Of a stretch of 64,000 nt of DNA, positions 1 to 64,000 are shown in pieces (position 1 is the stretch's first letter; each line of letters begins with the position of its first letter). Under the pieces are notes generated by a model. That model was not told the DNA's origin. It did no database searches and saw only the letters and a list, made by a program, of their open reading frames with translations. The DNA lies in the IMG/VR virus record IMGVR_UViG_3300005440_000007; one strand, written 5' to 3'. Source of the DNA: an uncultured virus (IMG/VR IMGVR_UViG_3300005440_000007). Taxonomy: Duplodnaviria; Heunggongvirae; Uroviricota; Caudoviricetes. Position numbers and translations under genes: made by a program.

Positions 1-2
1 GG

Positions 3-101
3 GTCCGCGTCTCGAAAAAGGACTGGAAGCGGTCCCGGCGCTCGCCGTACAAGCGCCCGATCTGGTGCCGGAAATGCTGGGTCGTGCGGGCGGCGTGGTG
101 A
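3..101 (+). CDS. 3' end of a truncated hypothetical protein (CxxC)
   Basis: Open frame VRVSKKDW...WCRKCW...* ending at TGA 99-101. Confidence 0.5.
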   Translation, partial: VRVSKKDWKRSRRSPYKRPIWCRKCWVVRAAW

Positions 102-161
102 GGAAATAGCGCTCTCTCGACTTGGGTTCCAGGGCTTGCCCTTCTCATCAAAGGGGGAAAC

Positions 162-842
162 GTGAACGTCAGCTGTCCCAGGTGCCGTCGCGCGGAGATC
201 TCCGCGCTCGCCGTCGATGAGGAGCAGAATCTCCAGCGCTTCCAGTGCCGTTCGTGCGGAGAAAACTTCACGGGACCGGCGTTGCCTCAGGCTTCCTCCC
301 CGGAGGGCTCGCAGCAAAGGGTGGAAAGCCCCCAAGCGCCCGCGCTCCCGGGGTTCGCGCATGTTCCCATCGCCGCACCGGAGCCCTCGGACGTGCGGGT
401 GCTCGAGGACAAGCCGGTGGGCAAGTGTGAGAAATGCGGCAAGCCCTACTACAGGCTCGGGAAAAGGTTCGAGGAGCACGTCCGGGACTGCAAGGGCGGC
501 CCCTACGTGGTCTACAGACGGCGCGCTCCGCGCGCGGGGGGCTCCGCCCCTACAGGGACGCCTGCGCCGGTCACGGTGGCGCAGCTCTTGCCCGTGGCCA
601 TGCCCGCCGGGACCGGGAAGGCGCTCGATATCTCGATCGAAGCCCTCAAGGTCCAGCGATCGGTGCTGGAAGCCGAGATCGGGGAGCTGAACCGCACCAT
701 CATGACCCTCGAGAAGCTCAAGGGACTGGGAGGTGTCTCCTCCGTCCCTTTTACTCCACCGGCGGAGCCCCAAAAAGGCCCGCCGGAAACCCCGGCGGCA
801 GAAACCCCTTCAGAGACTCTCTCGGCGCCGGCTGGGGCCTAA
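162..842 (+). CDS. Zn-ribbon/Zn-finger protein with C-terminal coiled coil
   Basis: CPRC..CRSC and CEKC..H..C motifs; SD-like AAGGGGG before GTG. Confidence 0.7.
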   Translation: MNVSCPRCRRAEISALAVDEEQNLQRFQCRSCGENFTGPALPQASSPEGSQQRVESPQAPALPGFAHVPIAAPEPSDVRVLEDKPVGKCEKCGKPYYRLGKRFEEHVRDCKGGPYVVYRRRAPRAGGSAPTGTPAPVTVAQLLPVAMPAGTGKALDISIEALKVQRSVLEAEIGELNRTIMTLEKLKGLGGVSSVPFTPPAEPQKGPPETPAAETPSETLSAPAGA

Positions 843-874
843 AGGCGCTCTTTTACGCGGAGATCACCCCGGCG

Positions 875-1333
875 GTGCGCCAGAGGCTCAGGAACTATGC
901 CTGGAAGATGGTCCATGACACCGGCGCCGCGGACTCGATCGCGGAGGACGCGGTCCTGCGGGCTCTTGAGCGCCTCGAGGTGGACCGGCCGAGGTTCTTT
1001 CTCCCGTGGCTTTTCCAGATCAGTCGGAACCTGGCGCTCCACTGGATCCGGGACAAGAAATCCACCGAAAGGATGCTCGAGAAACAGGGCTACCGGGACA
1101 ACCGGAGTGCTTTTGCGGACACGCTCAGCCGGGAGGCCCTCAAGATCTTCGACGGGGAGATCCAGCGGCTCACCGAGCGCCAGCGCCAGGTGCTGCTCAT
1201 GAGGGTCATCGACCACCTGAGCTACGAGGAGATCGGGAAAAAACTGGATCTCAGCCGCGGCGCGGCCCGTGCGCTGGGCCACCGGGCCCGGGCGAACCTG
1301 GCCAGCTGGCTGGGGTACATGAGAGCGCTTTAG
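875..1333 (+). CDS. ECF-type (sigma70 family) RNA polymerase sigma factor; start uncertain
   Basis: Region 2-like 'ADSIAEDAVLRAL...FLPWLFQISRNLALHWIR' and region 4 'LTERQRQVLLMRVIDHLSYEEIGKKLDLSRGAAR'. Confidence 0.85.
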   Translation: MRQRLRNYAWKMVHDTGAADSIAEDAVLRALERLEVDRPRFFLPWLFQISRNLALHWIRDKKSTERMLEKQGYRDNRSAFADTLSREALKIFDGEIQRLTERQRQVLLMRVIDHLSYEEIGKKLDLSRGAARALGHRARANLASWLGYMRAL

Positions 1334-1346
1334 GGAAAGGAATATC

Positions 1347-1514
1347 ATGGCAACCGCGAAGCGGCTCCCGCGCCTGAAGGTTCCGCCGGTCCGTCCGGGA
1401 TACCTGCCGCTTTTGTGCGACCACTGCGGCAGGCGAATGGGTGACCGCTGTCCCGGCGTGACCGTCAGTTATGCCTGGTGCGGTTCATGCTCCCGCAGAT
1501 CCAGCGACAAATAG
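1347..1514 (+). CDS. small Cys-rich hypothetical protein (55 aa, not in ORF track)
   Basis: ATG after GGAAAGGA; CDHC and CGSC motifs; fills the gap exactly. Confidence 0.7.
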   Translation: MATAKRLPRLKVPPVRPGYLPLLCDHCGRRMGDRCPGVTVSYAWCGSCSRRSSDK

Positions 1515-1524
1515 GGGAGATATC

Positions 1525-1782
1525 ATGACGATCAAGATCACGGGCAATGACGCGGCCTTCAACACGGACGAGAATGGGCTTGTAACGGCCAGGTGCAAGA
1601 ATGGACATCTGGTAAGAGCCAGGGAGCGCGTCAAAGGCGAGATCATCGCCATGTATGACGTCTACGACACTTATGTCATCATCGGGGGCTTCCGCTTTGA
1701 TCCGCCGGGGATCAAATGCCAAGAGTGCGGAGAGTTCTTGTCGAAGATCGAGATCATCAACGACGAACCCGAAGGAAAGTGA
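1525..1782 (+). CDS. hypothetical Zn-binding protein
   Basis: GGGGAG SD; CKNGH / CQEC. Confidence 0.7.
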   Translation: MTIKITGNDAAFNTDENGLVTARCKNGHLVRARERVKGEIIAMYDVYDTYVIIGGFRFDPPGIKCQECGEFLSKIEIINDEPEGK

Positions 1783-1813
1783 TGTTCTACCCCTTTGATG
1801 CAGACGCTTCGCG

Positions 1814-2164
1814 ATGACGTATAAAGTGCCGCCCCTCCGCCCTGAGAGACGACTCCGCCCCACCACGAACTGGAAGCGGTGGATGGACGGATGGCTGTCT
1901 CCGGAGGGGAAGTTCTACGGCTGCGACAAGCGCAAGCACATCGCGCTCGGGAACGTGCTGGGCGACCACCACGGGCTTCTCGAGCACCGCGGCTGGCTGA
2001 AACTCCAGGGCGGCTTCTGGGTGAAGAAGTCCCGCGCGGACTGCTACAACTTCCCGGCGGAGCTCGACTGGCCCACCCAGGCCCAGATCGACGCGGTTTT
2101 CGACCGATCGGTGGCGCTCAAGTGCCGGCTTCCGGAGTGGGCCGGCGGAAAGAAGGACGAATGA
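1814..2164 (+). CDS. hypothetical phage protein
   Basis: GWLSPEGKFYGC..H motif typical of small phage proteins; ATGA coupling to next gene. Confidence 0.7.
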   Translation: MTYKVPPLRPERRLRPTTNWKRWMDGWLSPEGKFYGCDKRKHIALGNVLGDHHGLLEHRGWLKLQGGFWVKKSRADCYNFPAELDWPTQAQIDAVFDRSVALKCRLPEWAGGKKDE

Positions 2165-2349
2165 CGCTGATTGCGGTTGTCTACGGCGACTGGCGGCCGT
2201 CGTTCGGCGGAGCCCGGGCGCACTACGGGCACGGTCCGGTCGCCTTGTGCGGAAGCCGTAGAAATTTCACCGACAGCAGGATCCCCAGGGACAAGTGCGC
2301 CAGGTGCCTCAAGCTCAAGCAGCTCAAGAAGGGTCAGGTCATTTCTTAG
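2161..2349 (+). CDS. small hypothetical protein (H..CG..CxxC)
   Basis: ATGA overlap with the upstream stop. Confidence 0.6.
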   Translation: MTLIAVVYGDWRPSFGGARAHYGHGPVALCGSRRNFTDSRIPRDKCARCLKLKQLKKGQVIS

Positions 2350-2359
2350 CTGAGGAATT

Positions 2360-3220
2360 ATGACGAACAACGATCATTGCTGGTTCTGCAAGGGCCATCC
2401 CAAGCACGAAGACCAGCGGGCCGAGCTTGAGAAGGGCCGCGCCGATCTCAACGCTCGACTGACTGCCACGGTTAACGCTCTGGGCGGCACGGTCGAGGGG
2501 AATCCGACTGGACAGCACAACTACCTCCAGCGCATCAGGGAATTGCGGGATAAAGAACTTCAGGTTGAGGAATATCGCCGGTTCTGCCGGGAACTTGTCA
2601 CCAGCACAGAGACGGATTTGACATTCTGGAGACGTCGGGCGCAGTTCAGTCTGGATGCCATGGAAAATCGGCCTGATGAGATCATCCGAAAGGAAGCGGA
2701 GGCCCTCCTGGATCCGAAGTCTCCCGGCTGGAACGAGGGCGCGGACCTGCTCCTGAAGGAATTGAAGGATCGGAAGAGCGCCAAGAATCTGAATCGTGAA
2801 GGAGCGGTCACCGACGGGTCCCCCGGCGAAGGAGTACAAGCATCGCACCGGGGTGGCGATCAGCGTACCCACGGGCCCAGCCAACCCGTCGCTCCTTCCT
2901 GCGAACATGACCGTGAATGGGTCGAGTTTGCCGGGACTCTGGTGCAGAAGATCCACGATCTTCAGCACACCGGAAGTAGTCCGCTTTGCCGGCAGCCGAC
3001 GTGCAAGGCCTTCTACGAGAGGACCACGACCGAAAATCGGGCCAACGACCACGCTCGCGGGGTGTGCGACGAGGCGACGTGCCTCGAGTGCGGGAAGGCC
3101 GAGATCGAGGAGAAGCGGAAGACCGAGCATTGCTACGGAACCCACTGCCACTACCTGACGGAGCGTCGGTGCATGTGCCTCTGCCGCCCGTGCGGCGAGG
3201 CCAAGAAGAAGGACAGGTAA
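2360..3220 (+). CDS. hypothetical protein with Cys/His clusters
   Basis: GAGG SD, 286 aa ORF. Confidence 0.7.
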   Translation: MTNNDHCWFCKGHPKHEDQRAELEKGRADLNARLTATVNALGGTVEGNPTGQHNYLQRIRELRDKELQVEEYRRFCRELVTSTETDLTFWRRRAQFSLDAMENRPDEIIRKEAEALLDPKSPGWNEGADLLLKELKDRKSAKNLNREGAVTDGSPGEGVQASHRGGDQRTHGPSQPVAPSCEHDREWVEFAGTLVQKIHDLQHTGSSPLCRQPTCKAFYERTTTENRANDHARGVCDEATCLECGKAEIEEKRKTEHCYGTHCHYLTERRCMCLCRPCGEAKKKDR

Positions 3221-3228
3221 CTACAGCT

Positions 3229-3678
3229 ATGGCAAAACCAACCTATTGCCCCAGGTGCAGCCGGATGCATGACGTTCTCCTGATGGAGTGTCCATCCGTG
3301 AACGAGCCGATCTCCGAGGAAGCTCTCGCGGAGCTCGAGGGCCGCGCCCAGAAGCTGCGGCGTACCAGTATGGTGGCTCCTGGGCCGCTGGCCAAGATGG
3401 CCTGCGACGAGGTGCCGCGGCTCATCGCGGAAGTCAGGCGGCTCAACCTTCAGGCGAGCATCATCCGGAACTACGTCAACGAGGAAGGCGTGTCCGACAC
3501 GGCCAAGGTGATCCGGGTCCAGGGCGTCGTGAACAAGCCCCAGAAGCCGACTTTCTCGGTGGATGCCGGAGGGAATCTCGGCATGCCAAAAGAGGTTGCC
3601 CATTGCCGCAGGTGCAAGCATCCCACCTTCGTCATGGTGGACGAGTGCGACATCTGCAAGAAGGCAGGGACGAGGTAA
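3229..3678 (+). CDS. hypothetical protein (CxxC motifs, 'VPRLIAEVRRL' helix)
   Basis: Tight packing; start revised to ATG 3229. Confidence 0.65.
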   Translation: MAKPTYCPRCSRMHDVLLMECPSVNEPISEEALAELEGRAQKLRRTSMVAPGPLAKMACDEVPRLIAEVRRLNLQASIIRNYVNEEGVSDTAKVIRVQGVVNKPQKPTFSVDAGGNLGMPKEVAHCRRCKHPTFVMVDECDICKKAGTR

Positions 3679-3681
3679 AAA

Positions 3682-4107
3682 ATGACCGACTGCTCCAAGC
3701 ACTACATGGAAGAGGACGACGTCTGTCCCTACTGCGAACGGGACGCCGCGCTTGCGGCGAACAACGAGCTGATCGAAAAGATGGCCAAGCTCGCGGAGTC
3801 GGAGCCCTGGCCGGAGGGGCCCGCTCCCGCCGAAGTGCTGGCAACGTCGGCTTCGCTGACCTACGAACAGATCGTCGAGGCGACGGTGAAGGCAACCCGG
3901 GAGAGCATCGCGAAGAAGATCCGGGCCCTTTCCTCGATCCAGAGCGTGGATCCGCAGCAGGACTGCGACCACGAATGGACCCATATCGAAGACCACCACG
4001 TCTACTGTCACAAGTGCAAAAAGACGGCGGATCTCTGCTGGACCTGCGAGGCCGAGAAGCAGAATGTCGGCGGCAAGCTGGTGTGCCTGAACTGCCGGGG
4101 TCACTAG
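3682..4107 (+). CDS. Cys-rich hypothetical protein
   Basis: GAGG SD; several CxxC motifs. Confidence 0.7.
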   Translation: MTDCSKHYMEEDDVCPYCERDAALAANNELIEKMAKLAESEPWPEGPAPAEVLATSASLTYEQIVEATVKATRESIAKKIRALSSIQSVDPQQDCDHEWTHIEDHHVYCHKCKKTADLCWTCEAEKQNVGGKLVCLNCRGH

Positions 4108-4121
4108 AACTTGGAGGTCTC

Positions 4122-4256
4122 ATGACGATCACGGGCTGTCGAGTGGCTCCGAGCGGGCAGCATTGGTGGTGGGCGCTCTGGTCTACCGACAATCTTGGAA
4201 GGCTTCTGGGCTACGTCTGCGATTACTGCAAGGACTTCTCGGAGCACAGGACATGA
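4122..4256 (+). CDS. small hypothetical protein
   Basis: GGAGG SD; ATGA coupling. Confidence 0.6.
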   Translation: MTITGCRVAPSGQHWWWALWSTDNLGRLLGYVCDYCKDFSEHRT

Positions 4257-4522
4257 CCAGGGAAAAGGGCTTGATCCTGGTCTGCCCGACGTGGGCAGAG
4301 GGAGTCAGGATCCTCCGTCTCCTGGTTCGAAAGGAAGTGCCGATGCTTGATACTTCTGACCCTAAGGAATGGAGTCATCCCGACAAGATCGGGAAAGATC
4401 ACGACTGCCCCTCGTGCGGCTACCACGGTGGAGGCCACGTCACCGTGTTCGTCGGGCCTCAGATGGGCCGCCGGTGCCTGGAATGCGGATCTACGTGGCC
4501 CATTGAGGTTCCCCAATCGTGA
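4253..4522 (+). CDS. Zn-ribbon hypothetical protein
   Basis: CPSC..CLEC; coupled at both ends. Confidence 0.65.
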   Translation: MTREKGLILVCPTWAEGVRILRLLVRKEVPMLDTSDPKEWSHPDKIGKDHDCPSCGYHGGGHVTVFVGPQMGRRCLECGSTWPIEVPQS

Positions 4523-4758
4523 CCTCCGAGAGCGAGCCCGCCATGCCTCCCGAAGAGATCAAGTTCCACACCTGGACCTGCAAGTGCGGGCTGGTGATCT
4601 CGGGGACCTCGACGTTCAAGGATCACTGGGTGGAGATGATGTCCCATATCGTCCAGTCGTGCCCGCTCGTGAGCAAGGAACGCGGCCGGAAGATCATGGC
4701 CCACATTCATCGGGACAACCTCGGGGAATTCGAGTCGGGTCCGAAGGGAGAAAAGTGA
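4519..4758 (+). CDS. hypothetical protein
   Basis: GTGA coupling at both ends. Confidence 0.65.
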   Translation: MTSESEPAMPPEEIKFHTWTCKCGLVISGTSTFKDHWVEMMSHIVQSCPLVSKERGRKIMAHIHRDNLGEFESGPKGEK

Positions 4759-5051
4759 AGTTCCAGGACGCCGGCTCCAAGGTTCCGGATCCGCTCCCGC
4801 CCGGCGCGGTGATCTTCTATCACACCCACGGGGTCCGGCAGTACTTCGGGACCTGCAAGCTCCACAAGGATCCGAACTGTCGGCACCTGGTCCACTGGGA
4901 ACCGGGCCACGTCGGGCAAGGCTCCTGGCCAAAGAACATCACCCCCGAGCAGAAGAAAAAGTACCAGCTCGGAAAGACTCTCATGAGAGAATGGGTCGAG
5001 CGAGAAGACGACGTGCCGGCCGCGCAGCGCTGCAGGACGTGTTGGAGATAA
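4755..5051 (+). CDS. hypothetical protein (H..C..CxxC)
   Basis: GTGA coupling. Confidence 0.6.
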   Translation: MKFQDAGSKVPDPLPPGAVIFYHTHGVRQYFGTCKLHKDPNCRHLVHWEPGHVGQGSWPKNITPEQKKKYQLGKTLMREWVEREDDVPAAQRCRTCWR

Positions 5052-5053
5052 CG

Positions 5054-5356
5054 ATGCCCAGCCGCCAGATGGCCTTCCAGATTACGGAGCTCGAGATCCA
5101 CGCGCTCCTCAAGCGGATTGCGGAAACCTACGACCTCCGGGACAAGGAAAAGACCGTCGGAGACTGGATCGACTCGATCGACCCCGACCCCAAGGTCCGG
5201 GAGAAGCTCCAGGCGGTCCTGGTGATCTCGATGAAGTGCCAGAAGCAGGGCCGCGACCCGCTACAGATCCGAAAGCTGATCTGCTGGCGCGATCAGACGG
5301 GCAAGCCCAGCCAGCTTGAAGCCGAGTGGAAATCCGGTCAAAAAACCCCGGTCTAG
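5054..5356 (+). CDS. hypothetical protein
   Basis: GGAG SD; packing. Confidence 0.6.
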   Translation: MPSRQMAFQITELEIHALLKRIAETYDLRDKEKTVGDWIDSIDPDPKVREKLQAVLVISMKCQKQGRDPLQIRKLICWRDQTGKPSQLEAEWKSGQKTPV

Positions 5357-5392
5357 AGAGGGATCTAGGCTCCCAGCTGTAGAATCCATAGG

Positions 5393-5932
5393 ATGGTCGG
5401 AATCCCATGGGTCCACCTGGTAGGAGCCTATCTCCTCCTGGGCAGCGTGATCAGCGGCCTGGGACTCATCGCCAAGATCCGCTGGTCGGGCTATGACAAG
5501 CCCATCTTCCCCAACTCCAAAACCAAGGTCTGGTTCGCGATCGGAATCGTGCTCGGAGTGTTCTTCTGGCCCGTGGCGCTCCTGGGGATCGCCGCGGCGC
5601 GCCGGTATCTGGTGCGCTGGAAGGTGAACAAGATCCTGGGGCATTGCGAGCACGCAACCCCTTTTGACCCTTTTTGCAAAGCCTGCGGCAGGGAGCTCAA
5701 GTACCAAGCTTCCGGAAGAAGGACGCCTACAGAAGCCCGGAAGATGTACCGGGAGATCGAGCGAAAGCTCCGCGAGGAGGAGTATCCGCCGCCAGTATAT
5801 CCGCCGGGCCCGGTCTACTCCTCCTACCAGTGCTCGAAATGCGAAGGGCTTTTCCCGGGATTTCCGCCCCACGCCGATGCCCAGCGGAAGCCCCTCTGTG
5901 AGAACTGCAACCTGGAGAAGCACGATGGCTGA
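5393..5932 (+). CDS. membrane protein (2 TM) with Zn-binding C-terminus; probably leaderless
   Basis: Two hydrophobic segments; TAGAAT 7 nt upstream of ATG. Confidence 0.7.
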   Translation: MVGIPWVHLVGAYLLLGSVISGLGLIAKIRWSGYDKPIFPNSKTKVWFAIGIVLGVFFWPVALLGIAAARRYLVRWKVNKILGHCEHATPFDPFCKACGRELKYQASGRRTPTEARKMYREIERKLREEEYPPPVYPPGPVYSSYQCSKCEGLFPGFPPHADAQRKPLCENCNLEKHDG

Positions 5933-6266
5933 TCACGGAACGACCGACCTGGGTAAGGTGATGGAAAACGTCGCGGCGATCGCCATGCACATGGGGAGCT
6001 GCAGGGAAAAGCTCGACCGGGCGAACCGCCAGGCCGGCGACCAGATCGACGGCTGCGTCGGTCTCTACCGCGCCGCGGTCGACATGGCGGTCGCGCTCGA
6101 GGTCTACGGTCGGGAGAACAAGATCTTCTGGGGCCGGGATGCCGACTGGATCCTCACCACCGAGACGATCGCCGAGACGCTGCTCATTTTTATTGCGGAA
6201 GGGAAGAGGATCCCCTACCCGGATGAGCGCGAGGAAATCGTCCGGACGAGCCTCACGAAAAGCTGA
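5925..6266 (+). CDS. hypothetical protein
   Basis: Overlaps upstream stop; GC3-rich codons. Confidence 0.65.
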   Translation: MADHGTTDLGKVMENVAAIAMHMGSCREKLDRANRQAGDQIDGCVGLYRAAVDMAVALEVYGRENKIFWGRDADWILTTETIAETLLIFIAEGKRIPYPDEREEIVRTSLTKS

Positions 6267-6268
6267 GG

Positions 6269-6421
6269 TTACGCCGACTTCTTCCAGGGCGTCCAACCGC
6301 CGACCGCAAAACCCAGCGAGAGCGCCACGAAGCCCCAGCTTGTGGGATTCGGGATGAAGTGTGCGCCGACCGCTGCCAGGAAGAAGAAGGCCGTCGCCGC
6401 TATGAAGAAAATCCTCGCCAT
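6269..6421 (-). CDS. 50-aa two-TM membrane protein (not in ORF track)
   Basis: MARIFFIAATAFFFLAAVGAHFIPNPTSWGFVALSLGFAVGGWTPWKKSA; AGGAGG SD. Confidence 0.75.
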   Translation of the reverse strand: MARIFFIAATAFFFLAAVGAHFIPNPTSWGFVALSLGFAVGGWTPWKKSA

Positions 6422-6470
6422 GGCTTCCTCCTTTTCTCTACTTCAATGATCGTACCAAGAACGGCGCTTT

Positions 6471-7325
6471 TCAAGGCAGTTCCAGATGCTTTCCGAAGTC
6501 GGCAGCGAGCTGCTCCCGCATCTCGCCCTTGCAGTGAATGCTGTAGCGCAGCGCCTCGACGGCGGAAAAATGCTTCATGGAAAGATCCGTGAACTTCTCG
6601 AGATCCCTCCACCACCCCATGAGCTCGTCCTTCGCATAGAGACCGTTCCCGTCCAGGTAGAAGTCTCCGATCTTGAGGACGACATGCTGGGGTAGCGGTT
6701 CCAGAGACTCTTCTTTGAGAGGATCCCGACCGACCACCCAGTGCATCGACGAACTGGGGCCGATCCAGTCGTGAAGCGCCTGGGCAAGCGTCCAGCAGCC
6801 GCCGGAATCCCACATGCCGTACTCTTCGACCTTGGCTCCGCCCTCCGGATCATAGAGATACCGGAGGAACTCCGCGGCGAACTTTCGGAGCCTCTCCGGA
6901 GCCTTCGGACTGATGAAGAAGAAGCGCGCGACGTCGGGAAGCCCCGGTTCCAGGACCGGCCAATGCCTCATCTTGCCCAAAAACCGTCCTTTTTTGACGT
7001 AGGACCGGGGTATAAGGCCCGAAATATCGGCTGTCTGGATCATCGAAACGCCCCGGGTCCGAGCGGCCCAGAGGCGGTGCCGTCCGTCGATCCAGTATCC
7101 GTGGGCAACGAGAATCGGAGGGTAATCCTCGAGCGGCGTCTCGAGATAGTCCTCGAACTCGCGGTCGTCGCCGGGTTCGTTGCCCTCGATCTTGGCCGGG
7201 AACGATTCCGTTAGCACCATGCCCGCCGGGATCTCGGCGTCGTCCTCTGCGTACTCGGCGCCGGCGTCCTCGGTGATCTGGTCGATCAGGACCCGCATGT
7301 CGTGGGGAAACTCGGAGAACTTCAC
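6471..7325 (-). CDS. ParB/Srx-like domain fused to papain/transglutaminase-like (C-H-D) domain
   Basis: PPILV..IDGRHRLWAA; GGCWTLAQAL..QHVVLKIGDFYLDGNG; GTGA-coupled start 7325. Confidence 0.7.
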   Translation of the reverse strand: MKFSEFPHDMRVLIDQITEDAGAEYAEDDAEIPAGMVLTESFPAKIEGNEPGDDREFEDYLETPLEDYPPILVAHGYWIDGRHRLWAARTRGVSMIQTADISGLIPRSYVKKGRFLGKMRHWPVLEPGLPDVARFFFISPKAPERLRKFAAEFLRYLYDPEGGAKVEEYGMWDSGGCWTLAQALHDWIGPSSSMHWVVGRDPLKEESLEPLPQHVVLKIGDFYLDGNGLYAKDELMGWWRDLEKFTDLSMKHFSAVEALRYSIHCKGEMREQLAADFGKHLELP

Positions 7326-8206
7326 CTGGACCTCTTTCTCACGCACCGAGATACTTCCTCGGCGAGATCTCGATAGAATTTCTCCCCCTCGGGGGTGACC
7401 TGCTCCAGGCGTTCCATGCTCTCCACGCCGTCTTGATAGCGGTCGGCCTGGTCGTCCAGGTCCAGCACCATGATGAATTGCGGCACGCCCAGGATCTGGG
7501 AGGGATTCGTTTCGATCCGGAGGCCAAGGCCCGGGACCTCCACCCAAACGTGGTCCACCCAGGTTCCGTCCCAGGACCGGGCTTTCCCCTGGAGCATGAC
7601 GGCGTCAAGGCCAAGCCCCAAGTTGTCCAGCGCCCGCCACGCAAGCTGCGAAGTCTCCGGGCAGCCGGAGAAGATCAGCGTCGGATCCTTGGCGCAAGCC
7701 CGGATCGCGCGGTTCATGCAGATGCTGAAATGGCGTTCGATGTCCTGCCTGGTTGCGGCCTTCCTTCCCTTTCCGGATCCGGAAAGCGACGGGGCGAGAG
7801 GCATCCGAAGAACGAATCGCCCGTAGTCGTAGTTCGAGCCTTCCTCTTCAGGCGGCCCGGGAACTTCCCAGTAGGCGCGGCCTTTCCGGACCTGCTTCTC
7901 CCAGAAGGCGAGCGCTTCGTTCGCGATGTCTCCCGCAGTGTCGGAGCAGAGCGCCATCCCGTGACGCGAAGCCTGGCGCGCGGCCTCCTCGTAGAGCTTC
8001 GTTCCGAAGCCCCTTCTTCTGAAGCGCTCGATCACGTCGATGCCGGCGACCTGCCAGCAGGGGGTATGGGGATCGGGATCGTCGGGAAGATTGCTCTTTT
8101 TCCTGAGGAAGATCGCGCCCAAGAGATCGTCTCCGTCCCACATCTGGATCGTCGCCCGATCTTTCGATGGGTTGTCGACGTCGAAGTAGACGTACCTGAG
8201 ATTCAA
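7322..8206 (-). CDS. GNAT acetyltransferase fused to papain/transglutaminase-like domain
   Basis: V..RFRRRGFGTKLYEEA..A..FW (GNAT); GC..HVWVEV..ETNPSQ. Confidence 0.75.
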   Translation of the reverse strand: MNLRYVYFDVDNPSKDRATIQMWDGDDLLGAIFLRKKSNLPDDPDPHTPCWQVAGIDVIERFRRRGFGTKLYEEAARQASRHGMALCSDTAGDIANEALAFWEKQVRKGRAYWEVPGPPEEEGSNYDYGRFVLRMPLAPSLSGSGKGRKAATRQDIERHFSICMNRAIRACAKDPTLIFSGCPETSQLAWRALDNLGLGLDAVMLQGKARSWDGTWVDHVWVEVPGLGLRIETNPSQILGVPQFIMVLDLDDQADRYQDGVESMERLEQVTPEGEKFYRDLAEEVSRCVRKRSR

Positions 8207-8210
8207 AGGC

Positions 8211-8486
8211 CTACCTCATCCCCTGCTGCTTGTAATACGAAAGCCGCTCGCGCAAGTTCATGGGAGAGACGCGGGTCGCCTCGGCCGGCGCGACCGAATA
8301 TCCGTGAACGATGAAGCCCTGATCGAACAGGCGCTTGAGGGTCGCGCCGATCGCGTCGGCCTGCTCCTGGGTCATCGTCACGAGATAGAGATTGTCCTCG
8401 AGCTGGGGCTCCTTGAAGCGCGGATCCTTGAAGGGGGCGACGAAATGGACGATGTATTCGAAGCGGGACTCTTCTGGCTTCGCCAT
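8211..8486 (-). CDS. hypothetical protein
   Basis: GAGGG SD; packing. Confidence 0.65.
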   Translation of the reverse strand: MAKPEESRFEYIVHFVAPFKDPRFKEPQLEDNLYLVTMTQEQADAIGATLKRLFDQGFIVHGYSVAPAEATRVSPMNLRERLSYYKQQGMR

Positions 8487-8496
8487 CTTTTTGCCC

Positions 8497-8598
8497 TCAG
8501 TTGTAGGAGGCGTAGGGAATGAATCCGCTCCCGCCGGGGACCATCACGAACCACGATCCGCCGTGCGACCTGTAGAATCCTGGAAGCCAGCTCATCAT
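8497..8598 (-). CDS. possible 33-aa Gly/aromatic peptide
   Basis: MMSWLPGFYRSHGGSWFVMVPGGSGFIPYASYN fills the gap. Confidence 0.45.
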   Translation of the reverse strand: MMSWLPGFYRSHGGSWFVMVPGGSGFIPYASYN

Positions 8599-8607
8599 GA
8601 GGAAATT

Positions 8608-8961
8608 CTACCTGATATCGACGAAATCCAAGAGCTTCGTCGGCTGCGTGTGAAACCCGCAGCGCTCTCGGGGAGGATCCCCGTAAGGCCACTGATGGAA
8701 AACGCTGGGCGTCACGTTCCCTTGGGCGTCGATGTCGTGGCCCTTCACGTCGGTCCCGAAGCGTCGCCAGAGCGTGCAGAGCTCCTTGCAGTCCGGATCC
8801 CGGAGCATGAGGAGGAGATAGTGCTTCTCGCCTTCCTCAAGCTTGATGGCCCGGATCTCCCACCCCCACTCGCCGACCGCGATGTCGTTTTCATCCGGCA
8901 CGACGCCGCGGGCGTCCGCCTTCTGGGCCTTCCTGAACTGGTAGGCTCCCGTGGTGGGCAT
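8608..8961 (-). CDS. hypothetical protein
   Basis: TAGATG junction with upstream gene. Confidence 0.7.
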   Translation of the reverse strand: MPTTGAYQFRKAQKADARGVVPDENDIAVGEWGWEIRAIKLEEGEKHYLLLMLRDPDCKELCTLWRRFGTDVKGHDIDAQGNVTPSVFHQWPYGDPPRERCGFHTQPTKLLDFVDIR

Positions 8962-9414
8962 CTATTTCGGAAACGCCTCCAGCCACATTTCATCCCGGAT
9001 CTGGGGGTAGGCTTCGCGCTTCGTGGCCACCGAGACGACCACGTCCATGGTCTTGTGCCGGAGCGTCCGGTGCGCGGCCGTGCGGTGATAGCCGTCGGCG
9101 ATCACGCCGGTCGCCGTCACGAACGCCGGCCATTCCGGAGCTCCCTTCTTCCAGAGCTCGATGATCCGGTCGTGCTGGAACTTCTCCTGGCCGGGATCTC
9201 GCGCGTCCTTCATCAGGCGCGCGAGCGTGACGTCGAGCTCCTTGACCGGAAAGCCTCGGATGAGGAACCAGCGGTAGTTGTCGGGGAAGTCGAAAGGATC
9301 CCACCCGGGTTCCGCCCGCTGGAACATGGGAAGGAATTCATGCCAGTCGACCTCGACGGCGTCGAAGTGACGATCCCAGAGGGCTTCGGAGATCTTTTCC
9401 GTGTCCTGGTACAT
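8962..9414 (-). CDS. ParB/Srx-like protein
   Basis: PAFVTATGVIADGYHRTAA motif. Confidence 0.7.
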   Translation of the reverse strand: MYQDTEKISEALWDRHFDAVEVDWHEFLPMFQRAEPGWDPFDFPDNYRWFLIRGFPVKELDVTLARLMKDARDPGQEKFQHDRIIELWKKGAPEWPAFVTATGVIADGYHRTAAHRTLRHKTMDVVVSVATKREAYPQIRDEMWLEAFPK

Positions 9415-9432
9415 AACCCCCTCGCTCAGGGG

Positions 9433-9711
9433 CTATAGCTTTTTCGGCTGATGACCGCCGGTGCCTTCCTCGTTCGTGTCGGGCGAGTCCGGACAGCCGT
9501 AGTCGAGGCCGCTGAAACCTTTCAGGGCCGAACCCCAGTCCGGGGCACCACCGCCCTCTACGATGTCGAGATAGATCTTTTGACCGCAATGGATGCACTG
9601 GGACTCCGCATCCTGGGCGGTCGCAACGAAGGCGTCGAAGAATTTTCCTGGGCCATAGGATTTCAGCCATTTGATCCACTCGGCCCTGTCTTTCGCGGTC
9701 GGCTTCGGCAT
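9433..9711 (-). CDS. hypothetical protein (CxxC..C..H)
   Basis: Start revised to MPKPTAK. Confidence 0.65.
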   Translation of the reverse strand: MPKPTAKDRAEWIKWLKSYGPGKFFDAFVATAQDAESQCIHCGQKIYLDIVEGGGAPDWGSALKGFSGLDYGCPDSPDTNEEGTGGHQPKKL

Positions 9712-9716
9712 CGTGC

Positions 9717-10073
9717 TTAGTCCTTGAAGAGAAGGGCGATGCCGGTGCCGGTGAGGCCGCCGATCAGGCCGCCCACGATCCCCGCCGTCTTCGTGTCGGG
9801 GCCCTTGGGGAACTTCTTGATGACTTTCGGCAGGAGGAACGTGAGGAGATAGCCCGCGAGCGCGCCCCCGCCGGCGCCGAGCCCCAGCGCGAGAGGCGTG
9901 CTCATCTTCTTCGCGGGCGGCGGCACGGGTGCTGGGATGGGTGCGGTGGTTTCCCCCTGCGGAGGAGGCGTCGCGGCCTGCGCCATGTACCGCGAGGTGT
10001 ACATCGGGGCCACGATGGGCTGGAATCCGCCGCGGCGCATGCTCGGATGGTAGGTCAAGGGCTGCTGGTACAT
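9717..10073 (-). CDS. Pro-rich membrane protein with two Gly-zipper TM helices (candidate virion membrane protein)
   Basis: GLGAGGGALAG and GIVGGLIGGLTG; AAGGA SD. Confidence 0.75.
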   Translation of the reverse strand: MYQQPLTYHPSMRRGGFQPIVAPMYTSRYMAQAATPPPQGETTAPIPAPVPPPAKKMSTPLALGLGAGGGALAGYLLTFLLPKVIKKFPKGPDTKTAGIVGGLIGGLTGTGIALLFKD

Positions 10074-10079
10074 GGTCGT

Positions 10080-10131
10080 TTCCTTTCCGCTCTACTCCAA
10101 GAGTATAGCGGGATCCGGGAAGGAATTCTAG
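10080..10131 (-). promoter_or_regulatory. putative promoter CTAGAA-N18-TATACT embedded in a hairpin covering the SD
   Basis: CCGCT-A-TACTC/GAGTA-G-AGCGG stem plus TTCCTT/AAGGAA. Confidence 0.55.
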
Positions 10132-10216
10132 AAGAGGAAGTGCCCAGGCCCCATTCAAGGGTTTCTCGGGAGGCCCGCGTCAGAGCCGGTTCCGATCGAC
10201 GCTCTGGGCCCCTGGA

Positions 10217-10486
10217 TTATACGCCGGCGGGAACGTCCTGGACCAGCTTGTAACCGCTCGCCGTGGGACGGAAACGGTTCAGACGGATCCAGGTGCGCGC
10301 GCCCAGCCCCGAAGGCGATTGGACCCGGGCCCGGCCGTCCTTGATCTCGAGTACCTTGATCCTCCGGATAGCGATGCCTTCCTTCTTCTGGCGAGGATCA
10401 TTGTCTTCCCAGACCTGCCCGACCTTCACTTCTACGTTCACGTTTTCCATCGTTTCCTCTTCGCGGTGATTATAGAACTTTTTCAT
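10217..10486 (-). CDS. hypothetical phage protein (SH3-like 'VKVGQVWEDNDPR')
   Basis: Motif common in small phage proteins; start may be 10451. Confidence 0.7.
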   Translation of the reverse strand: MKKFYNHREEETMENVNVEVKVGQVWEDNDPRQKKEGIAIRRIKVLEIKDGRARVQSPSGLGARTWIRLNRFRPTASGYKLVQDVPAGV

Positions 10487-10496
10487 TCGAGATCAA

Positions 10497-10739
10497 TTAG
10501 TAGAGATCCTCGCTGAACAAAGTGGTCTTTGGCTTTGGAATCTGCCCGGCTTCGAACGCCACCTTCGCGGCGTCTTCCCTGCTCAGGAACTTTCCGCACT
10601 CGGTGACGAAGCCCTGCTCACCGAGCACTGGAGCGACCTGGATCCCGCACTCGTCGACGATCTTCTTGATCACGTTGTGATGCCGGCGTCCGGTCCAGAT
10701 CTTCCCCTCGTGCATGATCGCGGCTTCCTTGATACGCAT
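10497..10739 (-). CDS. conserved hypothetical phage protein
   Basis: G.RH..QGFVT..GKFLSRE.A..A..AGQ..LFSEDLY pattern. Confidence 0.75.
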   Translation of the reverse strand: MRIKEAAIMHEGKIWTGRRHHNVIKKIVDECGIQVAPVLGEQGFVTECGKFLSREDAAKVAFEAGQIPKPKTTLFSEDLY

Positions 10740-10930
10740 CAGCGAATATTGAGCTTCGGAACCTTGACGCCCTTGCTCCGGTACATAGCGTCGAATCGCG
10801 GACCCCAGTAGCACGGCTCGCAGCGTTCGCCCGTCTCGTTTGGAGACGGCGTTCTTTTGTCGTTGTTGGAGCAGTGGGTGTGCGATCCGCATCCACCGCG
10901 GCAACCGCAGCTGTTTCTCGGAGCTGTCAT
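10739..10930 (-). CDS. small Cys-rich protein
   Basis: Coupled at both ends. Confidence 0.6.
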   Translation of the reverse strand: MTAPRNSCGCRGGCGSHTHCSNNDKRTPSPNETGERCEPCYWGPRFDAMYRSKGVKVPKLNIR

Positions 10931-11436
10931 CTGGTTCCACCCTTCCGAATTTCCTCGAGAATCTCCCAGGACTTTCTGGTCCACTTGGCGTCCTCGAGGG
11001 CGTGATGCTCGCCCTTGTGCCTGGCCGGAAGCTTGGGATTCCCCAGATCATCGGCCAACTGCTTGACGTCGCGGACGTAGTGCGGGATCCAGTCCGGAAG
11101 GTCGATCATCCGCCCCCAGAGTTGCGAGAACACTACCCAGTCGTAACTGCCGTACCAGGCCCAGATCTCCGGCATCCGGTGAGCCCCCGGCGATTCCTGC
11201 TCGAGGAGCCCGAAGATGAAGCGTTCGATCTCGTGGCGGATCTGGGGTCGTGGCTTCGATTCAACGCGATCGAGGTAGGGGAGCACGTTCTTCTGGACCC
11301 AATCGCTTGCCTTCGACCAGTCGGCGTCGCGCGAGACGGCGTAGTATTCCCGGCCGTTCTGGGAGACGAGCGCGATCGACAGCAGGTCGATCGTCTTCCC
11401 GTCGTCGATGAACTCGGTGTCGAGCCAGAATCTCAT
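10927..11436 (-). CDS. DEDD 3'-5' exoribonuclease (Rv2179c-like)
   Basis: LDTEF..LSIALV..WAWYGSYDWV..HHALEDA. Confidence 0.9.
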   Translation of the reverse strand: MRFWLDTEFIDDGKTIDLLSIALVSQNGREYYAVSRDADWSKASDWVQKNVLPYLDRVESKPRPQIRHEIERFIFGLLEQESPGAHRMPEIWAWYGSYDWVVFSQLWGRMIDLPDWIPHYVRDVKQLADDLGNPKLPARHKGEHHALEDAKWTRKSWEILEEIRKGGTR

Positions 11437-12383
11437 TGGCTCACCTTTTTGGCTCCAAACTCCAGCAGAACTTCATAGAGATTCCTTTCATCAGAGAATT
11501 CTCGATTTCCGATGTAAGTCGGCCTGACTGGAATTCTATCTCCGTGAAGAAGTCGCGCGTTTCGGCAACGCTCAGCAAGCCTACGCCAGTGCCCTCGACG
11601 GTGATGGGGGATTGGGCTCGCATGAGAACCATCGGACTTCCGCCCGCTCATACCCACCAAAACTTCGTGGTCGATCACGATAAAATGAGGTTTCTTGGCA
11701 GGATTTGGCCGATTCTCCAGAGCTCGCCGCTCTTCCCTTGGCGTCAGACGAGGGGTTACCTTGACGACGTAGTTTTCAGGATGGGAAATTGCGGCAACTA
11801 TACGAAGTAGTTGCCCGGTATTCCCAAAACACTCGTCCTTTACTCCGCGATCAGTAACCGGCTCGTAGTCAGCTTGATCGAGGTCGATCATGATCACGTC
11901 GGACATGTCAGCGCGGAATTGTTCCCCGATAGAAACCGGCCTCGACCCGTGATACCAGAAGCTCCAAAGCCGAGGAGGGATTCGGATTCGCGAGTTCTTT
12001 ACGGTATAGGAAAAAACCGAGAATGGCTGGCCTTCCTTTCCGAGGGCCGGATCTTCGATCAAACGAAATACATTCCAGCATTCTCCGACCTCAAAAAACT
12101 TCTGGCGTTTCGCGATGACCGTCACGTCCTTGAACGGCATGAGAATCCGTTCCCTGACATCCTCCTTCAGATCTTTCCAAATCTCCTCGATTTCGTTCTC
12201 AACCTTTTCCTCATCGCCAACGAAGAAGACATGGGATTTCGAAAAGCGCTCGACTGCTTTACCTTCCCCTCCGGACCATAAAATAATTTTCCCGAAAACC
12301 GAATCCAGGTGTTCGAGGAGTTCACCGAATCCAATGCAAGGTCCGAAGTCATTCGAATCGCTCATCTTAACGCCCCACGTCAC
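11433..12383 (-). CDS. hypothetical phage protein with SP.PH.RRGHWR motif
   Basis: C-terminal motif; visibly AT-richer than flanks. Confidence 0.75.
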   Translation of the reverse strand: MTWGVKMSDSNDFGPCIGFGELLEHLDSVFGKIILWSGGEGKAVERFSKSHVFFVGDEEKVENEIEEIWKDLKEDVRERILMPFKDVTVIAKRQKFFEVGECWNVFRLIEDPALGKEGQPFSVFSYTVKNSRIRIPPRLWSFWYHGSRPVSIGEQFRADMSDVIMIDLDQADYEPVTDRGVKDECFGNTGQLLRIVAAISHPENYVVKVTPRLTPREERRALENRPNPAKKPHFIVIDHEVLVGMSGRKSDGSHASPIPHHRRGHWRRLAERCRNARLLHGDRIPVRPTYIGNREFSDERNLYEVLLEFGAKKVSQ

Positions 12384-12392
12384 GTCCTTCTT

Positions 12393-13265
12393 TTAGTTCT
12401 TGAGGAGCTTGAGCGCCTGGGCGAGGCCTTCCCCGATCCCCTGCGCGAAGCTGGCGCTTTCCACGCCGTCGCCGATATCCCCGAAGGGGTTCTTGTAGAG
12501 ATCGGTCCTTCCGGGGCCGAACACCGTCGCCTCGTTCCGAAGCCAGGGCTCGGAGTGCTCCATGATCAGCTTCGCAGCCAGCACCTCCTCCTCGGGCGGC
12601 ACCGACCAGTCGTGGAAGTGGACGACCTTCTCGTCGTCGACATCGAAGCAGATCCGGCCCACCTGCTGGGCGAGCTTCGAATGACGGTGGGCGATGACGT
12701 AGCGGTGCCCGGAGAGGTGCCCCTGGACCAGGATCGCCCGCTCACGGGACCACTGCTCATGCTGCTCAGGGGAGAGGAAGGAAAGGAGCACCTCGGAGGC
12801 GGGCCCGATCGCGCCCGGCATGCACTGGGGACAGCACGGAGTCGGACGCTTCACGCTCGCGGCCTTGGCCTCCTTCTCCTTGGTCTCTTCCTTCTTCGCA
12901 CGGGCGACGGTGTCCTCGACCACCTGGAGGGACTCGACCGTTGCGCCCTCGACCACCTCCATCTTGCCGCTCGAGAACTTGACGGCGGTGAGGGTCCGGT
13001 CCTTGGGCCGGGCGACCGAGATCAGAGCGTTCGAGGCTTTCGCCAGGAAGGCATTCAGCTTGATCTCGAGCTCCTTCCCCTGATAGGGCTCGCCGGCGAC
13101 GGGCGCCTTGCCGTCCCACCAGTGCTTCTTTTCGGCGATCCGGAGGAACGCCCCCACGACCACGCGCTCCTGGGGCGTCGGGTCGATGAGAGTCAGCTTC
13201 GCGCCCTCGTCGCCGTCGGATTCGAGACGCATGTCTCCGTTCCAGGAAGGCAGGTAGATCTTCAT
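12393..13265 (-). CDS. hypothetical protein
   Basis: 290 aa, CCPQC, ATGA coupling. Confidence 0.75.
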   Translation of the reverse strand: MKIYLPSWNGDMRLESDGDEGAKLTLIDPTPQERVVVGAFLRIAEKKHWWDGKAPVAGEPYQGKELEIKLNAFLAKASNALISVARPKDRTLTAVKFSSGKMEVVEGATVESLQVVEDTVARAKKEETKEKEAKAASVKRPTPCCPQCMPGAIGPASEVLLSFLSPEQHEQWSRERAILVQGHLSGHRYVIAHRHSKLAQQVGRICFDVDDEKVVHFHDWSVPPEEEVLAAKLIMEHSEPWLRNEATVFGPGRTDLYKNPFGDIGDGVESASFAQGIGEGLAQALKLLKN

Positions 13266-13804
13266 GCCGCGGACGCCTCCTTTTGCGGCTCGGTGGCCGC
13301 GGGGACCGCCACGGGGGCAGCCGTGACGACCTTCTTCTTGATCCCGAGCTGCTCCTCGAGTTCGCGCGCCACGTCGTCCAGGCCCTTCTCTTTGGCGATG
13401 GCGATCGCCTCGACCAGGCGGGCCGGGGAGGTGCCGTTTCCGTTGAAGTTCTTCGCGGCGGCGATGATCTCCCGCATCGCGGTCATGCCGAAGTTCTCGG
13501 ACATGGGCGCCGTCGCGAAGACAGGGCTTGCCATCTGACCGGACATCTGCTCGAGATCATCGTCGCCCATCGGAGCCGCCCCAAGATACCCGCCGAACGG
13601 ACTCTGGGGACGCTTGACGAGAGAGGCCAGGTTCTTCGGGCTCTCGACCATCGCGGCGAGGAGGTCTCGTCCCGTCTTCGCGACCCGGACGATCCGGAGC
13701 AGCACGTCCACCGTGAGCGTTCCGTCTTGTTTCGAATCACCCTCCGTCGCGATCTTGATGATCTCCGTCCGGATCGCCTCCGCCATGGGATGCTTTTCAG
13801 CCAC
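13262..13804 (-). CDS. hypothetical protein
   Basis: AGGAGG SD. Confidence 0.75.
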   Translation of the reverse strand: MAEKHPMAEAIRTEIIKIATEGDSKQDGTLTVDVLLRIVRVAKTGRDLLAAMVESPKNLASLVKRPQSPFGGYLGAAPMGDDDLEQMSGQMASPVFATAPMSENFGMTAMREIIAAAKNFNGNGTSPARLVEAIAIAKEKGLDDVARELEEQLGIKKKVVTAAPVAVPAATEPQKEASAA

Positions 13805-13826
13805 TGCGAGACCTCCTAAAGTAGTT

Positions 13827-14225
13827 CTATCCAGAAATCACGGATCGGGGGACGGGAAGATTGATCGGATCCGGCGCCGGCGGAACGCCCGACGGAAAGG
13901 TGGATCCTGCGTTCACGCTGGTTGAGCTCGAGGTGTCGATCTGCTGATTCCCGATCGGCAGCGGCGCAGGCGGCACATGGCACGCATGCCGGACATGCGC
14001 GAAGTAGACGACGGGTTCCTCGCCTTCCCTATAAAAGGGCTCCTGCCGCTGGCAAGGACCGAGCGCAATCCGCTTCACGCCGTCAATCTCCGGCGTCGCC
14101 ACGATCACGAGCATCTTCATCTCGGGGACGTCGAAGTACTCGACTTTCTTCGATCCGGGCTCGGCGACGTGGAAGACGATCTTCGGGCAGACCGGACACT
14201 TCGCCTTGAAGATATGCAGCTTCAT
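13827..14225 (-). CDS. hypothetical protein (CxxC..H..C)
   Basis: Packing and codon usage. Confidence 0.65.
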   Translation of the reverse strand: MKLHIFKAKCPVCPKIVFHVAEPGSKKVEYFDVPEMKMLVIVATPEIDGVKRIALGPCQRQEPFYREGEEPVVYFAHVRHACHVPPAPLPIGNQQIDTSSSTSVNAGSTFPSGVPPAPDPINLPVPRSVISG

Positions 14226-14243
14226 TTCAAAATCTTCCCTAAA

Positions 14244-14585
14244 CTACGGGGGCGTATTTCCACTGGTCTTGTTCGCGCACTCAAGCGCGGCTCTGCAGAT
14301 CGCCTCGGCTGCGGTGTCCCCCCAGCCGAAAATGTAGTTCTCCTTCCGGTCGATCGAACAGTCGAATCGACATCCCCACTCGCCGCCAACCGCCTTAGAT
14401 CCTTGTCCGAGCATCACGACCCCGGACTTGAAGACGACTGGGGCGAAGTGCTTGAATTTCTCGACGAGGGCCCATGCCAGCCCGATCTCTTTCGAATACG
14501 GTGGCGGCACATGGTCCCCGGTATATTCGAGATGCTCAAGGACGTATTCCGCGACGGCCCAGTCGAGTTCCCGAAGCGACAACAT
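14244..14585 (-). CDS. phage ABA-sandwich-domain-like protein
   Basis: ELD..VAE..PPYS..I..AW.LVEK..TA.EAICRAAL. Confidence 0.75.
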   Translation of the reverse strand: MLSLRELDWAVAEYVLEHLEYTGDHVPPPYSKEIGLAWALVEKFKHFAPVVFKSGVVMLGQGSKAVGGEWGCRFDCSIDRKENYIFGWGDTAAEAICRAALECANKTSGNTPP

Positions 14586-14612
14586 TTGCCCCGCCCCTCT
14601 CTTAATTTTAAG

Positions 14613-14807
14613 CTACCCGTCGTTTTTCCCATCATGAACGCCGGCGTCGTAGGCCATACGGATGATGTCGTTGAGTTCTTTACTCATGACCTCGGAACTG
14701 AGCTTCCGATCTCTCGTCAGCCCGTCATGAGCCCAGCGGATCATGAACGCATCACGCTTCTCGGTGAGCACCTTGCGGATCTTTCGGACGTTCGTCGGAG
14801 CGTTCAT
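14613..14807 (-). CDS. small hypothetical protein (MNAPT...)
   Basis: ATG 1 nt after the upstream stop. Confidence 0.6.
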   Translation of the reverse strand: MNAPTNVRKIRKVLTEKRDAFMIRWAHDGLTRDRKLSSEVMSKELNDIIRMAYDAGVHDGKNDG

Positions 14808-14808
14808 G

Positions 14809-15057
14809 TCAATCCTGTACGTGCTTTGCAATCACGACCTTGTCCGGACCGTGCTTCACGGGATTATAGCCCCACGCAGGAAAGGCCCGACTGTAGTCCA
14901 TCTTGTTGACTTCAACGGACTGGGCAGGGGCATGGATTTTTTCAGATTCGAAGAAAGCCAGTTCGCCGCCGCCGTCCGACAGCCAGCCCAGGAACCGCTC
15001 TCGGGCATTGAGGGTTGGAAACTCGATGATGACCCGGGTTGCCTTTGGTTTTTTCAT
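14809..15057 (-). CDS. hypothetical protein
   Basis: Packing. Confidence 0.65.
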   Translation of the reverse strand: MKKPKATRVIIEFPTLNARERFLGWLSDGGGELAFFESEKIHAPAQSVEVNKMDYSRAFPAWGYNPVKHGPDKVVIAKHVQD

Positions 15058-15063
15058 AGTACT

Positions 15064-15297
15064 CTAAGGCTTCAAGCCACCTGGAACATCCGTCCAGGCC
15101 ATCAAGGCCGAACGGAAGTGCATCCTTTCCATCCCGTCCTCCCAGAGAACAAGAACGCGGTGCTGCGCCGGATCCGGATCTTCGAAATCCTTGACGACCA
15201 GGCCGTAATAGGGATTGAAGCTCTTGTCGTCCCGATGCTGCTGGAGCAGCATGACCTCCTCCGTCGGCTCCAGCTTCCGTTCTCCGGGAGCGTTCAT
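15064..15297 (-). CDS. hypothetical protein (MNAPG...)
   Basis: ATGA coupling. Confidence 0.65.
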   Translation of the reverse strand: MNAPGERKLEPTEEVMLLQQHRDDKSFNPYYGLVVKDFEDPDPAQHRVLVLWEDGMERMHFRSALMAWTDVPGGLKP

Positions 15298-15503
15298 GAG
15301 GCCTGCCGATCCTGGGCGAGGAACATCTGGACGAGCTCCTTGGCGCGGGCTTTGAGCACCATGAAGTTCTGGACCTCACGGCCTTCGAAGCACTCATTCC
15401 CGATCCAGAGCAGGAACCGGGACGTCTGAGCGCCTTCTTTGATCCCATTGGCCTGCGCGGCCGCGATGAGTTCGTCGACTTTTTCCTGATCCGACTGCGT
15501 CAT
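15294..15503 (-). CDS. hypothetical protein
   Basis: Packing. Confidence 0.65.
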   Translation of the reverse strand: MTQSDQEKVDELIAAAQANGIKEGAQTSRFLLWIGNECFEGREVQNFMVLKARAKELVQMFLAQDRQAS

Positions 15504-15515
15504 GGAACTCTGTCC

Positions 15516-16100
15516 TTATCCTTCGACCGTTTCGAGATTCCCCTGAAGCGACTTGAGCGACGGACGCTGCTTCCCTGCCGTCCAGACCTTCGGAACATGC
15601 TTTTCGATCCACTTGTTGACGTACTTCTCGAGCTTGGCCGGATTGTCGGCGTCCAAGCCGTCAGGAAGGTGGTCGGAGAGAAAGTCATTGAGGTCGAAAT
15701 AGGGCGGATCCTCGACCACGCAGATCACCAAGCGCATGTCCTCGAGCTTGATGTCCTCCTGCTCGAGGTGCTCCCGGAGATCGTCCGCGCTGAAGAAGAA
15801 CCGATCGTTGTCGTCCTCGACGAGAGGAACTTCTCCGTCCCAGTCGACTTCCTCCATCTTGAGGTATCGCTCGAGGTCCCGCTTGCTGTCGCACATGGGA
15901 CAGTAGATCCGGGAGCGCGGGGCCCGGTTCTGGCAGCCCTTCGTGTCGCACTGATGGTCCTTCTCGCAGCAGTAGCGGGCGGTCCGTTCGGCGCCCTCTT
16001 CTTTTCCGTAGAAGCGGCGACAAGTCTTGCAGACCCATCCTTCGATGTTGGTCCGGTACTCCGCTGCCGCTTCGTTCGGGAGCGTTCCGTTCTCGCCCAT
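15516..16100 (-). CDS. Cys-rich hypothetical phage protein
   Basis: GWVC..ARYCC..C..C..C..C. Confidence 0.75.
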   Translation of the reverse strand: MGENGTLPNEAAAEYRTNIEGWVCKTCRRFYGKEEGAERTARYCCEKDHQCDTKGCQNRAPRSRIYCPMCDSKRDLERYLKMEEVDWDGEVPLVEDDNDRFFFSADDLREHLEQEDIKLEDMRLVICVVEDPPYFDLNDFLSDHLPDGLDADNPAKLEKYVNKWIEKHVPKVWTAGKQRPSLKSLQGNLETVEG

Positions 16101-16334
16101 TCAAGCTTTCCCTTCCACAAGATGGAGCGTCTTCCGCTCGGCCTCGGCGACGGCTTCGGAGACCGCATCCTGAGCCTCGAGGCTGGTAAAGCTTCCGTAG
16201 AGCCGGCCATTTTCATGGAAGAAGGCCGCTCCCCACTGCCCCCTGGAAAACGAGAGGGAGAATCGCATCCAGCTTGAACGCTTCAGAATCGCGTCCACGC
16301 GGCTCCAGACGTCTTTCGAGACGAGAATAGCCAT
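16101..16334 (-). CDS. hypothetical protein
   Basis: Packing. Confidence 0.6.
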   Translation of the reverse strand: MAILVSKDVWSRVDAILKRSSWMRFSLSFSRGQWGAAFFHENGRLYGSFTSLEAQDAVSEAVAEAERKTLHLVEGKA

Positions 16335-16346
16335 GCCTTTAAGACC

Positions 16347-16565
16347 TCAGAAGTCGTATTCCACCCAGAACGACTGGCCGCAGGCACAGTTGACGTGCTG
16401 CATCTGACCAATCGACGTATCGGTGAAGGTGTAGGTAATCCGGCCCCCGATCGCCGTCTTTTCGGGCTTGCCGCGAAGGCTGCAGGGGTGAGTTCTGAGC
16501 CACTGGTCGACCTGGGGGATCTTTTCCGCCGGGATCGTGAAAACCCGATCCGCCACCTTCTCCAT
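16347..16565 (-). CDS. hypothetical phage protein, likely leaderless
   Basis: AIGGR.TY.FT.TSIG..V.C.CG motif; ATG 7 nt after -10. Confidence 0.75.
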   Translation of the reverse strand: MEKVADRVFTIPAEKIPQVDQWLRTHPCSLRGKPEKTAIGGRITYTFTDTSIGQMQHVNCACGQSFWVEYDF

Positions 16566-16572
16566 GGACCTG

Positions 16573-16600
16573 AGTATACCGCGTATACGCAGGAGGTCAA
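16573..16600 (-). promoter_or_regulatory. sigma70 promoter with GCGTATACGC operator in spacer
   Basis: TTGACC-TCCTGCGTATACGCGG-TATACT. Confidence 0.85.
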
Positions 16601-16875
16601 GAATTATGCGGCAGCAGGCAGTTCATGTCCTCGTCGAGCCAGACCAGGAAGCCCTTGGCGTCCTCGGGCCCGTAGCCCTTCCTGACCATTTCTTCGGAGA
16701 GACACATGCCGATGACGATCTTCGAAACGAGCAGGCGATGCTCGAGCGCCGGAAGGGACTGGAGATACGTCTTCACCCGTTCCCGCAGAAGCTCGTCTTT
16801 AATCCCACTGCTGACGCAACCTCTATCGTAGGCGTAAAGGCCGTCGAGCGCGTCCTCGAGCTCCTCGTACTTCAC
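16597..16875 (-). CDS. hypothetical protein
   Basis: GTGA coupling. Confidence 0.7.
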   Translation of the reverse strand: MKYEELEDALDGLYAYDRGCVSSGIKDELLRERVKTYLQSLPALEHRLLVSKIVIGMCLSEEMVRKGYGPEDAKGFLVWLDEDMNCLLPHNS

Positions 16876-17156
16876 TTCGCCCTCCTCGCCGGCGTGGGCC
16901 TCTTCCCGGCCATGAACTCCTTGTACGAGACCGAGTTTCCGGTGGGCCCGCAGGACAGAATGAAATTACCGCGACTCAGATAGACCTCACGCACGTCGCT
17001 TCTGGTCTTCCTCTTGGTGAATGGCGTGTATTCGAGATCGACGCACCCGCTTCCGTCGCAACGGGAGCAGACGACCGCGATTCCGGGGCCTTCGGCCATC
17101 CCCCTATAGAGTCCGGTTCCGTCGCACGCCGGACATTCGGACTTCACGCTTGCCAT
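16872..17156 (-). CDS. DnaJ-type Zn-finger small protein
   Basis: CPACDGTG..CSRCDGSG. Confidence 0.75.
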   Translation of the reverse strand: MASVKSECPACDGTGLYRGMAEGPGIAVVCSRCDGSGCVDLEYTPFTKRKTRSDVREVYLSRGNFILSCGPTGNSVSYKEFMAGKRPTPARRAK

Positions 17157-17166
17157 GGCTCCTCCT

Positions 17167-17610
17167 TCAATGTTTCGGCATGTCCCCCACGATCACCCGA
17201 AGTACGGGCATCGTGTATGGGAAATGAGAGGTGATTCCACGCGGATCCATGGCGGATCCGGATTCCACGGGAGCGTTTTCTCCGGAAGACTTCATTTCCA
17301 GCTTCCGGAAGAGGTTGGAGGATGCCAGATACCCACCGTGCCCGGAATTGTCTCCAGGGAGCGGGAATCCGATGAAGCAATCGCCCACCTGCAGATCCCC
17401 GAACTGGAGCTTCTTCTGGTCGTCCTTCTCGGCCACCTCCGGACGGCCCTTGGCGCCGGCGTCGTCCCAGCCTTCCTTGTAGGCGTTGGCCAGGGCCTCC
17501 ACGAAATCCTCCCGCCTCACGGCGACAAGGTCGCTCTTCCCCTGCGTCTGGGTCAGGATTTTCTTGGCCTTGTCGACGGCCTGCTTGTAGTCGAATCTCA
17601 TGAGCGTCAT
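17167..17610 (-). CDS. hypothetical protein
   Basis: Packing; ATGA coupling. Confidence 0.7.
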   Translation of the reverse strand: MTLMRFDYKQAVDKAKKILTQTQGKSDLVAVRREDFVEALANAYKEGWDDAGAKGRPEVAEKDDQKKLQFGDLQVGDCFIGFPLPGDNSGHGGYLASSNLFRKLEMKSSGENAPVESGSAMDPRGITSHFPYTMPVLRVIVGDMPKH

Positions 17611-17762
17611 TGTTCCTTTCTTTCATTCTCTCGAGCCATCTGCTTGAGTTCGAACGCGAGCCACCGTGCTGTTCTTTCGGACGACAGACGGCGATCGCGC
17701 CGTCGAAGCAGGTGCTCGATCACGATGATGACCACGAAGATCGCCATGCAGATCCAGAACAT
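17607..17762 (-). CDS. 51-aa single-TM protein (not in ORF track)
   Basis: MFWICMAIFVVIIVIEHLLRRR...; TAGATG and ATGA junctions. Confidence 0.7.
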   Translation of the reverse strand: MFWICMAIFVVIIVIEHLLRRRDRRLSSERTARWLAFELKQMARENERKEQ

Positions 17763-18083
17763 CTACGCCTTCACCTTGGCCGGATCCATCCCGGGCCTCA
17801 TCTTGGAAGGTGTCCGACCCTTCACAGCCGCCCACCAGTTGCAGGCAGCCGCGGCGACGGTGATGATCCGGTGGAGCTTCTTCGATTTGTTGCCGCCCGG
17901 ATTGTGAAGCGCTTTCCCCGCGAGATATCCGATCAGCCAGAGCCAGTCGGCATCGGTCTTCCCGCCGTCGTGCTCTGCGCTCCACCGGACACGCTGGTAG
18001 GCCGCTTCCTTCCTGACCGCTTCGAAGAAGTCGTCGATCTCCGGAGCCCCGAGCGCCTTCTTGCAGGGCTCGCAGAGACTCAT
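17763..18083 (-). CDS. hypothetical protein, possibly MazG-like all-alpha fold
   Basis: EA.YQ..RW..HD..K..DW.WLIGYLAGKA..ITVAA. Confidence 0.6.
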   Translation of the reverse strand: MSLCEPCKKALGAPEIDDFFEAVRKEAAYQRVRWSAEHDGGKTDADWLWLIGYLAGKALHNPGGNKSKKLHRIITVAAAACNWWAAVKGRTPSKMRPGMDPAKVKA

Positions 18084-18658
18084 GCGCCGCCCTTCTTCCC
18101 GGCTCTCGTCGTATAGAGTGCCGCAACGAGCCCCGCCTCCATCTCGACCTTTCCGTAGCCGGCCGCGATACCTCGGATCTCGATCGTAATGGGCGTTCCA
18201 TGGAGAAGGAAATATCCGAAGGTGCTCCCCGGGATCGTCCCGGATCCAGAATACATGTTGGCCAGGCATACGCCTTTCTTGGGATTCGAAAAGTCTAGCT
18301 TGGCCGCTTCAGGAAGATTTCCATCGAGATCCGCGAGGTGATTCTTGACCTGGCCGTCCAGGATGTAGATCTCGTTGTCGGCGATGAGAGAGAACCGCGC
18401 GGTGGCCAAGCCGTTGGGGAACGACGGCGATCCTCCGGCGATCCGAAAAAACGGCGTCAGAAGGAGAATCGCGTCGGAGACCTGGCACTCCACGGCGTTC
18501 TTGAGAAGCGTCACGGGATCCAGCTTCGCGCGGGGATCCCCTCCGGTGTCGATCGGCGTCTTCTGGACCATGGGATAAATCTTGTCCAAGGTCATCGCGA
18601 AATCGTTCTTCGCGGCGCCGACGATCGACACGTACCCGGGGAATTCGAACTTAGCCAT
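18080..18658 (-). CDS. hypothetical protein
   Basis: GAGGTG SD; 192 aa. Confidence 0.7.
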   Translation of the reverse strand: MAKFEFPGYVSIVGAAKNDFAMTLDKIYPMVQKTPIDTGGDPRAKLDPVTLLKNAVECQVSDAILLLTPFFRIAGGSPSFPNGLATARFSLIADNEIYILDGQVKNHLADLDGNLPEAAKLDFSNPKKGVCLANMYSGSGTIPGSTFGYFLLHGTPITIEIRGIAAGYGKVEMEAGLVAALYTTRAGKKGGA

Positions 18659-18673
18659 GTCCGTGACACCTCA

Positions 18674-18931
18674 TCAGTGCTTGAGAAGAGCCGTCCACTT
18701 TTTCTGAACGATGCGGGAAAAGTCGTGCTGACTGGCGTCCTCGAGAGCCGAAAGGAACGCCGTCACGATCATCATGGGATCGAGATCCATCATGCGGGCG
18801 AGCCGTGTGCCGAGCTCCTGGGCAAGGTATCTCTTCTGGTCCGCCGTCATCTGCTTGTAGGTGAGCATCGAATGCCCCAGGCCGTGGGGGCGGGCGACGA
18901 TCTTGTTGCAGGTCCCGCAGAAAATCTTCAT
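18674..18931 (-). CDS. hypothetical protein
   Basis: Packing; CGTC. Confidence 0.65.
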   Translation of the reverse strand: MKIFCGTCNKIVARPHGLGHSMLTYKQMTADQKRYLAQELGTRLARMMDLDPMMIVTAFLSALEDASQHDFSRIVQKKWTALLKH

Positions 18932-18934
18932 CTC

Positions 18935-19147
18935 TCAGGCGTCCATCATCGCGCACTGGCCGCTGCAGTAGACCGGGACCGACTCCGGCGGAAGCGGGTT
19001 CCCGCACTCTTCCCGCTCGCACTTTCGGATCTTGAGATGGCCTTTCGGAAGCCAGCCCTTCTGGTCGCACGTCGCGCAGCCGTGACCGCCGCAATCGTGG
19101 CACTGTCCGGCGCCGTCGGGATAGTCTTTGTCCTTTGGAATGTTCAT
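18935..19147 (-). CDS. Cys-rich Zn-finger protein
   Basis: CHDCGGHGCATC..C..C..YCS..C. Confidence 0.7.
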   Translation of the reverse strand: MNIPKDKDYPDGAGQCHDCGGHGCATCDQKGWLPKGHLKIRKCEREECGNPLPPESVPVYCSGQCAMMDA

Positions 19148-19194
19148 GCTTCAAGCTCGGTGCGCGGGGGCGGGACGACCACCGAATCCTGCAT
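19144..19194 (-). CDS. possible 16-aa leaderless leader peptide
   Basis: MQDSVVVPPPRTELEA; ATG 8 nt after -10; ATGA-coupled to next gene. Confidence 0.45.
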   Translation of the reverse strand: MQDSVVVPPPRTELEA

Positions 19195-19202
19195 ACCCAG
19201 CG

Positions 19203-19230
19203 AGTATACCGCGTATACGCTGTGTGTCAA
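19203..19230 (-). promoter_or_regulatory. sigma70 promoter with GCGTATACGC operator in spacer
   Basis: TTGACA-CACAGCGTATACGCGG-TATACT. Confidence 0.9.
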
Positions 19231-19234
19231 TGGT

Positions 19235-19440
19235 TTCTGGGGTCCGCCTTCTTTTCGTTCAGCCCGAGGCGGCGCCGGAGCCTGCGGTCGGCTCTACGCG
19301 GAGTGAGACCCTCGCTCCGCAGATGCGGATACTTCGTTTCCTTGCGGAAGCGTTCCCAGCCTTTCTTCAGGGGTCCCTCGAGATCGTGGCGTGATCCACG
19401 ACCTCGGGAACCTGGAGATGACGATGGTCAGCACAGCAGC
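19235..19440 (-). ncRNA. candidate structured RNA (multi-hairpin)
   Basis: 11-bp stem 19379-19406, UUCC-GCAA-GGAA GNRA hairpin and further hairpins; no clean ORF. Confidence 0.4.
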
Positions 19441-19441
19441 A

Positions 19442-19768
19442 TTACCAGTCCTTGTTGGCCTCAAGATAGGGCCGAACGATCCGAAAGAGCGTGTAGGCCT
19501 CCGCCATTTCGTAAGGGACTCCGTTTCGGGCGGGCGGGGAATAGGGAACTTCCTCCGAGAGAATCACTTTCCCCTCGTTGTCCTGGATCTGGATCGAGAC
19601 CTTTCCACGCTCGTTCCAGTCGGGAGTGAAGAAGACGCTCAGGTCTCCTCCCATCTGGTGATAGACGAAGAATTCCGGGTACTCGTAGGCGAAGTGCCAG
19701 CCGTGGTAGTACTTGTACATCTGCTCGAAAGCCTGGACGAGCTCTTCGACTTCCTTCGACTTGGGCAT
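19442..19768 (-). CDS. hypothetical protein
   Basis: 108 aa; TATCAT 6 nt upstream. Confidence 0.7.
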   Translation of the reverse strand: MPKSKEVEELVQAFEQMYKYYHGWHFAYEYPEFFVYHQMGGDLSVFFTPDWNERGKVSIQIQDNEGKVILSEEVPYSPPARNGVPYEMAEAYTLFRIVRPYLEANKDW

Positions 19769-19817
19769 GGGCTAATGATACTCCACCTGGACGATCCTTC
19801 AAGGTACAATTTCCATG

Positions 19818-20207
19818 ATGGCAAGGAAGAAGGTCGCGCGGAAGGGAATCGAAAACGGCTGGGAGTTGAAAGACGTCGATCCCTGCTTCCAGTATGCCCG
19901 CCTGATCACGGCGATCGAATGTCACCTGAGGTCCGCCACCCGCCACGTCAATCGAGGCGACGCCACCTCGGCGAACAACGATCTGGTGATGGCCAACCAC
20001 GATGCCCGAAAGCTCTCGAGCATCCTGCCGGCCACGAAGAAGCGTGCAGGGGAGATCGCCAAGGGAACGGATGCTCTGGTCGACAAGCTAAAAGGCGGGA
20101 AAGCGATCCCCGAAAAGGACCGGAGCACGATCATCTCCAGGATCTCCGCGATGAACCCGCCCGTGCGCGATCTTTTCGTGAAGGGCAGCTCGGCCTGCAA
20201 AATCTAA
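19818..20207 (+). CDS. basic helical hypothetical protein in antisense orientation
   Basis: TACAAT 7 nt upstream of ATG; stop overlaps the convergent stop. Confidence 0.7.
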   Translation: MARKKVARKGIENGWELKDVDPCFQYARLITAIECHLRSATRHVNRGDATSANNDLVMANHDARKLSSILPATKKRAGEIAKGTDALVDKLKGGKAIPEKDRSTIISRISAMNPPVRDLFVKGSSACKI

Positions 20208-20941
20208 CCCTTCCGGCTCTGCCCGTGGAAATCCCCGTAGGCATCCTTCCGGTGTGAGATCGCGTCGATCGTGACGAGCCTCTCGCTCTCGTCGACGTGG
20301 AAGATCACGCGCCAGTCCAGGGTCTTCATTCGAAAATGGCCCTTCGCGGCTCCCCATAGAGCGACGACACCGCTCACCTGCGGCCAGTTCCGAAGGCGGT
20401 CCAGGATATCGTCGATCTTGACCTGAACGCCTTTGTTCAGGTCCGCGTACTGACGCTCGGCCTCTGGGGTAAGAGAAATCTGGTAGGCCTGCGGAAGGCT
20501 CTTCATGATGAATGCCGCGTCCAGCGCCGCGACATCCACCGCTTCGATCTCTTTCACCTCAGCATGAAATGCGGAGAAGGCCCGGTGCCCTCCCTCACAA
20601 AGAACCTCTTCGCTGTCCGAGTCGATCACGACCGGCGGGAACTTGGCCTCTCCGGATTCCCAGACCGCCATGTAGTCGATGACCTTTTCCTCATAAAGGG
20701 CCCTCTCGGTCTGGACGAGCAGCCACGTCTCCACCATGACGACCGGGATTTGAGGATTGAGCTGGACGAGAAGGTCCCGAAGATCGTCCGTCGAGATCGC
20801 CTCGGCGTCCCGGATGTTGTAGATCCGGTCGAGGCGCTCTTTCATGCAGACCGAGACATCGGTCTGGATCTCCTGAGGGAGGTCCAGGAAGTGAATGACG
20901 GCAATCTGCCGGATCGGCTTTTTCCGCCGCGGCAAGCCCAT
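20204..20941 (-). CDS. ParB/Srx-like domain fused to RelE/ParE toxin domain
   Basis: FPPVVID..LCEGGHRAFSA; YQISLTPEAERQY..FRMKTLDWRVIF..IDAISHRKDAY. Confidence 0.8.
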   Translation of the reverse strand: MGLPRRKKPIRQIAVIHFLDLPQEIQTDVSVCMKERLDRIYNIRDAEAISTDDLRDLLVQLNPQIPVVMVETWLLVQTERALYEEKVIDYMAVWESGEAKFPPVVIDSDSEEVLCEGGHRAFSAFHAEVKEIEAVDVAALDAAFIMKSLPQAYQISLTPEAERQYADLNKGVQVKIDDILDRLRNWPQVSGVVALWGAAKGHFRMKTLDWRVIFHVDESERLVTIDAISHRKDAYGDFHGQSRKG

Positions 20942-20970
20942 GGAAATGGGTCCCCTGCAGGCTCGCGTTG

Positions 20971-21498
20971 TTAAACGACGAGCTTCTTGAACCTGAGGAA
21001 GAGCTTGAAGACCGAATCCTTGACGCGCTTCAGCTCCTCGCCGATGGGCGCGTAGAACCAGGAGGACATGGACTGTCCCTGCTCGCAATCGAAGATGTTC
21101 CCGACGATCGCGACCTGGTCGTCCTCCTCCATCAGCAGCCAGATCGGAGCGTCGCCGCCCTTGCGGGCTTCGCCGCTGATATGGCATCCCGAGATCGTCA
21201 GGTTGCCCTCCGCCATGAGGGTGACGCCATCGGGAATGACGATCGCTTCGTCGACGATGTACCTTCCCTCCCGGATGTAGACCGTGCCGCCATCCTGAGG
21301 AAGAGCGGAGATCGCCTCCTGGACGCTCATCCCAGGCTCGAGGACGATGAAGTTGCCCGGAACGCCGATGGGGCCCGGGCCGCCGCAGGGTCCCTGGATC
21401 CCGATCGGCCTGTCGAGCTCCTCGGCCAGGGCCTTCGGCGCGACGGCGGCCACGGCGGCTGCACCGCCCAGGAACTTCAGGAATTCTCTGCGGTTCAT
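20971..21498 (-). CDS. twin-arginine-signal protein with short beta-helix-like region
   Basis: MNRREFLKFLGGAAAVAAVAPKALA; SVQEAISAL..GGTVYIREGRY. Confidence 0.75.
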   Translation of the reverse strand: MNRREFLKFLGGAAAVAAVAPKALAEELDRPIGIQGPCGGPGPIGVPGNFIVLEPGMSVQEAISALPQDGGTVYIREGRYIVDEAIVIPDGVTLMAEGNLTISGCHISGEARKGGDAPIWLLMEEDDQVAIVGNIFDCEQGQSMSSWFYAPIGEELKRVKDSVFKLFLRFKKLVV

Positions 21499-21511
21499 GG
21501 CTTTTCCTCGA

Positions 21512-22156
21512 CTACGCGTTCTTGAGAAGAAGGACGAGGGCGACCGCGCCCAACCCGATTCCTCCGTAGGTGAGGAGATCCTTGGTCGGGATCCCCGAGG
21601 ACGGCGGAGCCGCCGTGGGTCCCGGCACGCGGGTTCCGGACGCCGGCGGAAGAATGCTTCCCGGGGCGGTGGTGTTGGGAACGATCTGGCCGCCCGTTGT
21701 CGTGAGGGGCGTCTTCCCGAACTCCTGCATCCCCTGATACATGTTGTCGATCACGAGCGCCCATTCGTCGACTCGGCCGAGCGTCTCTTCGTCGAGCTCC
21801 CAGGACTCCAGATCCTCCCGAAGGATCGCCTGGGCGCGGTCGACGTAGTACTGGTCCTTGACGACGATGTCGTCATACCCCCAGAAGTTGTCGGAGATGT
21901 ACTTCTGCCCGAAGGTCCGAAGCAGCATGGGATCCGCGTCGATGCGGGAGGCGATCCATTTCCGCACCTGCGCCATGCGATCGGTGCCGGTCTTGATCTT
22001 GGAGAGGATGGCGTTGCGCTCGTCGGCAAAAACCATCGCCCCCATCGTCGCACGATGCTGCTGGAAGAGCTGGGGCCGGTTTACTGGCCGCGCAAGCCTG
22101 ACCTGGAGATTTCCGCCCAGGGCCGGCTGGAAGGTGCTCTTGAACTGGGATCTCAT
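21512..22156 (-). CDS. protein with basic leader and C-terminal TM anchor
   Basis: LLTYGGIGLGAVALVLLLK; GGAG SD. Confidence 0.75.
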   Translation of the reverse strand: MRSQFKSTFQPALGGNLQVRLARPVNRPQLFQQHRATMGAMVFADERNAILSKIKTGTDRMAQVRKWIASRIDADPMLLRTFGQKYISDNFWGYDDIVVKDQYYVDRAQAILREDLESWELDEETLGRVDEWALVIDNMYQGMQEFGKTPLTTTGGQIVPNTTAPGSILPPASGTRVPGPTAAPPSSGIPTKDLLTYGGIGLGAVALVLLLKNA

Positions 22157-22169
22157 CGTCTTCTCCGTT

Positions 22170-23009
22170 CTATTCGAATCTCACCTTACCGTCTTCGTCG
22201 GCGTAGGCGTTGATTTCACCGTAAGCGTGAGCGGCCTCGGTCAGGCGATCGCCGAACGCGCCGTACCCGCGATCCCAGAATCCTGCGCCGTGGCGATTGC
22301 GGGTGAGCCAGAAATCGTGACCATGCTGGGACCGATCCGAGCTCGCGGCCTCGAGATCCTTCCGGTTCGACCGAATGAAATCGTTCGCGTCCTTGACCGC
22401 CTGATCGACGGCCTCCTGAGTGAAGTCCTCGACTGTGTAGCTCTTGTCGAGCGGATCCTCGCCGTCGCCCACCGAGCTCGCCCAGAGCGCCGCCTCGAGG
22501 TAGGCGTCGACGAACTCGGGCCACACGGGAACGGGATGCTTCGAAGTCTTGGCCGCGCCGAGAGTCGGCTCGTCCATGTCCACGACCTTGAAGCCCTTCC
22601 CCCGCGCGTAGGCGATCGCTTCCGCCTTCGAAGGTCTCTTGGCCAGGACGTAGTATCGACGCTCGTCCTCGGACCACCAGCGGATCCGATACCAGCCGTG
22701 ACTTCCCGGAACGAGCTCGATATAGGCGGTGCCTTCCGAGCCCTCCACCGGCCTCCTGGCGCCGAGCTCCAGAAGATCAGTTGCCCCGAGCTTCTTCCGT
22801 TCCTTCATGGCCTGCTTGTAGGAGTAGGTGACCTTCCCGTTTTCGATGAGAACGATGTCGTACCCTTCGTGCTCGACCGCGTGGTCGACACTGAAAGAAT
22901 GGCGCTTGTGAAGCCACGCGACCGCTTCAAAGTCGCTCGCGAAGCCGGTCTTGAGAGTCTCCCCGTCCTGGGTGATGACCCATCCTTCCGCGGCCCCAAG
23001 CTTGAGCAC
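22170..23009 (-). CDS. three-module protein; last module with GHDFWLTRN.HGAGFWDR motif
   Basis: Phage-type C-terminal motif; LGA linkers between modules. Confidence 0.75.
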   Translation of the reverse strand: MLKLGAAEGWVITQDGETLKTGFASDFEAVAWLHKRHSFSVDHAVEHEGYDIVLIENGKVTYSYKQAMKERKKLGATDLLELGARRPVEGSEGTAYIELVPGSHGWYRIRWWSEDERRYYVLAKRPSKAEAIAYARGKGFKVVDMDEPTLGAAKTSKHPVPVWPEFVDAYLEAALWASSVGDGEDPLDKSYTVEDFTQEAVDQAVKDANDFIRSNRKDLEAASSDRSQHGHDFWLTRNRHGAGFWDRGYGAFGDRLTEAAHAYGEINAYADEDGKVRFE

Positions 23010-23012
23010 GAA

Positions 23013-23255
23013 CTATCCCCTGCACACCGGGCAGGGCGGTGCGCCCGGATCGCCCTTCTTGAAGACCTGGATCCGGCCCGGCGGCACGTTCTGCTGCTGT
23101 GGCGGCACGAACGTCTGCTGGGGCGGCGGAGGAGCCGCGGGAGGCGGAGGAGGCGGGGCCGCCAGATGCGGCTGGGGCCTTGTCACCGGGACGCCGCCGC
23201 GCAGCGGGATCGGCTTTCCGAACGCTTCGAATCCGCGCTGGAACACGTTGGGCAT
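23013..23255 (-). CDS. small Pro-rich protein ending CPVCRG
   Basis: AAGGAG SD; start revised. Confidence 0.7.
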   Translation of the reverse strand: MPNVFQRGFEAFGKPIPLRGGVPVTRPQPHLAAPPPPPPAAPPPPQQTFVPPQQQNVPPGRIQVFKKGDPGAPPCPVCRG

Positions 23256-23266
23256 GGGGACTCCTT

Positions 23267-23734
23267 TCAGCGGGTCGCGAGATAGAAAAGGCCGAAGACA
23301 ACCAGGCCGCCCGTCACGAGCGATGGAAGAGAGTAGGAGGCAACCTGCCCCAGGCCGGCCCCCTCGAGCTCTTGCTGCATCATGGCGCGCTTCCGGATCC
23401 GCTTGCACTTGGCGCAGCCGATGCCCGCCTGGCGCTTGGCTTCGCATTCCTCGCAAAGCTCGTCGCCGCAGCCCATTCGGACGCGAGGGCGTCCGGAAAG
23501 GTTGGCCTTCTCCTCTTCATCGAGCGGCTCGTACACGATGATGGGGCATTCGCCCATCGCGCGCTGAGGCCGAGTGTAGGCGCGCGAGATGCTGGCGGAG
23601 CGGCGGGCCGGCGCCTCGAGGGACGGGGCCACCGTCTCCGGTGCCTGAGCCAGATCCCATCCGCCGCACCCCATGTAGGCGCGGGGAGAAAATTGGATCG
23701 CTGGGAGATGGGCGCGGGAGACGGGGTTCAGCAT
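23267..23734 (-). CDS. protein with CxxC pairs and C-terminal TM anchor
   Basis: GGAGGAG SD; LVTGGLVVFGLFYLA. Confidence 0.75.
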   Translation of the reverse strand: MLNPVSRAHLPAIQFSPRAYMGCGGWDLAQAPETVAPSLEAPARRSASISRAYTRPQRAMGECPIIVYEPLDEEEKANLSGRPRVRMGCGDELCEECEAKRQAGIGCAKCKRIRKRAMMQQELEGAGLGQVASYSLPSLVTGGLVVFGLFYLATR

Positions 23735-23743
23735 GGCTCTCCT

Positions 23744-23823
23744 CCGAGTCTCCTAACAGCATATCCTGATGCGAGGAAATATTCCAGTTCGGTCGATCAG
23801 GTGCAATTTTTGGAGACCTTCGG
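23744..23823 (-). promoter_or_regulatory. putative promoter CTGGAA-N18-TATGCT within an imperfect hairpin reaching the SD
   Basis: GTCTCC/GGAGAC, CCTGAT/ATCAGG and CCGA/TCGG pairings. Confidence 0.5.
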
Positions 23824-23845
23824 GAATGACCCTATAGAAAGCCTT

Positions 23846-24094
23846 TCAGGATCCTGGGGGCCAGCTCCAGAAGCCGTTCCGAAGCCCTGTGGAGTAGGAG
23901 GCCTCGGTAGAGAAGGAGGGCTTTCCTGGGGGAAATACGGTCAAGGTGACCCTGCCTGCAAGCGACAGGTGGTCGATGTCGATGATGATCGCCGCGCGAG
24001 CTGCGCCATCCATCCCATAATGAACGGACCGACCAATCTCAGGCGGCCGACTCTGAAGAGTCTGGAAAATCCTCAGTCTTTCCGTCGTTTTCAT
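23846..24094 (-). CDS. conserved small phage protein
   Basis: P.IGR.VHY..RAAII..LTVF..WSWPP. Confidence 0.75.
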   Translation of the reverse strand: MKTTERLRIFQTLQSRPPEIGRSVHYGMDGAARAAIIIDIDHLSLAGRVTLTVFPPGKPSFSTEASYSTGLRNGFWSWPPGS

Positions 24095-24113
24095 GTCCGG
24101 ATTCCGGCTCCCT

Positions 24114-24365
24114 CTACGCCTTAGTGGCAGATCCCCGCTCCTCGAGAAGGCTCTGAAGATGAAGATCCTTCTCGTGATAGACGAAACCGTCCGGGCCCAC
24201 GACGTGATCTGGAGGAATCGGCTTTCGCTCGAAAACGCCGTGCCACTCTCCGATCTCCGGATCGCAGGCGCTGCAAAGAGGTGGGGAGTCCGACTTCCGG
24301 ATCCAGTAGTAGGAGACCGCCGTGTTCTCCATCACGCGGCAGTTGGCGCAGAGAAAAATCGACAT
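24114..24365 (-). CDS. Zn-binding small phage protein
   Basis: FLC..C..ENTA..LCSAC..G.WHG.F. Confidence 0.75.
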   Translation of the reverse strand: MSIFLCANCRVMENTAVSYYWIRKSDSPPLCSACDPEIGEWHGVFERKPIPPDHVVGPDGFVYHEKDLHLQSLLEERGSATKA

Positions 24366-24425
24366 CTGTCCGCACCCCCGACCCGGAATACAGAACCAGA
24401 TCGGGCTCCCGCGTCACGCGAATTC

Positions 24426-24707
24426 TTAAAGAAATCTCCCATTCCTCATGAATAGAACAAGCTCTCGCCGGGTGACTTCCTGAGCCCCCATTTTGATCGC
24501 CCTGGCGCGGCGAGCGGCAGTGAGGTCGTAATGGGGAAGCTTGGAATGATCCTGGAACCACTCGATCTTCATCCCGATTCCAAGAGCGAAGGCGTGGAGC
24601 TCCGGGATCGTATCGGCGAAGAGATGGCAGTTCGGAACAGTACGGCCGCGCATCCGCCAGCCGTGATTCATAAGAGGATCGACGTAGACGGTCACCCCGT
24701 CGCCCAA
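24426..24707 (-). CDS. DUF4031 family protein
   Basis: VYVD..CHLFADT..ELHAFA..IG..WFQ..PHYDLT. Confidence 0.9.
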   Translation of the reverse strand: MGDGVTVYVDPLMNHGWRMRGRTVPNCHLFADTIPELHAFALGIGMKIEWFQDHSKLPHYDLTAARRARAIKMGAQEVTRRELVLFMRNGRFL

Positions 24708-24729
24708 GGACGCAGCTGAAAATCGTTCA

Positions 24730-25122
24730 TCACGATCTCCAGAGTTTCGAATAGACTTCGAAGACCGCGCTCTCGTCGCTCTCCCCCTCTCCCTTGAGCC
24801 ACCTTCCGGATGGATGGGTGAAGAGCCAGAAGGTCATGAGCTTCCCGCCTTGACGATAGTCGTTGTGGACCCCGACCATCCAGCCGTTCTCACGCAGGAT
24901 CCTGAGCATGGAGGTCAGGCTTCGACGCTGGCCCTCCCGCTGGGCCTTGTCGTTCCTCAGGATGTCGGCGATCTTCTGACCGGCCTGGTCGGACTCTTCC
25001 TCGGTAAGTTCCCGGTGGGTGATTCCGTACTCACGCATCACGGCCTGGATCTTCTCCTGGGCCGCAGGAGAGGCGTCGTCGTAGGCGTTCTGGAATTTCT
25101 TCTTATCCGCCTCGTCCATCAT
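24730..25122 (-). CDS. hypothetical protein
   Basis: GW.V.VHNDY..TFWLFTHP motif; start revised. Confidence 0.7.
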   Translation of the reverse strand: MMDEADKKKFQNAYDDASPAAQEKIQAVMREYGITHRELTEEESDQAGQKIADILRNDKAQREGQRRSLTSMLRILRENGWMVGVHNDYRQGGKLMTFWLFTHPSGRWLKGEGESDESAVFEVYSKLWRS

Positions 25123-25274
25123 TGCCGCCCCGGAGATGCGTGGTAGATGCCGTTCTTCTTGCATTTCGAGCAGCGTCTAGGCATGTTGATCATCTCGCCC
25201 TTATGCCTTCGGCCTTCCCAGCCGCAAAGCACGCAGTTGACCTTGACGGTCTTCGTCTCACGGATTTCCGGCAC
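25119..25274 (-). CDS. 51-aa Zn-ribbon protein (not in ORF track)
   Basis: CVLCG..CSKC; ATGA coupling. Confidence 0.65.
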   Translation of the reverse strand: MPEIRETKTVKVNCVLCGWEGRRHKGEMINMPRRCSKCKKNGIYHASPGRQ

Positions 25275-25488
25275 AGTCGTTTTCCTTCTTCGGGCATGGG
25301 CATTTGCCGGCCCAGGGGATCGGCTGGCCGCAGAATCTGCATCGCTCCTTTGATCTCCGGATCGCTTCCTCCACCGCAGATCTCGAGCTCTGGCGAGCCT
25401 TAAAAGGTCCGCCTTGGGCAGCGCCCTCTCCCTCGCCTACAATCCCGGCGCACATAGGTTCCCGAGAGGGCGTCCCAAGATGGACCAT
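25258..25488 (-). CDS. small hypothetical protein
   Basis: CRFC..CPC; packing. Confidence 0.55.
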   Translation of the reverse strand: MVHLGTPSREPMCAGIVGEGEGAAQGGPFKARQSSRSAVEEAIRRSKERCRFCGQPIPWAGKCPCPKKENDCAGNP

Positions 25489-25492
25489 TTTT

Positions 25493-25696
25493 CTATTCCT
25501 TCTTCTCGACGGCTGAGGGTTTCTGCTTGATCTCCAAATGGAAATTGCAGGACGATCCGCCGAGAAGGCCGATGAAGAGCAGGACAGCGATGATCCCAAT
25601 CACCACCGACGGACGAATGTGCGTCGGACAGTCGTGCTGGTTCCCGATCGGATACTGGGTCCCGCAGCTGGGACAGGTCGTGTAAGTCGCCATCAA
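25493..25696 (-). CDS. small TM protein with Zn ribbon
   Basis: AGGAGG SD; hydrophobic helix. Confidence 0.7.
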   Translation of the reverse strand: MMATYTTCPSCGTQYPIGNQHDCPTHIRPSVVIGIIAVLLFIGLLGGSSCNFHLEIKQKPSAVEKKE

Positions 25697-25702
25697 TGCC
25701 TC

Positions 25703-25897
25703 CTACTTCTGGACGACCCATTGCCACTCGACGGCGCCCTTCTCGTCCTTCACGACCCACCTGGCATGGCCGCGCTTCACGAGCTCGACCTTCCAGTGGT
25801 CGTTCGTCAGCTTCCAGGTGAGCAAGAAGCAGGTGATCAGGAGAATGCCCATGATCCAGAGCATCGTCACCCTGCTGATTTTGTAGCCGTCCATCAT
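25703..25897 (-). CDS. small single-TM protein
   Basis: Hydrophobic helix; ATGA coupling. Confidence 0.7.
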   Translation of the reverse strand: MMDGYKISRVTMLWIMGILLITCFLLTWKLTNDHWKVELVKRGHARWVVKDEKGAVEWQWVVQK

Positions 25898-26082
25898 CTC
25901 ATTCCTCCAAATTCTCCCCTCGACAAAGCTCCAGGCGTCAGCACGGGGCCAGAGCGGACGGCCTTCATCCTCCTGGGACAGTTTGGAGCTCGGCAGGACT
26001 TCACGAGGCCTACCGTACTCATGAAGTAAGGTTTCGAGTAGCGATGCCGATGCCTTGGTCTTGGCTTTGACGAAATCGTCAT
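25894..26082 (-). CDS. small basic protein
   Basis: ATGA coupling at both ends. Confidence 0.55.
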   Translation of the reverse strand: MTISSKPRPRHRHRYSKPYFMSTVGLVKSCRAPNCPRRMKAVRSGPVLTPGALSRGEFGGMR

Positions 26083-26255
26083 GACGCCGACTCCCTGCAT
26101 TTCGTGCAGTCGAAGGGCCCGGCGAGGGTCATGTCCCACGGACCAACCAGATTCCCGCAGGCGGTCTCTCCGTAGCCCGTGTCGTCGTTGTAGTACTTCA
26201 CGTCGTGGACCTCGCCGTCGAGGGTGACGACCATCAGGCTTTCGTTCTTTGGCAC
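26079..26255 (-). CDS. 58-aa protein (H..CG..CxxC; not in ORF track)
   Basis: GTG inside junction repeat; ATGA coupling. Confidence 0.65.
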   Translation of the reverse strand: MPKNESLMVVTLDGEVHDVKYYNDDTGYGETACGNLVGPWDMTLAGPFDCTKCRESAS

Positions 26256-26258
26256 TCT

Positions 26259-26648
26259 TCACCTTTTCTGCGCCAACCGGACTTCGAATTTCATCCTGCT
26301 CCACCGTTCGGGAAATCTGGTCTTCGCCAGCTGGACCATCTCCTCGAACGTGAACGTGCCTTCCGCGAAGAAGTTGCTGTTGGAGCCCGGCCGCGTGTCG
26401 ATCGTGCGGTCCCAGAACGAGAGCGCAGTCCAGCCGTCTTTGTGATGCAGGAGAGCTTCTCCGACGACTTCAGGGCAGCTTCTCGAATAGTGATCTCCGG
26501 GGACGCTGCCTGGACAGAGACCTCCATCCGCCTCTTTCCATGGAACATCGGGATGCGGGTAGTCGTGGATTCGACCGCCCTCTTGCGAGTAGAAGTAGTG
26601 CCCAAGATCTCCGAGGGCGCCAAAGTACAGCATTTTCGGATCCGGCAT
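26259..26648 (-). CDS. hypothetical protein
   Basis: YFG..GH..GWTAL.FWDRT.D.RPGSNS. Confidence 0.75.
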   Translation of the reverse strand: MPDPKMLYFGALGDLGHYFYSQEGGRIHDYPHPDVPWKEADGGLCPGSVPGDHYSRSCPEVVGEALLHHKDGWTALSFWDRTIDTRPGSNSNFFAEGTFTFEEMVQLAKTRFPERWSRMKFEVRLAQKR

Positions 26649-26651
26649 TCT

Positions 26652-26831
26652 TCACCTTTTCTGTGCCACGACCGCAGGACCACAATCGAAGCAATGTTGG
26701 CAGATTGGCCTCCCGACCTTCCTGACGCCGTCGCGCTTTCGCATCTCAATCCGGTCTGCCTTCGCTGTCCGTCGGTCCACCCTCAGTAGAGCCCGACAGA
26801 GAATGCATCGCTTCGTGATCGTCTTCGGCAC
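26652..26831 (-). CDS. 59-aa CxxC protein (not in ORF track)
   Basis: CILC..CQHC; bounded by junction repeats. Confidence 0.65.
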   Translation of the reverse strand: MPKTITKRCILCRALLRVDRRTAKADRIEMRKRDGVRKVGRPICQHCFDCGPAVVAQKR

Positions 26832-26834
26832 TCT

Positions 26835-27020
26835 TTACCTCTTTTGTGCCAGCGCCCGCTCCAGGCGCTTGACCGTCATCTTGTCGTCCTGCTTCTTGAG
26901 CAGGTTGATCGCCGCACGCCGAAGCGCCTTATCCTCCTTTGAATCGGGATAGCGCTTGAATGCCTTGACCGCGTGCCAGATCAGCGCGGCCTTTACGAGC
27001 TGTGCTTCAAGTCGCGTCAC
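26835..27020 (-). CDS. small basic helical protein
   Basis: GGAGG SD. Confidence 0.6.
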   Translation of the reverse strand: MTRLEAQLVKAALIWHAVKAFKRYPDSKEDKALRRAAINLLKKQDDKMTVKRLERALAQKR

Positions 27021-27315
27021 GCTTCCTCCGTGGCTTTTCTTTCTTCAGAACAGTCTCGACGGGCCATTCTCCATCGTAGCGGATCTTTCCGACGATATTG
27101 ATCGTGGCATGACCCTGATCGCTCATCGCGGTGAAAACGTCGGTCACCCCGTCGGCGGCTTTCTGGCGCGTGATGGGCGCCTTCTCGCTGCACAACGTTG
27201 CGAAGGAACACAGCTGATCGGCGGTCCTCGCCTGGACGTGATACATCAGCCCTAGACCTCCTCTTTTGAGATCGTGCTTTGAGGCAAGGCTTCGACTTAC
27301 GATCCAGTCCATCAT
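27007..27315 (-). CDS. hypothetical protein
   Basis: ATGA coupling. Confidence 0.6.
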   Translation of the reverse strand: MMDWIVSRSLASKHDLKRGGLGLMYHVQARTADQLCSFATLCSEKAPITRQKAADGVTDVFTAMSDQGHATINIVGKIRYDGEWPVETVLKKEKPRRKRDAT

Positions 27316-27716
27316 TCTTCAGGCCTCTGAATGAGTCCCGCTTCGATAGCTCTCTCTGCCAGCTTCTTGGATTCTCTGGCCCATCGAAGATCGCTTTGGT
27401 CTACACTCTCGGAAAGTTCTTCGAAGCTAATAGCCCTAATACCATCCCCTTCCTTCTCTTCGGGTCGCGGAAAGACTCTCCAGTCCCTTGGTCTACGCTT
27501 CTTATAGAAATACTCAAGGGCTTGAACCAATCCATAAATGGTGACCGGCCCGGCCCATGATTTGTCAAGGAGATGAAAAATCCATTCCACAACTGAGTCT
27601 GGGCCAGATTCCCCTACACGATCCAACTGTATTTCGTATGAAGCCCTGCCATTCTCGTCGAAATAGATCAGCTCGCTGGAAGATGGATGGTACAACCACT
27701 GTCTGTTCAAAATCAT
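27312..27716 (-). CDS. hypothetical protein, AT-rich (likely recent acquisition)
   Basis: YEI.L.R..EWI.HL..K.W motif; visibly lower GC. Confidence 0.7.
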   Translation of the reverse strand: MILNRQWLYHPSSSELIYFDENGRASYEIQLDRVGESGPDSVVEWIFHLLDKSWAGPVTIYGLVQALEYFYKKRRPRDWRVFPRPEEKEGDGIRAISFEELSESVDQSDLRWARESKKLAERAIEAGLIQRPEE

Positions 27717-27720
27717 TACT

Positions 27721-28104
27721 TCACTTCCACCACGTCAAAACGACTCCGCCCGGGACCGACCATCCTGCGGCCTTCATGCCCGTCCCGCCGGCCAAGAAGC
27801 GACGGCCCCAGGTGTACTTCGGATCCCCATCCTCGAGATTGGAGATCTTGGTGACTTCTCCCCAGCCCTTGAAGTGAGCGAGAGCCAGGATCGCTTCTTC
27901 CGGCGTCACGCCCACCGCATAGACGTCCTCCTGGATCGCGAGCATGCGCGCGTGATCGGCGACCTCCTGGAGGTGGCTCTGGATCAATTCCTCCTTGACC
28001 TGGTTCAGGCTCTTGTCGTCCGGAGCGCTCTTGATCTGGAGCAGCTGCTCCCGGACCATGTGGGCGCGGAGATCGAGTTCTTCAACCGGCATCGTTTCCC
28101 TCAA
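27721..28104 (-). CDS. hypothetical protein
   Basis: Start may be ATG 28092. Confidence 0.65.
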   Translation of the reverse strand: MRETMPVEELDLRAHMVREQLLQIKSAPDDKSLNQVKEELIQSHLQEVADHARMLAIQEDVYAVGVTPEEAILALAHFKGWGEVTKISNLEDGDPKYTWGRRFLAGGTGMKAAGWSVPGGVVLTWWK

Positions 28105-28235
28105 TTTTTTGCTTCTGATATTCTGCTGGAAGGGTCCGCGAGAACGCTGAATGTGCCTGGCCGGATCCAGATCCGACCGCCGTCACGAATCTCCCAAAGC
28201 AAGAGTTGCAACCAGAGTATCTGTATCGTTGTCAT
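28101..28235 (-). CDS. 44-aa protein MTTIQILWL...
   Basis: ATGA coupling. Confidence 0.5.
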   Translation of the reverse strand: MTTIQILWLQLLLWEIRDGGRIWIRPGTFSVLADPSSRISEAKN

Positions 28236-28471
28236 GCCTCGCACTCCGAATTGATGGGCTTGTGTTTCTTCTTCCAAGCCCTCATGACCGAATCGAAGCA
28301 GACCCGGAAGCAGGTATCCCATCCAGAGCCATCGGGATTCCGTACCCCTGTCTCGTAGAACTTGCGGGCTTGCTGGACGACACGCTCCGACTCCCAGACC
28401 GCGATCCACGTCAGCGCGTCAAGAAGGGTTGGTTCCTCGCAAGCTTTGGAAACTGCTTCCTTCAACGTCAT
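28232..28471 (-). CDS. hypothetical protein
   Basis: Start revised to MTLKEAV. Confidence 0.6.
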   Translation of the reverse strand: MTLKEAVSKACEEPTLLDALTWIAVWESERVVQQARKFYETGVRNPDGSGWDTCFRVCFDSVMRAWKKKHKPINSECEA

Positions 28472-28476
28472 ATAGC

Positions 28477-28578
28477 TCACCGACGAGGGGGACCGTTCGT
28501 CGCCATCAGGATCAGCGCCACCGCGCAACAGAGCATGATGCCGCCCGCATACAACCACAGTTCTTGTAGAGTCGTCAT
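28477..28578 (-). CDS. 33-aa single-TM peptide MTTLQELWL...
   Basis: Fills the gap; hydrophobic helix. Confidence 0.55.
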   Translation of the reverse strand: MTTLQELWLYAGGIMLCCAVALILMATNGPPRR

Positions 28579-28583
28579 CGCGT

Positions 28584-28808
28584 TCAAAACCCTTCGATGA
28601 ACTTCCTCATGGCGATCGACGTATCAAGGTGGCCAGCGTCCAGCATCTGGGTTCCGAGCCTGATCATGGGGTGGTCTCTAGTCCCGTCATGCTTTCCCAG
28701 GTCCGAGATCACGGACATGAAAGCCTGCCGAAGATCTCCCTGATCAAGAAGGTCGAGAGCCCGCTTCTTCATCCACTCCAGATGCTCCCTGACGGTCGCG
28801 GCTTCCAT
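28584..28808 (-). CDS. conserved small phage protein
   Basis: EHL.W.K.RAL..SDLGKH..T..FIEGF. Confidence 0.75.
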   Translation of the reverse strand: MEAATVREHLEWMKKRALDLLDQGDLRQAFMSVISDLGKHDGTRDHPMIRLGTQMLDAGHLDTSIAMRKFIEGF

Positions 28809-28994
28809 CTATTCATCCCTCTCGCAGGGGCAAGTTCTATCCGGACCACCGCAGGCAGCGCAGCCCTTGGCGCAGGTCTCCAGATCTTTGGCAAGCTTCC
28901 GGATCTCCTTGCTTTCGGAGTGGGACGGAGCGAGAACCTTGAGCCAGTTCACGGCCTTTTCCGCGAGCTCGCGCAGCTTTTCGTTCGACGCCAT
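28809..28994 (-). CDS. small hypothetical protein
   Basis: TAGATG junctions at both ends. Confidence 0.65.
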   Translation of the reverse strand: MASNEKLRELAEKAVNWLKVLAPSHSESKEIRKLAKDLETCAKGCAACGGPDRTCPCERDE

Positions 28995-29693
28995 CTACGC
29001 CCCCTTCTTCTCGCGCCAGCACTCGAGCTCCTGGCCGTTTGCATGCTTGCGCTTGTGAAGACTGTGGCCGTCGGGAGGGAGCTGGCAGATCGCCCTGGAC
29101 CCCGGGTGCGGCGAGTAGCATCCCTTTGGAGTGTCGTCCCAGTTCGTGGGGAGCGGCTCCGACTTGACGCCAAGCATGGCCCATTCCGCGAACTTCCACG
29201 ACTCCCGCGGCGTGCTGTAGGCGATCCTGGAAATGTGATGGGGGAAGCCGTCCTGCGTGAATCCGACGCAGACAGGATTGAAGGGCGCGAGCAGGTGTGC
29301 CACCTTGAGGAAGCGGTCCTTGAATCTCGGGAAGGATCCCCACGCCAGGACGACTATCTTCGCCTTCCCGGCAAGCTCGACGATCCGCTTGTCGTTCAGC
29401 GCGATCTCGTCCTCGGTACAGTCCTTGAGTTTCTTGGGGTAGGGCGTGATATAGGGATAGGCGTTCGCGTGGATCGTGCCGCCGAGCTCCCACGCCTTGG
29501 CGAACCCCATGCCCTTCACCACGGTCATGTCATCGACGTCGGCGCCGGCGCGGCTGGGGTTGAGCCCTACAAACAAGGCCTTCCCCAGGCTCTCCTTGCC
29601 GATAAAGTCGCGCCCGAGCGCAAAGCGACAGCGCGCCTTAGGCGTCTCCTTGCTGAACTCGGCCCAACCCGTGACTCCCGGTTTCATCGGCAT
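28995..29693 (-). CDS. DUF1643 family protein
   Basis: FVGLNPSRA..DD.T..AN..P.ITP.P..VLAWG..G.P.H. Confidence 0.85.
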   Translation of the reverse strand: MPMKPGVTGWAEFSKETPKARCRFALGRDFIGKESLGKALFVGLNPSRAGADVDDMTVVKGMGFAKAWELGGTIHANAYPYITPYPKKLKDCTEDEIALNDKRIVELAGKAKIVVLAWGSFPRFKDRFLKVAHLLAPFNPVCVGFTQDGFPHHISRIAYSTPRESWKFAEWAMLGVKSEPLPTNWDDTPKGCYSPHPGSRAICQLPPDGHSLHKRKHANGQELECWREKKGA

Positions 29694-29694
29694 A

Positions 29695-29979
29695 TCACTT
29701 CCTCGGCTTGAGCTTGACCGCGCAGATCGCGCCGTCGACAAATTTATGGACGGGATCGACATGGTGATGTTCGCCACCCGGCTCGACCAGGTGAATGTCG
29801 ATCTGATTTCCTTCTTCGATCGCCGTGGGAGGCACGCCTTCGATGCGGAGAAGGCATTCACGGTTCCTGACGACCTCTCCGGCGGGGCGTTCCCCGAAGA
29901 AGTAGACCACCCCCCGGGTGCGATCGTACTCGAGGTACCCATGGACCCTGATCTTCTTCTCGATTGCTTTCTCCGCCAT
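29695..29979 (-). CDS. hypothetical protein
   Basis: AAGGAG SD; start revised. Confidence 0.7.
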   Translation of the reverse strand: MAEKAIEKKIRVHGYLEYDRTRGVVYFFGERPAGEVVRNRECLLRIEGVPPTAIEEGNQIDIHLVEPGGEHHHVDPVHKFVDGAICAVKLKPRK

Positions 29980-30000
29980 AAGGACTCCTTTCTCTCTTCG

Positions 30001-30157
30001 GTGCCGTCTACGCTGACCTGCCCGGTGATTCTCCGGGTCCTCCCAAATCCCCCGAACAACTATGGGCCTTCCCGGCCGGAAAAGGTTCCACAAGCTCGGC
30101 AAGAACTTCTTGGGTGCTTTGTTTCTTCACTCAGCTACAGGTCAGCGTAGAGGACAC
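30001..30157 (-). ncRNA. candidate 157-nt structured ncRNA (rod with central bubble, 6S-like architecture)
   Basis: 14-bp perfect IR 30007-30020/30138-30151 extendable by G-U pairs; long internal hairpin; intergenic. Confidence 0.6.
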
Positions 30158-30165
30158 CTCTTCTT

Positions 30166-30663
30166 CTATTTCGGCTGAAATCCAGGCGCCGCGTGCTCGG
30201 GCTGCCCGAAATACTTGTCCCCGTAGCCCTGCAGGATGAGAAGGCCCATGATGTCCGGGGCCTTGTGGTCGGGCGGCTTCATCCACTTCCCATCCGATTC
30301 CCGCCTGTAGGATCCGGGTCCAAACTTCGCGAGGTTGTTCGCGTCGACGGCCTCGAGGACCGGCCTGTCCTTCACTCCGAGCGCGGAGAGCGTCCCGGTC
30401 GTGACGACGCTTATATCCCCGCAGCCGTCGACGATCTTGACCAGATCCGGCTCCCGGACCTGGGGGCCGACCTCGATCGCACCGTCGAAGGGCTTCAAGA
30501 CGACCTGGAACCCCATGGCCTCGATCGTCTCGAGCGCTTCCTCAAGGATCAGATTCGCACGAAGCCTCAAGATTTCGTTCGGACACATGATGGGCCGGGC
30601 CGGAACGACCTGGCCGGCCTTCTTCATGAACTCCTCGACGCGCTCCTGGTGCTCGGTCTTCAT
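30166..30663 (-). CDS. MazG-like / PRA-PH family NTP pyrophosphohydrolase
   Basis: LRANLILEEALE..DG.GD..VV..G..VD.NNLAK..DGK..KP. Confidence 0.85.
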   Translation of the reverse strand: MKTEHQERVEEFMKKAGQVVPARPIMCPNEILRLRANLILEEALETIEAMGFQVVLKPFDGAIEVGPQVREPDLVKIVDGCGDISVVTTGTLSALGVKDRPVLEAVDANNLAKFGPGSYRRESDGKWMKPPDHKAPDIMGLLILQGYGDKYFGQPEHAAPGFQPK

Positions 30664-30854
30664 TTCCGCATCTCCTTGGGCACCTCGTGGACCTTCTTGC
30701 ACTTCGGGCAGCTGACCCTCGAGAAGTTTGGCGTTGGCCCGGTGTAGACGATTGCGCCGCAAGTACACGAAAGCCTGACGACGTTCGACATCGCCTGGCT
30801 CCTGTGCCACTGCGGGAACATGTTCCGTTGGCTCCTGACCTCTCCTCGATTCAT
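30660..30854 (-). CDS. small Zn-ribbon protein
   Basis: GAGG SD; CTC..CPKC. Confidence 0.65.
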   Translation of the reverse strand: MNRGEVRSQRNMFPQWHRSQAMSNVVRLSCTCGAIVYTGPTPNFSRVSCPKCKKVHEVPKEMRK

Positions 30855-30862
30855 CGTTACCT

Positions 30863-31297
30863 CTACGAGCACTGGCAGCAGGGACCAAACTCTCCCGTAC
30901 AGTGACACCTGCCGAGCGAATCGTGATGGTTGCACTGCAGGACCGCGCCGCAGGATGGGCATGCAGCCATGACTTCCAGGCGCTTCCCCATCTTGTGCTG
31001 GATCCTGGAGAGGATCGCCTTCTCGAGGTCGATCTTCGCGCCGGGAAAGACGTTCGCCGCTCGGACGACCGAGATGATGATGTCGGCCAGGTACTTTCCG
31101 ACATCGAACGAGTCTGCGGAGAGCTCCCCGGAGTGGTCGGCCTCCTCAGTCATGTTCTCGATCGCCTGGGTGGCCTTCCGAATGTGTTTTAGCGCGTGGT
31201 CCAGATCCTTTTGGGGGCAGTACCTCTTCCTGAACTCCTCGCTGTAGCCCTCGCTCGTCCACAGCTTCTTGAGCTCCTCCTGCAGGTAGTTCAGCAC
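30863..31297 (-). CDS. MazG-like protein with Cys-rich tail
   Basis: HAL.H..EE.DH..LADIII..IDLE.AI. Confidence 0.65.
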   Translation of the reverse strand: MLNYLQEELKKLWTSEGYSEEFRKRYCPQKDLDHALKHIRKATQAIENMTEEADHSGELSADSFDVGKYLADIIISVVRAANVFPGAKIDLEKAILSRIQHKMGKRLEVMAACPSCGAVLQCNHHDSLGRCHCTGEFGPCCQCS

Positions 31298-31764
31298 GCT
31301 TCACCTCCGTACAGGATGAGGGTGAATTTGTCCGACGAAAGATGCCGGTCGAGGATCGGCCGCACGTCTGCCATGTCGAGGCCCCCGTTCCCACAGCCGA
31401 CCATGCTGACCGCTACCGGCCGATCGGTCTTGAGCTCCGCGAGCTGCTTGGCGCTCCGCTCGATCAGCTTGAGGTCGGCCTTGTTCTTCCAGGACATCCA
31501 CGGCGCGACGGGATTGAGAGGCTTGACGGGGAAGGCGATGAGCGGGCCGTTCGGATAGGGGAGCACCGGCGTATTCTCACGGCGCACGGCGCATTCGGTG
31601 CCGAACCAAAACGCAAATCCGGTGTACTTGTTGGCGGCCTGGAGGGCTAGGCCCCTCCCCATCACGTTGCACCGGTCCTTCTCCTTCCATCCGATGTTCG
31701 TGGGGATCACGAGATCGTGAGTCTTCTCGTAGGCCCAGATGCTCCCTCTTTCGGTCTTGATCAA
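31291..31764 (-). CDS. macro domain (ADP-ribose binding/hydrolase, DarG/Poa1-like)
   Basis: VIPTN..VMGRGLALQ..IAFPVK..IERS..VGCGNGGL. Confidence 0.85.
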   Translation of the reverse strand: MIKTERGSIWAYEKTHDLVIPTNIGWKEKDRCNVMGRGLALQAANKYTGFAFWFGTECAVRRENTPVLPYPNGPLIAFPVKPLNPVAPWMSWKNKADLKLIERSAKQLAELKTDRPVAVSMVGCGNGGLDMADVRPILDRHLSSDKFTLILYGGEAC

Positions 31765-32063
31765 CGGGATTCTCCTGTTTTTCCAAGAGACTCACCATCG
31801 GAGAGGCGCCCACCAAACGTTCGGCGCTCCTCCGAACGATCACCGCGACAGTCTGGGCACGTCTTATGCCTTCCAGTACTCAGAAACTTCGCCTTACATC
31901 TGGAGCAAGTAGCGTCCTTTCCTGCCGGAAGAATTCCAGTTCTACACTTTGAGTGAAGTCCCGTCTTTGAATCGGCAGGCTCCCCGCACACATGGCACCG
32001 ATCTGGAGGAGTCTTACGCTCACCCAACGATTTTCCGTAAGCCTCCCAGTACGGGTCAGGCAT
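31761..32063 (-). CDS. Cys-rich hypothetical protein
   Basis: CHVC, CSRC, CPDC. Confidence 0.6.
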   Translation of the reverse strand: MPDPYWEAYGKSLGERKTPPDRCHVCGEPADSKTGLHSKCRTGILPAGKDATCSRCKAKFLSTGRHKTCPDCRGDRSEERRTFGGRLSDGESLGKTGESR

Positions 32064-32445
32064 AGCCCACCCGCTTCTTGAGATTCCGACGGACCCACTC
32101 TCCACCATCGATATGCCAGGTCGCACGAAGTTCCAGAATCTCCGGCTTGAAGATCGCGATCTCCTTCTCGTCTTGGAGAACCCCGTGGCACACCGCCGGC
32201 GCCCATTTCCTACCCTTCCCAAGGAGCGACGAGAACTCGTATTCGATCACGATGCCCATCTCGCTCTCGTCGCCCCTAAGGATGGAAGGCGGGCTTTTGC
32301 GGAGCGCAAAAAGCGCTGCGATTTCGAAGTCGGTCGTCGTACAGAACGCCCGCTTTCCGTTCAGATGGTTCTGAGGGTAGGTTCGAGGGAGAGAGGAAAG
32401 AAGCCCCTCGAGATTCCACCGGGCTGTCCCGTGGTAGACGATCAC
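32056..32445 (-). CDS. ADP-ribosyltransferase-fold protein
   Basis: VYHGT..FCTTTDFEIAALFA..QDEKEI. Confidence 0.7.
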   Translation of the reverse strand: MIVYHGTARWNLEGLLSSLPRTYPQNHLNGKRAFCTTTDFEIAALFALRKSPPSILRGDESEMGIVIEYEFSSLLGKGRKWAPAVCHGVLQDEKEIAIFKPEILELRATWHIDGGEWVRRNLKKRVGYA

Positions 32446-32930
32446 GACTTCCGTCTCCTTCCGCCGTCGCGCCGCTCATGGCCGCGACGTTCCCTGGAAA
32501 TCATGGAGCCCAGGACAAATTCCGGACCCCCGTCCTTCCGGCGCTCTTTTTTTCTCCTGACGGGAGTGCGTCGATCGGGAACGTTCTTCCGAAGTTTCCG
32601 CTTGCTGATGAGATTGAACTTGCACAAGATGCAGTCGCTCAACCGATATGGGTGCTGGACATGCTTGTCGAACATCTCCACGAACGACGCCGCCGCTTCG
32701 ATGCCCATTCGGTAGGAGTCGGGATCGTAACCACGCCTGTTCCACTTGGCGATCGCCTGGGGATTGAACTTGTCCTCGTTGGTGCCGATGAATTCCTTGT
32801 CCAGGGCGGCAGGCCCCATGCACCCGCAATGATCGCATTCCATGGCCGGTCCGCGATCCGTCGAGCAGAACCTCTTCCCGCTCGGGACTCTTCCACAGAA
32901 CGGGCACTCGCGAATCTTTTCCTTCTTCAT
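32442..32930 (-). CDS. Lar-like (restriction alleviation) Zn-ribbon protein
   Basis: ECPFCG..ECDHCG..GP..AIAKWNRR. Confidence 0.75.
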   Translation of the reverse strand: MKKEKIRECPFCGRVPSGKRFCSTDRGPAMECDHCGCMGPAALDKEFIGTNEDKFNPQAIAKWNRRGYDPDSYRMGIEAAASFVEMFDKHVQHPYRLSDCILCKFNLISKRKLRKNVPDRRTPVRRKKERRKDGGPEFVLGSMISRERRGHERRDGGRRRKS

Positions 32931-32937
32931 CCGCACT

Positions 32938-33085
32938 CCGCGCAGCGCATCGAGAGACAACCCGCCGGGTCACCGTTCATCCCCCAAGGAATTCCCGACT
33001 CTCCCCGCGCCATCCGGCACGTTTGAGGGGGACGGATTAGGGCCCTTTTACGGGCGCACGGGGGCCCTCTCGACGCGCTGCGCGA
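32938..33085 (-). ncRNA. candidate 148-nt structured element closed by a ~19-27 bp stem
   Basis: TCGCGCAGCGCGTCGAGAG (33085-33067) pairs with CTCTCGATGCGCTGCGCGG (32956-32938), G-U only deviations. Confidence 0.55.
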
Positions 33086-33579
33086 CTCCTTTTCTTCTTC
33101 GGGCTGTTCCCACTCGACCAGGTCAAATACTCCCGGAAAATGGCGTCCATGGCCTTCGGATTCTTCTCGTATCCGCCGGTCTTCTTGGCGGCATCCCAAA
33201 AGCACTGGAGGATCTTGAGGGTGGTGGGATGCTTGGCAGCGAGGGGACGCTGAGGATCCGCGACCGCCGTCAGGCCGACCACGAGTGCGTCGTAGCTGGG
33301 GAATGCGGCTTCCCATTGACGAACCGCCTCGTGCTCGACATCCTCCCGAGTCTTGAATCGGTTTGTCTCGTCGCCGATCTTCAAGGCCGAGATCTCGGTC
33401 GTGTCATCCTTCTGATTGAGATAGTCGACTTCTTTCTGGTCGGTGAGCTTGCGCTTGAGCTCGAGGGACTTCCTCTCGCTTTCGTCGATGCAGTGGATCT
33501 TGCCGTACCAGTGCTCGGCGTTGAAGCTCCCGAACGAGGTGTAGGAAGAAACGGTCAGGACGGCAAGCTTGACCTTCAC
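33037..33579 (-). CDS. hypothetical protein
   Basis: GTGA coupling; 3' end runs into the structured element. Confidence 0.7.
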   Translation of the reverse strand: MKVKLAVLTVSSYTSFGSFNAEHWYGKIHCIDESERKSLELKRKLTDQKEVDYLNQKDDTTEISALKIGDETNRFKTREDVEHEAVRQWEAAFPSYDALVVGLTAVADPQRPLAAKHPTTLKILQCFWDAAKKTGGYEKNPKAMDAIFREYLTWSSGNSPKKKRSRAARREGPRAPVKGP

Positions 33580-33797
33580 TCGCCCCTCGCAGACCTCATC
33601 TGGAGTTCCTTCTCGAGGACGTCTTTGACGACAATGAGGTGCATGGTGAAGACGTCATGAGGCCCCTTCACGATCCGCTCCTTGACCGCCTGAAGAGCGG
33701 CTTCGATATCCTCCCTCGAGCGGGGAGTCCCGGACTTATCGACGAATTCCATGTCTTTTCCTTCAGGATTGATGGGGTCGTGACGTCCGGTGCTCAC
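33576..33797 (-). CDS. hypothetical protein, likely leaderless
   Basis: GTG 7 nt after -10. Confidence 0.65.
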   Translation of the reverse strand: MSTGRHDPINPEGKDMEFVDKSGTPRSREDIEAALQAVKERIVKGPHDVFTMHLIVVKDVLEKELQMRSARGE

Positions 33798-33804
33798 GAA
33801 CGTG

Positions 33805-33832
33805 AATATACGCCGTATACGTGGAGAGTCAA
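33805..33832 (-). promoter_or_regulatory. sigma70 promoter with CGTATACG operator core in spacer
   Basis: TTGACT-CTCCACGTATACGGCG-TATATT. Confidence 0.85.
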
Positions 33833-33858
33833 GAAGATTCTGAATCTTTTCGGGGACG

Positions 33859-33885
33859 GAGGCTTAGGGGAAGGTTCTAAGCCTC
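33859..33885 (-). terminator. 9-bp hairpin at the end of gene 33884-34411 (no U-tract)
   Basis: GAGGCTTAG-N9-CTAAGCCTC. Confidence 0.4.
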
Positions 33886-34411
33886 AACATTCGAGGATTC
33901 CATACCCCTCAAGGAACTCGTCCAGGTCTTCCCTGAGAATGATCTTCCGAAGCACGACCGCGCGCTCCTCGAATGCCGCTAGAAGCTTTTTCGTGGCCAT
34001 CAGAAGTTCGTCTTTTCCGGTGAAATCGCTATGGCCTTCTCCCGTCTCCTTGTATTTCGCGGTCTGATCCTCGTAGTACTTCAAAAAGAAATCTTCTGGG
34101 CTTTCCTTGATGACGCCTGTTTCGATGGCCGCCATCCCGGCGAAGAAGTCTCCCATGATTCGCTCTACCCACGGCTGGACGCGTTCGTAGGCTTTGCGGA
34201 TGTCTCGGCTGGTGATCTTGTCGGAATTGCGAACGACCATCGCCTTGGCCGGACCGCCAACGTAAGGATGGTCGTGCGCGGTGATCATGCGGCCATGAAG
34301 AGGATCGACCAGGATCAACTGATATTCTGGGAGGCCGATCAACCTCCAGTAGGAAGTTCGACCGCAACGATCCCAAAGCCCGAAGTGCTTTCGAAGGTCG
34401 ATGAGCGGCAT
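33884..34411 (-). CDS. hypothetical protein
   Basis: TAGAAT then AAGGA SD. Confidence 0.7.
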   Translation of the reverse strand: MPLIDLRKHFGLWDRCGRTSYWRLIGLPEYQLILVDPLHGRMITAHDHPYVGGPAKAMVVRNSDKITSRDIRKAYERVQPWVERIMGDFFAGMAAIETGVIKESPEDFFLKYYEDQTAKYKETGEGHSDFTGKDELLMATKKLLAAFEERAVVLRKIILREDLDEFLEGYGILEC

Positions 34412-34460
34412 ATCCTTTCAGATTCTAGCATCAGACCGCCAGAGAGGGTACGCTAAGACA

Positions 34461-34862
34461 ATGCGATTTTTGCATGGGACCTCAGAACGAGAGTGGGCCC
34501 TCATACAGCAGTCCGGAGGCCTTCGAAACCCCTATCTCACGACGCTCGAGACCGTGGCGTGGTTCTTTGCCGAAGAGTCCGCCGACAACGCAAGAAGTCG
34601 CCCCATTATTCTCGAGGTCACCGTCGACGACACGAGCAAGCTCGAGGCGGATCTGCCGATGTTCCAGGAGCCGATCTTCGAAGCGGTTGAAGAGATGGGC
34701 TACCCATCAGTCTACGCCTACCACCAGGCGGTGAAGGAGGGGAACGTTCCGTGGCCGCGAAATAGGAAGGACTGGGAGACGTCCCTTGAAGTGATGAAGT
34801 CGGTGCGCTACTGGGGCCTGATTCCCCCAGGAAAGATACGGATCTACGAACGCCTTCCCTAA
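34461..34862 (+). CDS. ART-fold (Tpt1/KptA-like) protein, antisense to neighbours
   Basis: FLHGTS..I..GGL..PYLT..A..FA..ILEV..Y.G.IPP..I. Confidence 0.7.
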   Translation: MRFLHGTSEREWALIQQSGGLRNPYLTTLETVAWFFAEESADNARSRPIILEVTVDDTSKLEADLPMFQEPIFEAVEEMGYPSVYAYHQAVKEGNVPWPRNRKDWETSLEVMKSVRYWGLIPPGKIRIYERLP

Positions 34863-35233
34863 GAGTCCATTCGCGCGCGGCTTTCCGAGATCAGCTCGTC
34901 GACGTCCTTGAAGACGCCATTCATGAAGCGAGTGATGATCTCCGCGGCGAAGGCGGCATCCTGAGGAGTCCAGAATTTCCCGAGCATGAGATCCTGGTGT
35001 GTCGGCTCGCGCTGTTCCCGGGAAGGCTTGTAGTTCCGGGCAACGTGGACGTACCAACCCTCGGAGCCGCCGGCGAGCCAGTAAGCGGAGGGGTAACCTT
35101 TCCCCCAGATCTCGTCTTTGTTGAACGACGCCCTGGACTCGCCCACCGAGAAATATTCCTTCCGGTCGAGGTGAGCTTCCCTGACGAATGTAGCCACGTC
35201 GGCCCACGTCATTTTCCCGGGATCAGTCTCCAT
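34859..35233 (-). CDS. hypothetical protein
   Basis: EYFS..GGSEGWYVHV..LGK. Confidence 0.7.
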   Translation of the reverse strand: METDPGKMTWADVATFVREAHLDRKEYFSVGESRASFNKDEIWGKGYPSAYWLAGGSEGWYVHVARNYKPSREQREPTHQDLMLGKFWTPQDAAFAAEIITRFMNGVFKDVDELISESRARMDS

Positions 35234-35247
35234 GGCGCGCCCCTTCT

Positions 35248-35703
35248 TTATCTATCTTTGAAGCTGGCTCCGAACGTCTGCTCGAGGCCGCGCTTCAGAT
35301 CCTTCATCGGGCCAATAGGACATTCCATCATCAGTTCCTCGAGCTCCGCGATATCGGCAGGTCTGAGCTCGGGATCCCGAAGACTTTCGATCTTTTCCCA
35401 ACGGTCAAGAAGCTGCTTTTCCGTCGACGCTCCGTCTCCATCGAGAAAACAGTCTCCGATCCGAAGAACGACGTGCTGAGGAATCCTGTCCGGGCGAAGG
35501 ACGTCGGACCCAACCTCCGAATAGATGGCCCAAAGCTCCGAAGGCTTCCCGATCCACTCATGGAGGGCCCTCGCAAGAAGCCAGCATCCGCCCGCAGCCC
35601 AGTCGGAATACTCCTGAGGAAGAAACCCCCAGCCATCCCGACGAAGCCAAGACTTCAGGTCGCGACCAAAGAGACGGATGGACCTTGAGCAGCCTTTCGG
35701 CAT
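35248..35703 (-). CDS. papain/transglutaminase-like C-H-D protein (paralog of the C-terminal domain of 6471-7325)
   Basis: GGCWLLARALHEWIG..PQHVVLRIGDCFLDGDG. Confidence 0.7.
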   Translation of the reverse strand: MPKGCSRSIRLFGRDLKSWLRRDGWGFLPQEYSDWAAGGCWLLARALHEWIGKPSELWAIYSEVGSDVLRPDRIPQHVVLRIGDCFLDGDGASTEKQLLDRWEKIESLRDPELRPADIAELEELMMECPIGPMKDLKRGLEQTFGASFKDR

Positions 35704-35707
35704 CGTA

Positions 35708-36088
35708 TTACGACGCCGCGGGCGCCGCCGGGGCGGGGGTTGCCGAAGCGGGAGGCCCGAAGAGCGGCTGAAGAAGGCGCAGAACCGTTGCTGCGCCGAA
35801 GCCCACGCCTGCTCCGTACAGGACGTTCGCAAGCGTGTTCGAGATCATCTTCTTGGGTTTCAGGACCATGGGGATTCCGACCGAGATCACCGACAGGAGG
35901 GCCGTGGTCGCCGAAGGGGAGAGCTTGAGCGCGTTTCCGAGCGGCTCCCCTATGAGGAGACCCAAGACGAGACCGCCGCCGGCGCCGCCGTAGCTCTCGA
36001 CGGAAACATTGGAAAGGCCAAACGGAAGCGCGCCTTTCATTCCAGGCGCCCACCGGGCGGGTTTCCAGCGCGAAATGGCTTTAGTCAT
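35708..36088 (-). CDS. Gly-rich 3-TM membrane protein
   Basis: Three hydrophobic Gly-rich segments. Confidence 0.75.
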   Translation of the reverse strand: MTKAISRWKPARWAPGMKGALPFGLSNVSVESYGGAGGGLVLGLLIGEPLGNALKLSPSATTALLSVISVGIPMVLKPKKMISNTLANVLYGAGVGFGAATVLRLLQPLFGPPASATPAPAAPAAS

Positions 36089-36500
36089 CGTCGTCTTCTC
36101 CCGGGACGTATTCTTCCACGAATCGGACGAAATCCATCCGCTTGGGCGCGTCTGGATCTTGCTCCTGGCGCTCGAGGAACTCTTCGTAGACTTCCTGCTT
36201 CACATGAGACGGGCACCAAAGGCCCCCGTGAAACGAACAGAATTCGCGCATATGCTGCGCGAGGTTCGCTTTCGTCATGTCCTGCCGGACCAGGTCGTAG
36301 CGGCCTTCGTAGATCTCCCCATCCTCCCAGATCACCCTGAAGTCGACCTTGTTGTACCCCTCCCATTTGGGAGCGGTCTGGGCCCACTTCCTGAGCACGG
36401 CATCCGCCGCCTCAAATGAGGTGACCAGCCGTTCTCCAAGATCCGACGTCGGGCCTTCCGCACGACTGAGCCAGATCTCTTTGACCGGGATTTTATTCAT
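36081..36500 (-). CDS. LPD25-like (polyvalent-protein-associated) domain protein
   Basis: SFEAAD..GYNKVDF.V.WEDGE.YEGRYDL; TAATG coupling. Confidence 0.7.
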   Translation of the reverse strand: MNKIPVKEIWLSRAEGPTSDLGERLVTSFEAADAVLRKWAQTAPKWEGYNKVDFRVIWEDGEIYEGRYDLVRQDMTKANLAQHMREFCSFHGGLWCPSHVKQEVYEEFLERQEQDPDAPKRMDFVRFVEEYVPGEDDDD

Positions 36501-37039
36501 TAGAAAAGTCCCCGACGAAGCCGAACTTGCCCGAGCGACGGCCTGGAGCGAAGCCATGCCCCGGCATCGCACGGCGATGGGACGGATGCGGACGGGGGCA
36601 TTTGAACAAGAACGCCTTCAGGTCCCATCGGCGGCGCCGTTTGGATCGGCTGAGATTGCGGTATTGTCGAGATCGGAACCGACTGAGACTGTGGAGCGGT
36701 CGAGATCGGCTGAGGTTGCGGCATCGTCGAGATGGGGATCGACTGAGGCTGCGGAGCCGTCGAAATCGGCTGAGGTTGCGGTGAAGGCTCCGGAGAAGTC
36801 TGCTGTACTGGAGTTGAAACCGGAGTCGGCTCCGGCGGAGTCGTAACCTGAGTTGCCGAAGGTTCAGGCTGGCATACACCGTCGACCAAGATCTGCCCTT
36901 CAGGACATTCTGTCGGAGCTACCGGAGTCGGAGCCGCAGCTGTGATTGGGGGAGGCTCGAGGGGCTTGATCCACCCCGAAAGGCTGCGTAGCGGGACCTG
37001 CCTTCCCGCCATAGCCGAGAAGCCTGGAGCTCCGAACAT
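36500..37039 (-). CDS. Pro/Thr/Gln-rich low-complexity protein
   Basis: (QPQ)PISTxP repeats; CPEGQ.LVDGVC. Confidence 0.75.
   Translation of the reverse strand: MFGAPGFSAMAGRQVPLRSLSGWIKPLEPPPITAAAPTPVAPTECPEGQILVDGVCQPEPSATQVTTPPEPTPVSTPVQQTSPEPSPQPQPISTAPQPQSIPISTMPQPQPISTAPQSQSVPISTIPQSQPIQTAPPMGPEGVLVQMPPSASVPSPCDAGAWLRSRPSLGQVRLRRGLF
36640..36790 (-). repeat. imperfect coding tandem repeat (PQPQPISTA-type, ~5 units)
   Basis: Recurrent 'cga(g/a)atcggctgaggttgcgg'. Confidence 0.75.
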
Positions 37040-37053
37040 GTGGCGACTACGCA

Positions 37054-38454
37054 TTAGAAGGGCCCTCGACGTAGCCGAACACGTCCGAGCACGGAGCCGG
37101 AAGGTCCAGGTTGGAATTGAGCGGAGCCGGAAGCTACAGGCCGCTGCCGGAGCCACGTCCCTGCGTCACATGGAGACGGCTGGGCCATCGGCGGCGGCAT
37201 GATCACAATGACGGCCCTCCCCGTCGGCTCTTCTCCCGGAGTCGGGATCGGAGACGGCGTCGGAGATGGGGTCGGCGTCGGAGTAGGAGTTGGCGTCGGG
37301 GTCAGAGTTGGAGTTGGAGTTGGAGTTGGAGTCGGCGTCGGAATTGGAGTCTGACCGTACTGGGAAAAGTCGGGAAGAGCTGAACAACGCTGGTCCGTGG
37401 CAAGCATCCACCTACGGCCCGGATAGAGCGTCGGAATGTCCTGGACCAGAACGTTCTTCTCGAGAGGCGCATGATCCGGACCATTGAAGAGATCGACGAG
37501 CGTCCCCTGTTGACCGCTTGTGCGAATGCAAGCAACGAGATCGGGATACGCGTCTCCCGGGCCGTCCACGCCTCCGCCGCCACAGTAGGGGCTGCTGGCA
37601 TCGACCTTGATCACGTTCTCCTGGTCGGCGCACTCCGGAGACTGCGTGGTCATGTTCTGTTCGTAAGCCGCCGACTTCGCTGGCAGGAAGTAGTTCACCG
37701 TGATCCCGTTCGACGGCGGGCACATGATGTAGAGCGATCCCTTTGGAAGCGCGCACGGTCCTGTCGTCGGAGTGGCCGGATGCCCGCAGCCGCCTTCTTC
37801 TTTGTACGTGACGTCTCCGAAGAGATCGACGCACTCTTTCGAGACGCTCTCCAAGATGACGGAGAAATCCGAAGGATTGAGGATGTTGTACGTCCCATCC
37901 CCGAGCGGACATGCCCACACCGCATGACCCGCTGAGACTCCCCCACCCGGAAGAGGTTCGTAACCTGCTGGAACCTGGCACGCCGGAGAAGGGGCTGGGG
38001 CGGGAGCTGGGGCTGGAGTTGGAGCAGGAGCGGGAGTCGGAGCAGGAGTCGGCGCAGGAGTCGGAGTCCCATCCCGACCGATAGCACAGCTGGGATCTAG
38101 GGTCGTCACATGGCTGAATGAGTTGACGCAGTCTTGTGAGACCGATACCAGAATCGTGCCCAGAGTGGTTCCGTCGATGATATCAAATGTCCCGTCCGGC
38201 TTTGGACAGGCATAGACGGGATGATCCAATGGAATGCCCGCTGGGACCGGACAGGCAGGCGCTGGCGTTGCTCCGCCAGTAGGCTCGCAAACCCACTGCT
38301 CCACCAAGTTCACGACCTTGATGGTGGGCGTCTCGTTCGGGCCGCAAGTCGGCGGAAGACCTTGAGGAACGCCCAGCTTCGGACGGTGAAGAGGAACCGA
38401 TCTCCCAAGCATAGAAGAGAAAGGCCTGTTCCCGAAGAAATCTCCTCGACGCAT
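37054..38454 (-). CDS. Cys-rich repeat protein with PT/PA linkers (candidate surface glycoprotein)
   Basis: Repeated ACPxxDGT[FY] modules; long (PT)n. Confidence 0.8.
37239..37350 (-). repeat. (Pro-Thr)n hexamer repeat
   Basis: ggagtt/ggcgtc/ggagtc units. Confidence 0.85.
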
Positions 38455-38456
38455 TC

Positions 38457-38888
38457 TCAGAGCAACGCGATGAGCGTCGCCAGCCCTCCTGCTACACCGA
38501 CCAGGGCGCCCACGGTCTTGAGCGTGGATTCGGTGCTCTGATGCGTCAGAGAGCCGATCGCCTCGACGCACTCGATCACGTTTTCGATGAGCGACCACTC
38601 CTGATCGGTCACCTCGAGGTCCGTGCCCTGGGTTGAAAGGAAGTTCGAGATCTTGTTCTGGAGCGCCTGGACATGGCTCCAGCGGCGCGAACGCAGGTCC
38701 CGCCAGCAGGCTTCCTTGGTATATACCTCGGGGCTTCCTGGGTTCTGGACGAGCGTCTGAATCGCCTCGTTCACCGCCTGGGCCAGATCGCGCGTGATGG
38801 TGATCGGCTCGACGTCCGCCTGGGCGAGCGCTGGGCCCGCAAGCATGATCGGCGAGAATCGTGGCGGCCCGAAAACGGATGCTTTCAT
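38457..38888 (-). CDS. protein with leader and C-terminal TM anchor
   Basis: [18 protein letters not shown]. Confidence 0.75.
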
Positions 38889-38928
38889 GGCTCTAGGGAA
38901 TTATACCCAGAGCCGGGCGCAGCTACAA
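38889..38928 (-). promoter_or_regulatory. promoter TTGTAG-N17-TATAAT with -10 in the loop of a 9-bp hairpin abutting ATG
   Basis: GGCTCTGGG-TATAATTC-CCTAGAGCC-ATG. Confidence 0.65.
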
Positions 38929-38947
38929 GGAACGCGGCCGCAGACGG

Positions 38948-39661
38948 TTACCTGACCTCATGCAGAAGGGGGCCGTCCACCTGGATCGCGCCCTCGAACT
39001 CCTGCAGATTCGACATCGGATTGTCGACCCATCTCTTGAAGATATAGATCTTTTTGGCCTTTCCAAAGAAGAGCGCCCACCAGCAATAGGTGCTGTTTGC
39101 CGCGATCACCTTCTCGCAGGATCGGATCACGTTCCAGTGTTCGATCACGTTGTTGGGGACGATGATCGGGTTCCACGGAGCGAAATGCTTGAAGTAGTCT
39201 GGGTTTGGATCGTCGGTGACGATGACCAGGCGGCTGAACGACTCCTTCTCCAAGATCTTGATGTACCAGCTGGGGTGGATCGCGATTTTGTGATAGAAGT
39301 AATCCCCAAGCCGGACGCTCATGAGAAGGTCTGTTTTATTTTCGACGAGGACCGGTTTTGGCTTGAAGATCTTCCCGAGCATCTCCCGACGCTTGAAGTA
39401 CCATTCCGCCCTCTGGAAAAATCCCCGAAATAAATGGCGACCTTTCCTTTGCGGTAGGTTGAAGATGTCGTCCCCGTCTCCGATTCCGATGTGAGGCCCG
39501 TCGTAGGATTTCCCATCCTCGTTCGGCGTGGTCGGAAGAATCTCCTGCCCAGGGAACTCTGTCTCAAGCTTGAGCCCGCGCTCCATGGCAAAAAGGCGCG
39601 CGGCCGCGTACTGGAAGACGTTATTCCCGAATCGTCCCTGGTAGATGGTGGCGACGCTCAT
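38948..39661 (-). CDS. GT11 alpha-1,2-fucosyltransferase-like protein
   Basis: GRFGNNVFQYA..GFFQ..SVRLGDY..ANSTYCWWA. Confidence 0.85.
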   Translation of the reverse strand: MSVATIYQGRFGNNVFQYAAARLFAMERGLKLETEFPGQEILPTTPNEDGKSYDGPHIGIGDGDDIFNLPQRKGRHLFRGFFQRAEWYFKRREMLGKIFKPKPVLVENKTDLLMSVRLGDYFYHKIAIHPSWYIKILEKESFSRLVIVTDDPNPDYFKHFAPWNPIIVPNNVIEHWNVIRSCEKVIAANSTYCWWALFFGKAKKIYIFKRWVDNPMSNLQEFEGAIQVDGPLLHEVR

Positions 39662-39663
39662 CG

Positions 39664-39972
39664 CTATTCGACGAGATCGAGCTCCTCCACCAGGAGATCC
39701 TGGTCCGGATCCGCGTCATCAGCGTATTCCCGCCAGTAGCCGTAGGCGTCTTCGTACTTTCCTTCCGAAAACGCCTTGACTGCATTCTGGAGTGCCTCGA
39801 CATGCTCCTCCTGGCGATCGCCGTACTGTGCGTGTTCGTCGAGCTCTTCCTGGGCCCACCCGTTGATGGATCCCGAGACGTGCTTGTAGGCGTCTTCCTT
39901 CTTCGCGTAGACGGCCCGGTCCCCGGCCCATGGGTCGATGTCCTTGTACTCGACCAGCCAAACTTTCTTCAT
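39664..39972 (-). CDS. acidic hypothetical protein
   Basis: GAGG SD. Confidence 0.7.
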   Translation of the reverse strand: MKKVWLVEYKDIDPWAGDRAVYAKKEDAYKHVSGSINGWAQEELDEHAQYGDRQEEHVEALQNAVKAFSEGKYEDAYGYWREYADDADPDQDLLVEELDLVE

Positions 39973-39982
39973 GGTAGACCTC

Positions 39983-40438
39983 TCACTTTGACCATTTCCG
40001 GATCACACGGAGAACGTTCGGGTGGACTTCTTCGATCCCACGAAGATCCTTCAGATCGGCCCAGATCCACGCATCGTTCTCCCAGTTTAGCTCGGGCTTC
40101 CAGCCGTCGGCATCTTTTCCGTCCATGAGCGCGAGGAACGTGACGTAGGAAAAGTCTCCGGAGGTGTAGAGGTCGCGATCGACGAGCTTGAGCGGCGGAA
40201 GCGGTCCAAGCTCTTCGGTGGCTTCCTCGAGAGCGGCCCCTTCCTCTTTCTCGCCAGGCTCGATCCGGCCTCCCGGGATCCCCAGAACACCGGGATCCAT
40301 GACTTCTTGGGAACGCATGACGAGCAGGAACATCCCCAGATCCGTGCGGCGAATCAGGATCCCCGCGGCCTTGCGACCCCATCGCAGCCGTCCCTGGGCA
40401 TCGTAGGAGAGCTCGTTGCCCTCAGCTCTTTCGGGCAT
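39983..40438 (-). CDS. NUDIX hydrolase
   Basis: PGGRIEPGE....AALEEATEELG Nudix box. Confidence 0.9.
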   Translation of the reverse strand: MPERAEGNELSYDAQGRLRWGRKAAGILIRRTDLGMFLLVMRSQEVMDPGVLGIPGGRIEPGEKEEGAALEEATEELGPLPPLKLVDRDLYTSGDFSYVTFLALMDGKDADGWKPELNWENDAWIWADLKDLRGIEEVHPNVLRVIRKWSK

Positions 40439-40658
40439 CTTTGATCTCGATCCTCGACCACTGGCGCGGCCCCCTGAGAAATGGATGCTTCTCGATCATG
40501 CAGCCGACGACCTGCTGCTTGACCTTGAGAGCTTTCTTGGGGTTCTTCTTGGAAAGCTTCTGAAGTTCGCGCTGGGAAGTTCCCGCCTTCTTCAGGCATT
40601 TCCCATAGGTACGCGTGACCGCCGGAAGCTCGAGAAGCCAGTCGTCCATCGTCGTCAC
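40422..40658 (-). CDS. small basic protein
   Basis: GTGA coupling. Confidence 0.6.
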   Translation of the reverse strand: MTTMDDWLLELPAVTRTYGKCLKKAGTSQRELQKLSKKNPKKALKVKQQVVGCMIEKHPFLRGPRQWSRIEIKDARKS

Positions 40659-40972
40659 TCCGCTATCGGGGACATTGTATTTCCCGGGTAAAACCCCCAC
40701 CGCGCAAGGTTCCCGGCCTTGGCTTCGACGGCCATCGCCGACGCTTTCGGAGCTTTGATGCGATCGCTTTCAGGAACCATTCTCGCGAGAGTGAGGACGA
40801 AATAGTCTTCCCTCAGGAAGGCGATGTCGAAAGGTTCCGGCACATTCATCGAATGGAAAACGGTTCCCTCGGGAACAACCGGGAAGACGTAGAGCGTATC
40901 TGAGGGGATCCGGTCAAGGTGCTGGAGGCCCTTTTCCTGATCTTCAGACGTCTCAAGAACTAGAACGTTCAC
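40655..40972 (-). CDS. DUF192 family protein
   Basis: KGLQ..F..FHSMNVPEPFDIAFL..AVEAKAG. Confidence 0.8.
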   Translation of the reverse strand: MNVLVLETSEDQEKGLQHLDRIPSDTLYVFPVVPEGTVFHSMNVPEPFDIAFLREDYFVLTLARMVPESDRIKAPKASAMAVEAKAGNLARWGFYPGNTMSPIAE

Positions 40973-40983
40973 AGCCGCCTCAC

Positions 40984-41295
40984 TTACTCGCTCAGGTCGA
41001 CCCATGACAGCGTGACGGACCCTTCCTTGTTGAAGACCTCGGAAACGTCACGAAGCGCATAGCTGGAATCATAGATACCATAAGTTCCAGGACGACCTGC
41101 GTGTCTCGATCGGACGTAGTAGATGCCATCGGAGACCAGGTGGCCGTCCTTCGACATCTCCTTCTTGATGACGTCCTCACCGGACTTCTTGAGAAGGTTC
41201 CGGAGTTTGTACCAGAAGTCCGACTCGTTCCTTACTCTTTGGTCTCCCTCCGTCCGTGTCACGGTGACGCGGTTGCCAGATTTAGTCATCTCCAT
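40984..41295 (-). CDS. hypothetical protein
   Basis: GAGG SD. Confidence 0.7.
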   Translation of the reverse strand: MEMTKSGNRVTVTRTEGDQRVRNESDFWYKLRNLLKKSGEDVIKKEMSKDGHLVSDGIYYVRSRHAGRPGTYGIYDSSYALRDVSEVFNKEGSVTLSWVDLSE

Positions 41296-41337
41296 ATCAG
41301 GAACCTCTCTTTTCCGGCTTTACCAATCACCTATTCG

Positions 41338-41685
41338 TCAAATCAGCCATCTGAACTTTCTGTCGACCAGAATCTGAATCCGCTCCGGAGGAATCACGCC
41401 GTCCGCCCGTAAAGGACCGACAAACGGAGGGTCCCCCGCAAAAAGAACGCTTTCTCCATCCTCCGACGTTCCGAACCCCGGCGTCTTGAAACGCAGGAGC
41501 GCCATTCCCTCCCCATAATACGGCTCGACGCCCTCCAGGTCAGGCTCTACGAAAATCACAGGATGATCCGGAACGTGCTCGTGAAGATTCGGCTTGAGCC
41601 CTTCCCGGGCGATGGAGTCGAGGTTGTTCTCGGAGGTGACGTGGTAGGCCCACACCCAGTCCTTCGGCGTGTCCCTTTCCGTCAC
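41338..41685 (-). CDS. ART-fold (Tpt1/KptA-like) protein
   Basis: AYHVTS.NNL.SI..EGL.P..IF..LLRF..IPPERI. Confidence 0.7.
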   Translation of the reverse strand: MTERDTPKDWVWAYHVTSENNLDSIAREGLKPNLHEHVPDHPVIFVEPDLEGVEPYYGEGMALLRFKTPGFGTSEDGESVLFAGDPPFVGPLRADGVIPPERIQILVDRKFRWLI

Positions 41686-42251
41686 AGAGCCCGCCTGGTC
41701 GGTCTCCTCATGGCCCGACCTGACATGACCGCGTGCGGGCCGCCGGCTCTACGGAGATATTCTTGGTAGGCCCGGTCAAGTTCCCGGCCCCCGGTACGGC
41801 CACGCCTGAAGGGTCTCACCTGGATCCAATCGCTTTCCCTCGCGCCGACCGAGGTGGTCTTGTAGAGATAAAGGTCCGATCCCACGGGCTGGTCGTCGAA
41901 GATGTATCCTCGAGGAGCGATCGGCTGGATCTCGTTGTAGAGCAGCCCCTTCTCTTCTGGGGTGAGACGTTCGTCCTTGATGAGAAAGTCGATCATTTCG
42001 ATGATCGGCGCCATGTCCTCGCGCGAGATCACGTCCACGAAAAGCCGGGACGGCTTTCCGATGACCCGGAAGGCATTCTTGACATGCGGGCGCATCGCAT
42101 GCGTCAGCAGAAAGAGATCTCCGTGCTTTGACAGATTCCCGAGAAATTGGTCGGCCCCCGGACGAGCGTGAATGCGAATGACGTTCCCCCGCTCGTCGAC
42201 ATCCGAGTCGATCAAGGTCGCGTCGAGGTCCACGTAGATCGGACGGCCCAT
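41682..42251 (-). CDS. HAD-superfamily (FCP1/NIF-like) phosphatase
   Basis: YVDLDATLI..RPGADQFL..IFDD. Confidence 0.85.
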   Translation of the reverse strand: MGRPIYVDLDATLIDSDVDERGNVIRIHARPGADQFLGNLSKHGDLFLLTHAMRPHVKNAFRVIGKPSRLFVDVISREDMAPIIEMIDFLIKDERLTPEEKGLLYNEIQPIAPRGYIFDDQPVGSDLYLYKTTSVGARESDWIQVRPFRRGRTGGRELDRAYQEYLRRAGGPHAVMSGRAMRRPTRRAL

Positions 42252-42254
42252 GGT

Positions 42255-42545
42255 CTATTTCTTCCTTGAAGCAACGACGGCGCACTTCTGGCCGATCTGC
42301 TCAGCCTTCTTCTTGGGCCGAATCTCGGCCTGAAACGGATCGAGGGTTCTTTTGCACCCGGAAGATGCTGAGAATCCGGCCGACCGCCCGCTGGTCCTGG
42401 AGAAAAACGAGGTGACGTAGCCCTTGTCTCCGTTTCTCTGAACGCGCTCGACGCGAAAGCAGAGGCCGGATTTCCTGGCATCGGCTTTCAGGCTCGTCGG
42501 ACAAAGCCGAGCCGACGCCTTCCGGGACGACTTCTTCCTGGCCAT
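42255..42545 (-). CDS. highly basic small protein (MARKKSSRK...)
   Basis: GGAGG SD; start revised. Confidence 0.65.
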   Translation of the reverse strand: MARKKSSRKASARLCPTSLKADARKSGLCFRVERVQRNGDKGYVTSFFSRTSGRSAGFSASSGCKRTLDPFQAEIRPKKKAEQIGQKCAVVASRKK

Positions 42546-42547
42546 GA

Positions 42548-42802
42548 TCACGCGCCTCCCATGAAATCGATCAGTTCCTGACTCAGGTCTCGGAGCTCGA
42601 CCAAGGCCTCCCTGTCGAGCATAATGAGCTTCTTGAAGGTCTTCCCGTCGACAATGTCCGCGAACTGACGACTGGGCGACACCGCGGCCTCCAGGCGGCT
42701 TCCACGGATCCACGTCCCTTCCGCCGGCCCCGACATCGAATATTCTACCCCCTGCGGGTGATAAGAAAAAGCCTTCTTGGGCTGCTTGCGCGGAGCGGTC
42801 AT
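42548..42802 (-). CDS. hypothetical protein
   Basis: ATGA coupling. Confidence 0.65.
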   Translation of the reverse strand: MTAPRKQPKKAFSYHPQGVEYSMSGPAEGTWIRGSRLEAAVSPSRQFADIVDGKTFKKLIMLDREALVELRDLSQELIDFMGGA

Positions 42803-43074
42803 AGCACGGCCTCCACGATCTTTTCCCGAAGACGAAGGACCGCATTGATCGATTCCGGATTTGAGTCCTGATCGTCCTCAGCCATTTCGACGTATAAGTC
42901 CAGAAGGTCGAGCAGAACATCCTGAACCTCTGGCTCGAAAGCAAGCTCATTTGGCGGAAGAAGCTCTGTTCCCCCTGGACTCCAGGATCTTCCTGGGGGA
43001 GGCTGATTGGCTCTGGTGTTGAGCCAGTCCGCGATTGGAAGCTCGTCCGGATGAAGCGCGACGACTCTCATCAT
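42799..43074 (-). CDS. hypothetical protein
   Basis: ATGA coupling at both ends. Confidence 0.6.
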   Translation of the reverse strand: MMRVVALHPDELPIADWLNTRANQPPPGRSWSPGGTELLPPNELAFEPEVQDVLLDLLDLYVEMAEDDQDSNPESINAVLRLREKIVEAVL

Positions 43075-43913
43075 TCCTGCACGTACTCTGCCGGCGTCAG
43101 ATAGCCGGTTCCGACTTTCTTGGACGCGCGAGGAGAGCGACCGCATACAGCGCAGGGAATTAGCCTGGCCTTGTAGTCCTCGGCAATCCACTCCTCAAGC
43201 GGCTTGTCTTCGTCGCCAGAGAACCGAAGCTTGATCCCTCGTTTTTCGGTGAGCTTGGAGTTGTCCTCGAGCGAAACCGCTCTAGCGAATGTGACGGGCT
43301 GCTCCGCCGCGGCTGTCTTCCAGTCGCCCTTGGAATTGAACGGACAGTAGATACAAGCCGATTTACGAGGGACCGGATATCCCATCTTCCGGGCAAGTAG
43401 CTCACAGCGACAGCGGCAAAAGTTCCCCTGCATGAGGGGGAATCGATTGGTGCGACGCGGGCCGTTCCCGCAGGTCTTGGAGTTGTGGGGATCGTTTGCC
43501 GCCCGATTCTCTTCTCCCGCCTCGAACCCGATCCAGACCTCGGTGTCCTCGTGAGCGGGAATGGCATCCGCCATCCACTTGTCGATCCGCTCGACCTTTG
43601 CAGCAGCGGTGCAGACCCGGCTCATGCGGGTGAGCATCATCTTGTTGGCTTCGAAGAATGAGATCAACGAATCGTAGCCGCGCACGGGGTACATGTCCTT
43701 CGTGATCCACACGAACTCGATCCCGTACTTCTGGCACAGCGGGATCGCGTAGTCCCTGATATGGAGGTAGGTGCCTGGCCATTCCCCGTCGCGGCCGGCA
43801 GGAGAACCGGTGTCGGCGAAAACGGCATACTGCGGGAGCTCCTGGCGCTGGATCGCGTCGAGCAACATCCCGAAGCTGTCCAGGCCTCCCCCGTAGCTCA
43901 GGATCTTGATCAC
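43071..43913 (-). CDS. PAPS-reductase/adenine-nucleotide alpha-hydrolase family protein
   Basis: LSYGGGLDS..FADTG..EWP.TY..R.CT...K..IGF..E..R..FPL..PRKSACIYCPF. Confidence 0.85.
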   Translation of the reverse strand: MIKILSYGGGLDSFGMLLDAIQRQELPQYAVFADTGSPAGRDGEWPGTYLHIRDYAIPLCQKYGIEFVWITKDMYPVRGYDSLISFFEANKMMLTRMSRVCTAAAKVERIDKWMADAIPAHEDTEVWIGFEAGEENRAANDPHNSKTCGNGPRRTNRFPLMQGNFCRCRCELLARKMGYPVPRKSACIYCPFNSKGDWKTAAAEQPVTFARAVSLEDNSKLTEKRGIKLRFSGDEDKPLEEWIAEDYKARLIPCAVCGRSPRASKKVGTGYLTPAEYVQE

Positions 43914-44242
43914 GATCCCTCGATCTGGATGAATTGGGCGAACGGTATGCCGCGGACGGGGGCATGGACGACCTCGACCTGGCCGGAAGGTCCGTATCCC
44001 CAGAAATAGCGATAGCGATCGAAGCTCGCGCGCTGCTGGGGCGTCATCGCTTGGAGGTCCCGGCGGACCACCGAAAGAAGATCTTCGACGGTCCAAGTCC
44101 CTCTCGACATCCCAGCAGATTCGAACTCCTTGAGCTCTGCATCGGGATGACGCTCGCGGATTTCCTCAAGGACATCCACGAGGCTCTTCGCCTGAACGGC
44201 TCCCAGACGCACGCGCCGACGAGCCACGATCAGGTCGTCCAC
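43910..44242 (-). CDS. hypothetical protein with RRRVRLGA leader
   Basis: AAGGA SD before GTG 44242. Confidence 0.65.
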   Translation of the reverse strand: MDDLIVARRRVRLGAVQAKSLVDVLEEIRERHPDAELKEFESAGMSRGTWTVEDLLSVVRRDLQAMTPQQRASFDRYRYFWGYGPSGQVEVVHAPVRGIPFAQFIQIEGS

Positions 44243-45456
44243 TGATCCTTTTCGACGAACTGATCCGGCCGCGTGGCCCTCGTCGTCTGCGAAAACATCC
44301 TCGTCTTGTAGGGCGTGGACTGGCACATTGGACGCGAGGGCGGCGAGAAGCTCTTATTCGGAACGAAGGCCGGAGGAAGGCTTGGAACCGGAGCGGCTCC
44401 AGGAGCAACCCGAAGCGGCGGCGGCGCCGCGGGAGCCGAGAACGGCGTGGTCCTGATCGGCACCGAGGTGCCCGGTGTGACCTGGCTCGGGGGAGTCACC
44501 GAGACCGGCCCAGGAGTCGGAGCGGGCCCCGGCGTCGGCGTCGGAGCCGGAATCGGCGTCGGTGTGGGAGTCGGAGTGGGCCCAGGCGTCGGCGTCGGCG
44601 TCGGAGTTGGGCTTGGGGTCTGGCAGCGTGGATCGCTCTCGTTCACCGCATGAACCCCAAGAGGAAGCTGCTCGTATGCGTGCTCGCGGCTCCAGCTCTC
44701 GGACAGGATCCTTCCGGTGGGCTGAGAGTTTTCGTCGATTTCAACGAGCCTGTCTCCGCAGGCGATCGCGCCGGTGCTGCACTGTCCGGCGATCATAGCC
44801 AGCCCCGCTCTGCACCCTCCGGGGGGAACATAAGCGCACAGGGCATCCCACTTCGCTCGGTCGAGCTCGTCGATCTTACCCTCAAAACCTTGATTGATGC
44901 CGCGCTCATCCACGGCCTGGCAGTGAACGAGCCATGTGTTCTGTCCAGGACTCCAACTGAGAGTGCAGCAAAGAGGAACCGGAGGAGGCTCGTTCTGGTT
45001 GTAAATGGATCCGCAGATCGGCTTGCAGCGAGAATCGTCGCCGCAGCCGACTCCAGCCGGAAGATCGGTGATGTTGTCGCTGTACTGGCCGAATTGATCG
45101 CGCGAGATGTTTTGCGCGATGATCGCGCCCGTCGCGTAATCGACAAGCGTGAATGTGCCGTCTCCCATGGGACACGCCAGCGCCGGAGGAAGAGGTGTCG
45201 GCGTCGGCGTCGGCGTCGGAGTCGGGGTCGGCGCAGGAGTCCCGTCTGGCCCGCATTCAGGGAAGCCCGGATAGATTCCAGGCGAACTTATCCACAGCGG
45301 ATTGGTGCAGTGTTTTACTTGAGAGCCAGTCTGGGGGTCCGTCACGACACAACAATTCGCCGCTTGCCCCAGGCGCCGAGGACCGGCCAAGCGCACTGTG
45401 GGAAGGCCTCGAGCCTGGTCCCACGGCCCGGCGCCGAAGAAATTGCGGCGAAACAT
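44230..45456 (-). CDS. Cys-rich PT-repeat protein, related to 37054-38454
   Basis: ACPMGDGTF module; two (PT)n tracts. Confidence 0.8.
44510..44615 (-). repeat. (Pro-Thr/Gly-Pro)n coding repeat
   Basis: ggcgtc/ggagtc hexamers. Confidence 0.8.
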
Positions 45457-45464
45457 GGGCACCT

Positions 45465-45758
45465 CTACAAGATGGAAAACCGCGCGCCTGGAAGCTGTCC
45501 GAGCGCAGTGAACTCCGCGCTGCCATCGGCGTAGATCTGATACTCCCCGTCGAGAGTCTTCACGACCCGGGGATACGTCCCGGCATATCCGTCAGGCACC
45601 ACATGCCGAAGCCAGTCTTTTAGGGCTCCAGGTGGAATGTCGTAGCTGTTGACGGCGATCGTCGGAGGCTTGACTCCGAAAGGCTGCGCGCGCCGCACAG
45701 GGCGGAGAGCCGACGGCGCGCCCATGAAGGATTCCCGGAAAATGCTTCGGTTCCCCAT
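45465..45758 (-). CDS. small hypothetical protein with Arg/Phe-rich leader
   Basis: GGAG SD; packing. Confidence 0.7.
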   Translation of the reverse strand: MGNRSIFRESFMGAPSALRPVRRAQPFGVKPPTIAVNSYDIPPGALKDWLRHVVPDGYAGTYPRVVKTLDGEYQIYADGSAEFTALGQLPGARFSIL

Positions 45759-45761
45759 GCG

Positions 45762-46064
45762 TCACTCCGGTGGATGGGTTCCCGTGGCCCGCTTGTAGAG
45801 GCTCACGAGATCGAGAATCCCCGCGAAGCCCTGTCCGACGGCCACGATCCAGCCGATCACGGAAATGAGGCCTTTTTCCTTGAGTCCCACATGGACGCCC
45901 AGGACCGTCGCGCCGGTATGGAAGACGAGCCGGCAGATGTCTCCGCTGCAGGCTGGGAGGCCCAGCATCTGGTCGAAAGTCTGGCCGAGCGTCTTCGGAT
46001 GGGGACCGTGATGGATCGTGATCAGGCGTGGTCCCCGATATGCGACTGCCCTGTAAGGGCCCAT
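45762..46064 (-). CDS. small 2-TM membrane protein
   Basis: Hydrophobic helices after LGQ. Confidence 0.7.
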   Translation of the reverse strand: MGPYRAVAYRGPRLITIHHGPHPKTLGQTFDQMLGLPACSGDICRLVFHTGATVLGVHVGLKEKGLISVIGWIVAVGQGFAGILDLVSLYKRATGTHPPE

Positions 46065-46079
46065 AGGAGCTTCCCAAAT

Positions 46080-46120
46080 GCCTCAGAAAGTAAGGTAACC
46101 CAAAGAGGCCGGGATTGCAA
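46080..46120 (-). promoter_or_regulatory. putative promoter TTGCAA-N17-TACCTT with -10 inside a GCCTC/GAGGC hairpin
   Basis: Direct reading of the intergenic sequence. Confidence 0.5.
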
Positions 46121-46134
46121 CGATAGGGGCGCTT

Positions 46135-46398
46135 CTAGGCCTTCTGACGGAAAGCCAGCGCGCCGCGGCGATATCGTCCGGCTTTCGATGCGGGAATGCT
46201 TTCAGGCCGAATGGAGGAGATGCCGTCATCGTTGGAAAGGTCGGACGCCATGAAGATATAGAGCGACCTCTGGACCAGGAACGATGTGCCGTCCGCGGGT
46301 ACGGTGATCTTCCGAAGAGCGTCAAGATCGACCACGTCTTGCCTAGCCAGGCGAGACTTAGCGGCGAGTTCCGAGACGCTGAAAGCGACGTCTTTCAT
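46135..46398 (-). CDS. possible HTH-like small protein
   Basis: FSVSELAAKSRLARQDV; ATGA coupling. Confidence 0.55.
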   Translation of the reverse strand: MKDVAFSVSELAAKSRLARQDVVDLDALRKITVPADGTSFLVQRSLYIFMASDLSNDDGISSIRPESIPASKAGRYRRGALAFRQKA

Positions 46399-47267
46399 GG
46401 GCAGCAGAAGACTGTTTCAGGTCCAACGACCCCAGCCGTCAGGAAGATGCTCCGCAGCGGAGAAGAGTCCGGCGTGACGTCACCGGCCCCGCCGCCGTAG
46501 GAAACCATGTTGGTGGGGTACAGGGCGAAGAAGGTGCCTACGTCCGCCACGAAAATGAGAGGAATGGCCACGCCGTCGAGGAAGAGGGTCGGCACGCCGG
46601 CCCCGTCAATCGAAAAATGGACAACGTGGGAAGCCCCCGGGGTCGGCGTCCAAGTTCCCGTGTAGAAAGGAATGAGCGTCGAATCTCCTGCCTGAACCGC
46701 GATGTTTCCGTCTCCGAAGAAAGAAACCGCCAAGCTTTCCGAGAGATCGAAATTGTTGATGATGAGCTGATAGGTAGTCGTCGGGTTCGGAGGCGTCGTG
46801 TACTCGGTGAAGTCGAACTGCCCAGAAAGTCCGAACACGGTTGCAAGCGGTGCGGAAAGAGGCTTGAACGCGATCGGGAAATCGTCCGCGTCGAAGGTGT
46901 CCATCGACATGATCCCGGGGGTGAACGTGAATTGTCCGCCCAGGGGGCCGAACGGCTCGATAAAGGTCCACCCGCAGACGGGCCCAGGCGATGCCCCGCT
47001 GATCACACCCGTGCAGGGCCCGAAACAGTCTGCAAAGATCGAAGCTTCCACGCAGGTGGGCGTTGGAGTCGGCGTGGGAGCCGGCACCGCAGCAGACTGC
47101 GGGCTCGGGCTTCCGAATCCGAAGGGAGAGGTTCCTGGGCCTCCGAAGGGCGATGCTGCGAAAGGCGGGCGTACTGGGAGGACGCAGCGGTTCGTTCTGG
47201 GATCCCGAACGAGGGGAGGAGGACACCGTCGGCCCTTGTTCCCGTTCCGATTGTTCGGAGGAGCCAT
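46395..47267 (-). CDS. Pro-rich leader plus beta-sandwich (lectin/LamG-like) domain; candidate surface protein
   Basis: PT linker then a beta-rich acidic domain 'W..GASHVVHFSIDG..TLFLDG'. Confidence 0.7.
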   Translation of the reverse strand: MAPPNNRNGNKGRRCPPPLVRDPRTNRCVLPVRPPFAASPFGGPGTSPFGFGSPSPQSAAVPAPTPTPTPTCVEASIFADCFGPCTGVISGASPGPVCGWTFIEPFGPLGGQFTFTPGIMSMDTFDADDFPIAFKPLSAPLATVFGLSGQFDFTEYTTPPNPTTTYQLIINNFDLSESLAVSFFGDGNIAVQAGDSTLIPFYTGTWTPTPGASHVVHFSIDGAGVPTLFLDGVAIPLIFVADVGTFFALYPTNMVSYGGGAGDVTPDSSPLRSIFLTAGVVGPETVFCCP

Positions 47268-47275
47268 CACTTCAG

Positions 47276-47305
47276 ATTGTAGCGCCTAGTCGGATGGTTT
47301 TCCAA
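47276..47305 (-). promoter_or_regulatory. putative promoter TTGGAA-N18-TACAAT
   Basis: 8 nt upstream of ATG 47267. Confidence 0.55.
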
Positions 47306-47341
47306 GAAACTTTTAAGCTACTCGGCGTGCCGGGTTTCCAG

Positions 47342-48364
47342 CTATGCCGTCTTCCCCTTTTTCCTCTTTTGCTCGATCTCGTCGATCTGCGCCTGGCACC
47401 AGAGAAGATCGGTCTCCGCGAGATCCTCTTGCAGCTGCTTGGAATAGAGGGAGAACTCGGGCATGTGATCCGGCGGGATCTTTAGGCAGCGCTGCAGGAT
47501 CGCGACAGCGTCCCAGAGCATTGAAGCCTTGATGAGCTCGATCGCCGCCCAGTAGAGAGGTTCCCTTCGGAGGGGCGCTTCGTCAGCTGCAGCCATGAAC
47601 TCATCCATGGCACGCTGAAGATTCCCAGACCGGGCGAGGCACTTCGCAAGCTGCATCCTGGAGGCAACGCGTTCAAATGGCGCGTCTGCCGGGTCCACGG
47701 GCTGGCGGACGTGAACCTCGAGATGCGGAATCGCTTCCTTCCACTCCTCGCGAAGCACGTACTCCAGGCCAAGCTGCCTGGACGCGTAGTAGTATTCCGG
47801 ATCCTCCTGGACGCAGAGCTTGAGAAGCTCGAGATTCTGGGCCCGGCGTGCCGACTTGTCAGGATCCGGATGGTGCTCGATCACGCATTCGAGGAGGCGT
47901 CCGACCTTGGCCGGAGGAAAGAGCGATGCCAAGCGCTCGTGGACCCGATACTTCCAGATCCATCGTCCTTTCTGGAAGAGAACGGTGCGAGGGTTCAGCA
48001 TGGTGCTGCCGCCCTCGACGGCGCGATTCTCATAGCCGACCTGATAAGCCGAGATGGCGTAGTTCCTGATGGCTCCCAGAAGCGGCCCGAGCGAGCTGGG
48101 ACGGAGGATTTCGTCGGCGTCGATGGAGAGGACCCAGCGGTTTTTCGCCCGCATCATGGCCTGGTTCCGAGCCTGGGCGAAATGGAATGGAGAGATCTCC
48201 ACCTGGGAGACGTCCGCGCCCATCTGGCGGGCAATCTTCACGGTGTCGTCGGTCGAACCCGTATCATGGACGATGATCTGGTCAAGCCCCTCGAGCGACT
48301 TGATGCAACGCCCGATGAACTTGGCCTCGTTCTTCGTGATCAGGACCGCCGAAACGCCGTTCAT
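47342..48364 (-). CDS. GT2 glycosyltransferase with TPR repeats
   Basis: LITKNEA..DTGSTDDT..FAQARN..IDADE..VHE; helical C-terminus. Confidence 0.9.
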   Translation of the reverse strand: MNGVSAVLITKNEAKFIGRCIKSLEGLDQIIVHDTGSTDDTVKIARQMGADVSQVEISPFHFAQARNQAMMRAKNRWVLSIDADEILRPSSLGPLLGAIRNYAISAYQVGYENRAVEGGSTMLNPRTVLFQKGRWIWKYRVHERLASLFPPAKVGRLLECVIEHHPDPDKSARRAQNLELLKLCVQEDPEYYYASRQLGLEYVLREEWKEAIPHLEVHVRQPVDPADAPFERVASRMQLAKCLARSGNLQRAMDEFMAAADEAPLRREPLYWAAIELIKASMLWDAVAILQRCLKIPPDHMPEFSLYSKQLQEDLAETDLLWCQAQIDEIEQKRKKGKTA

Positions 48365-48377
48365 GTTTCTCCCTTTC

Positions 48378-49070
48378 TCATTCCCGGGACGCCTCGAGCG
48401 TCCCGTCTTCGATCGCCTTCACGTTCCACCGAAGCGCCTTCTCGTGTTCCCGCTTCACGACCGCCAGTTCCTGAATGGGATGAAAGGCGTGGTCCTTCGC
48501 GATCTCCCTGAAATAGTATCCGTCCGGTTCCTTGATCTTATCGAACTCCTCCGGCCAGCGATAGGGGGGATTGAACACCCGATGGACGACCTGAGTGTGA
48601 TCGAGCTTGCAGAAAGGGTCGGTCACCGGATGGTAGAAGAAACGCCGTCCCCACTGGGTGAGCGGGCTCATTCTCATCTCCGGATCCTTGGAATAGTTCA
48701 AGATCCCGAAGGCAGCCTGGTGGTCGGGGTGCTCTTCGAAATGACGGCTCGCCGCGGCGAACCAGGTCGGATAGAAATAGTCGTCGTCGCACAGGGAGCA
48801 GACGAGGCCTTCCGAGATCATCGAAAGCGCCGTGTTCATGTTCGCGCTGACGGGGTTGCGCCGGCTTCGTTCTTCCGGAGAAACATTCACCTTGACGACA
48901 TCGACCCTGCGAAGCATGAACTCCTCGACCACTTTTTCGACATCGAAGGTGGTGCTTTCGTCCATGACGATCAGGCGATAGTCTGCATGGGTCTGAGCGG
49001 AGATGCTGAGAAGCGCCTGCCTGATCCATCTAGGCCGGTTATAGCTCAGGAGGATACAATTAACGAGCAT
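48378..49070 (-). CDS. GT2 glycosyltransferase
   Basis: SYNRP..SI.AQT..MDEST..N.AL..LCDDD. Confidence 0.9.
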   Translation of the reverse strand: MLVNCILLSYNRPRWIRQALLSISAQTHADYRLIVMDESTTFDVEKVVEEFMLRRVDVVKVNVSPEERSRRNPVSANMNTALSMISEGLVCSLCDDDYFYPTWFAAASRHFEEHPDHQAAFGILNYSKDPEMRMSPLTQWGRRFFYHPVTDPFCKLDHTQVVHRVFNPPYRWPEEFDKIKEPDGYYFREIAKDHAFHPIQELAVVKREHEKALRWNVKAIEDGTLEASRE

Positions 49071-49782
49071 GGGAATTCAGGTCAAATATCAGGGACGCCT
49101 CGGGAACCATCTCTTTCAATATATCGCCGCACGGCTCTTTGCTGAGGCGAACGACCTGCGCCTCCTCTCCTGCCTTCCCGAGAATGACGTGGTCCGATGC
49201 TCTCCGCGCCTCGATGGCCGGCGCGTCTATGGGGCTCCGACCGTGATCACCGACGAGTACGACATCTTTGACCGCGTCTGGGCCCCAGACCACTACGTCT
49301 TTGACGGGTACTTCCAGAGGTCCCGATGGTACCACGAGCGGCGAAGTCAGGTGCTCCGCGCGATCGAGCTGGAGCCAATTCGAGAGGTGAACCGGAAGGA
49401 CATCGTCATCAACCTTAGGATTGACGAGGACTACCGATCGCTCAATTGGACAATCCATCCGTCGTGGTATCTCAGGATTCTCTCCCAGGAGAATTTCGAG
49501 CGCCTTCATATCGTGGCCGACGTCAGAGACGAGATTTACATCGACCACTTCCGGGCCTACGATCCCGTGATCGTGGCTTCTGGTCCCAAGGGGGACTGGG
49601 AGTACCTCCGAAGTTTCGACAGGATCGTGACCGCCAATAGCACCTTTTCCTGGTGGGCCGCTTACTTCAGCCAGGCGAGCAGGATCTACACCTTCAAGCG
49701 GTGGGTGACCCATCCCGTCCCGCAGCTCCACGCTTTTCCCAACGGCGTCGAAGTAGATGGGAAGTTTCTTCACGAGGGGTAG
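49069..49782 (+). CDS. GT11 alpha-1,2-fucosyltransferase-like protein, inverted relative to the operon
   Basis: GRLGNHLFQY..GYFQ..ANSTFSWWAAY. Confidence 0.88.
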   Translation: MGIQVKYQGRLGNHLFQYIAARLFAEANDLRLLSCLPENDVVRCSPRLDGRRVYGAPTVITDEYDIFDRVWAPDHYVFDGYFQRSRWYHERRSQVLRAIELEPIREVNRKDIVINLRIDEDYRSLNWTIHPSWYLRILSQENFERLHIVADVRDEIYIDHFRAYDPVIVASGPKGDWEYLRSFDRIVTANSTFSWWAAYFSQASRIYTFKRWVTHPVPQLHAFPNGVEVDGKFLHEG

Positions 49783-49787
49783 ATCCG

Positions 49788-51095
49788 TCACGGCTTCCGA
49801 CCTCTCGCTTTAAGGCTAAGGCGTCCGCCCATCCAGCTCCAGTGCGGATCGTGATGGTCCTCATAATCCATCGTCACGTCCTGGACGTCGACGAACCCGG
49901 CGCTGATCAGCGTCGTTCGGAGCATCGAGAAGTTGTAGAGGGCCTTGTGACCGAAGGCCGGATCGGTCTCCGCCTCGGCGCCATAGATCGCCATCTGGAT
50001 CTTGAAGATCTGCAACGGCTGCTCGAGGTAGGTTTTGGCTACGAGGGGGCCGTTGGGGACATGGACCCTCAGGATTCCTCCGGGTTTCATGACTCTCAGG
50101 ATCCGCCGTAGAACGAGACCGACTTTCGAGACGGGAATGTGCTCAAGGACATGCATCATGAGCACTTCGTCGTAGGTCCCCTCCGGGATCGGCCAGTCGG
50201 ACGTCGTAAGATCAAAAGAATAGGTCGGCTTGATCGCAGAATCCTTGTCGATCGTGTCGTGCCCGGGCGTCGGCGTCTTTCCCGATCCAATATCGAGCCG
50301 CCGGCGCCCGATCTTGGGAAACAGGAACGGAACCTCGACAAGCTTCGGATCTGAGGAGTTCGCGCGGAAAGTCTCCCTGTATGATTCCTCGGTCTTGTCC
50401 AGGTACTGGACGGACGTCTTGTTCTTGATGTTGAACTCGGAGAATCGCGTTGTCCGCTCCATCCCGCGCTTAGCGTAGACCTCTTCGTCGAATCCGATGT
50501 AGTGCAGGAAGTAGAACCTCGCGTCGTCGAACTTCTCCGGTTTCCAGCTATCCTTGTCTCGAAAGGAATGCCTTCCATGTTCGTATTCGAGCTGGCTCTC
50601 CGGTCGGATGATGCAGGGCTTCGAATAGATCCGGCTCTCGATGCCGGTGGTTCGCTGTTCCAGAAGCGGCCTCGCAGGGTTGTATGCACCTTCCCCTGGA
50701 CGCGGCCACATGTTCCAGCCGTGGGTCCAGAAGAACTCGTGCATGAGACCCATCGACTGATTCGGCTGCGCCCTCTCGAGCTCATCGACGATGGAAAGGC
50801 CGCTCTTCGGGACAACGAACTCGTCACAGTCGGCGAGGATCACGAAGTCGAACTTGCCGGCGCACTCTTTGCGCTTGCGGTCGTAGGCCTCGGAAAGCGC
50901 GGCATCGCTGAATTTCCCGTCCGAGGAATAGCTCGAAACGACCACGTTCGGGTAGCTGCAGGCAATGAAGCGGGACCGATCTGTGGACTCGTTGTCGATC
51001 AGGAAGACGGTATCTACCTGCGGGCTGTAGTAGTCGAGGAATTGTGGAAGCAGGATCTCTTCGTTGTAGATCGCGCAAATGACGGCAACCTTCAC
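49788..51095 (-). CDS. GT2-like glycosyltransferase fused to class I SAM methyltransferase
   Basis: YNEE..DNESTD..DCDEF; LDIGSG..HVLEH..MKPGG.L...VP. Confidence 0.88.
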   Translation of the reverse strand: MKVAVICAIYNEEILLPQFLDYYSPQVDTVFLIDNESTDRSRFIACSYPNVVVSSYSSDGKFSDAALSEAYDRKRKECAGKFDFVILADCDEFVVPKSGLSIVDELERAQPNQSMGLMHEFFWTHGWNMWPRPGEGAYNPARPLLEQRTTGIESRIYSKPCIIRPESQLEYEHGRHSFRDKDSWKPEKFDDARFYFLHYIGFDEEVYAKRGMERTTRFSEFNIKNKTSVQYLDKTEESYRETFRANSSDPKLVEVPFLFPKIGRRRLDIGSGKTPTPGHDTIDKDSAIKPTYSFDLTTSDWPIPEGTYDEVLMMHVLEHIPVSKVGLVLRRILRVMKPGGILRVHVPNGPLVAKTYLEQPLQIFKIQMAIYGAEAETDPAFGHKALYNFSMLRTTLISAGFVDVQDVTMDYEDHHDPHWSWMGGRLSLKARGRKP

Positions 51096-51634
51096 GGCTG
51101 GACTCTGGCGAGCTCCATCTTCGAAAGGTTGCGAGGGGTGTACGGATCCGGCTTCCGGGCTTTGATGAAGACTCCGGGGACCTGCCAGTCGCTGCAGACG
51201 GCAAGGATCTCCATGTCCGAAAAGATGTTCCGGAAATCCTCGAGCGTGTAGCGCCAGACGTCGATCGGATAGGGGTGATAGGGAAATCCTGGGGACCTGG
51301 TCGTGACGAGGAGGAGGCCTTTTGGCTTGACCAGAGCTTTCAGCTGCTCGACGATGGGACGCCAATCCTCGACGTGCTCGAGCATCTCGGTCGAGATCAC
51401 AACATCAAACGACGCCTCCCCGAACTTCTCGGTCAAGGCAAGGGCGTTTGCCACGACGTCGACGCCTGGGCCCGGCGCATAGTCCACGCCGATATAGGCC
51501 GCAGGCTTCATCGGTATGACCACGGTCCGCGGCGTCCCGTTCACGTCCTGGGATCCGATCTCGGCGACCCTCTTTCCGACGATCTCTTCGGCGCAGAGAT
51601 GCGCCTTCAGAAAGTCCATCACCGAGTTATGCAT
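51092..51634 (-). CDS. class I SAM methyltransferase (type 11-like)
   Basis: EIGSQDVNG..GVD..FDVVISTEMLEH..H.YP.D.WRY. Confidence 0.9.
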   Translation of the reverse strand: MHNSVMDFLKAHLCAEEIVGKRVAEIGSQDVNGTPRTVVIPMKPAAYIGVDYAPGPGVDVVANALALTEKFGEASFDVVISTEMLEHVEDWRPIVEQLKALVKPKGLLLVTTRSPGFPYHPYPIDVWRYTLEDFRNIFSDMEILAVCSDWQVPGVFIKARKPDPYTPRNLSKMELARVQP

Positions 51635-51638
51635 AGGT

Positions 51639-52418
51639 CTACTGGCGCGGAGTAAAGACGTATTTCGAGATCATCACGGTTGAGTTCCGGACGCAGAGAA
51701 ACAGGTTCTGCTCCTTGGCGCGCCCAGGATGGGACAGCTGCTTCATGTCGCCCTTCCAGTCGATGATCGCCTTTCCGTCGACGAGGATGACGACGCGGCC
51801 CTCCCGAACGGCGCATTTCACGACCATGGGCTTCCGGACGGGGACCTGTTTCCCGGCCACCTTCGTCTCGTTCTCGTAGACGCGGCCACCGTTCACGCAG
51901 GTAAGGCCGGTGCATTGGCCCGGGCCCCAGTCGAACGTGACGGAGAAAGGTTTCCCGGAGGCGACCAAGCCGATCACGATCTCGTCGTCGCCGTCCTTCC
52001 GTTCAAGCACGATGTCGACGTCGTAGGCCCCGGAGGTCGGCGTGTAGGGGATCTCGAGAAGTCCGATTCCGCTTCCGACGACCGCTCCGCCGCTCGTGCG
52101 CCATTCGCCGGTCACGCCATGCTTCTTGGGCTCGATCCCGGCCAGCAGATTGGCGGGCCGATCGGCGGCTTTCGTGTCGTCGCCGGAGAAGGACGCGCCG
52201 GTGAGGGGCGCCTTGGGGGTCACGAACTTCACGTCCTTGACCTCGTCCTTCTTGACCTTGATGTTCTGGTTGTCGGCGGTCTGGACTTCAATGGAGTCTC
52301 CGCCGCAGTCCTTGATCACCCGGAACTGGATCTGCTTTCCGTCCTTGAGGGTGAGCTCGTCGGCGGACGCCGGCACGCACACGACCAGGGCGCACAGGAA
52401 CGCGTTCAGGATCTTCAC
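51639..52418 (-). CDS. secreted protein (Sec signal, Planctomycetota-style lectin-like domain)
   Basis: AGGAGG SD before GTG 52418; signal ..CALVVCVPASA-DELTLKDGK; NLLA.I.PKKH.V.GEW. Confidence 0.75.
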   Translation of the reverse strand: MKILNAFLCALVVCVPASADELTLKDGKQIQFRVIKDCGGDSIEVQTADNQNIKVKKDEVKDVKFVTPKAPLTGASFSGDDTKAADRPANLLAGIEPKKHGVTGEWRTSGGAVVGSGIGLLEIPYTPTSGAYDVDIVLERKDGDDEIVIGLVASGKPFSVTFDWGPGQCTGLTCVNGGRVYENETKVAGKQVPVRKPMVVKCAVREGRVVILVDGKAIIDWKGDMKQLSHPGRAKEQNLFLCVRNSTVMISKYVFTPRQ

Positions 52419-52430
52419 CAACCACCTCCT

Positions 52431-52479
52431 TGGCGTATACGCCATATACAAAGTATACGCCCAACTTCTCCGTTTGCAA
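52431..52479 (-). promoter_or_regulatory. promoter TTGCAA-N16-TATACT with perfect 14-bp operator TGGCGTATACGCCA before the SD
   Basis: Palindrome 52431-52444; a second GGCGTATAC overlaps the -10. Confidence 0.8.
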
Positions 52480-52498
52480 CCTGGAATCGTCGACCCGT

Positions 52499-53092
52499 CT
52501 ATTGTACCCGCATCAGGTCGACTCCGCGAGCGGAGAAGAAGCGGATGTATTCCCAAGAGGGGTGCTGGGCTCTGATCTTCTTGACGGCGGAATCCTCCCT
52601 GGGATCGACCAGCGCGTCGTGGAATCCGACATAGGATCCGGGCTTCAGAAACGGCAGCGCGGTCTGGAGTTCCGCGAGGACCGATTCCTCGGAGTGATCT
52701 GCGTCGAGCCAGAGGAAATCGAGCTTCCGATTCTTCGGCATCGACTGGAGCACGTCCGTAGAGCGGGCCTTGTAGAACGTCACCCGCTGGGAAACCTTGA
52801 AGCGCTCGAACATCGCTTTCACGCCATGGTCCGTCAGGTCGACCGTGTGGAGATGGCCGTTCCCGTTCTGCTCGAGCGCCTTCGCCATCATAAGCGCGGA
52901 GAATCCCTTGTGGGTCCCGGTCTCCACGATCACGTCGGGCTTGAGCATTCGCACGATCCCATGCAGGAACTCACCTACCTCGAGCTCGACAGCCCAGCCG
53001 CCTCCGAACTCGTTCACGACCGACCACTGGCCCTTCCAGGGATCTTTGGCGACGCTCCTGGCAAGAATGCCCTGTAGCTCGGGGTCGATCAT
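52499..53092 (-). CDS. class I SAM methyltransferase (type 24 / O-methyltransferase-like)
   Basis: VETGTHKGFS..LDADHS..LKPG..FHD. Confidence 0.9.
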   Translation of the reverse strand: MIDPELQGILARSVAKDPWKGQWSVVNEFGGGWAVELEVGEFLHGIVRMLKPDVIVETGTHKGFSALMMAKALEQNGNGHLHTVDLTDHGVKAMFERFKVSQRVTFYKARSTDVLQSMPKNRKLDFLWLDADHSEESVLAELQTALPFLKPGSYVGFHDALVDPREDSAVKKIRAQHPSWEYIRFFSARGVDLMRVQ

Positions 53093-54285
53093 TGGGAATC
53101 TCCCAAAAGGCTTTCACAAATCTTCTTCTCGCCGCCCCACCGGATGTCCGGACAAATGACGTGGAGCTTTTCCACGATCCGATCCTTATGGGGGGCGAGA
53201 TCTTCGAACATCCCGCGCAACTCGCCGGCCATATCTCGCGTCGGATTGTAGCCCCAGTCGATGAGGATCTGCCGTTGGGGCTCGTAATAATGGGACTCCG
53301 ATTCGACCCTTGGGTTTTCGACCGGGACAATGGGAGCGCTGATCCCGAACTCCTTCGCCGCCGCCTGAACCCGCCGTGCGAGCTCGATGATCTCGTAGGT
53401 CTCTTCGAACTGGTTGATCACGCGATACTCGCCCATCTTCGGAGGATGCTCCAGGGCAAGTTCGATGCACGTTATGGAATCTTTGAGCGGAAGGAATCCA
53501 CGCCGCTGGCGCCCGGATCCGAACGGCATGATCGCAAGATCTGCGACGGCCTGAGCGCAGAATCGGTTGATCGCCGTCCCGAAGCACTGGTCGAAATCGA
53601 ATCTTGTCCTGAATCGGGGGTCGGCCGCAGGGGCGCCGTCTCTCGTCCCGTAGACAACTCCCTGCATGATGTCCGTGGAGCGAAGATTCCAGATCTTGCA
53701 GGCCATCATGATGTTGTTCGAATCGTGGACCTTCGACTGGTGGTACCAGCTTCCCGCCTGTCTCGGAAATGGAAGTCGATCCTTTCTCCCCATGTATTCG
53801 ATCTCAAAAAACCCCTCCGGGATTTGGACGTTGGGCGTTCCGTATTCCCCCATCGTCCCGAGCTTGACCAGGTGTGCTGAAGGCTGCTCGTCCCGGATCG
53901 CATGGAGGAGGTTCAAAGTCCCGATGATGTTGTTTCTCTGAGCATAGACCGCATGATCCGCATCTATCATGCTGTAGGCCGCAGACGGCATTTCGGCGAG
54001 GTGGACGATCGCGTCCGGCTGGAACGCCCGGACGGAGTCCTGGGCGATGAAATAATCGCAGAGGTCTCCAGACCAGAATTTGAGGGGCTGTTTAGTTAGC
54101 GTCTCGAATGCCCGAAGGCGTTCATCGAGAGATGCGATCGGGATCACGGAATGAGAGCCCACTTCCCTGACCCATGAACGCCGGAGCCCTGCGTCGATAC
54201 CCGCCACTGTATGACCATGCGCGGCCAGACGAAGAGACAAGGGCCAGCCAAGATAACCGTCCATTCCAGCGATCAAGATCTTCAT
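53089..54285 (-). CDS. sqdB: UDP-sulfoquinovose synthase
   Basis: GMDGYLGWP..PSAAYSM..HLVKLGTMGEYGTPN..PRQAGSWYHQSKVHDS..TDIMQGVVYG..FGTAINRFC. Confidence 0.95.
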   Translation of the reverse strand: MKILIAGMDGYLGWPLSLRLAAHGHTVAGIDAGLRRSWVREVGSHSVIPIASLDERLRAFETLTKQPLKFWSGDLCDYFIAQDSVRAFQPDAIVHLAEMPSAAYSMIDADHAVYAQRNNIIGTLNLLHAIRDEQPSAHLVKLGTMGEYGTPNVQIPEGFFEIEYMGRKDRLPFPRQAGSWYHQSKVHDSNNIMMACKIWNLRSTDIMQGVVYGTRDGAPAADPRFRTRFDFDQCFGTAINRFCAQAVADLAIMPFGSGRQRRGFLPLKDSITCIELALEHPPKMGEYRVINQFEETYEIIELARRVQAAAKEFGISAPIVPVENPRVESESHYYEPQRQILIDWGYNPTRDMAGELRGMFEDLAPHKDRIVEKLHVICPDIRWGGEKKICESLLGDSQ

Positions 54286-54289
54286 CGGT

Positions 54290-55183
54290 TCACCATGCAG
54301 GTTCCGGAAACACGGCGTCCCTAAGCACAGGACGGAGCTGACGGGCGTCCTCCCTTTCCCCTAGAAGTGCGTCGAAGACAAACCCGACATCGAGGGCTGT
54401 CCTCCCAAGTTTCGAGATCCGATGAACAAGAGGTTTCGCCATCGCTCCGCAACTGACGAGCGCGACATCATAATCCAGGCGCTCGGCGCATTGAAGGGCG
54501 AAGTGGAAATCCCTGCAGCCCCCGCCTTCTTCTCTGGAACTGATCGGAATGGCCCCGACAATGTTCACCTTGCTGGATGGCCCGAAGCATTCCCTGGCCT
54601 TATGGAAAGCCGGAAGCTTCCAGACCTCGAGGAGCCGCGGCGCGAGGTTTCCGATCAGAAGAACTTTCCTGCCCGAAAGCCAGGTGAGGAGCGATCCATC
54701 GACGAGCATCTGGTAGGGAAGATGGATCTCGACGGCCGACGGAAACGGCAGTGGACAATCCAGCATTGCGAGGAGCGACGCCGTCTCGATCATCTGGGTA
54801 TCCCAGTTCTCCAGGACCCCGACAAGCGCACTCTCTCGAATCGAGGCGATCATATGCTGCCGGATCCACAAGGAATCGGGCGTGTATCCGGCGCGCGTGA
54901 ACATCGTGGTGATGGTATTGGAAGCGTTCCCGAACGGGAAGAAGAGGGCCCCCAGGAGACCCAGCTCAAAATCCCCAATCCGAACTAAAGAGAACGGCTC
55001 CTTCTCGGAGAAGAAGCGACGCTTCCCCGCCTCCAGCTGCTCCTGCATCGTCGCGCCGTGGCTTTTCGGAAGAATCCCATGAGGAATGAAGGGGATTTTC
55101 GTCCACTTGAGGCGATAGATCTCGTCCTGCTCTTCCTTGGAAAGATCCGTGAACCATCGATCAAGTTTTTCGAATTGAATCAC
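54290..55183 (-). CDS. GT-D-fold-like glycosyltransferase
   Basis: FSLVRIGD.E..DVALV.CG..AK..ALDVG. Confidence 0.75.
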   Translation of the reverse strand: MIQFEKLDRWFTDLSKEEQDEIYRLKWTKIPFIPHGILPKSHGATMQEQLEAGKRRFFSEKEPFSLVRIGDFELGLLGALFFPFGNASNTITTMFTRAGYTPDSLWIRQHMIASIRESALVGVLENWDTQMIETASLLAMLDCPLPFPSAVEIHLPYQMLVDGSLLTWLSGRKVLLIGNLAPRLLEVWKLPAFHKARECFGPSSKVNIVGAIPISSREEGGGCRDFHFALQCAERLDYDVALVSCGAMAKPLVHRISKLGRTALDVGFVFDALLGEREDARQLRPVLRDAVFPEPAW

Positions 55184-56043
55184 AGAGCGCTTTCGATGAC
55201 GGTCTTGGCCCGGTGGATCGAAAGATGACGGTCGAGGCAGGCGTTCCGGCAGGCCTTTCCGATCGCCAACGCTCTTGGAGGATCGGAGAGCAGGCCTTGC
55301 AGTTTTCTCTTGAAATCGCCGACGTCGTCGAAAAATATCGCCTCGGTCCCTTCGACGAAGTTCGCCGGGATGGCGATGCTCATTCTCTGGGAAAGAAGAG
55401 CGCAACCGAAGAATGCCGTCTCCCAATAACGGTAGGTGTCCCAGCCAGCGCCACGGGCCGACACTCCTATCCTCGATCGGGCAAGAATGGCGTTGTACTC
55501 CTTCTTCGGCTTGATAGAAGTCTGAGCCCCGACGTTCATCTCCTGAAGAGTCTTGAGGATCTCGATCCGTATAGGCGACGTGATTCCGACCGCGAACGTG
55601 ATCGGGATGTCGCGTGCCGGCGCCTGAGGCATCTCCTCCGGAATCGCAGCAAATGGAAGCGGGCGAACCTTCGCCTGGTAGCTCACGTTCAAGAGAAACT
55701 CCCTCTTGAAGTAGATCGAAGAGACATTGTAGTGAGGTTGACGCACGACAGGGTCGTCTTCGCCGTCAATCACCGCCACACGACCGCCATGGGTCTCCTT
55801 AACCCACGCTTCAATGTCTTGGATCCTAGAGCGCACGGAAGCAACCAGGATATTCGCCTCTAGGAAGTCGATCTTATTCTGGCCGCCGAAACCTTGGAAC
55901 AGCTGGGCCTGCATGGGGTTTGCAGTCGAAAGCTGGTTATAGCGGAGGTGGACGCGATCTCGGCCCAGGAGGCGGATCAGACCGTCGGTGACAATGTCGA
56001 TCAAGTAATCGGGACTTCCGCTTGAAACGACGGCAGCTTTCAT
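55180..56043 (-). CDS. GT-B glycosyltransferase (CgeB/Glyco_trans_1_2-like)
   Basis: IDGED..YFKRE..S.RGAGWDTYRYWE. Confidence 0.8.
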   Translation of the reverse strand: MKAAVVSSGSPDYLIDIVTDGLIRLLGRDRVHLRYNQLSTANPMQAQLFQGFGGQNKIDFLEANILVASVRSRIQDIEAWVKETHGGRVAVIDGEDDPVVRQPHYNVSSIYFKREFLLNVSYQAKVRPLPFAAIPEEMPQAPARDIPITFAVGITSPIRIEILKTLQEMNVGAQTSIKPKKEYNAILARSRIGVSARGAGWDTYRYWETAFFGCALLSQRMSIAIPANFVEGTEAIFFDDVGDFKRKLQGLLSDPPRALAIGKACRNACLDRHLSIHRAKTVIESAL

Positions 56044-56049
56044 CTGTCC

Positions 56050-56640
56050 TCAGGATTTTACGTGAGCGCCGAAGCCGGCGCCGCAGAGACGATGAAGAAA
56101 ATTGAGCTCCACTTTTGGCTGCGGCACTTCCGCCCAGAAGCGCCTCATCTCCGGATTGAGAGCGATGTCGTCGAATACCATCACGCCCCCGGGAGCCAGC
56201 ATTTCCCGGTATATCTTGAACTCGGACATGACGACGTCGTAGGTGTGATCCGAGTCCAGATAGATGATCCCGAACTGACCGCAATCCTTAGGGAAAAGTT
56301 CCTTGGCCTTCCGGGAATCCGCCGTGATCGGAATGACGTTCGAGAGATTCTTGAGGTTTTCCACCGACGAAAACCGTCCCCGCGACTGAGGGTCGACGTC
56401 GATCGTCACTACCTTTGAGGTCGGGCATCCCATCGCCAGCTGCGCCGCCGAAAGCCCCAAACGCGTCCCCGTCTCCAGGATCCAGGCCGGTTTCATTTGC
56501 CGGGAAAGCTCGTAGAGAAAGCGGTAGTAGACCGCGTACTGGGAATCGGTATCCCGCATCCTCTCGAGCCATTCCGGACGGAAATCCGGAGTGCTCCTCG
56601 ACATCTCGGCGATTTTTGCGACCTCGAAAATATCCATCAC
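56050..56640 (-). CDS. class I SAM methyltransferase (type 24-like)
   Basis: LETGTRLGLSA..LDSDHTY..LAPGG..FDDI. Confidence 0.9.
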   Translation of the reverse strand: MMDIFEVAKIAEMSRSTPDFRPEWLERMRDTDSQYAVYYRFLYELSRQMKPAWILETGTRLGLSAAQLAMGCPTSKVVTIDVDPQSRGRFSSVENLKNLSNVIPITADSRKAKELFPKDCGQFGIIYLDSDHTYDVVMSEFKIYREMLAPGGVMVFDDIALNPEMRRFWAEVPQPKVELNFLHRLCGAGFGAHVKS

Positions 56641-57575
56641 ATGCTCCGAACCGCTTCAATCAGCTTCCTGAACTTGAGGGAATTCGTTCCCCAGTGACAC
56701 GCCTGGGCGACGGTCGCCCGTCCGGCGGCGCCGATCTTGAGATTGTACTCCGGATCTTTCAGTTTTCGGACGAGCTCGAGAACCGCATCGCGCTTGGTCT
56801 CGACGACCAGGCAGTTTTCTTCGTTCTTGAAGAACGACGTCTCCGTGCAGCGAAGCCAGTCGAAGGGGAAGATGATCGGAACCCCTTGGAGAGCCGCTTC
56901 CATGACGGCAAGGCCGGGGGTGTCGAAAGGCTTGAGGTGATACATCGCAAGCGATGCTCGGAGCCTGGCGAAGAATTCTTTTTGCGGCAGTTTCCTCGAC
57001 CAGTCGGGAGGGCCTCCTCCGTAGAGCTCCAGCTTCGATTCGGGATGATCGCGCAGCTCGCGCAGAACCCCGACATTGCTCCACCCTTCAGCGTTTTCCA
57101 CCGCCGTGATCAGGTAGTTTCCGATCGTGGTCCTCTGGCTCTGGTCCAGCGGCCCGTAGTAGGGGGGCCAGAAGAACTCGGAGGGACAGACATTCATTTC
57201 CCTGATGCCACGACCGACCGCTTCCGCCCAGGCAAGAGATCCGACTTTCCCGATGGGTTTGAAGTTCTGCTTGATCCAGTCCGGCCCGACCGGCATCTGC
57301 CAGACCAGGATGACCGGGCCGTTCCAGCCCTTCGCCCGGAGGCGCTCGATCGACTTGGGATGGGTATCGAGAAAGAGCGCGTCCTGAGGCATGTTCCGGA
57401 GTTCCATCGTCCCGGAAAGCTCGGGAAGCTTCTGATTGCTGTTGTGGTAGTTCTCGACCACGCCGTGGAACGATCCGCCAGCGACATAGACCTTGTAGCC
57501 GAGGCTCTTCAGCATCCACGCCTGGATCCGGATCGCGACGCTGTGAACCTCGTTGATGACGGCGATCTGTTCCAC
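56637..57575 (-). CDS. GT4-like glycosyltransferase
   Basis: DTPGLAVMEAALQGVPII; start revised to GTG after AGGGAGGAG. Confidence 0.85.
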   Translation of the reverse strand: MEQIAVINEVHSVAIRIQAWMLKSLGYKVYVAGGSFHGVVENYHNSNQKLPELSGTMELRNMPQDALFLDTHPKSIERLRAKGWNGPVILVWQMPVGPDWIKQNFKPIGKVGSLAWAEAVGRGIREMNVCPSEFFWPPYYGPLDQSQRTTIGNYLITAVENAEGWSNVGVLRELRDHPESKLELYGGGPPDWSRKLPQKEFFARLRASLAMYHLKPFDTPGLAVMEAALQGVPIIFPFDWLRCTETSFFKNEENCLVVETKRDAVLELVRKLKDPEYNLKIGAAGRATVAQACHWGTNSLKFRKLIEAVRSM

Positions 57576-57585
57576 GAGCTCCTCC

Positions 57586-58383
57586 CTAATGAGTCGGCAT
57601 CCGATTGTATCTTGGGGTGTTACGAATTCGGTGACGTTCCGCGTCACTGAGAATATCCCATTCGAGCATGGAACCGTTCTTCAGCGATTCCGAGATCGCG
57701 CCGCAATGCTGCATCTCCGCGCTGAAATTCACTTCCCCCCGCTCCGCGGCCTTCTGAACGGATCCGCCGCAGCGGTGCCAGACGGGAGCGTTGGCGATGA
57801 TGATGGTGTACTTTCCGAACCGATTCATCACCCGGCGCTGGAAATCGTGGTCCTGGCCGTAGAACCTGAAGCGCTCGTCGAATCCCTTGAGCGCTTCAAA
57901 GATCGACCGGCGAACCATCACGGCATAGAAGGCGGCATTGCACCCGCCGCCGAAGCTGTAGTCGCTTTCGTGCTCCTTCCACGCCTCGGCCAGGTGCTGC
58001 ATGGCTTCAGGCGTCGGCGCCGGGGCTGTCGTAGGATCGGGGAATGCAGACTGGGTCGGGTCGACCAGCTTCTTCCAGTCGTGCCCCACCGGCCTCGGCA
58101 TCACGGCGCCGGCATCCGCATGCCGTTCGATCCCCGCGACCAGGCGCTCATCCCATCCCGGGGAAAGCCGGATATCGGTGTTGAGGAAGACGATATAGTC
58201 GGCCTTCCCCCGCAGGGCGAGCTCGTTCCAGGCGATCGTGAGCGTCTTCGTATTTCCGATGTTGTCGTGAAAGTGAAGCTCATGAGGAAACGAGTTCATG
58301 GTTTTCAGGCCCTGGAGAACGGATGGGAGATCCGCCTCGGAGCGATAAGCCACCATGACGATGTCGACGGAAGGGTTTGTCAC
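57586..58383 (-). CDS. GT2 glycosyltransferase
   Basis: AWN..FLNTD..GFDERF.FYGQD.D. Confidence 0.88.
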   Translation of the reverse strand: MTNPSVDIVMVAYRSEADLPSVLQGLKTMNSFPHELHFHDNIGNTKTLTIAWNELALRGKADYIVFLNTDIRLSPGWDERLVAGIERHADAGAVMPRPVGHDWKKLVDPTQSAFPDPTTAPAPTPEAMQHLAEAWKEHESDYSFGGGCNAAFYAVMVRRSIFEALKGFDERFRFYGQDHDFQRRVMNRFGKYTIIIANAPVWHRCGGSVQKAAERGEVNFSAEMQHCGAISESLKNGSMLEWDILSDAERHRIRNTPRYNRMPTH

Positions 58384-58386
58384 GTT

Positions 58387-59412
58387 CTATTTCCTGGAGA
58401 GAGTCTCGATCCAGCGGTCCTTGAGGCTCTTCCACGAGAACTTCTCTTCCGCCCAGGCCCGCGCCTTCCTGGACAGCTCGGAGATGTCCTTCGACTTGAG
58501 GGAGTTGACGATGTCGACGAGACCCTTTACCGAAGGAAGGTTGGACGTTAGCGCCTTCCCCATGATGGAGATCTTCATCGCCTTTTCGACCGGAATGAGC
58601 GGCCCGCAGACGATGTCCTTCATAGGCTCGGCATTGACCGCGATCACCGGCATCCCGCAGGCCTGAGCCTCCACGAGAGAAACGCCCACGCCTTCATAGC
58701 GGGACGGCTGAAGCGCGATATCTCCCGTCCTGTACAGATCTGCCGGCTCCGGAGCATTCCCGAGCTCGACGGTCAGCCCGTGCGGAACCAGGATCCCCTT
58801 CATCTCGTCGACGGGCTTCTGGGCCTTGATCACGAGCTTCGGAGGGATGTTGCCCAGCTTCTTCCAGGCTTCGACGATCTCCGGAATCGACCGACGATGC
58901 TGCGGGCCACCGTACCCATACACGGAGATGAAGGTGTTCGCCTTCTGCCGCTCCTGGAAAGGAAGCCGATCCGTATCGACCGGCACCGGGATCAGCGTAG
59001 CCTGAAGACCGATGGCTTTAAGTTCGTTCTGGCAAAGCGTGTTTGGACAAAGAAGCCTTCCCAGTTTCCAGACCGACATGTGCTCGGGCGCGGTCGAGAA
59101 CCAGTCCCAGTGGCACATGTGGACCCACTTCACGTCCTTCCTCGCCCAGATCGCGGGGAAGGTCCACGCTCCGGGGACTTCCCAGGTGAGGATCGTGTCG
59201 GGGCGATGGCACTCGATGAAGAGCTCCATCTGCTTGTCCAGGTTGGCCGGCTGGGCGAAGTAGGAAGGGGTTCCAACCAGGAGATCTTTCCGGGTAGGCT
59301 TGTTCGGGTTGTCCAGGATGAAAGCGCAGGAGACCGGAAGATTCCTGACCGCGTCGATCAACTCTCGGCCTACTCCGGAATCACCAGCCCACCCGACCAC
59401 GGCAAGACGCAT
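58387..59412 (-). CDS. GT4 glycosyltransferase
   Basis: PSRYEGVGVSLVEAQACGMPVI. Confidence 0.9.
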   Translation of the reverse strand: MRLAVVGWAGDSGVGRELIDAVRNLPVSCAFILDNPNKPTRKDLLVGTPSYFAQPANLDKQMELFIECHRPDTILTWEVPGAWTFPAIWARKDVKWVHMCHWDWFSTAPEHMSVWKLGRLLCPNTLCQNELKAIGLQATLIPVPVDTDRLPFQERQKANTFISVYGYGGPQHRRSIPEIVEAWKKLGNIPPKLVIKAQKPVDEMKGILVPHGLTVELGNAPEPADLYRTGDIALQPSRYEGVGVSLVEAQACGMPVIAVNAEPMKDIVCGPLIPVEKAMKISIMGKALTSNLPSVKGLVDIVNSLKSKDISELSRKARAWAEEKFSWKSLKDRWIETLSRK

Positions 59413-59427
59413 CGTTCTCTCCTTCCC

Positions 59428-60102
59428 TTAGAGCAGGCGGCGACGCCATTTGTCCTGGAACGCCGCGCGCGCAGCCGATTCCATCTCGGACAGATTCTGG
59501 GGATATGCCGAGACGAAGGCTGATTTGATCTTGACGCTATGCTCGATCACGACCTTCCCCATCACGCCGCACGAGAAGCCCGCACGGCGCGCGCGAAGGC
59601 AGTAGTCGGTATCTTCGTATCCGTATCCAGGAAACCCTTCCTCGAGAGGGCCTACGGCGTCAAGAACCATGCGTGGAATGTAGAGGCAGGTGAAGGAGAC
59701 GAACGGAACTTCCGCGTGGTTTTCCCCGGCTTTCTGCCACCAGGGGCCGATGCGACCCGCAACCGACGCGGCAAGCAACCGAAGGGGGGCCTCCTCGGAC
59801 AGAAGATCGAAGCCGAAGGGCGTCATGAGTTCCACATCGTCGCCCATGATAACGACGTCGTCTGGCGCGCAGGCTTTGATCGCAAGATTGACGCGACGGG
59901 CATAGCAGAAATTGCTCTGGTCGTTCACGAACGAAACATTCTTCAGGTGCTCTGCGGCGACGGTCGAGAGCTTGAGCGCCTTGCTTGGGACAAAAATCCG
60001 CTTGGAGTCGATGCCCTGGTGCATCTTGAGAACGGCTCCGACGCTCAGCGAAAGGCTCGCCTCGCAGTCGGACGGTACGACGACCGACCACTGGTTAGGC
60101 AT
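59428..60102 (-). CDS. GT2 glycosyltransferase
   Basis: F.YARRVN..DD..GYGYEDTDYCLRARRAG. Confidence 0.85.
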   Translation of the reverse strand: MPNQWSVVVPSDCEASLSLSVGAVLKMHQGIDSKRIFVPSKALKLSTVAAEHLKNVSFVNDQSNFCYARRVNLAIKACAPDDVVIMGDDVELMTPFGFDLLSEEAPLRLLAASVAGRIGPWWQKAGENHAEVPFVSFTCLYIPRMVLDAVGPLEEGFPGYGYEDTDYCLRARRAGFSCGVMGKVVIEHSVKIKSAFVSAYPQNLSEMESAARAAFQDKWRRRLL

Positions 60103-60925
60103 TGGAATCCTTCTTTCGCTGAAGCAGCTTCGCGGCGTATTGGGAAAGCGGAAGTTTTCCGTACTTCGGATCTTGCCGAATTGCGGCGCGCGCTTCTTTG
60201 GAAAGCTTCTGCCAGGGGCCGTCCTTGGAAACGATTGCGCGGGCGTCGTTCAGGTGCGCGTACTCGCCGCCGAGATCCGAATAAACGCGCAAGATGTATT
60301 CCATGGACCCGGTTCCGGATTTCGAATACACGGGGCACGACCTCACGGAGGCGGCCAGCTGGCCCGTATCTTGATGCATGCGGGACTGGAAATCGTGGTC
60401 GTGCCCGAAGACACGGAAGCGCTCGTCGAATCCCTGAAGCGTCTGCCACAACGATCGCTGCATCATGGCGGCGGAGAATGGGGCGTTGAATTCCTCGTAG
60501 AGGTAGATCACGCCGGTGAACATTTCGGCCTGCTCGGCGATCTGCGCCATGTCAGTGATGCCGGGCTCCCCTTCTTTGAAGGGGATTGGCGCTCCTTCCG
60601 CCACGAGTTTGATCGGCCTTTCATTTCCGAAGAAGGCCGGGATCGCTACGCCCACCTGAGGAAAGGCTTCAAGCGCCTCGGAAAGCCGAATGTCCCAGTC
60701 GGGCGAGAGAAGAACGTCGGTCTTCATGAAGACGATGAGATCGCCTTTCCCTTTCGCCGCCAGATCGTTCCATGCCGCAGACAGCGTCTTGGGATTGGCT
60801 CCGCTGGCGATGTCGAAAACGTGAAGGGTGTACTTCAGCTTTGACGTCCGTTTCACGTCCGCCAGGAAGGGCGCCATGTTCTCCCCGGGCCATAGGGAGG
60901 CGACTACCACGTCAAGGTGCGGCAT
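60095..60925 (-). CDS. GT2 glycosyltransferase, paralog of 57586-58383
   Basis: KTLSAAWNDLAAKGKGD..LSPDWD.RL..GFDERFR.FG.DHDFQ. Confidence 0.85.
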   Translation of the reverse strand: MPHLDVVVASLWPGENMAPFLADVKRTSKLKYTLHVFDIASGANPKTLSAAWNDLAAKGKGDLIVFMKTDVLLSPDWDIRLSEALEAFPQVGVAIPAFFGNERPIKLVAEGAPIPFKEGEPGITDMAQIAEQAEMFTGVIYLYEEFNAPFSAAMMQRSLWQTLQGFDERFRVFGHDHDFQSRMHQDTGQLAASVRSCPVYSKSGTGSMEYILRVYSDLGGEYAHLNDARAIVSKDGPWQKLSKEARAAIRQDPKYGKLPLSQYAAKLLQRKKDSNA

Positions 60926-62135
60926 TGATCCTTCCCGCCAAGTGCATCAAAAGCGCCTTCGCTCGATTGTCCCAGGAATGTTCCCTGCGGGTCCGGTCAT
61001 ATCCGGCACGCCGGACGCGCTCGCGTTCCTGGTCGTTTTTGATCCAATAGTCGAGCTGGGCGTCAAGCTCATCCATGGAATCGTAGATGGCGACTTCCCG
61101 ATTGATCTTGAACTGAAGCTCCAGGCCCGGAGTCCGCGGCGTGAGCAGGAATCCGCCGGCACCGGGGACGATGTAGTTTCTGGTCGACCAGTACCCTTGG
61201 ACGTCATTTCGGAAGCTGTCGCCGACGATCACCTTGATCGTCTGAAGCCATGAGGAGAGTTCGACCCCGTACTTCCAGCTCCCGGCCTGGTCAAGGACGA
61301 TCCCGCCATGCTTCCTCACGATGGAGGCGATTTGCTTCCGACGCGGGCTGTAGAGCGATCCGATGAAGGCGCAAGGAATGGTTGGCTTCGGAGAAAATGG
61401 CGCCACGACCGACTCGCAAGCTCCCGGAAGATAGCCGTGATTCCGCAATCCGAACGAAGCCGCCCAGCTGTATTGGTCCGAAGAAAGGAAAAGGGTGGCT
61501 CGCCGTCCGGCCTCGATGATGGATCTGCGTTCGGGAAGATCGGGAAGCCAGTCGAGCGTCCACACAATCGTAGGGTGGGTCTTTCTCCAGATGTCCAGAC
61601 GGGCGATAGACCCGGGGTGGCCCGTGAAGAGCGCCCACTCCGCCTGCTTGAGCGGCGGCCGCGGGAGATCCTGGTTGACGCGGTGAATCACGACGCCGAG
61701 GCGCTCGAGAGCATCGGCGAGGTACGACTCGTCCGGATGCTGTCTCCAAGGCCACGGAACAAACCGTCCCACGACCGCGATCCCAGACCTGGGCTCCGGC
61801 CCCGCAGATGCGGGACGCGACGGCTGGGGAGGAACAATCTGAGGGCGCGTGAGGTCGAGCGGAACCTTGAGTTGTGGCTGAACCCGGACCCCAAGCCGCC
61901 TCATGGCGTCTTTGGTCGACGGCAAGCCGGCCTTTTTCACGCCAGGCTGCACGCGCTGCCCGGACATGGAAGCCTTGGCTTCCTTGAGGGGAGGCTCGGC
62001 TCGCTCTCCCAGAGGGTTTTTGCTCTGGGGAGCATTCTTCGTCGGAGGCGCCACGCGTTCCCCGAGAGGGTTCTTCTTTGGGGCGGGGCGCCCAGGCCCG
62101 CGTGGAATTTTTCTGCCGAAGGACGACGGGATCAA
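60912..62135 (-). CDS. CgeB-like GT-B glycosyltransferase with basic Pro-rich N-terminus
   Basis: FIGS.Y..R..YWS.R.Y..G.GGFLLT; duplicated KNPLGER motif. Confidence 0.85.
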   Translation of the reverse strand: MIPSSFGRKIPRGPGRPAPKKNPLGERVAPPTKNAPQSKNPLGERAEPPLKEAKASMSGQRVQPGVKKAGLPSTKDAMRRLGVRVQPQLKVPLDLTRPQIVPPQPSRPASAGPEPRSGIAVVGRFVPWPWRQHPDESYLADALERLGVVIHRVNQDLPRPPLKQAEWALFTGHPGSIARLDIWRKTHPTIVWTLDWLPDLPERRSIIEAGRRATLFLSSDQYSWAASFGLRNHGYLPGACESVVAPFSPKPTIPCAFIGSLYSPRRKQIASIVRKHGGIVLDQAGSWKYGVELSSWLQTIKVIVGDSFRNDVQGYWSTRNYIVPGAGGFLLTPRTPGLELQFKINREVAIYDSMDELDAQLDYWIKNDQERERVRRAGYDRTRREHSWDNRAKALLMHLAGRINAAP

Positions 62136-62144
62136 GAGTTCCCC

Positions 62145-62507
62145 CTACAGATCCAGGCCCTGCTCAAGCTTTTTCGCCACCAGGAACAGCATCCACGACA
62201 CTGCACACGCCATGAGGCCGTCGAGCACCATAGCCTGCCACCACACGCCGCAGACAGCGCTCGCCGGAGATGTCACCCTCCACGAAACGGCCATCCCGAT
62301 CCAGAAGGACAGGCATGCCGTGCAGTAGAAGAGATCGCCGACTTTCGGGATTCGACCCAGGAATTTCCTTTGGTCGAACGGATGCTTCGGAGAAGAGCAT
62401 CCCTCCCTCTCGCAATATCCCTCTCCGAAGATGTACTTCCCGATCTTCAGGACTGATATCGCCGTGGCGAGTCCATGCACCGCCATCAGGAAGATGAACA
62501 GCGCCAC
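62145..62507 (-). CDS. DUF1360-like membrane protein
   Basis: GDLF.CTACLSFWIG plus TM helices. Confidence 0.7.
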   Translation of the reverse strand: MALFIFLMAVHGLATAISVLKIGKYIFGEGYCEREGCSSPKHPFDQRKFLGRIPKVGDLFYCTACLSFWIGMAVSWRVTSPASAVCGVWWQAMVLDGLMACAVSWMLFLVAKKLEQGLDL

Positions 62508-62509
62508 GG

Positions 62510-62581
62510 CTAAGTACTCTTTCCTGTGCAGCAGTGGGCGACAGGGCGGAGCATGAAGCGCTTCATCCAGATGTTGATCAT
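62510..62581 (-). CDS. possible 23-aa peptide MINIWMKRFMLRPVAHCCTGKST
   Basis: GGAGGGG SD; ATGA coupling; fills the gap. Confidence 0.45.
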   Translation of the reverse strand: MINIWMKRFMLRPVAHCCTGKST

Positions 62582-63084
62582 GATTGCTTGACCCCTCCTT
62601 TGGCCTTGAGCTGCTTGCCGAGTTCCTCGAACCCGGCCTGGGCGGTCACGACGGGCACCGCCGGCGTGATGACCTTCTTTCCCGTGATTTCGGAGAGCTC
62701 CTGGCTGCAGAACGGGAGAATGTTCGCCATGGCCACGAAGCAGGTGCATTCTCCGATGTCCTCGGGGCCGGGGCCGGTCTTGTGCCACACCCCGAAGGTA
62801 TGGATCTCGGGGAAATGCTTGAAGGCGATGAAGAACGCCGCGATGCTCGCGCTGATCTCGTTGGGCGCGGCCATGACGAGACGCTTCGACCCCGCGCCGG
62901 AGAAGAACTCGACCATGAACTTCTGCGCGCTCGGATCCTCGAACGCGTTCTTGGGCTCCCTCGAGGTCCCGGCCTGCTGAACGGCGGGAGCCTGTCCGGG
63001 TTCCGTCGGCTGAGGGGGCATGACGGGGGCCTTCACCGCGCTCTCGGGCGTCGGCTGGAATCTGGCCGAGGGATCGGTCGCCAT
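62578..63084 (-). CDS. hypothetical protein
   Basis: GGAGG SD. Confidence 0.75.
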   Translation of the reverse strand: MATDPSARFQPTPESAVKAPVMPPQPTEPGQAPAVQQAGTSREPKNAFEDPSAQKFMVEFFSGAGSKRLVMAAPNEISASIAAFFIAFKHFPEIHTFGVWHKTGPGPEDIGECTCFVAMANILPFCSQELSEITGKKVITPAVPVVTAQAGFEELGKQLKAKGGVKQS

Positions 63085-63102
63085 TTTTATCCTCCCGATG
63101 AT

Positions 63103-63627
63103 CTAAAGAACTTTCTGGGCCCGAAGGAACTGGGACAGGATCTGTGCAGGCTGGCCGTTGAGCGTGATGGGCTTCCTTCCCGCCACACGAACGACGAGCG
63201 ACGGGCCGTCCGGCCCGTTGCCGGTGGATTCGACGGAGAGGATGTCCAGGCCCGCGAGATTGACTCCGGCGTACCGCCGATTGGGATCGGCAGCCTGGAC
63301 ACGCTTGATCACTTCGAAGAAGCGCGTGGAATGACCGAAGCAGACCTTCTTGGCATGCTTCTCGTCCCGGACCCAGTCACAGCAGGGATCGAGCACGACC
63401 ACCTGGCCGTAGACCTCGTGATCGTACACGTCGAGGACCAGGAAGTCGTTCGGCCATCCGAACTTGAAAAGCCGGAGCGGCGTGGCCGGCTGCGCGTCGG
63501 GATCGACGATCGCCTCCGGTGTGAGGCGGACGCGGTCTCCGGGGGAGACGTCGAGATGGAACGGCTTCTCGGCCTTTTCCTCCGGCGCGGCGTCAGACTT
63601 CTTTTCAGGCTCCTTCGCCTCGGTCAT
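63103..63627 (-). CDS. hypothetical protein
   Basis: ATGA coupling to the RHH gene. Confidence 0.75.
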   Translation of the reverse strand: MTEAKEPEKKSDAAPEEKAEKPFHLDVSPGDRVRLTPEAIVDPDAQPATPLRLFKFGWPNDFLVLDVYDHEVYGQVVVLDPCCDWVRDEKHAKKVCFGHSTRFFEVIKRVQAADPNRRYAGVNLAGLDILSVESTGNGPDGPSLVVRVAGRKPITLNGQPAQILSQFLRAQKVL

Positions 63628-63833
63628 TTGCCGTTCGCGCTCTTCTTAGCGCCCTCCGGGATCTTCAGAAGACGGCGAAGCGTTCTGTCGATGGATTCTC
63701 CCCAGTTGGCCTTGGTGATGATGAACTGGTGGACCGTGGGGCTTACGCGAACGGGAACCGTCGCGTGCTCCTCTTCCACGGGGGGAGGAGGCGGTTTGGT
63801 CTTTCGCTGCTCGGCCTTTGGACTTGCCGCCAT
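63624..63833 (-). CDS. ribbon-helix-helix DNA-binding protein (candidate repressor)
   Basis: TVPVRVSPTVHQFI....GESIDRTLRRLL strand-helix-G-helix pattern. Confidence 0.7.
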   Translation of the reverse strand: MAASPKAEQRKTKPPPPPVEEEHATVPVRVSPTVHQFIITKANWGESIDRTLRRLLKIPEGAKKSANGK

Positions 63834-63873
63834 GTCTCGCTACCCCTTTCAAAGATTGACTGTTCGCATACGG

Positions 63874-63902
63874 AATATACCGCGTATACGCCTACCAGTC
63901 AA
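63874..63902 (-). promoter_or_regulatory. sigma70 promoter with GCGTATACGC operator in spacer
   Basis: TTGACT-GGTAGGCGTATACGCGG-TATATT. Confidence 0.88.
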
Positions 63903-63916
63903 GAGGTAAGCGAGGC

Positions 63917-64000
63917 TCAGGCGGTCGGAGCTCGAACCACCGCGCTTTGCTGCTCGATGGGTGGGATCGTCTTCGGAGGTTCGGCGTTCGTCGCGGCGAC
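63917..64000 (-). CDS. 3' end of a gene truncated by the window
   Basis: VAATNAEPPKTIPPIEQQSAVVRAPTA*. Confidence 0.55.
   Translation of the reverse strand, partial: VAATNAEPPKTIPPIEQQSAVVRAPTA

Follow-up and report, generated by a model that had tools for sequence, protein, structure and literature searches.

A stem-closed RNA fold between two phage genes with the distribution of an exchanged cassette

The intergenic RNase III hairpins of phage T7 are roughly 50-60 nt long, lie at many gene junctions and are conserved in place. Correia elements offer a bacterial parallel: they are described as co-transcribed, with a hairpin that can bind RNase III and can be cleaved or protected by it, and with a presence that varies between strains (PMC2649163). 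MITEs common to hosts and viruses are documented as well (PMC11602168). A preliminary description of the locus studied here had instead likened it to 6S RNA and proposed a virus-encoded promoter mimic. A literature search for phage-encoded 6S-type RNA returned only host 6S RNA and an unrelated lambda “6S” transcript.

The locus lies in the window (the whole stretch of DNA that was analyzed, 64 kb), a phage contig of 60% GC in which nearly all genes from position ~7,300 on are on the minus strand. The contig encodes an RNase H-like exonuclease, Lar-like, NUDIX and DUF1643 proteins, many glycosyltransferases and methyltransferases, and the phage's own sigma factor (434-1333); no tRNA was found in the window. 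A 327-aa ORF (20204-21187, minus strand) has a C-terminal part that matches the RelE-like toxin family phrog_1213 (E 3.6e-13). Two long minus-strand ORFs (37054-38598 and 44230-45462) contain imperfect 6- and 12-nt periodic repeats of the GGAGTC/GGCGTC type (D1 and D2; 37214-37383, 37979-38079, 44483-44640 and 45175-45252), which imply low-complexity acidic or Ser/Pro-rich tracts.

The element itself occupies 30000..30158 of the minus strand, between two co-directional genes. Upstream is a gene for a MazG-like nucleotide pyrophosphohydrolase (30166..30663, minus; PF01503 at 1.3e-07, phrog_671 at 2.3e-22; relatives of 165 aa), whose stop codon lies 8 nt from the start of the element. Downstream is a gene for a conserved 94-aa protein (29695..29979, minus), with a GGAG at 29985-29988; its family has 43 relatives, all metagenomic, in which the motifs HHH and C-A-V-K-L are invariant, and it matched no Pfam or PHROG family. 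From the end of the element there are 11 nt to the GGAG and 20 nt to the ATG, and the ribosome-binding site of the 94-aa gene is thus outside the closing helix of the fold described below.

Folded as minus-strand RNA, positions 30001-30157 had a minimum free energy of -74.6 kcal/mol, whereas 200 shuffles averaged -52.0 (z -5.7), none of them folding as well. The plus strand reached -59.1 kcal/mol (z -3.1), which agrees with the earlier placement of the fold on the transcribed strand. In a sliding scan of both strands (160 nt, corrected for GC), the element ranked first of 6,384 windows. The fold proposed for 157 nt was therefore real, although its extent needed correction: one more G-C pair carries the helix to 30000/30158. 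For the resulting 159 nt, the energy is -77.9 kcal/mol on the minus strand and -62.4 for the complement. When the two strands were folded as single-stranded DNA, there was little difference between them (-36.1 versus -32.2 kcal/mol); it is thus the pairing rules of RNA that create the strand preference. The minus-strand fold contains 33 G-C, 17 A-U and 9 G-U pairs and at most one possible A.C apposition, so that deviations from canonical pairing favor the minus strand and are, as had been claimed, mostly G-U.

All of the helices named in the preliminary description (the closing stem, CCCAA/UUGGG, CCGAGC/GUUCGG, UUGUGG/CCAUAG, CUUUUCC/GGGAAGG and the CCCGG/CCGGG hairpin) were recovered in the minimum free energy fold of the minus strand, together with the purine-rich stretch. 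Their arrangement, however, differed from the rod with a central bubble that had been described. The closing helix, P1, spans 21 positions (6 bp, a 1x1 C.C mismatch and 14 bp, with one G-U pair) and is formed by a 5' arm at 30138..30158 and a 3' arm at 30000..30020, which are 90% complementary; the cytosine previously drawn as a bulge is one side of the mismatch. Inside P1, the 5' side of the junction is a purine-rich joining strand of 23 nt (30115..30137) that is largely unpaired, with at most weak pairing. The 3' side consists of 4 unpaired nucleotides and a stable hairpin, P4 (30021..30037), with a 5-bp GC stem and a 7-nt loop. The third arm is an irregular hairpin of 73 nt, P3 (30042..30114), which holds eight of the nine G-U pairs. 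With most of the 3' side taken up by the 5-bp hairpin, there is no open bubble, and the element forms a three-way junction instead of a rod.

To place the element among relatives, we used 13 loci from JGI metagenome contigs that had been found by a scan with the 94-aa family. A covariance model of the element matched three of the 13 (L096, L100 and L101). The element of L096 was identical to that of the window, and L100 and L101 were identical to each other in this region. Between the window and L100 the element was identical at 151 of 159 positions (95%). Identity was 81% over the last 143 nt of the MazG-like gene and 64% over the first 150 nt of the 94-aa gene, and the excess conservation of the element over both of these coding stretches gave a Fisher p of 1e-9. 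The spacers were conserved at 2 of 7 positions upstream and at 17 of 20 positions downstream, the latter with an additional 2-nt indel. High identity thus ended at the base of the helix on the upstream side and faded inside the 20-nt spacer on the downstream side. Four-fold degenerate sites differed at 35 of 68 positions in the MazG-like gene and at 16 of 31 in the 94-aa gene; divergence in the element is about one tenth of that at these adjacent sites.

In two other relatives, L103 and L104, the MazG-like gene was 97.7% and 94.5% identical to that of the window, respectively, yet the element was absent. The junction in both consists of the stop codon, 12 nt and the start of the next gene (an empty site; L103:912-923). 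At the same place L097 has a small Cys-rich ORF, read by eye (2357-2500), and L098 (444-997), L099 (508-828) and L102 have other, unrelated coding sequence. The MazG-like/94-aa junction is therefore a variable slot in this phage group, which can be empty or hold either the RNA cassette or ORFs.

We also compared Logan contigs of four public runs (X16, X18, X20 and X21) over 29600-30600. X16 and X20 had the window form of the region, and in X18 an L100-like upstream flank was joined to the shared part. A 167-nt wastewater contig from X21 spanned 30025-30161 with six differences and one inserted base. Since this contig runs into 28 bases upstream of the element that are unlike the window, the element also exists beside a different flank. 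The RNA-Seq label of X21 is a guess, and contigs of this kind cannot show expression, ends or strand.

Further searches were negative. No second copy was found in the 64-kb window by a repeat search, a mismatch pattern, BLAST or the covariance model run unfiltered, for which the next best hit had an E of 0.09. The covariance model, also run without filters, found no further copy elsewhere in the 14 related loci. BLAST against 50,697 phage records and 72,556 plasmids gave no match to the element. In IMG/VR, a scan with a 15-mer of the stem returned 95 single chance hits and no BLAST-supported copy, DNA scans with a 20-mer of the single strand, with both arms gapped and with a 21-mer of the 3' half returned 0 hits each, and protein-based scans found no relative. 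A comparison of GTDB genomes with the 94-aa family yielded one weak match of 15 residues in a Bacteroidota MAG, which was taken as spurious. At least half of the sampled words of 27000-33000 were present in 20 of the 24 public runs listed; the labels of all 20 name soil or rhizosphere metagenomes, and 4 of these could be the origin of the window itself. No RNA library was among the runs listed for this region.

The changes between copies were then set against the fold. Of the eight differences between the window and L100, four exchange C-G and U-G pairs, three fall at positions unpaired in the window fold and one breaks a pair; one of the three, C74U, is paired with the changed base when the L100 copy itself is folded. 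The joining strand and P4 are invariant between these two copies. Three changes were listed for X21, namely a U-G to C-G exchange, an internal-loop change and an inserted base in an internal loop. The changes in both comparisons can be accommodated by the minus-strand fold, and on the opposite strand several of them would give A.C mismatches. The earlier argument for selection at the RNA level thus holds to the extent that the few substitutions keep pairs through C-G/U-G exchange. It does not extend to covariation: compensatory, two-sided changes were seen at 0 of 54 pairs with only two full sequences compared, and selection on the fold is therefore not demonstrated in this way. The near-total identity of the copies, loops included, would fit recent transfer at least as well as functional constraint.

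Consensus scans are in keeping with transcription of the element from a distant start. The only sigma-70-like promoter match on the minus strand within 26000-35000 is at 33805..33832 (minus; TTGACT, a 16-nt spacer and TATATT, 10 of 12 consensus positions), 3.7 kb upstream of the element. Judged by its match to the consensus only, it is probably the start of the operon that carries the element. No sigma-70-like promoter was found within 29000-31500, a scan whose reach does not include phage-specific promoter types, and there was no terminator-like site on the minus strand within 26000-35000. Because these scans revealed no promoter or terminator belonging to the element, the simplest reading is that it is co-transcribed with its co-directional flanking genes.

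Two families of short repeats also occur in the window. A 29-nt repeat (D7) has three copies, at 16572-16600, 19202-19230 and 33804-33832, each with a GTATAC-type palindrome; these are probably early promoters with an operator. A 25-nt repeat (D10), likewise in three copies that are 84-100% identical (26251-26275, 26644-26668 and 26827-26851), lies at or near the starts of small minus-strand ORFs, to which it may supply a common region for translation initiation or regulation.

A search for long closing helices identified a second element of the same design and of unrelated sequence at 32938..33085 (minus). Its 148 nt comprise a 20-bp closing helix and the ~110 nt that it encloses, with a folding energy of -87 kcal/mol (z -4.2). 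It is not homologous to the first element (9.5 bits with the covariance model, E 2.5). Its 3' end lies 7 nt before the ATG (32930) of the Lar-like gene in the same predicted operon, and its 5' part overlaps the last 15 codons of the ORF at 33037-33579, where the codon-position GC bias is lost. GAGT is present on both sides of a 146-nt core. In a 171-base search, the second element gave a sub-threshold score of 25.7 bits with RF02840 (Ref68/Lacto-3), for which the gathering score is 44 (E 4e-4). At the other end of the window, 5361-5435 contains an imperfect inverted repeat of 34 nt, 71% complementary with a 7-nt loop, between plus-strand ORFs at 4991-5356 and 5393-5932.

Taken as a whole, these observations agree with a discrete cassette, exchanged between related phages, whose RNA folds within an operon transcript. 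Our best explanation, which we put forward tentatively, is that the element is a laterally exchanged, co-transcribed RNA hairpin cassette that probably serves as an RNase III-type processing or stability element. A self-contained cassette would occupy the variable slot between the MazG-like and 94-aa genes in uncultured soil and rhizosphere phages, would be transcribed within the minus-strand operon and would fold into the 21-position closing helix around the three-way junction. It would then act in cis, in the processing or stabilization of the transcript between the two cistrons. The closing helix would be cut by host RNase III, a cleavage predicted from the length of the helix alone. As a result, the two cistrons would be parted, the downstream message would begin at a defined 5' end near its ribosome-binding site, and a compact folded RNA of some 120-155 nt would be set free.

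We favor a role in cis because of the 21-position helix, the intercistronic place, the nearby ribosome-binding site and the analogy with Correia elements and T7. Like a T7-type RNase III site, the element has a double-stranded helix of about two turns on the transcribed strand, and it lies between co-directional genes that are not separated by a terminator. In its spread, the element is similar to transcribed palindromic elements, Correia and ERIC repeats among them. As there are only two stem-closed elements in 64 kb, they are not a general processing system of the operon. For a plain processing hairpin, neither the conserved single strand of 23 nt nor the three-way junction would be needed. 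An RNA released by RNase III and a MITE, which the preliminary description had offered as alternatives, both fit the evidence better than the 6S mimic that it preferred.

The second of these, a selfish MITE-like DNA, is an unlikely explanation. The element would be a non-autonomous inverted-repeat sequence mobilized in trans by a host or phage transposase, and its RNA fold would be a by-product of the palindrome. Read as DNA, the arms of P1 are 21-nt terminal inverted repeats, and in the window the element is abutted at both ends by GAAGA, as had been reported. The upstream copy (30159..30163, minus) and the downstream copy (29995..29999, minus) could represent a target-site duplication, although there is no direct repeat at the L100 copy, where the upstream GAAGA has no counterpart, and such a repeat arises easily by chance because the flanks are purine-rich. 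The filled and empty sites among close relatives speak for mobility, as does the identity of 95% between sharp boundaries against a neutral-site divergence of ~50%.

Dispersed near-identical copies had been named beforehand as the sign of a MITE, and the evidence on this point is divided: there is a 95% copy in a diverged lineage and a copy with a different flank in X21, whereas the element is single in the 64-kb window and at each locus among the 14 related loci. The 86 window proteins matched no transposase family in PHROGs or Pfam. The absence of any match in the phage records, the plasmids or IMG/VR also weighs against a MITE. Finally, the interior is not a simple palindrome, and its nine G-U pairs against at most one A.C apposition favor one strand.

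It could also be speculated that the element is a trans-acting phage noncoding RNA, excised or separately made, that titrates a host factor, whether as a 6S-like holoenzyme decoy or by engaging another RNA-binding protein or a defense sensor. We consider this unlikely too. The length of 157-159 nt and a closing helix and long arm of roughly the size of the 6S arms are in keeping with it, the invariant 23-nt single strand faces the junction, the fold is strand-specific and the phage has a sigma factor. On the other hand, the element is dispensable in the near-identical phages L103 and L104, a stable hairpin takes the place of the supposed bubble on the 3' side, there is no promoter-like site nearby and no covariation was seen. 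A holoenzyme decoy would, in addition, be expected to sequester the core enzyme that the phage sigma factor needs.

Comparison with known RNA families was in agreement with this assessment. At the gathering score no Rfam family matched anywhere in the window, and at E <= 10 there was no match to the element in either 601 or 171 bases; one weak hit in the 601-base search was outside the element. The search against the 6S model (RF00013) that had been suggested earlier was thus negative, although the silence of this model is weak evidence because it gave a hit in only 5 of 14 well-known control genomes. Readings as a hammerhead, a tRNA-like RNA, a Y RNA, a retron or a riboswitch were dropped for want of an Rfam or ARAGORN match or of a partner gene, and in view of the ribosome-binding site outside the helix; scans of the 86 window proteins against PHROGs and Pfam detected no domain of the TROVE or reverse-transcriptase type.

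Within the trans-acting alternatives, a traded decoy, a three-way-junction RNA with an invariant 23-nt single strand that is cut from the operon transcript at the closing helix and binds a host protein (the holoenzyme or a defense or RNA-surveillance factor), is distinctly unlikely. An advantage conferred by such a decoy on some hosts would explain how the cassette moves between lineages as an exact unit. That the element is 6S RNA specifically is most improbable, and polymerase binding would be a prediction at most. The proposed promoter mimic is not supported: there is no Rfam match, no adjacent promoter-like site and no covariation among the 54 pairs, and the element is absent in close relatives.

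A small protein gene in place of an RNA is very unlikely. The candidate is a frame of 40 codons at 30008-30130 (minus) with a GTG start in the unpaired stretch. It holds five of the eight differences between the window and L100, and by a count derived by hand four of those five are synonymous third positions, a proportion that is not significant given six frames to pick from. The synonymous substitutions are the same ones that preserve pairs, and the coding and pairing signals are therefore inseparable. The frame is broken by the one-base insertion in the X21 copy, its ribosome-binding site is weak, and no word-sharing protein of 22-70 residues was found among 5.8 billion. A plus-strand translation of the element, compared with 1.84 billion representatives, produced five hits; since the alignment of each is broken into 5-20 stretches, these were attributed to low-complexity repeats. 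That the element is an inverted repeat which arose by chance in a variable spacer, devoid of function or mobility, is scarcely credible, for the mosaic nature of phage intergenic slots and the other inserts in this one are outweighed by the z of -5.7 with none of the shuffles as good, the first rank among the scanned windows and a divergence ten-fold below neighboring four-fold sites.

Phage genomes are annotated almost wholly by their proteins. The behavior of the cassette, a non-coding unit, is that of an accessory gene: its boundaries are exact, its conservation far exceeds that of the neighboring genes, and it occurs in some lineages but is cleanly missing from near-identical ones. The natural filled and empty junctions are ready-made controls for the role of stem-closed RNA cassettes. 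As a mere processing hairpin, or as a palindrome that hitch-hikes, the element would be ordinary; with a true action in trans, it would amount to an RNA weapon that phages can exchange in their conflict with hosts.

Among described systems, MITEs of viral genomes (vMITEs) share with the element a short non-coding sequence, inverted ends, a phage intergenic location and an occurrence common to several genomes (PMC11602168). The element differs from them in having no multi-copy genome, no partner transposase and no consistent target duplication, and its strand-biased G-U pairing points to RNA. It has in common with 6S RNA (SsrS, RF00013) a similar length, a closing helix, a long distal arm and a central single-stranded stretch. 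In contrast to 6S RNA, it does not match the model, has a hairpin at the 3' side of its center and has no promoter of its own that we could find, and with a presence in only three of 13 related loci it is not kept as a core regulator would be.

Correia elements (CREE/NEMIS, Neisseria) are likewise small and co-transcribed, with inverted-repeat ends and a variable presence (PMC2649163). They occur in many copies per bacterial genome, whereas the phage element has one copy in 64 kb; no sequence similarity was found between the two, and the interior of the phage element is a three-way junction with a long single strand, for which cleavage is only predicted. Like the T7 hairpins, the element is stable and lies where two genes of a co-directional phage operon meet, a short distance before the ribosome-binding site of the second. 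Unlike them, it is 159 nt long and branched, is present or absent between close relatives and belongs to a design that occurs only twice in the 64 kb.
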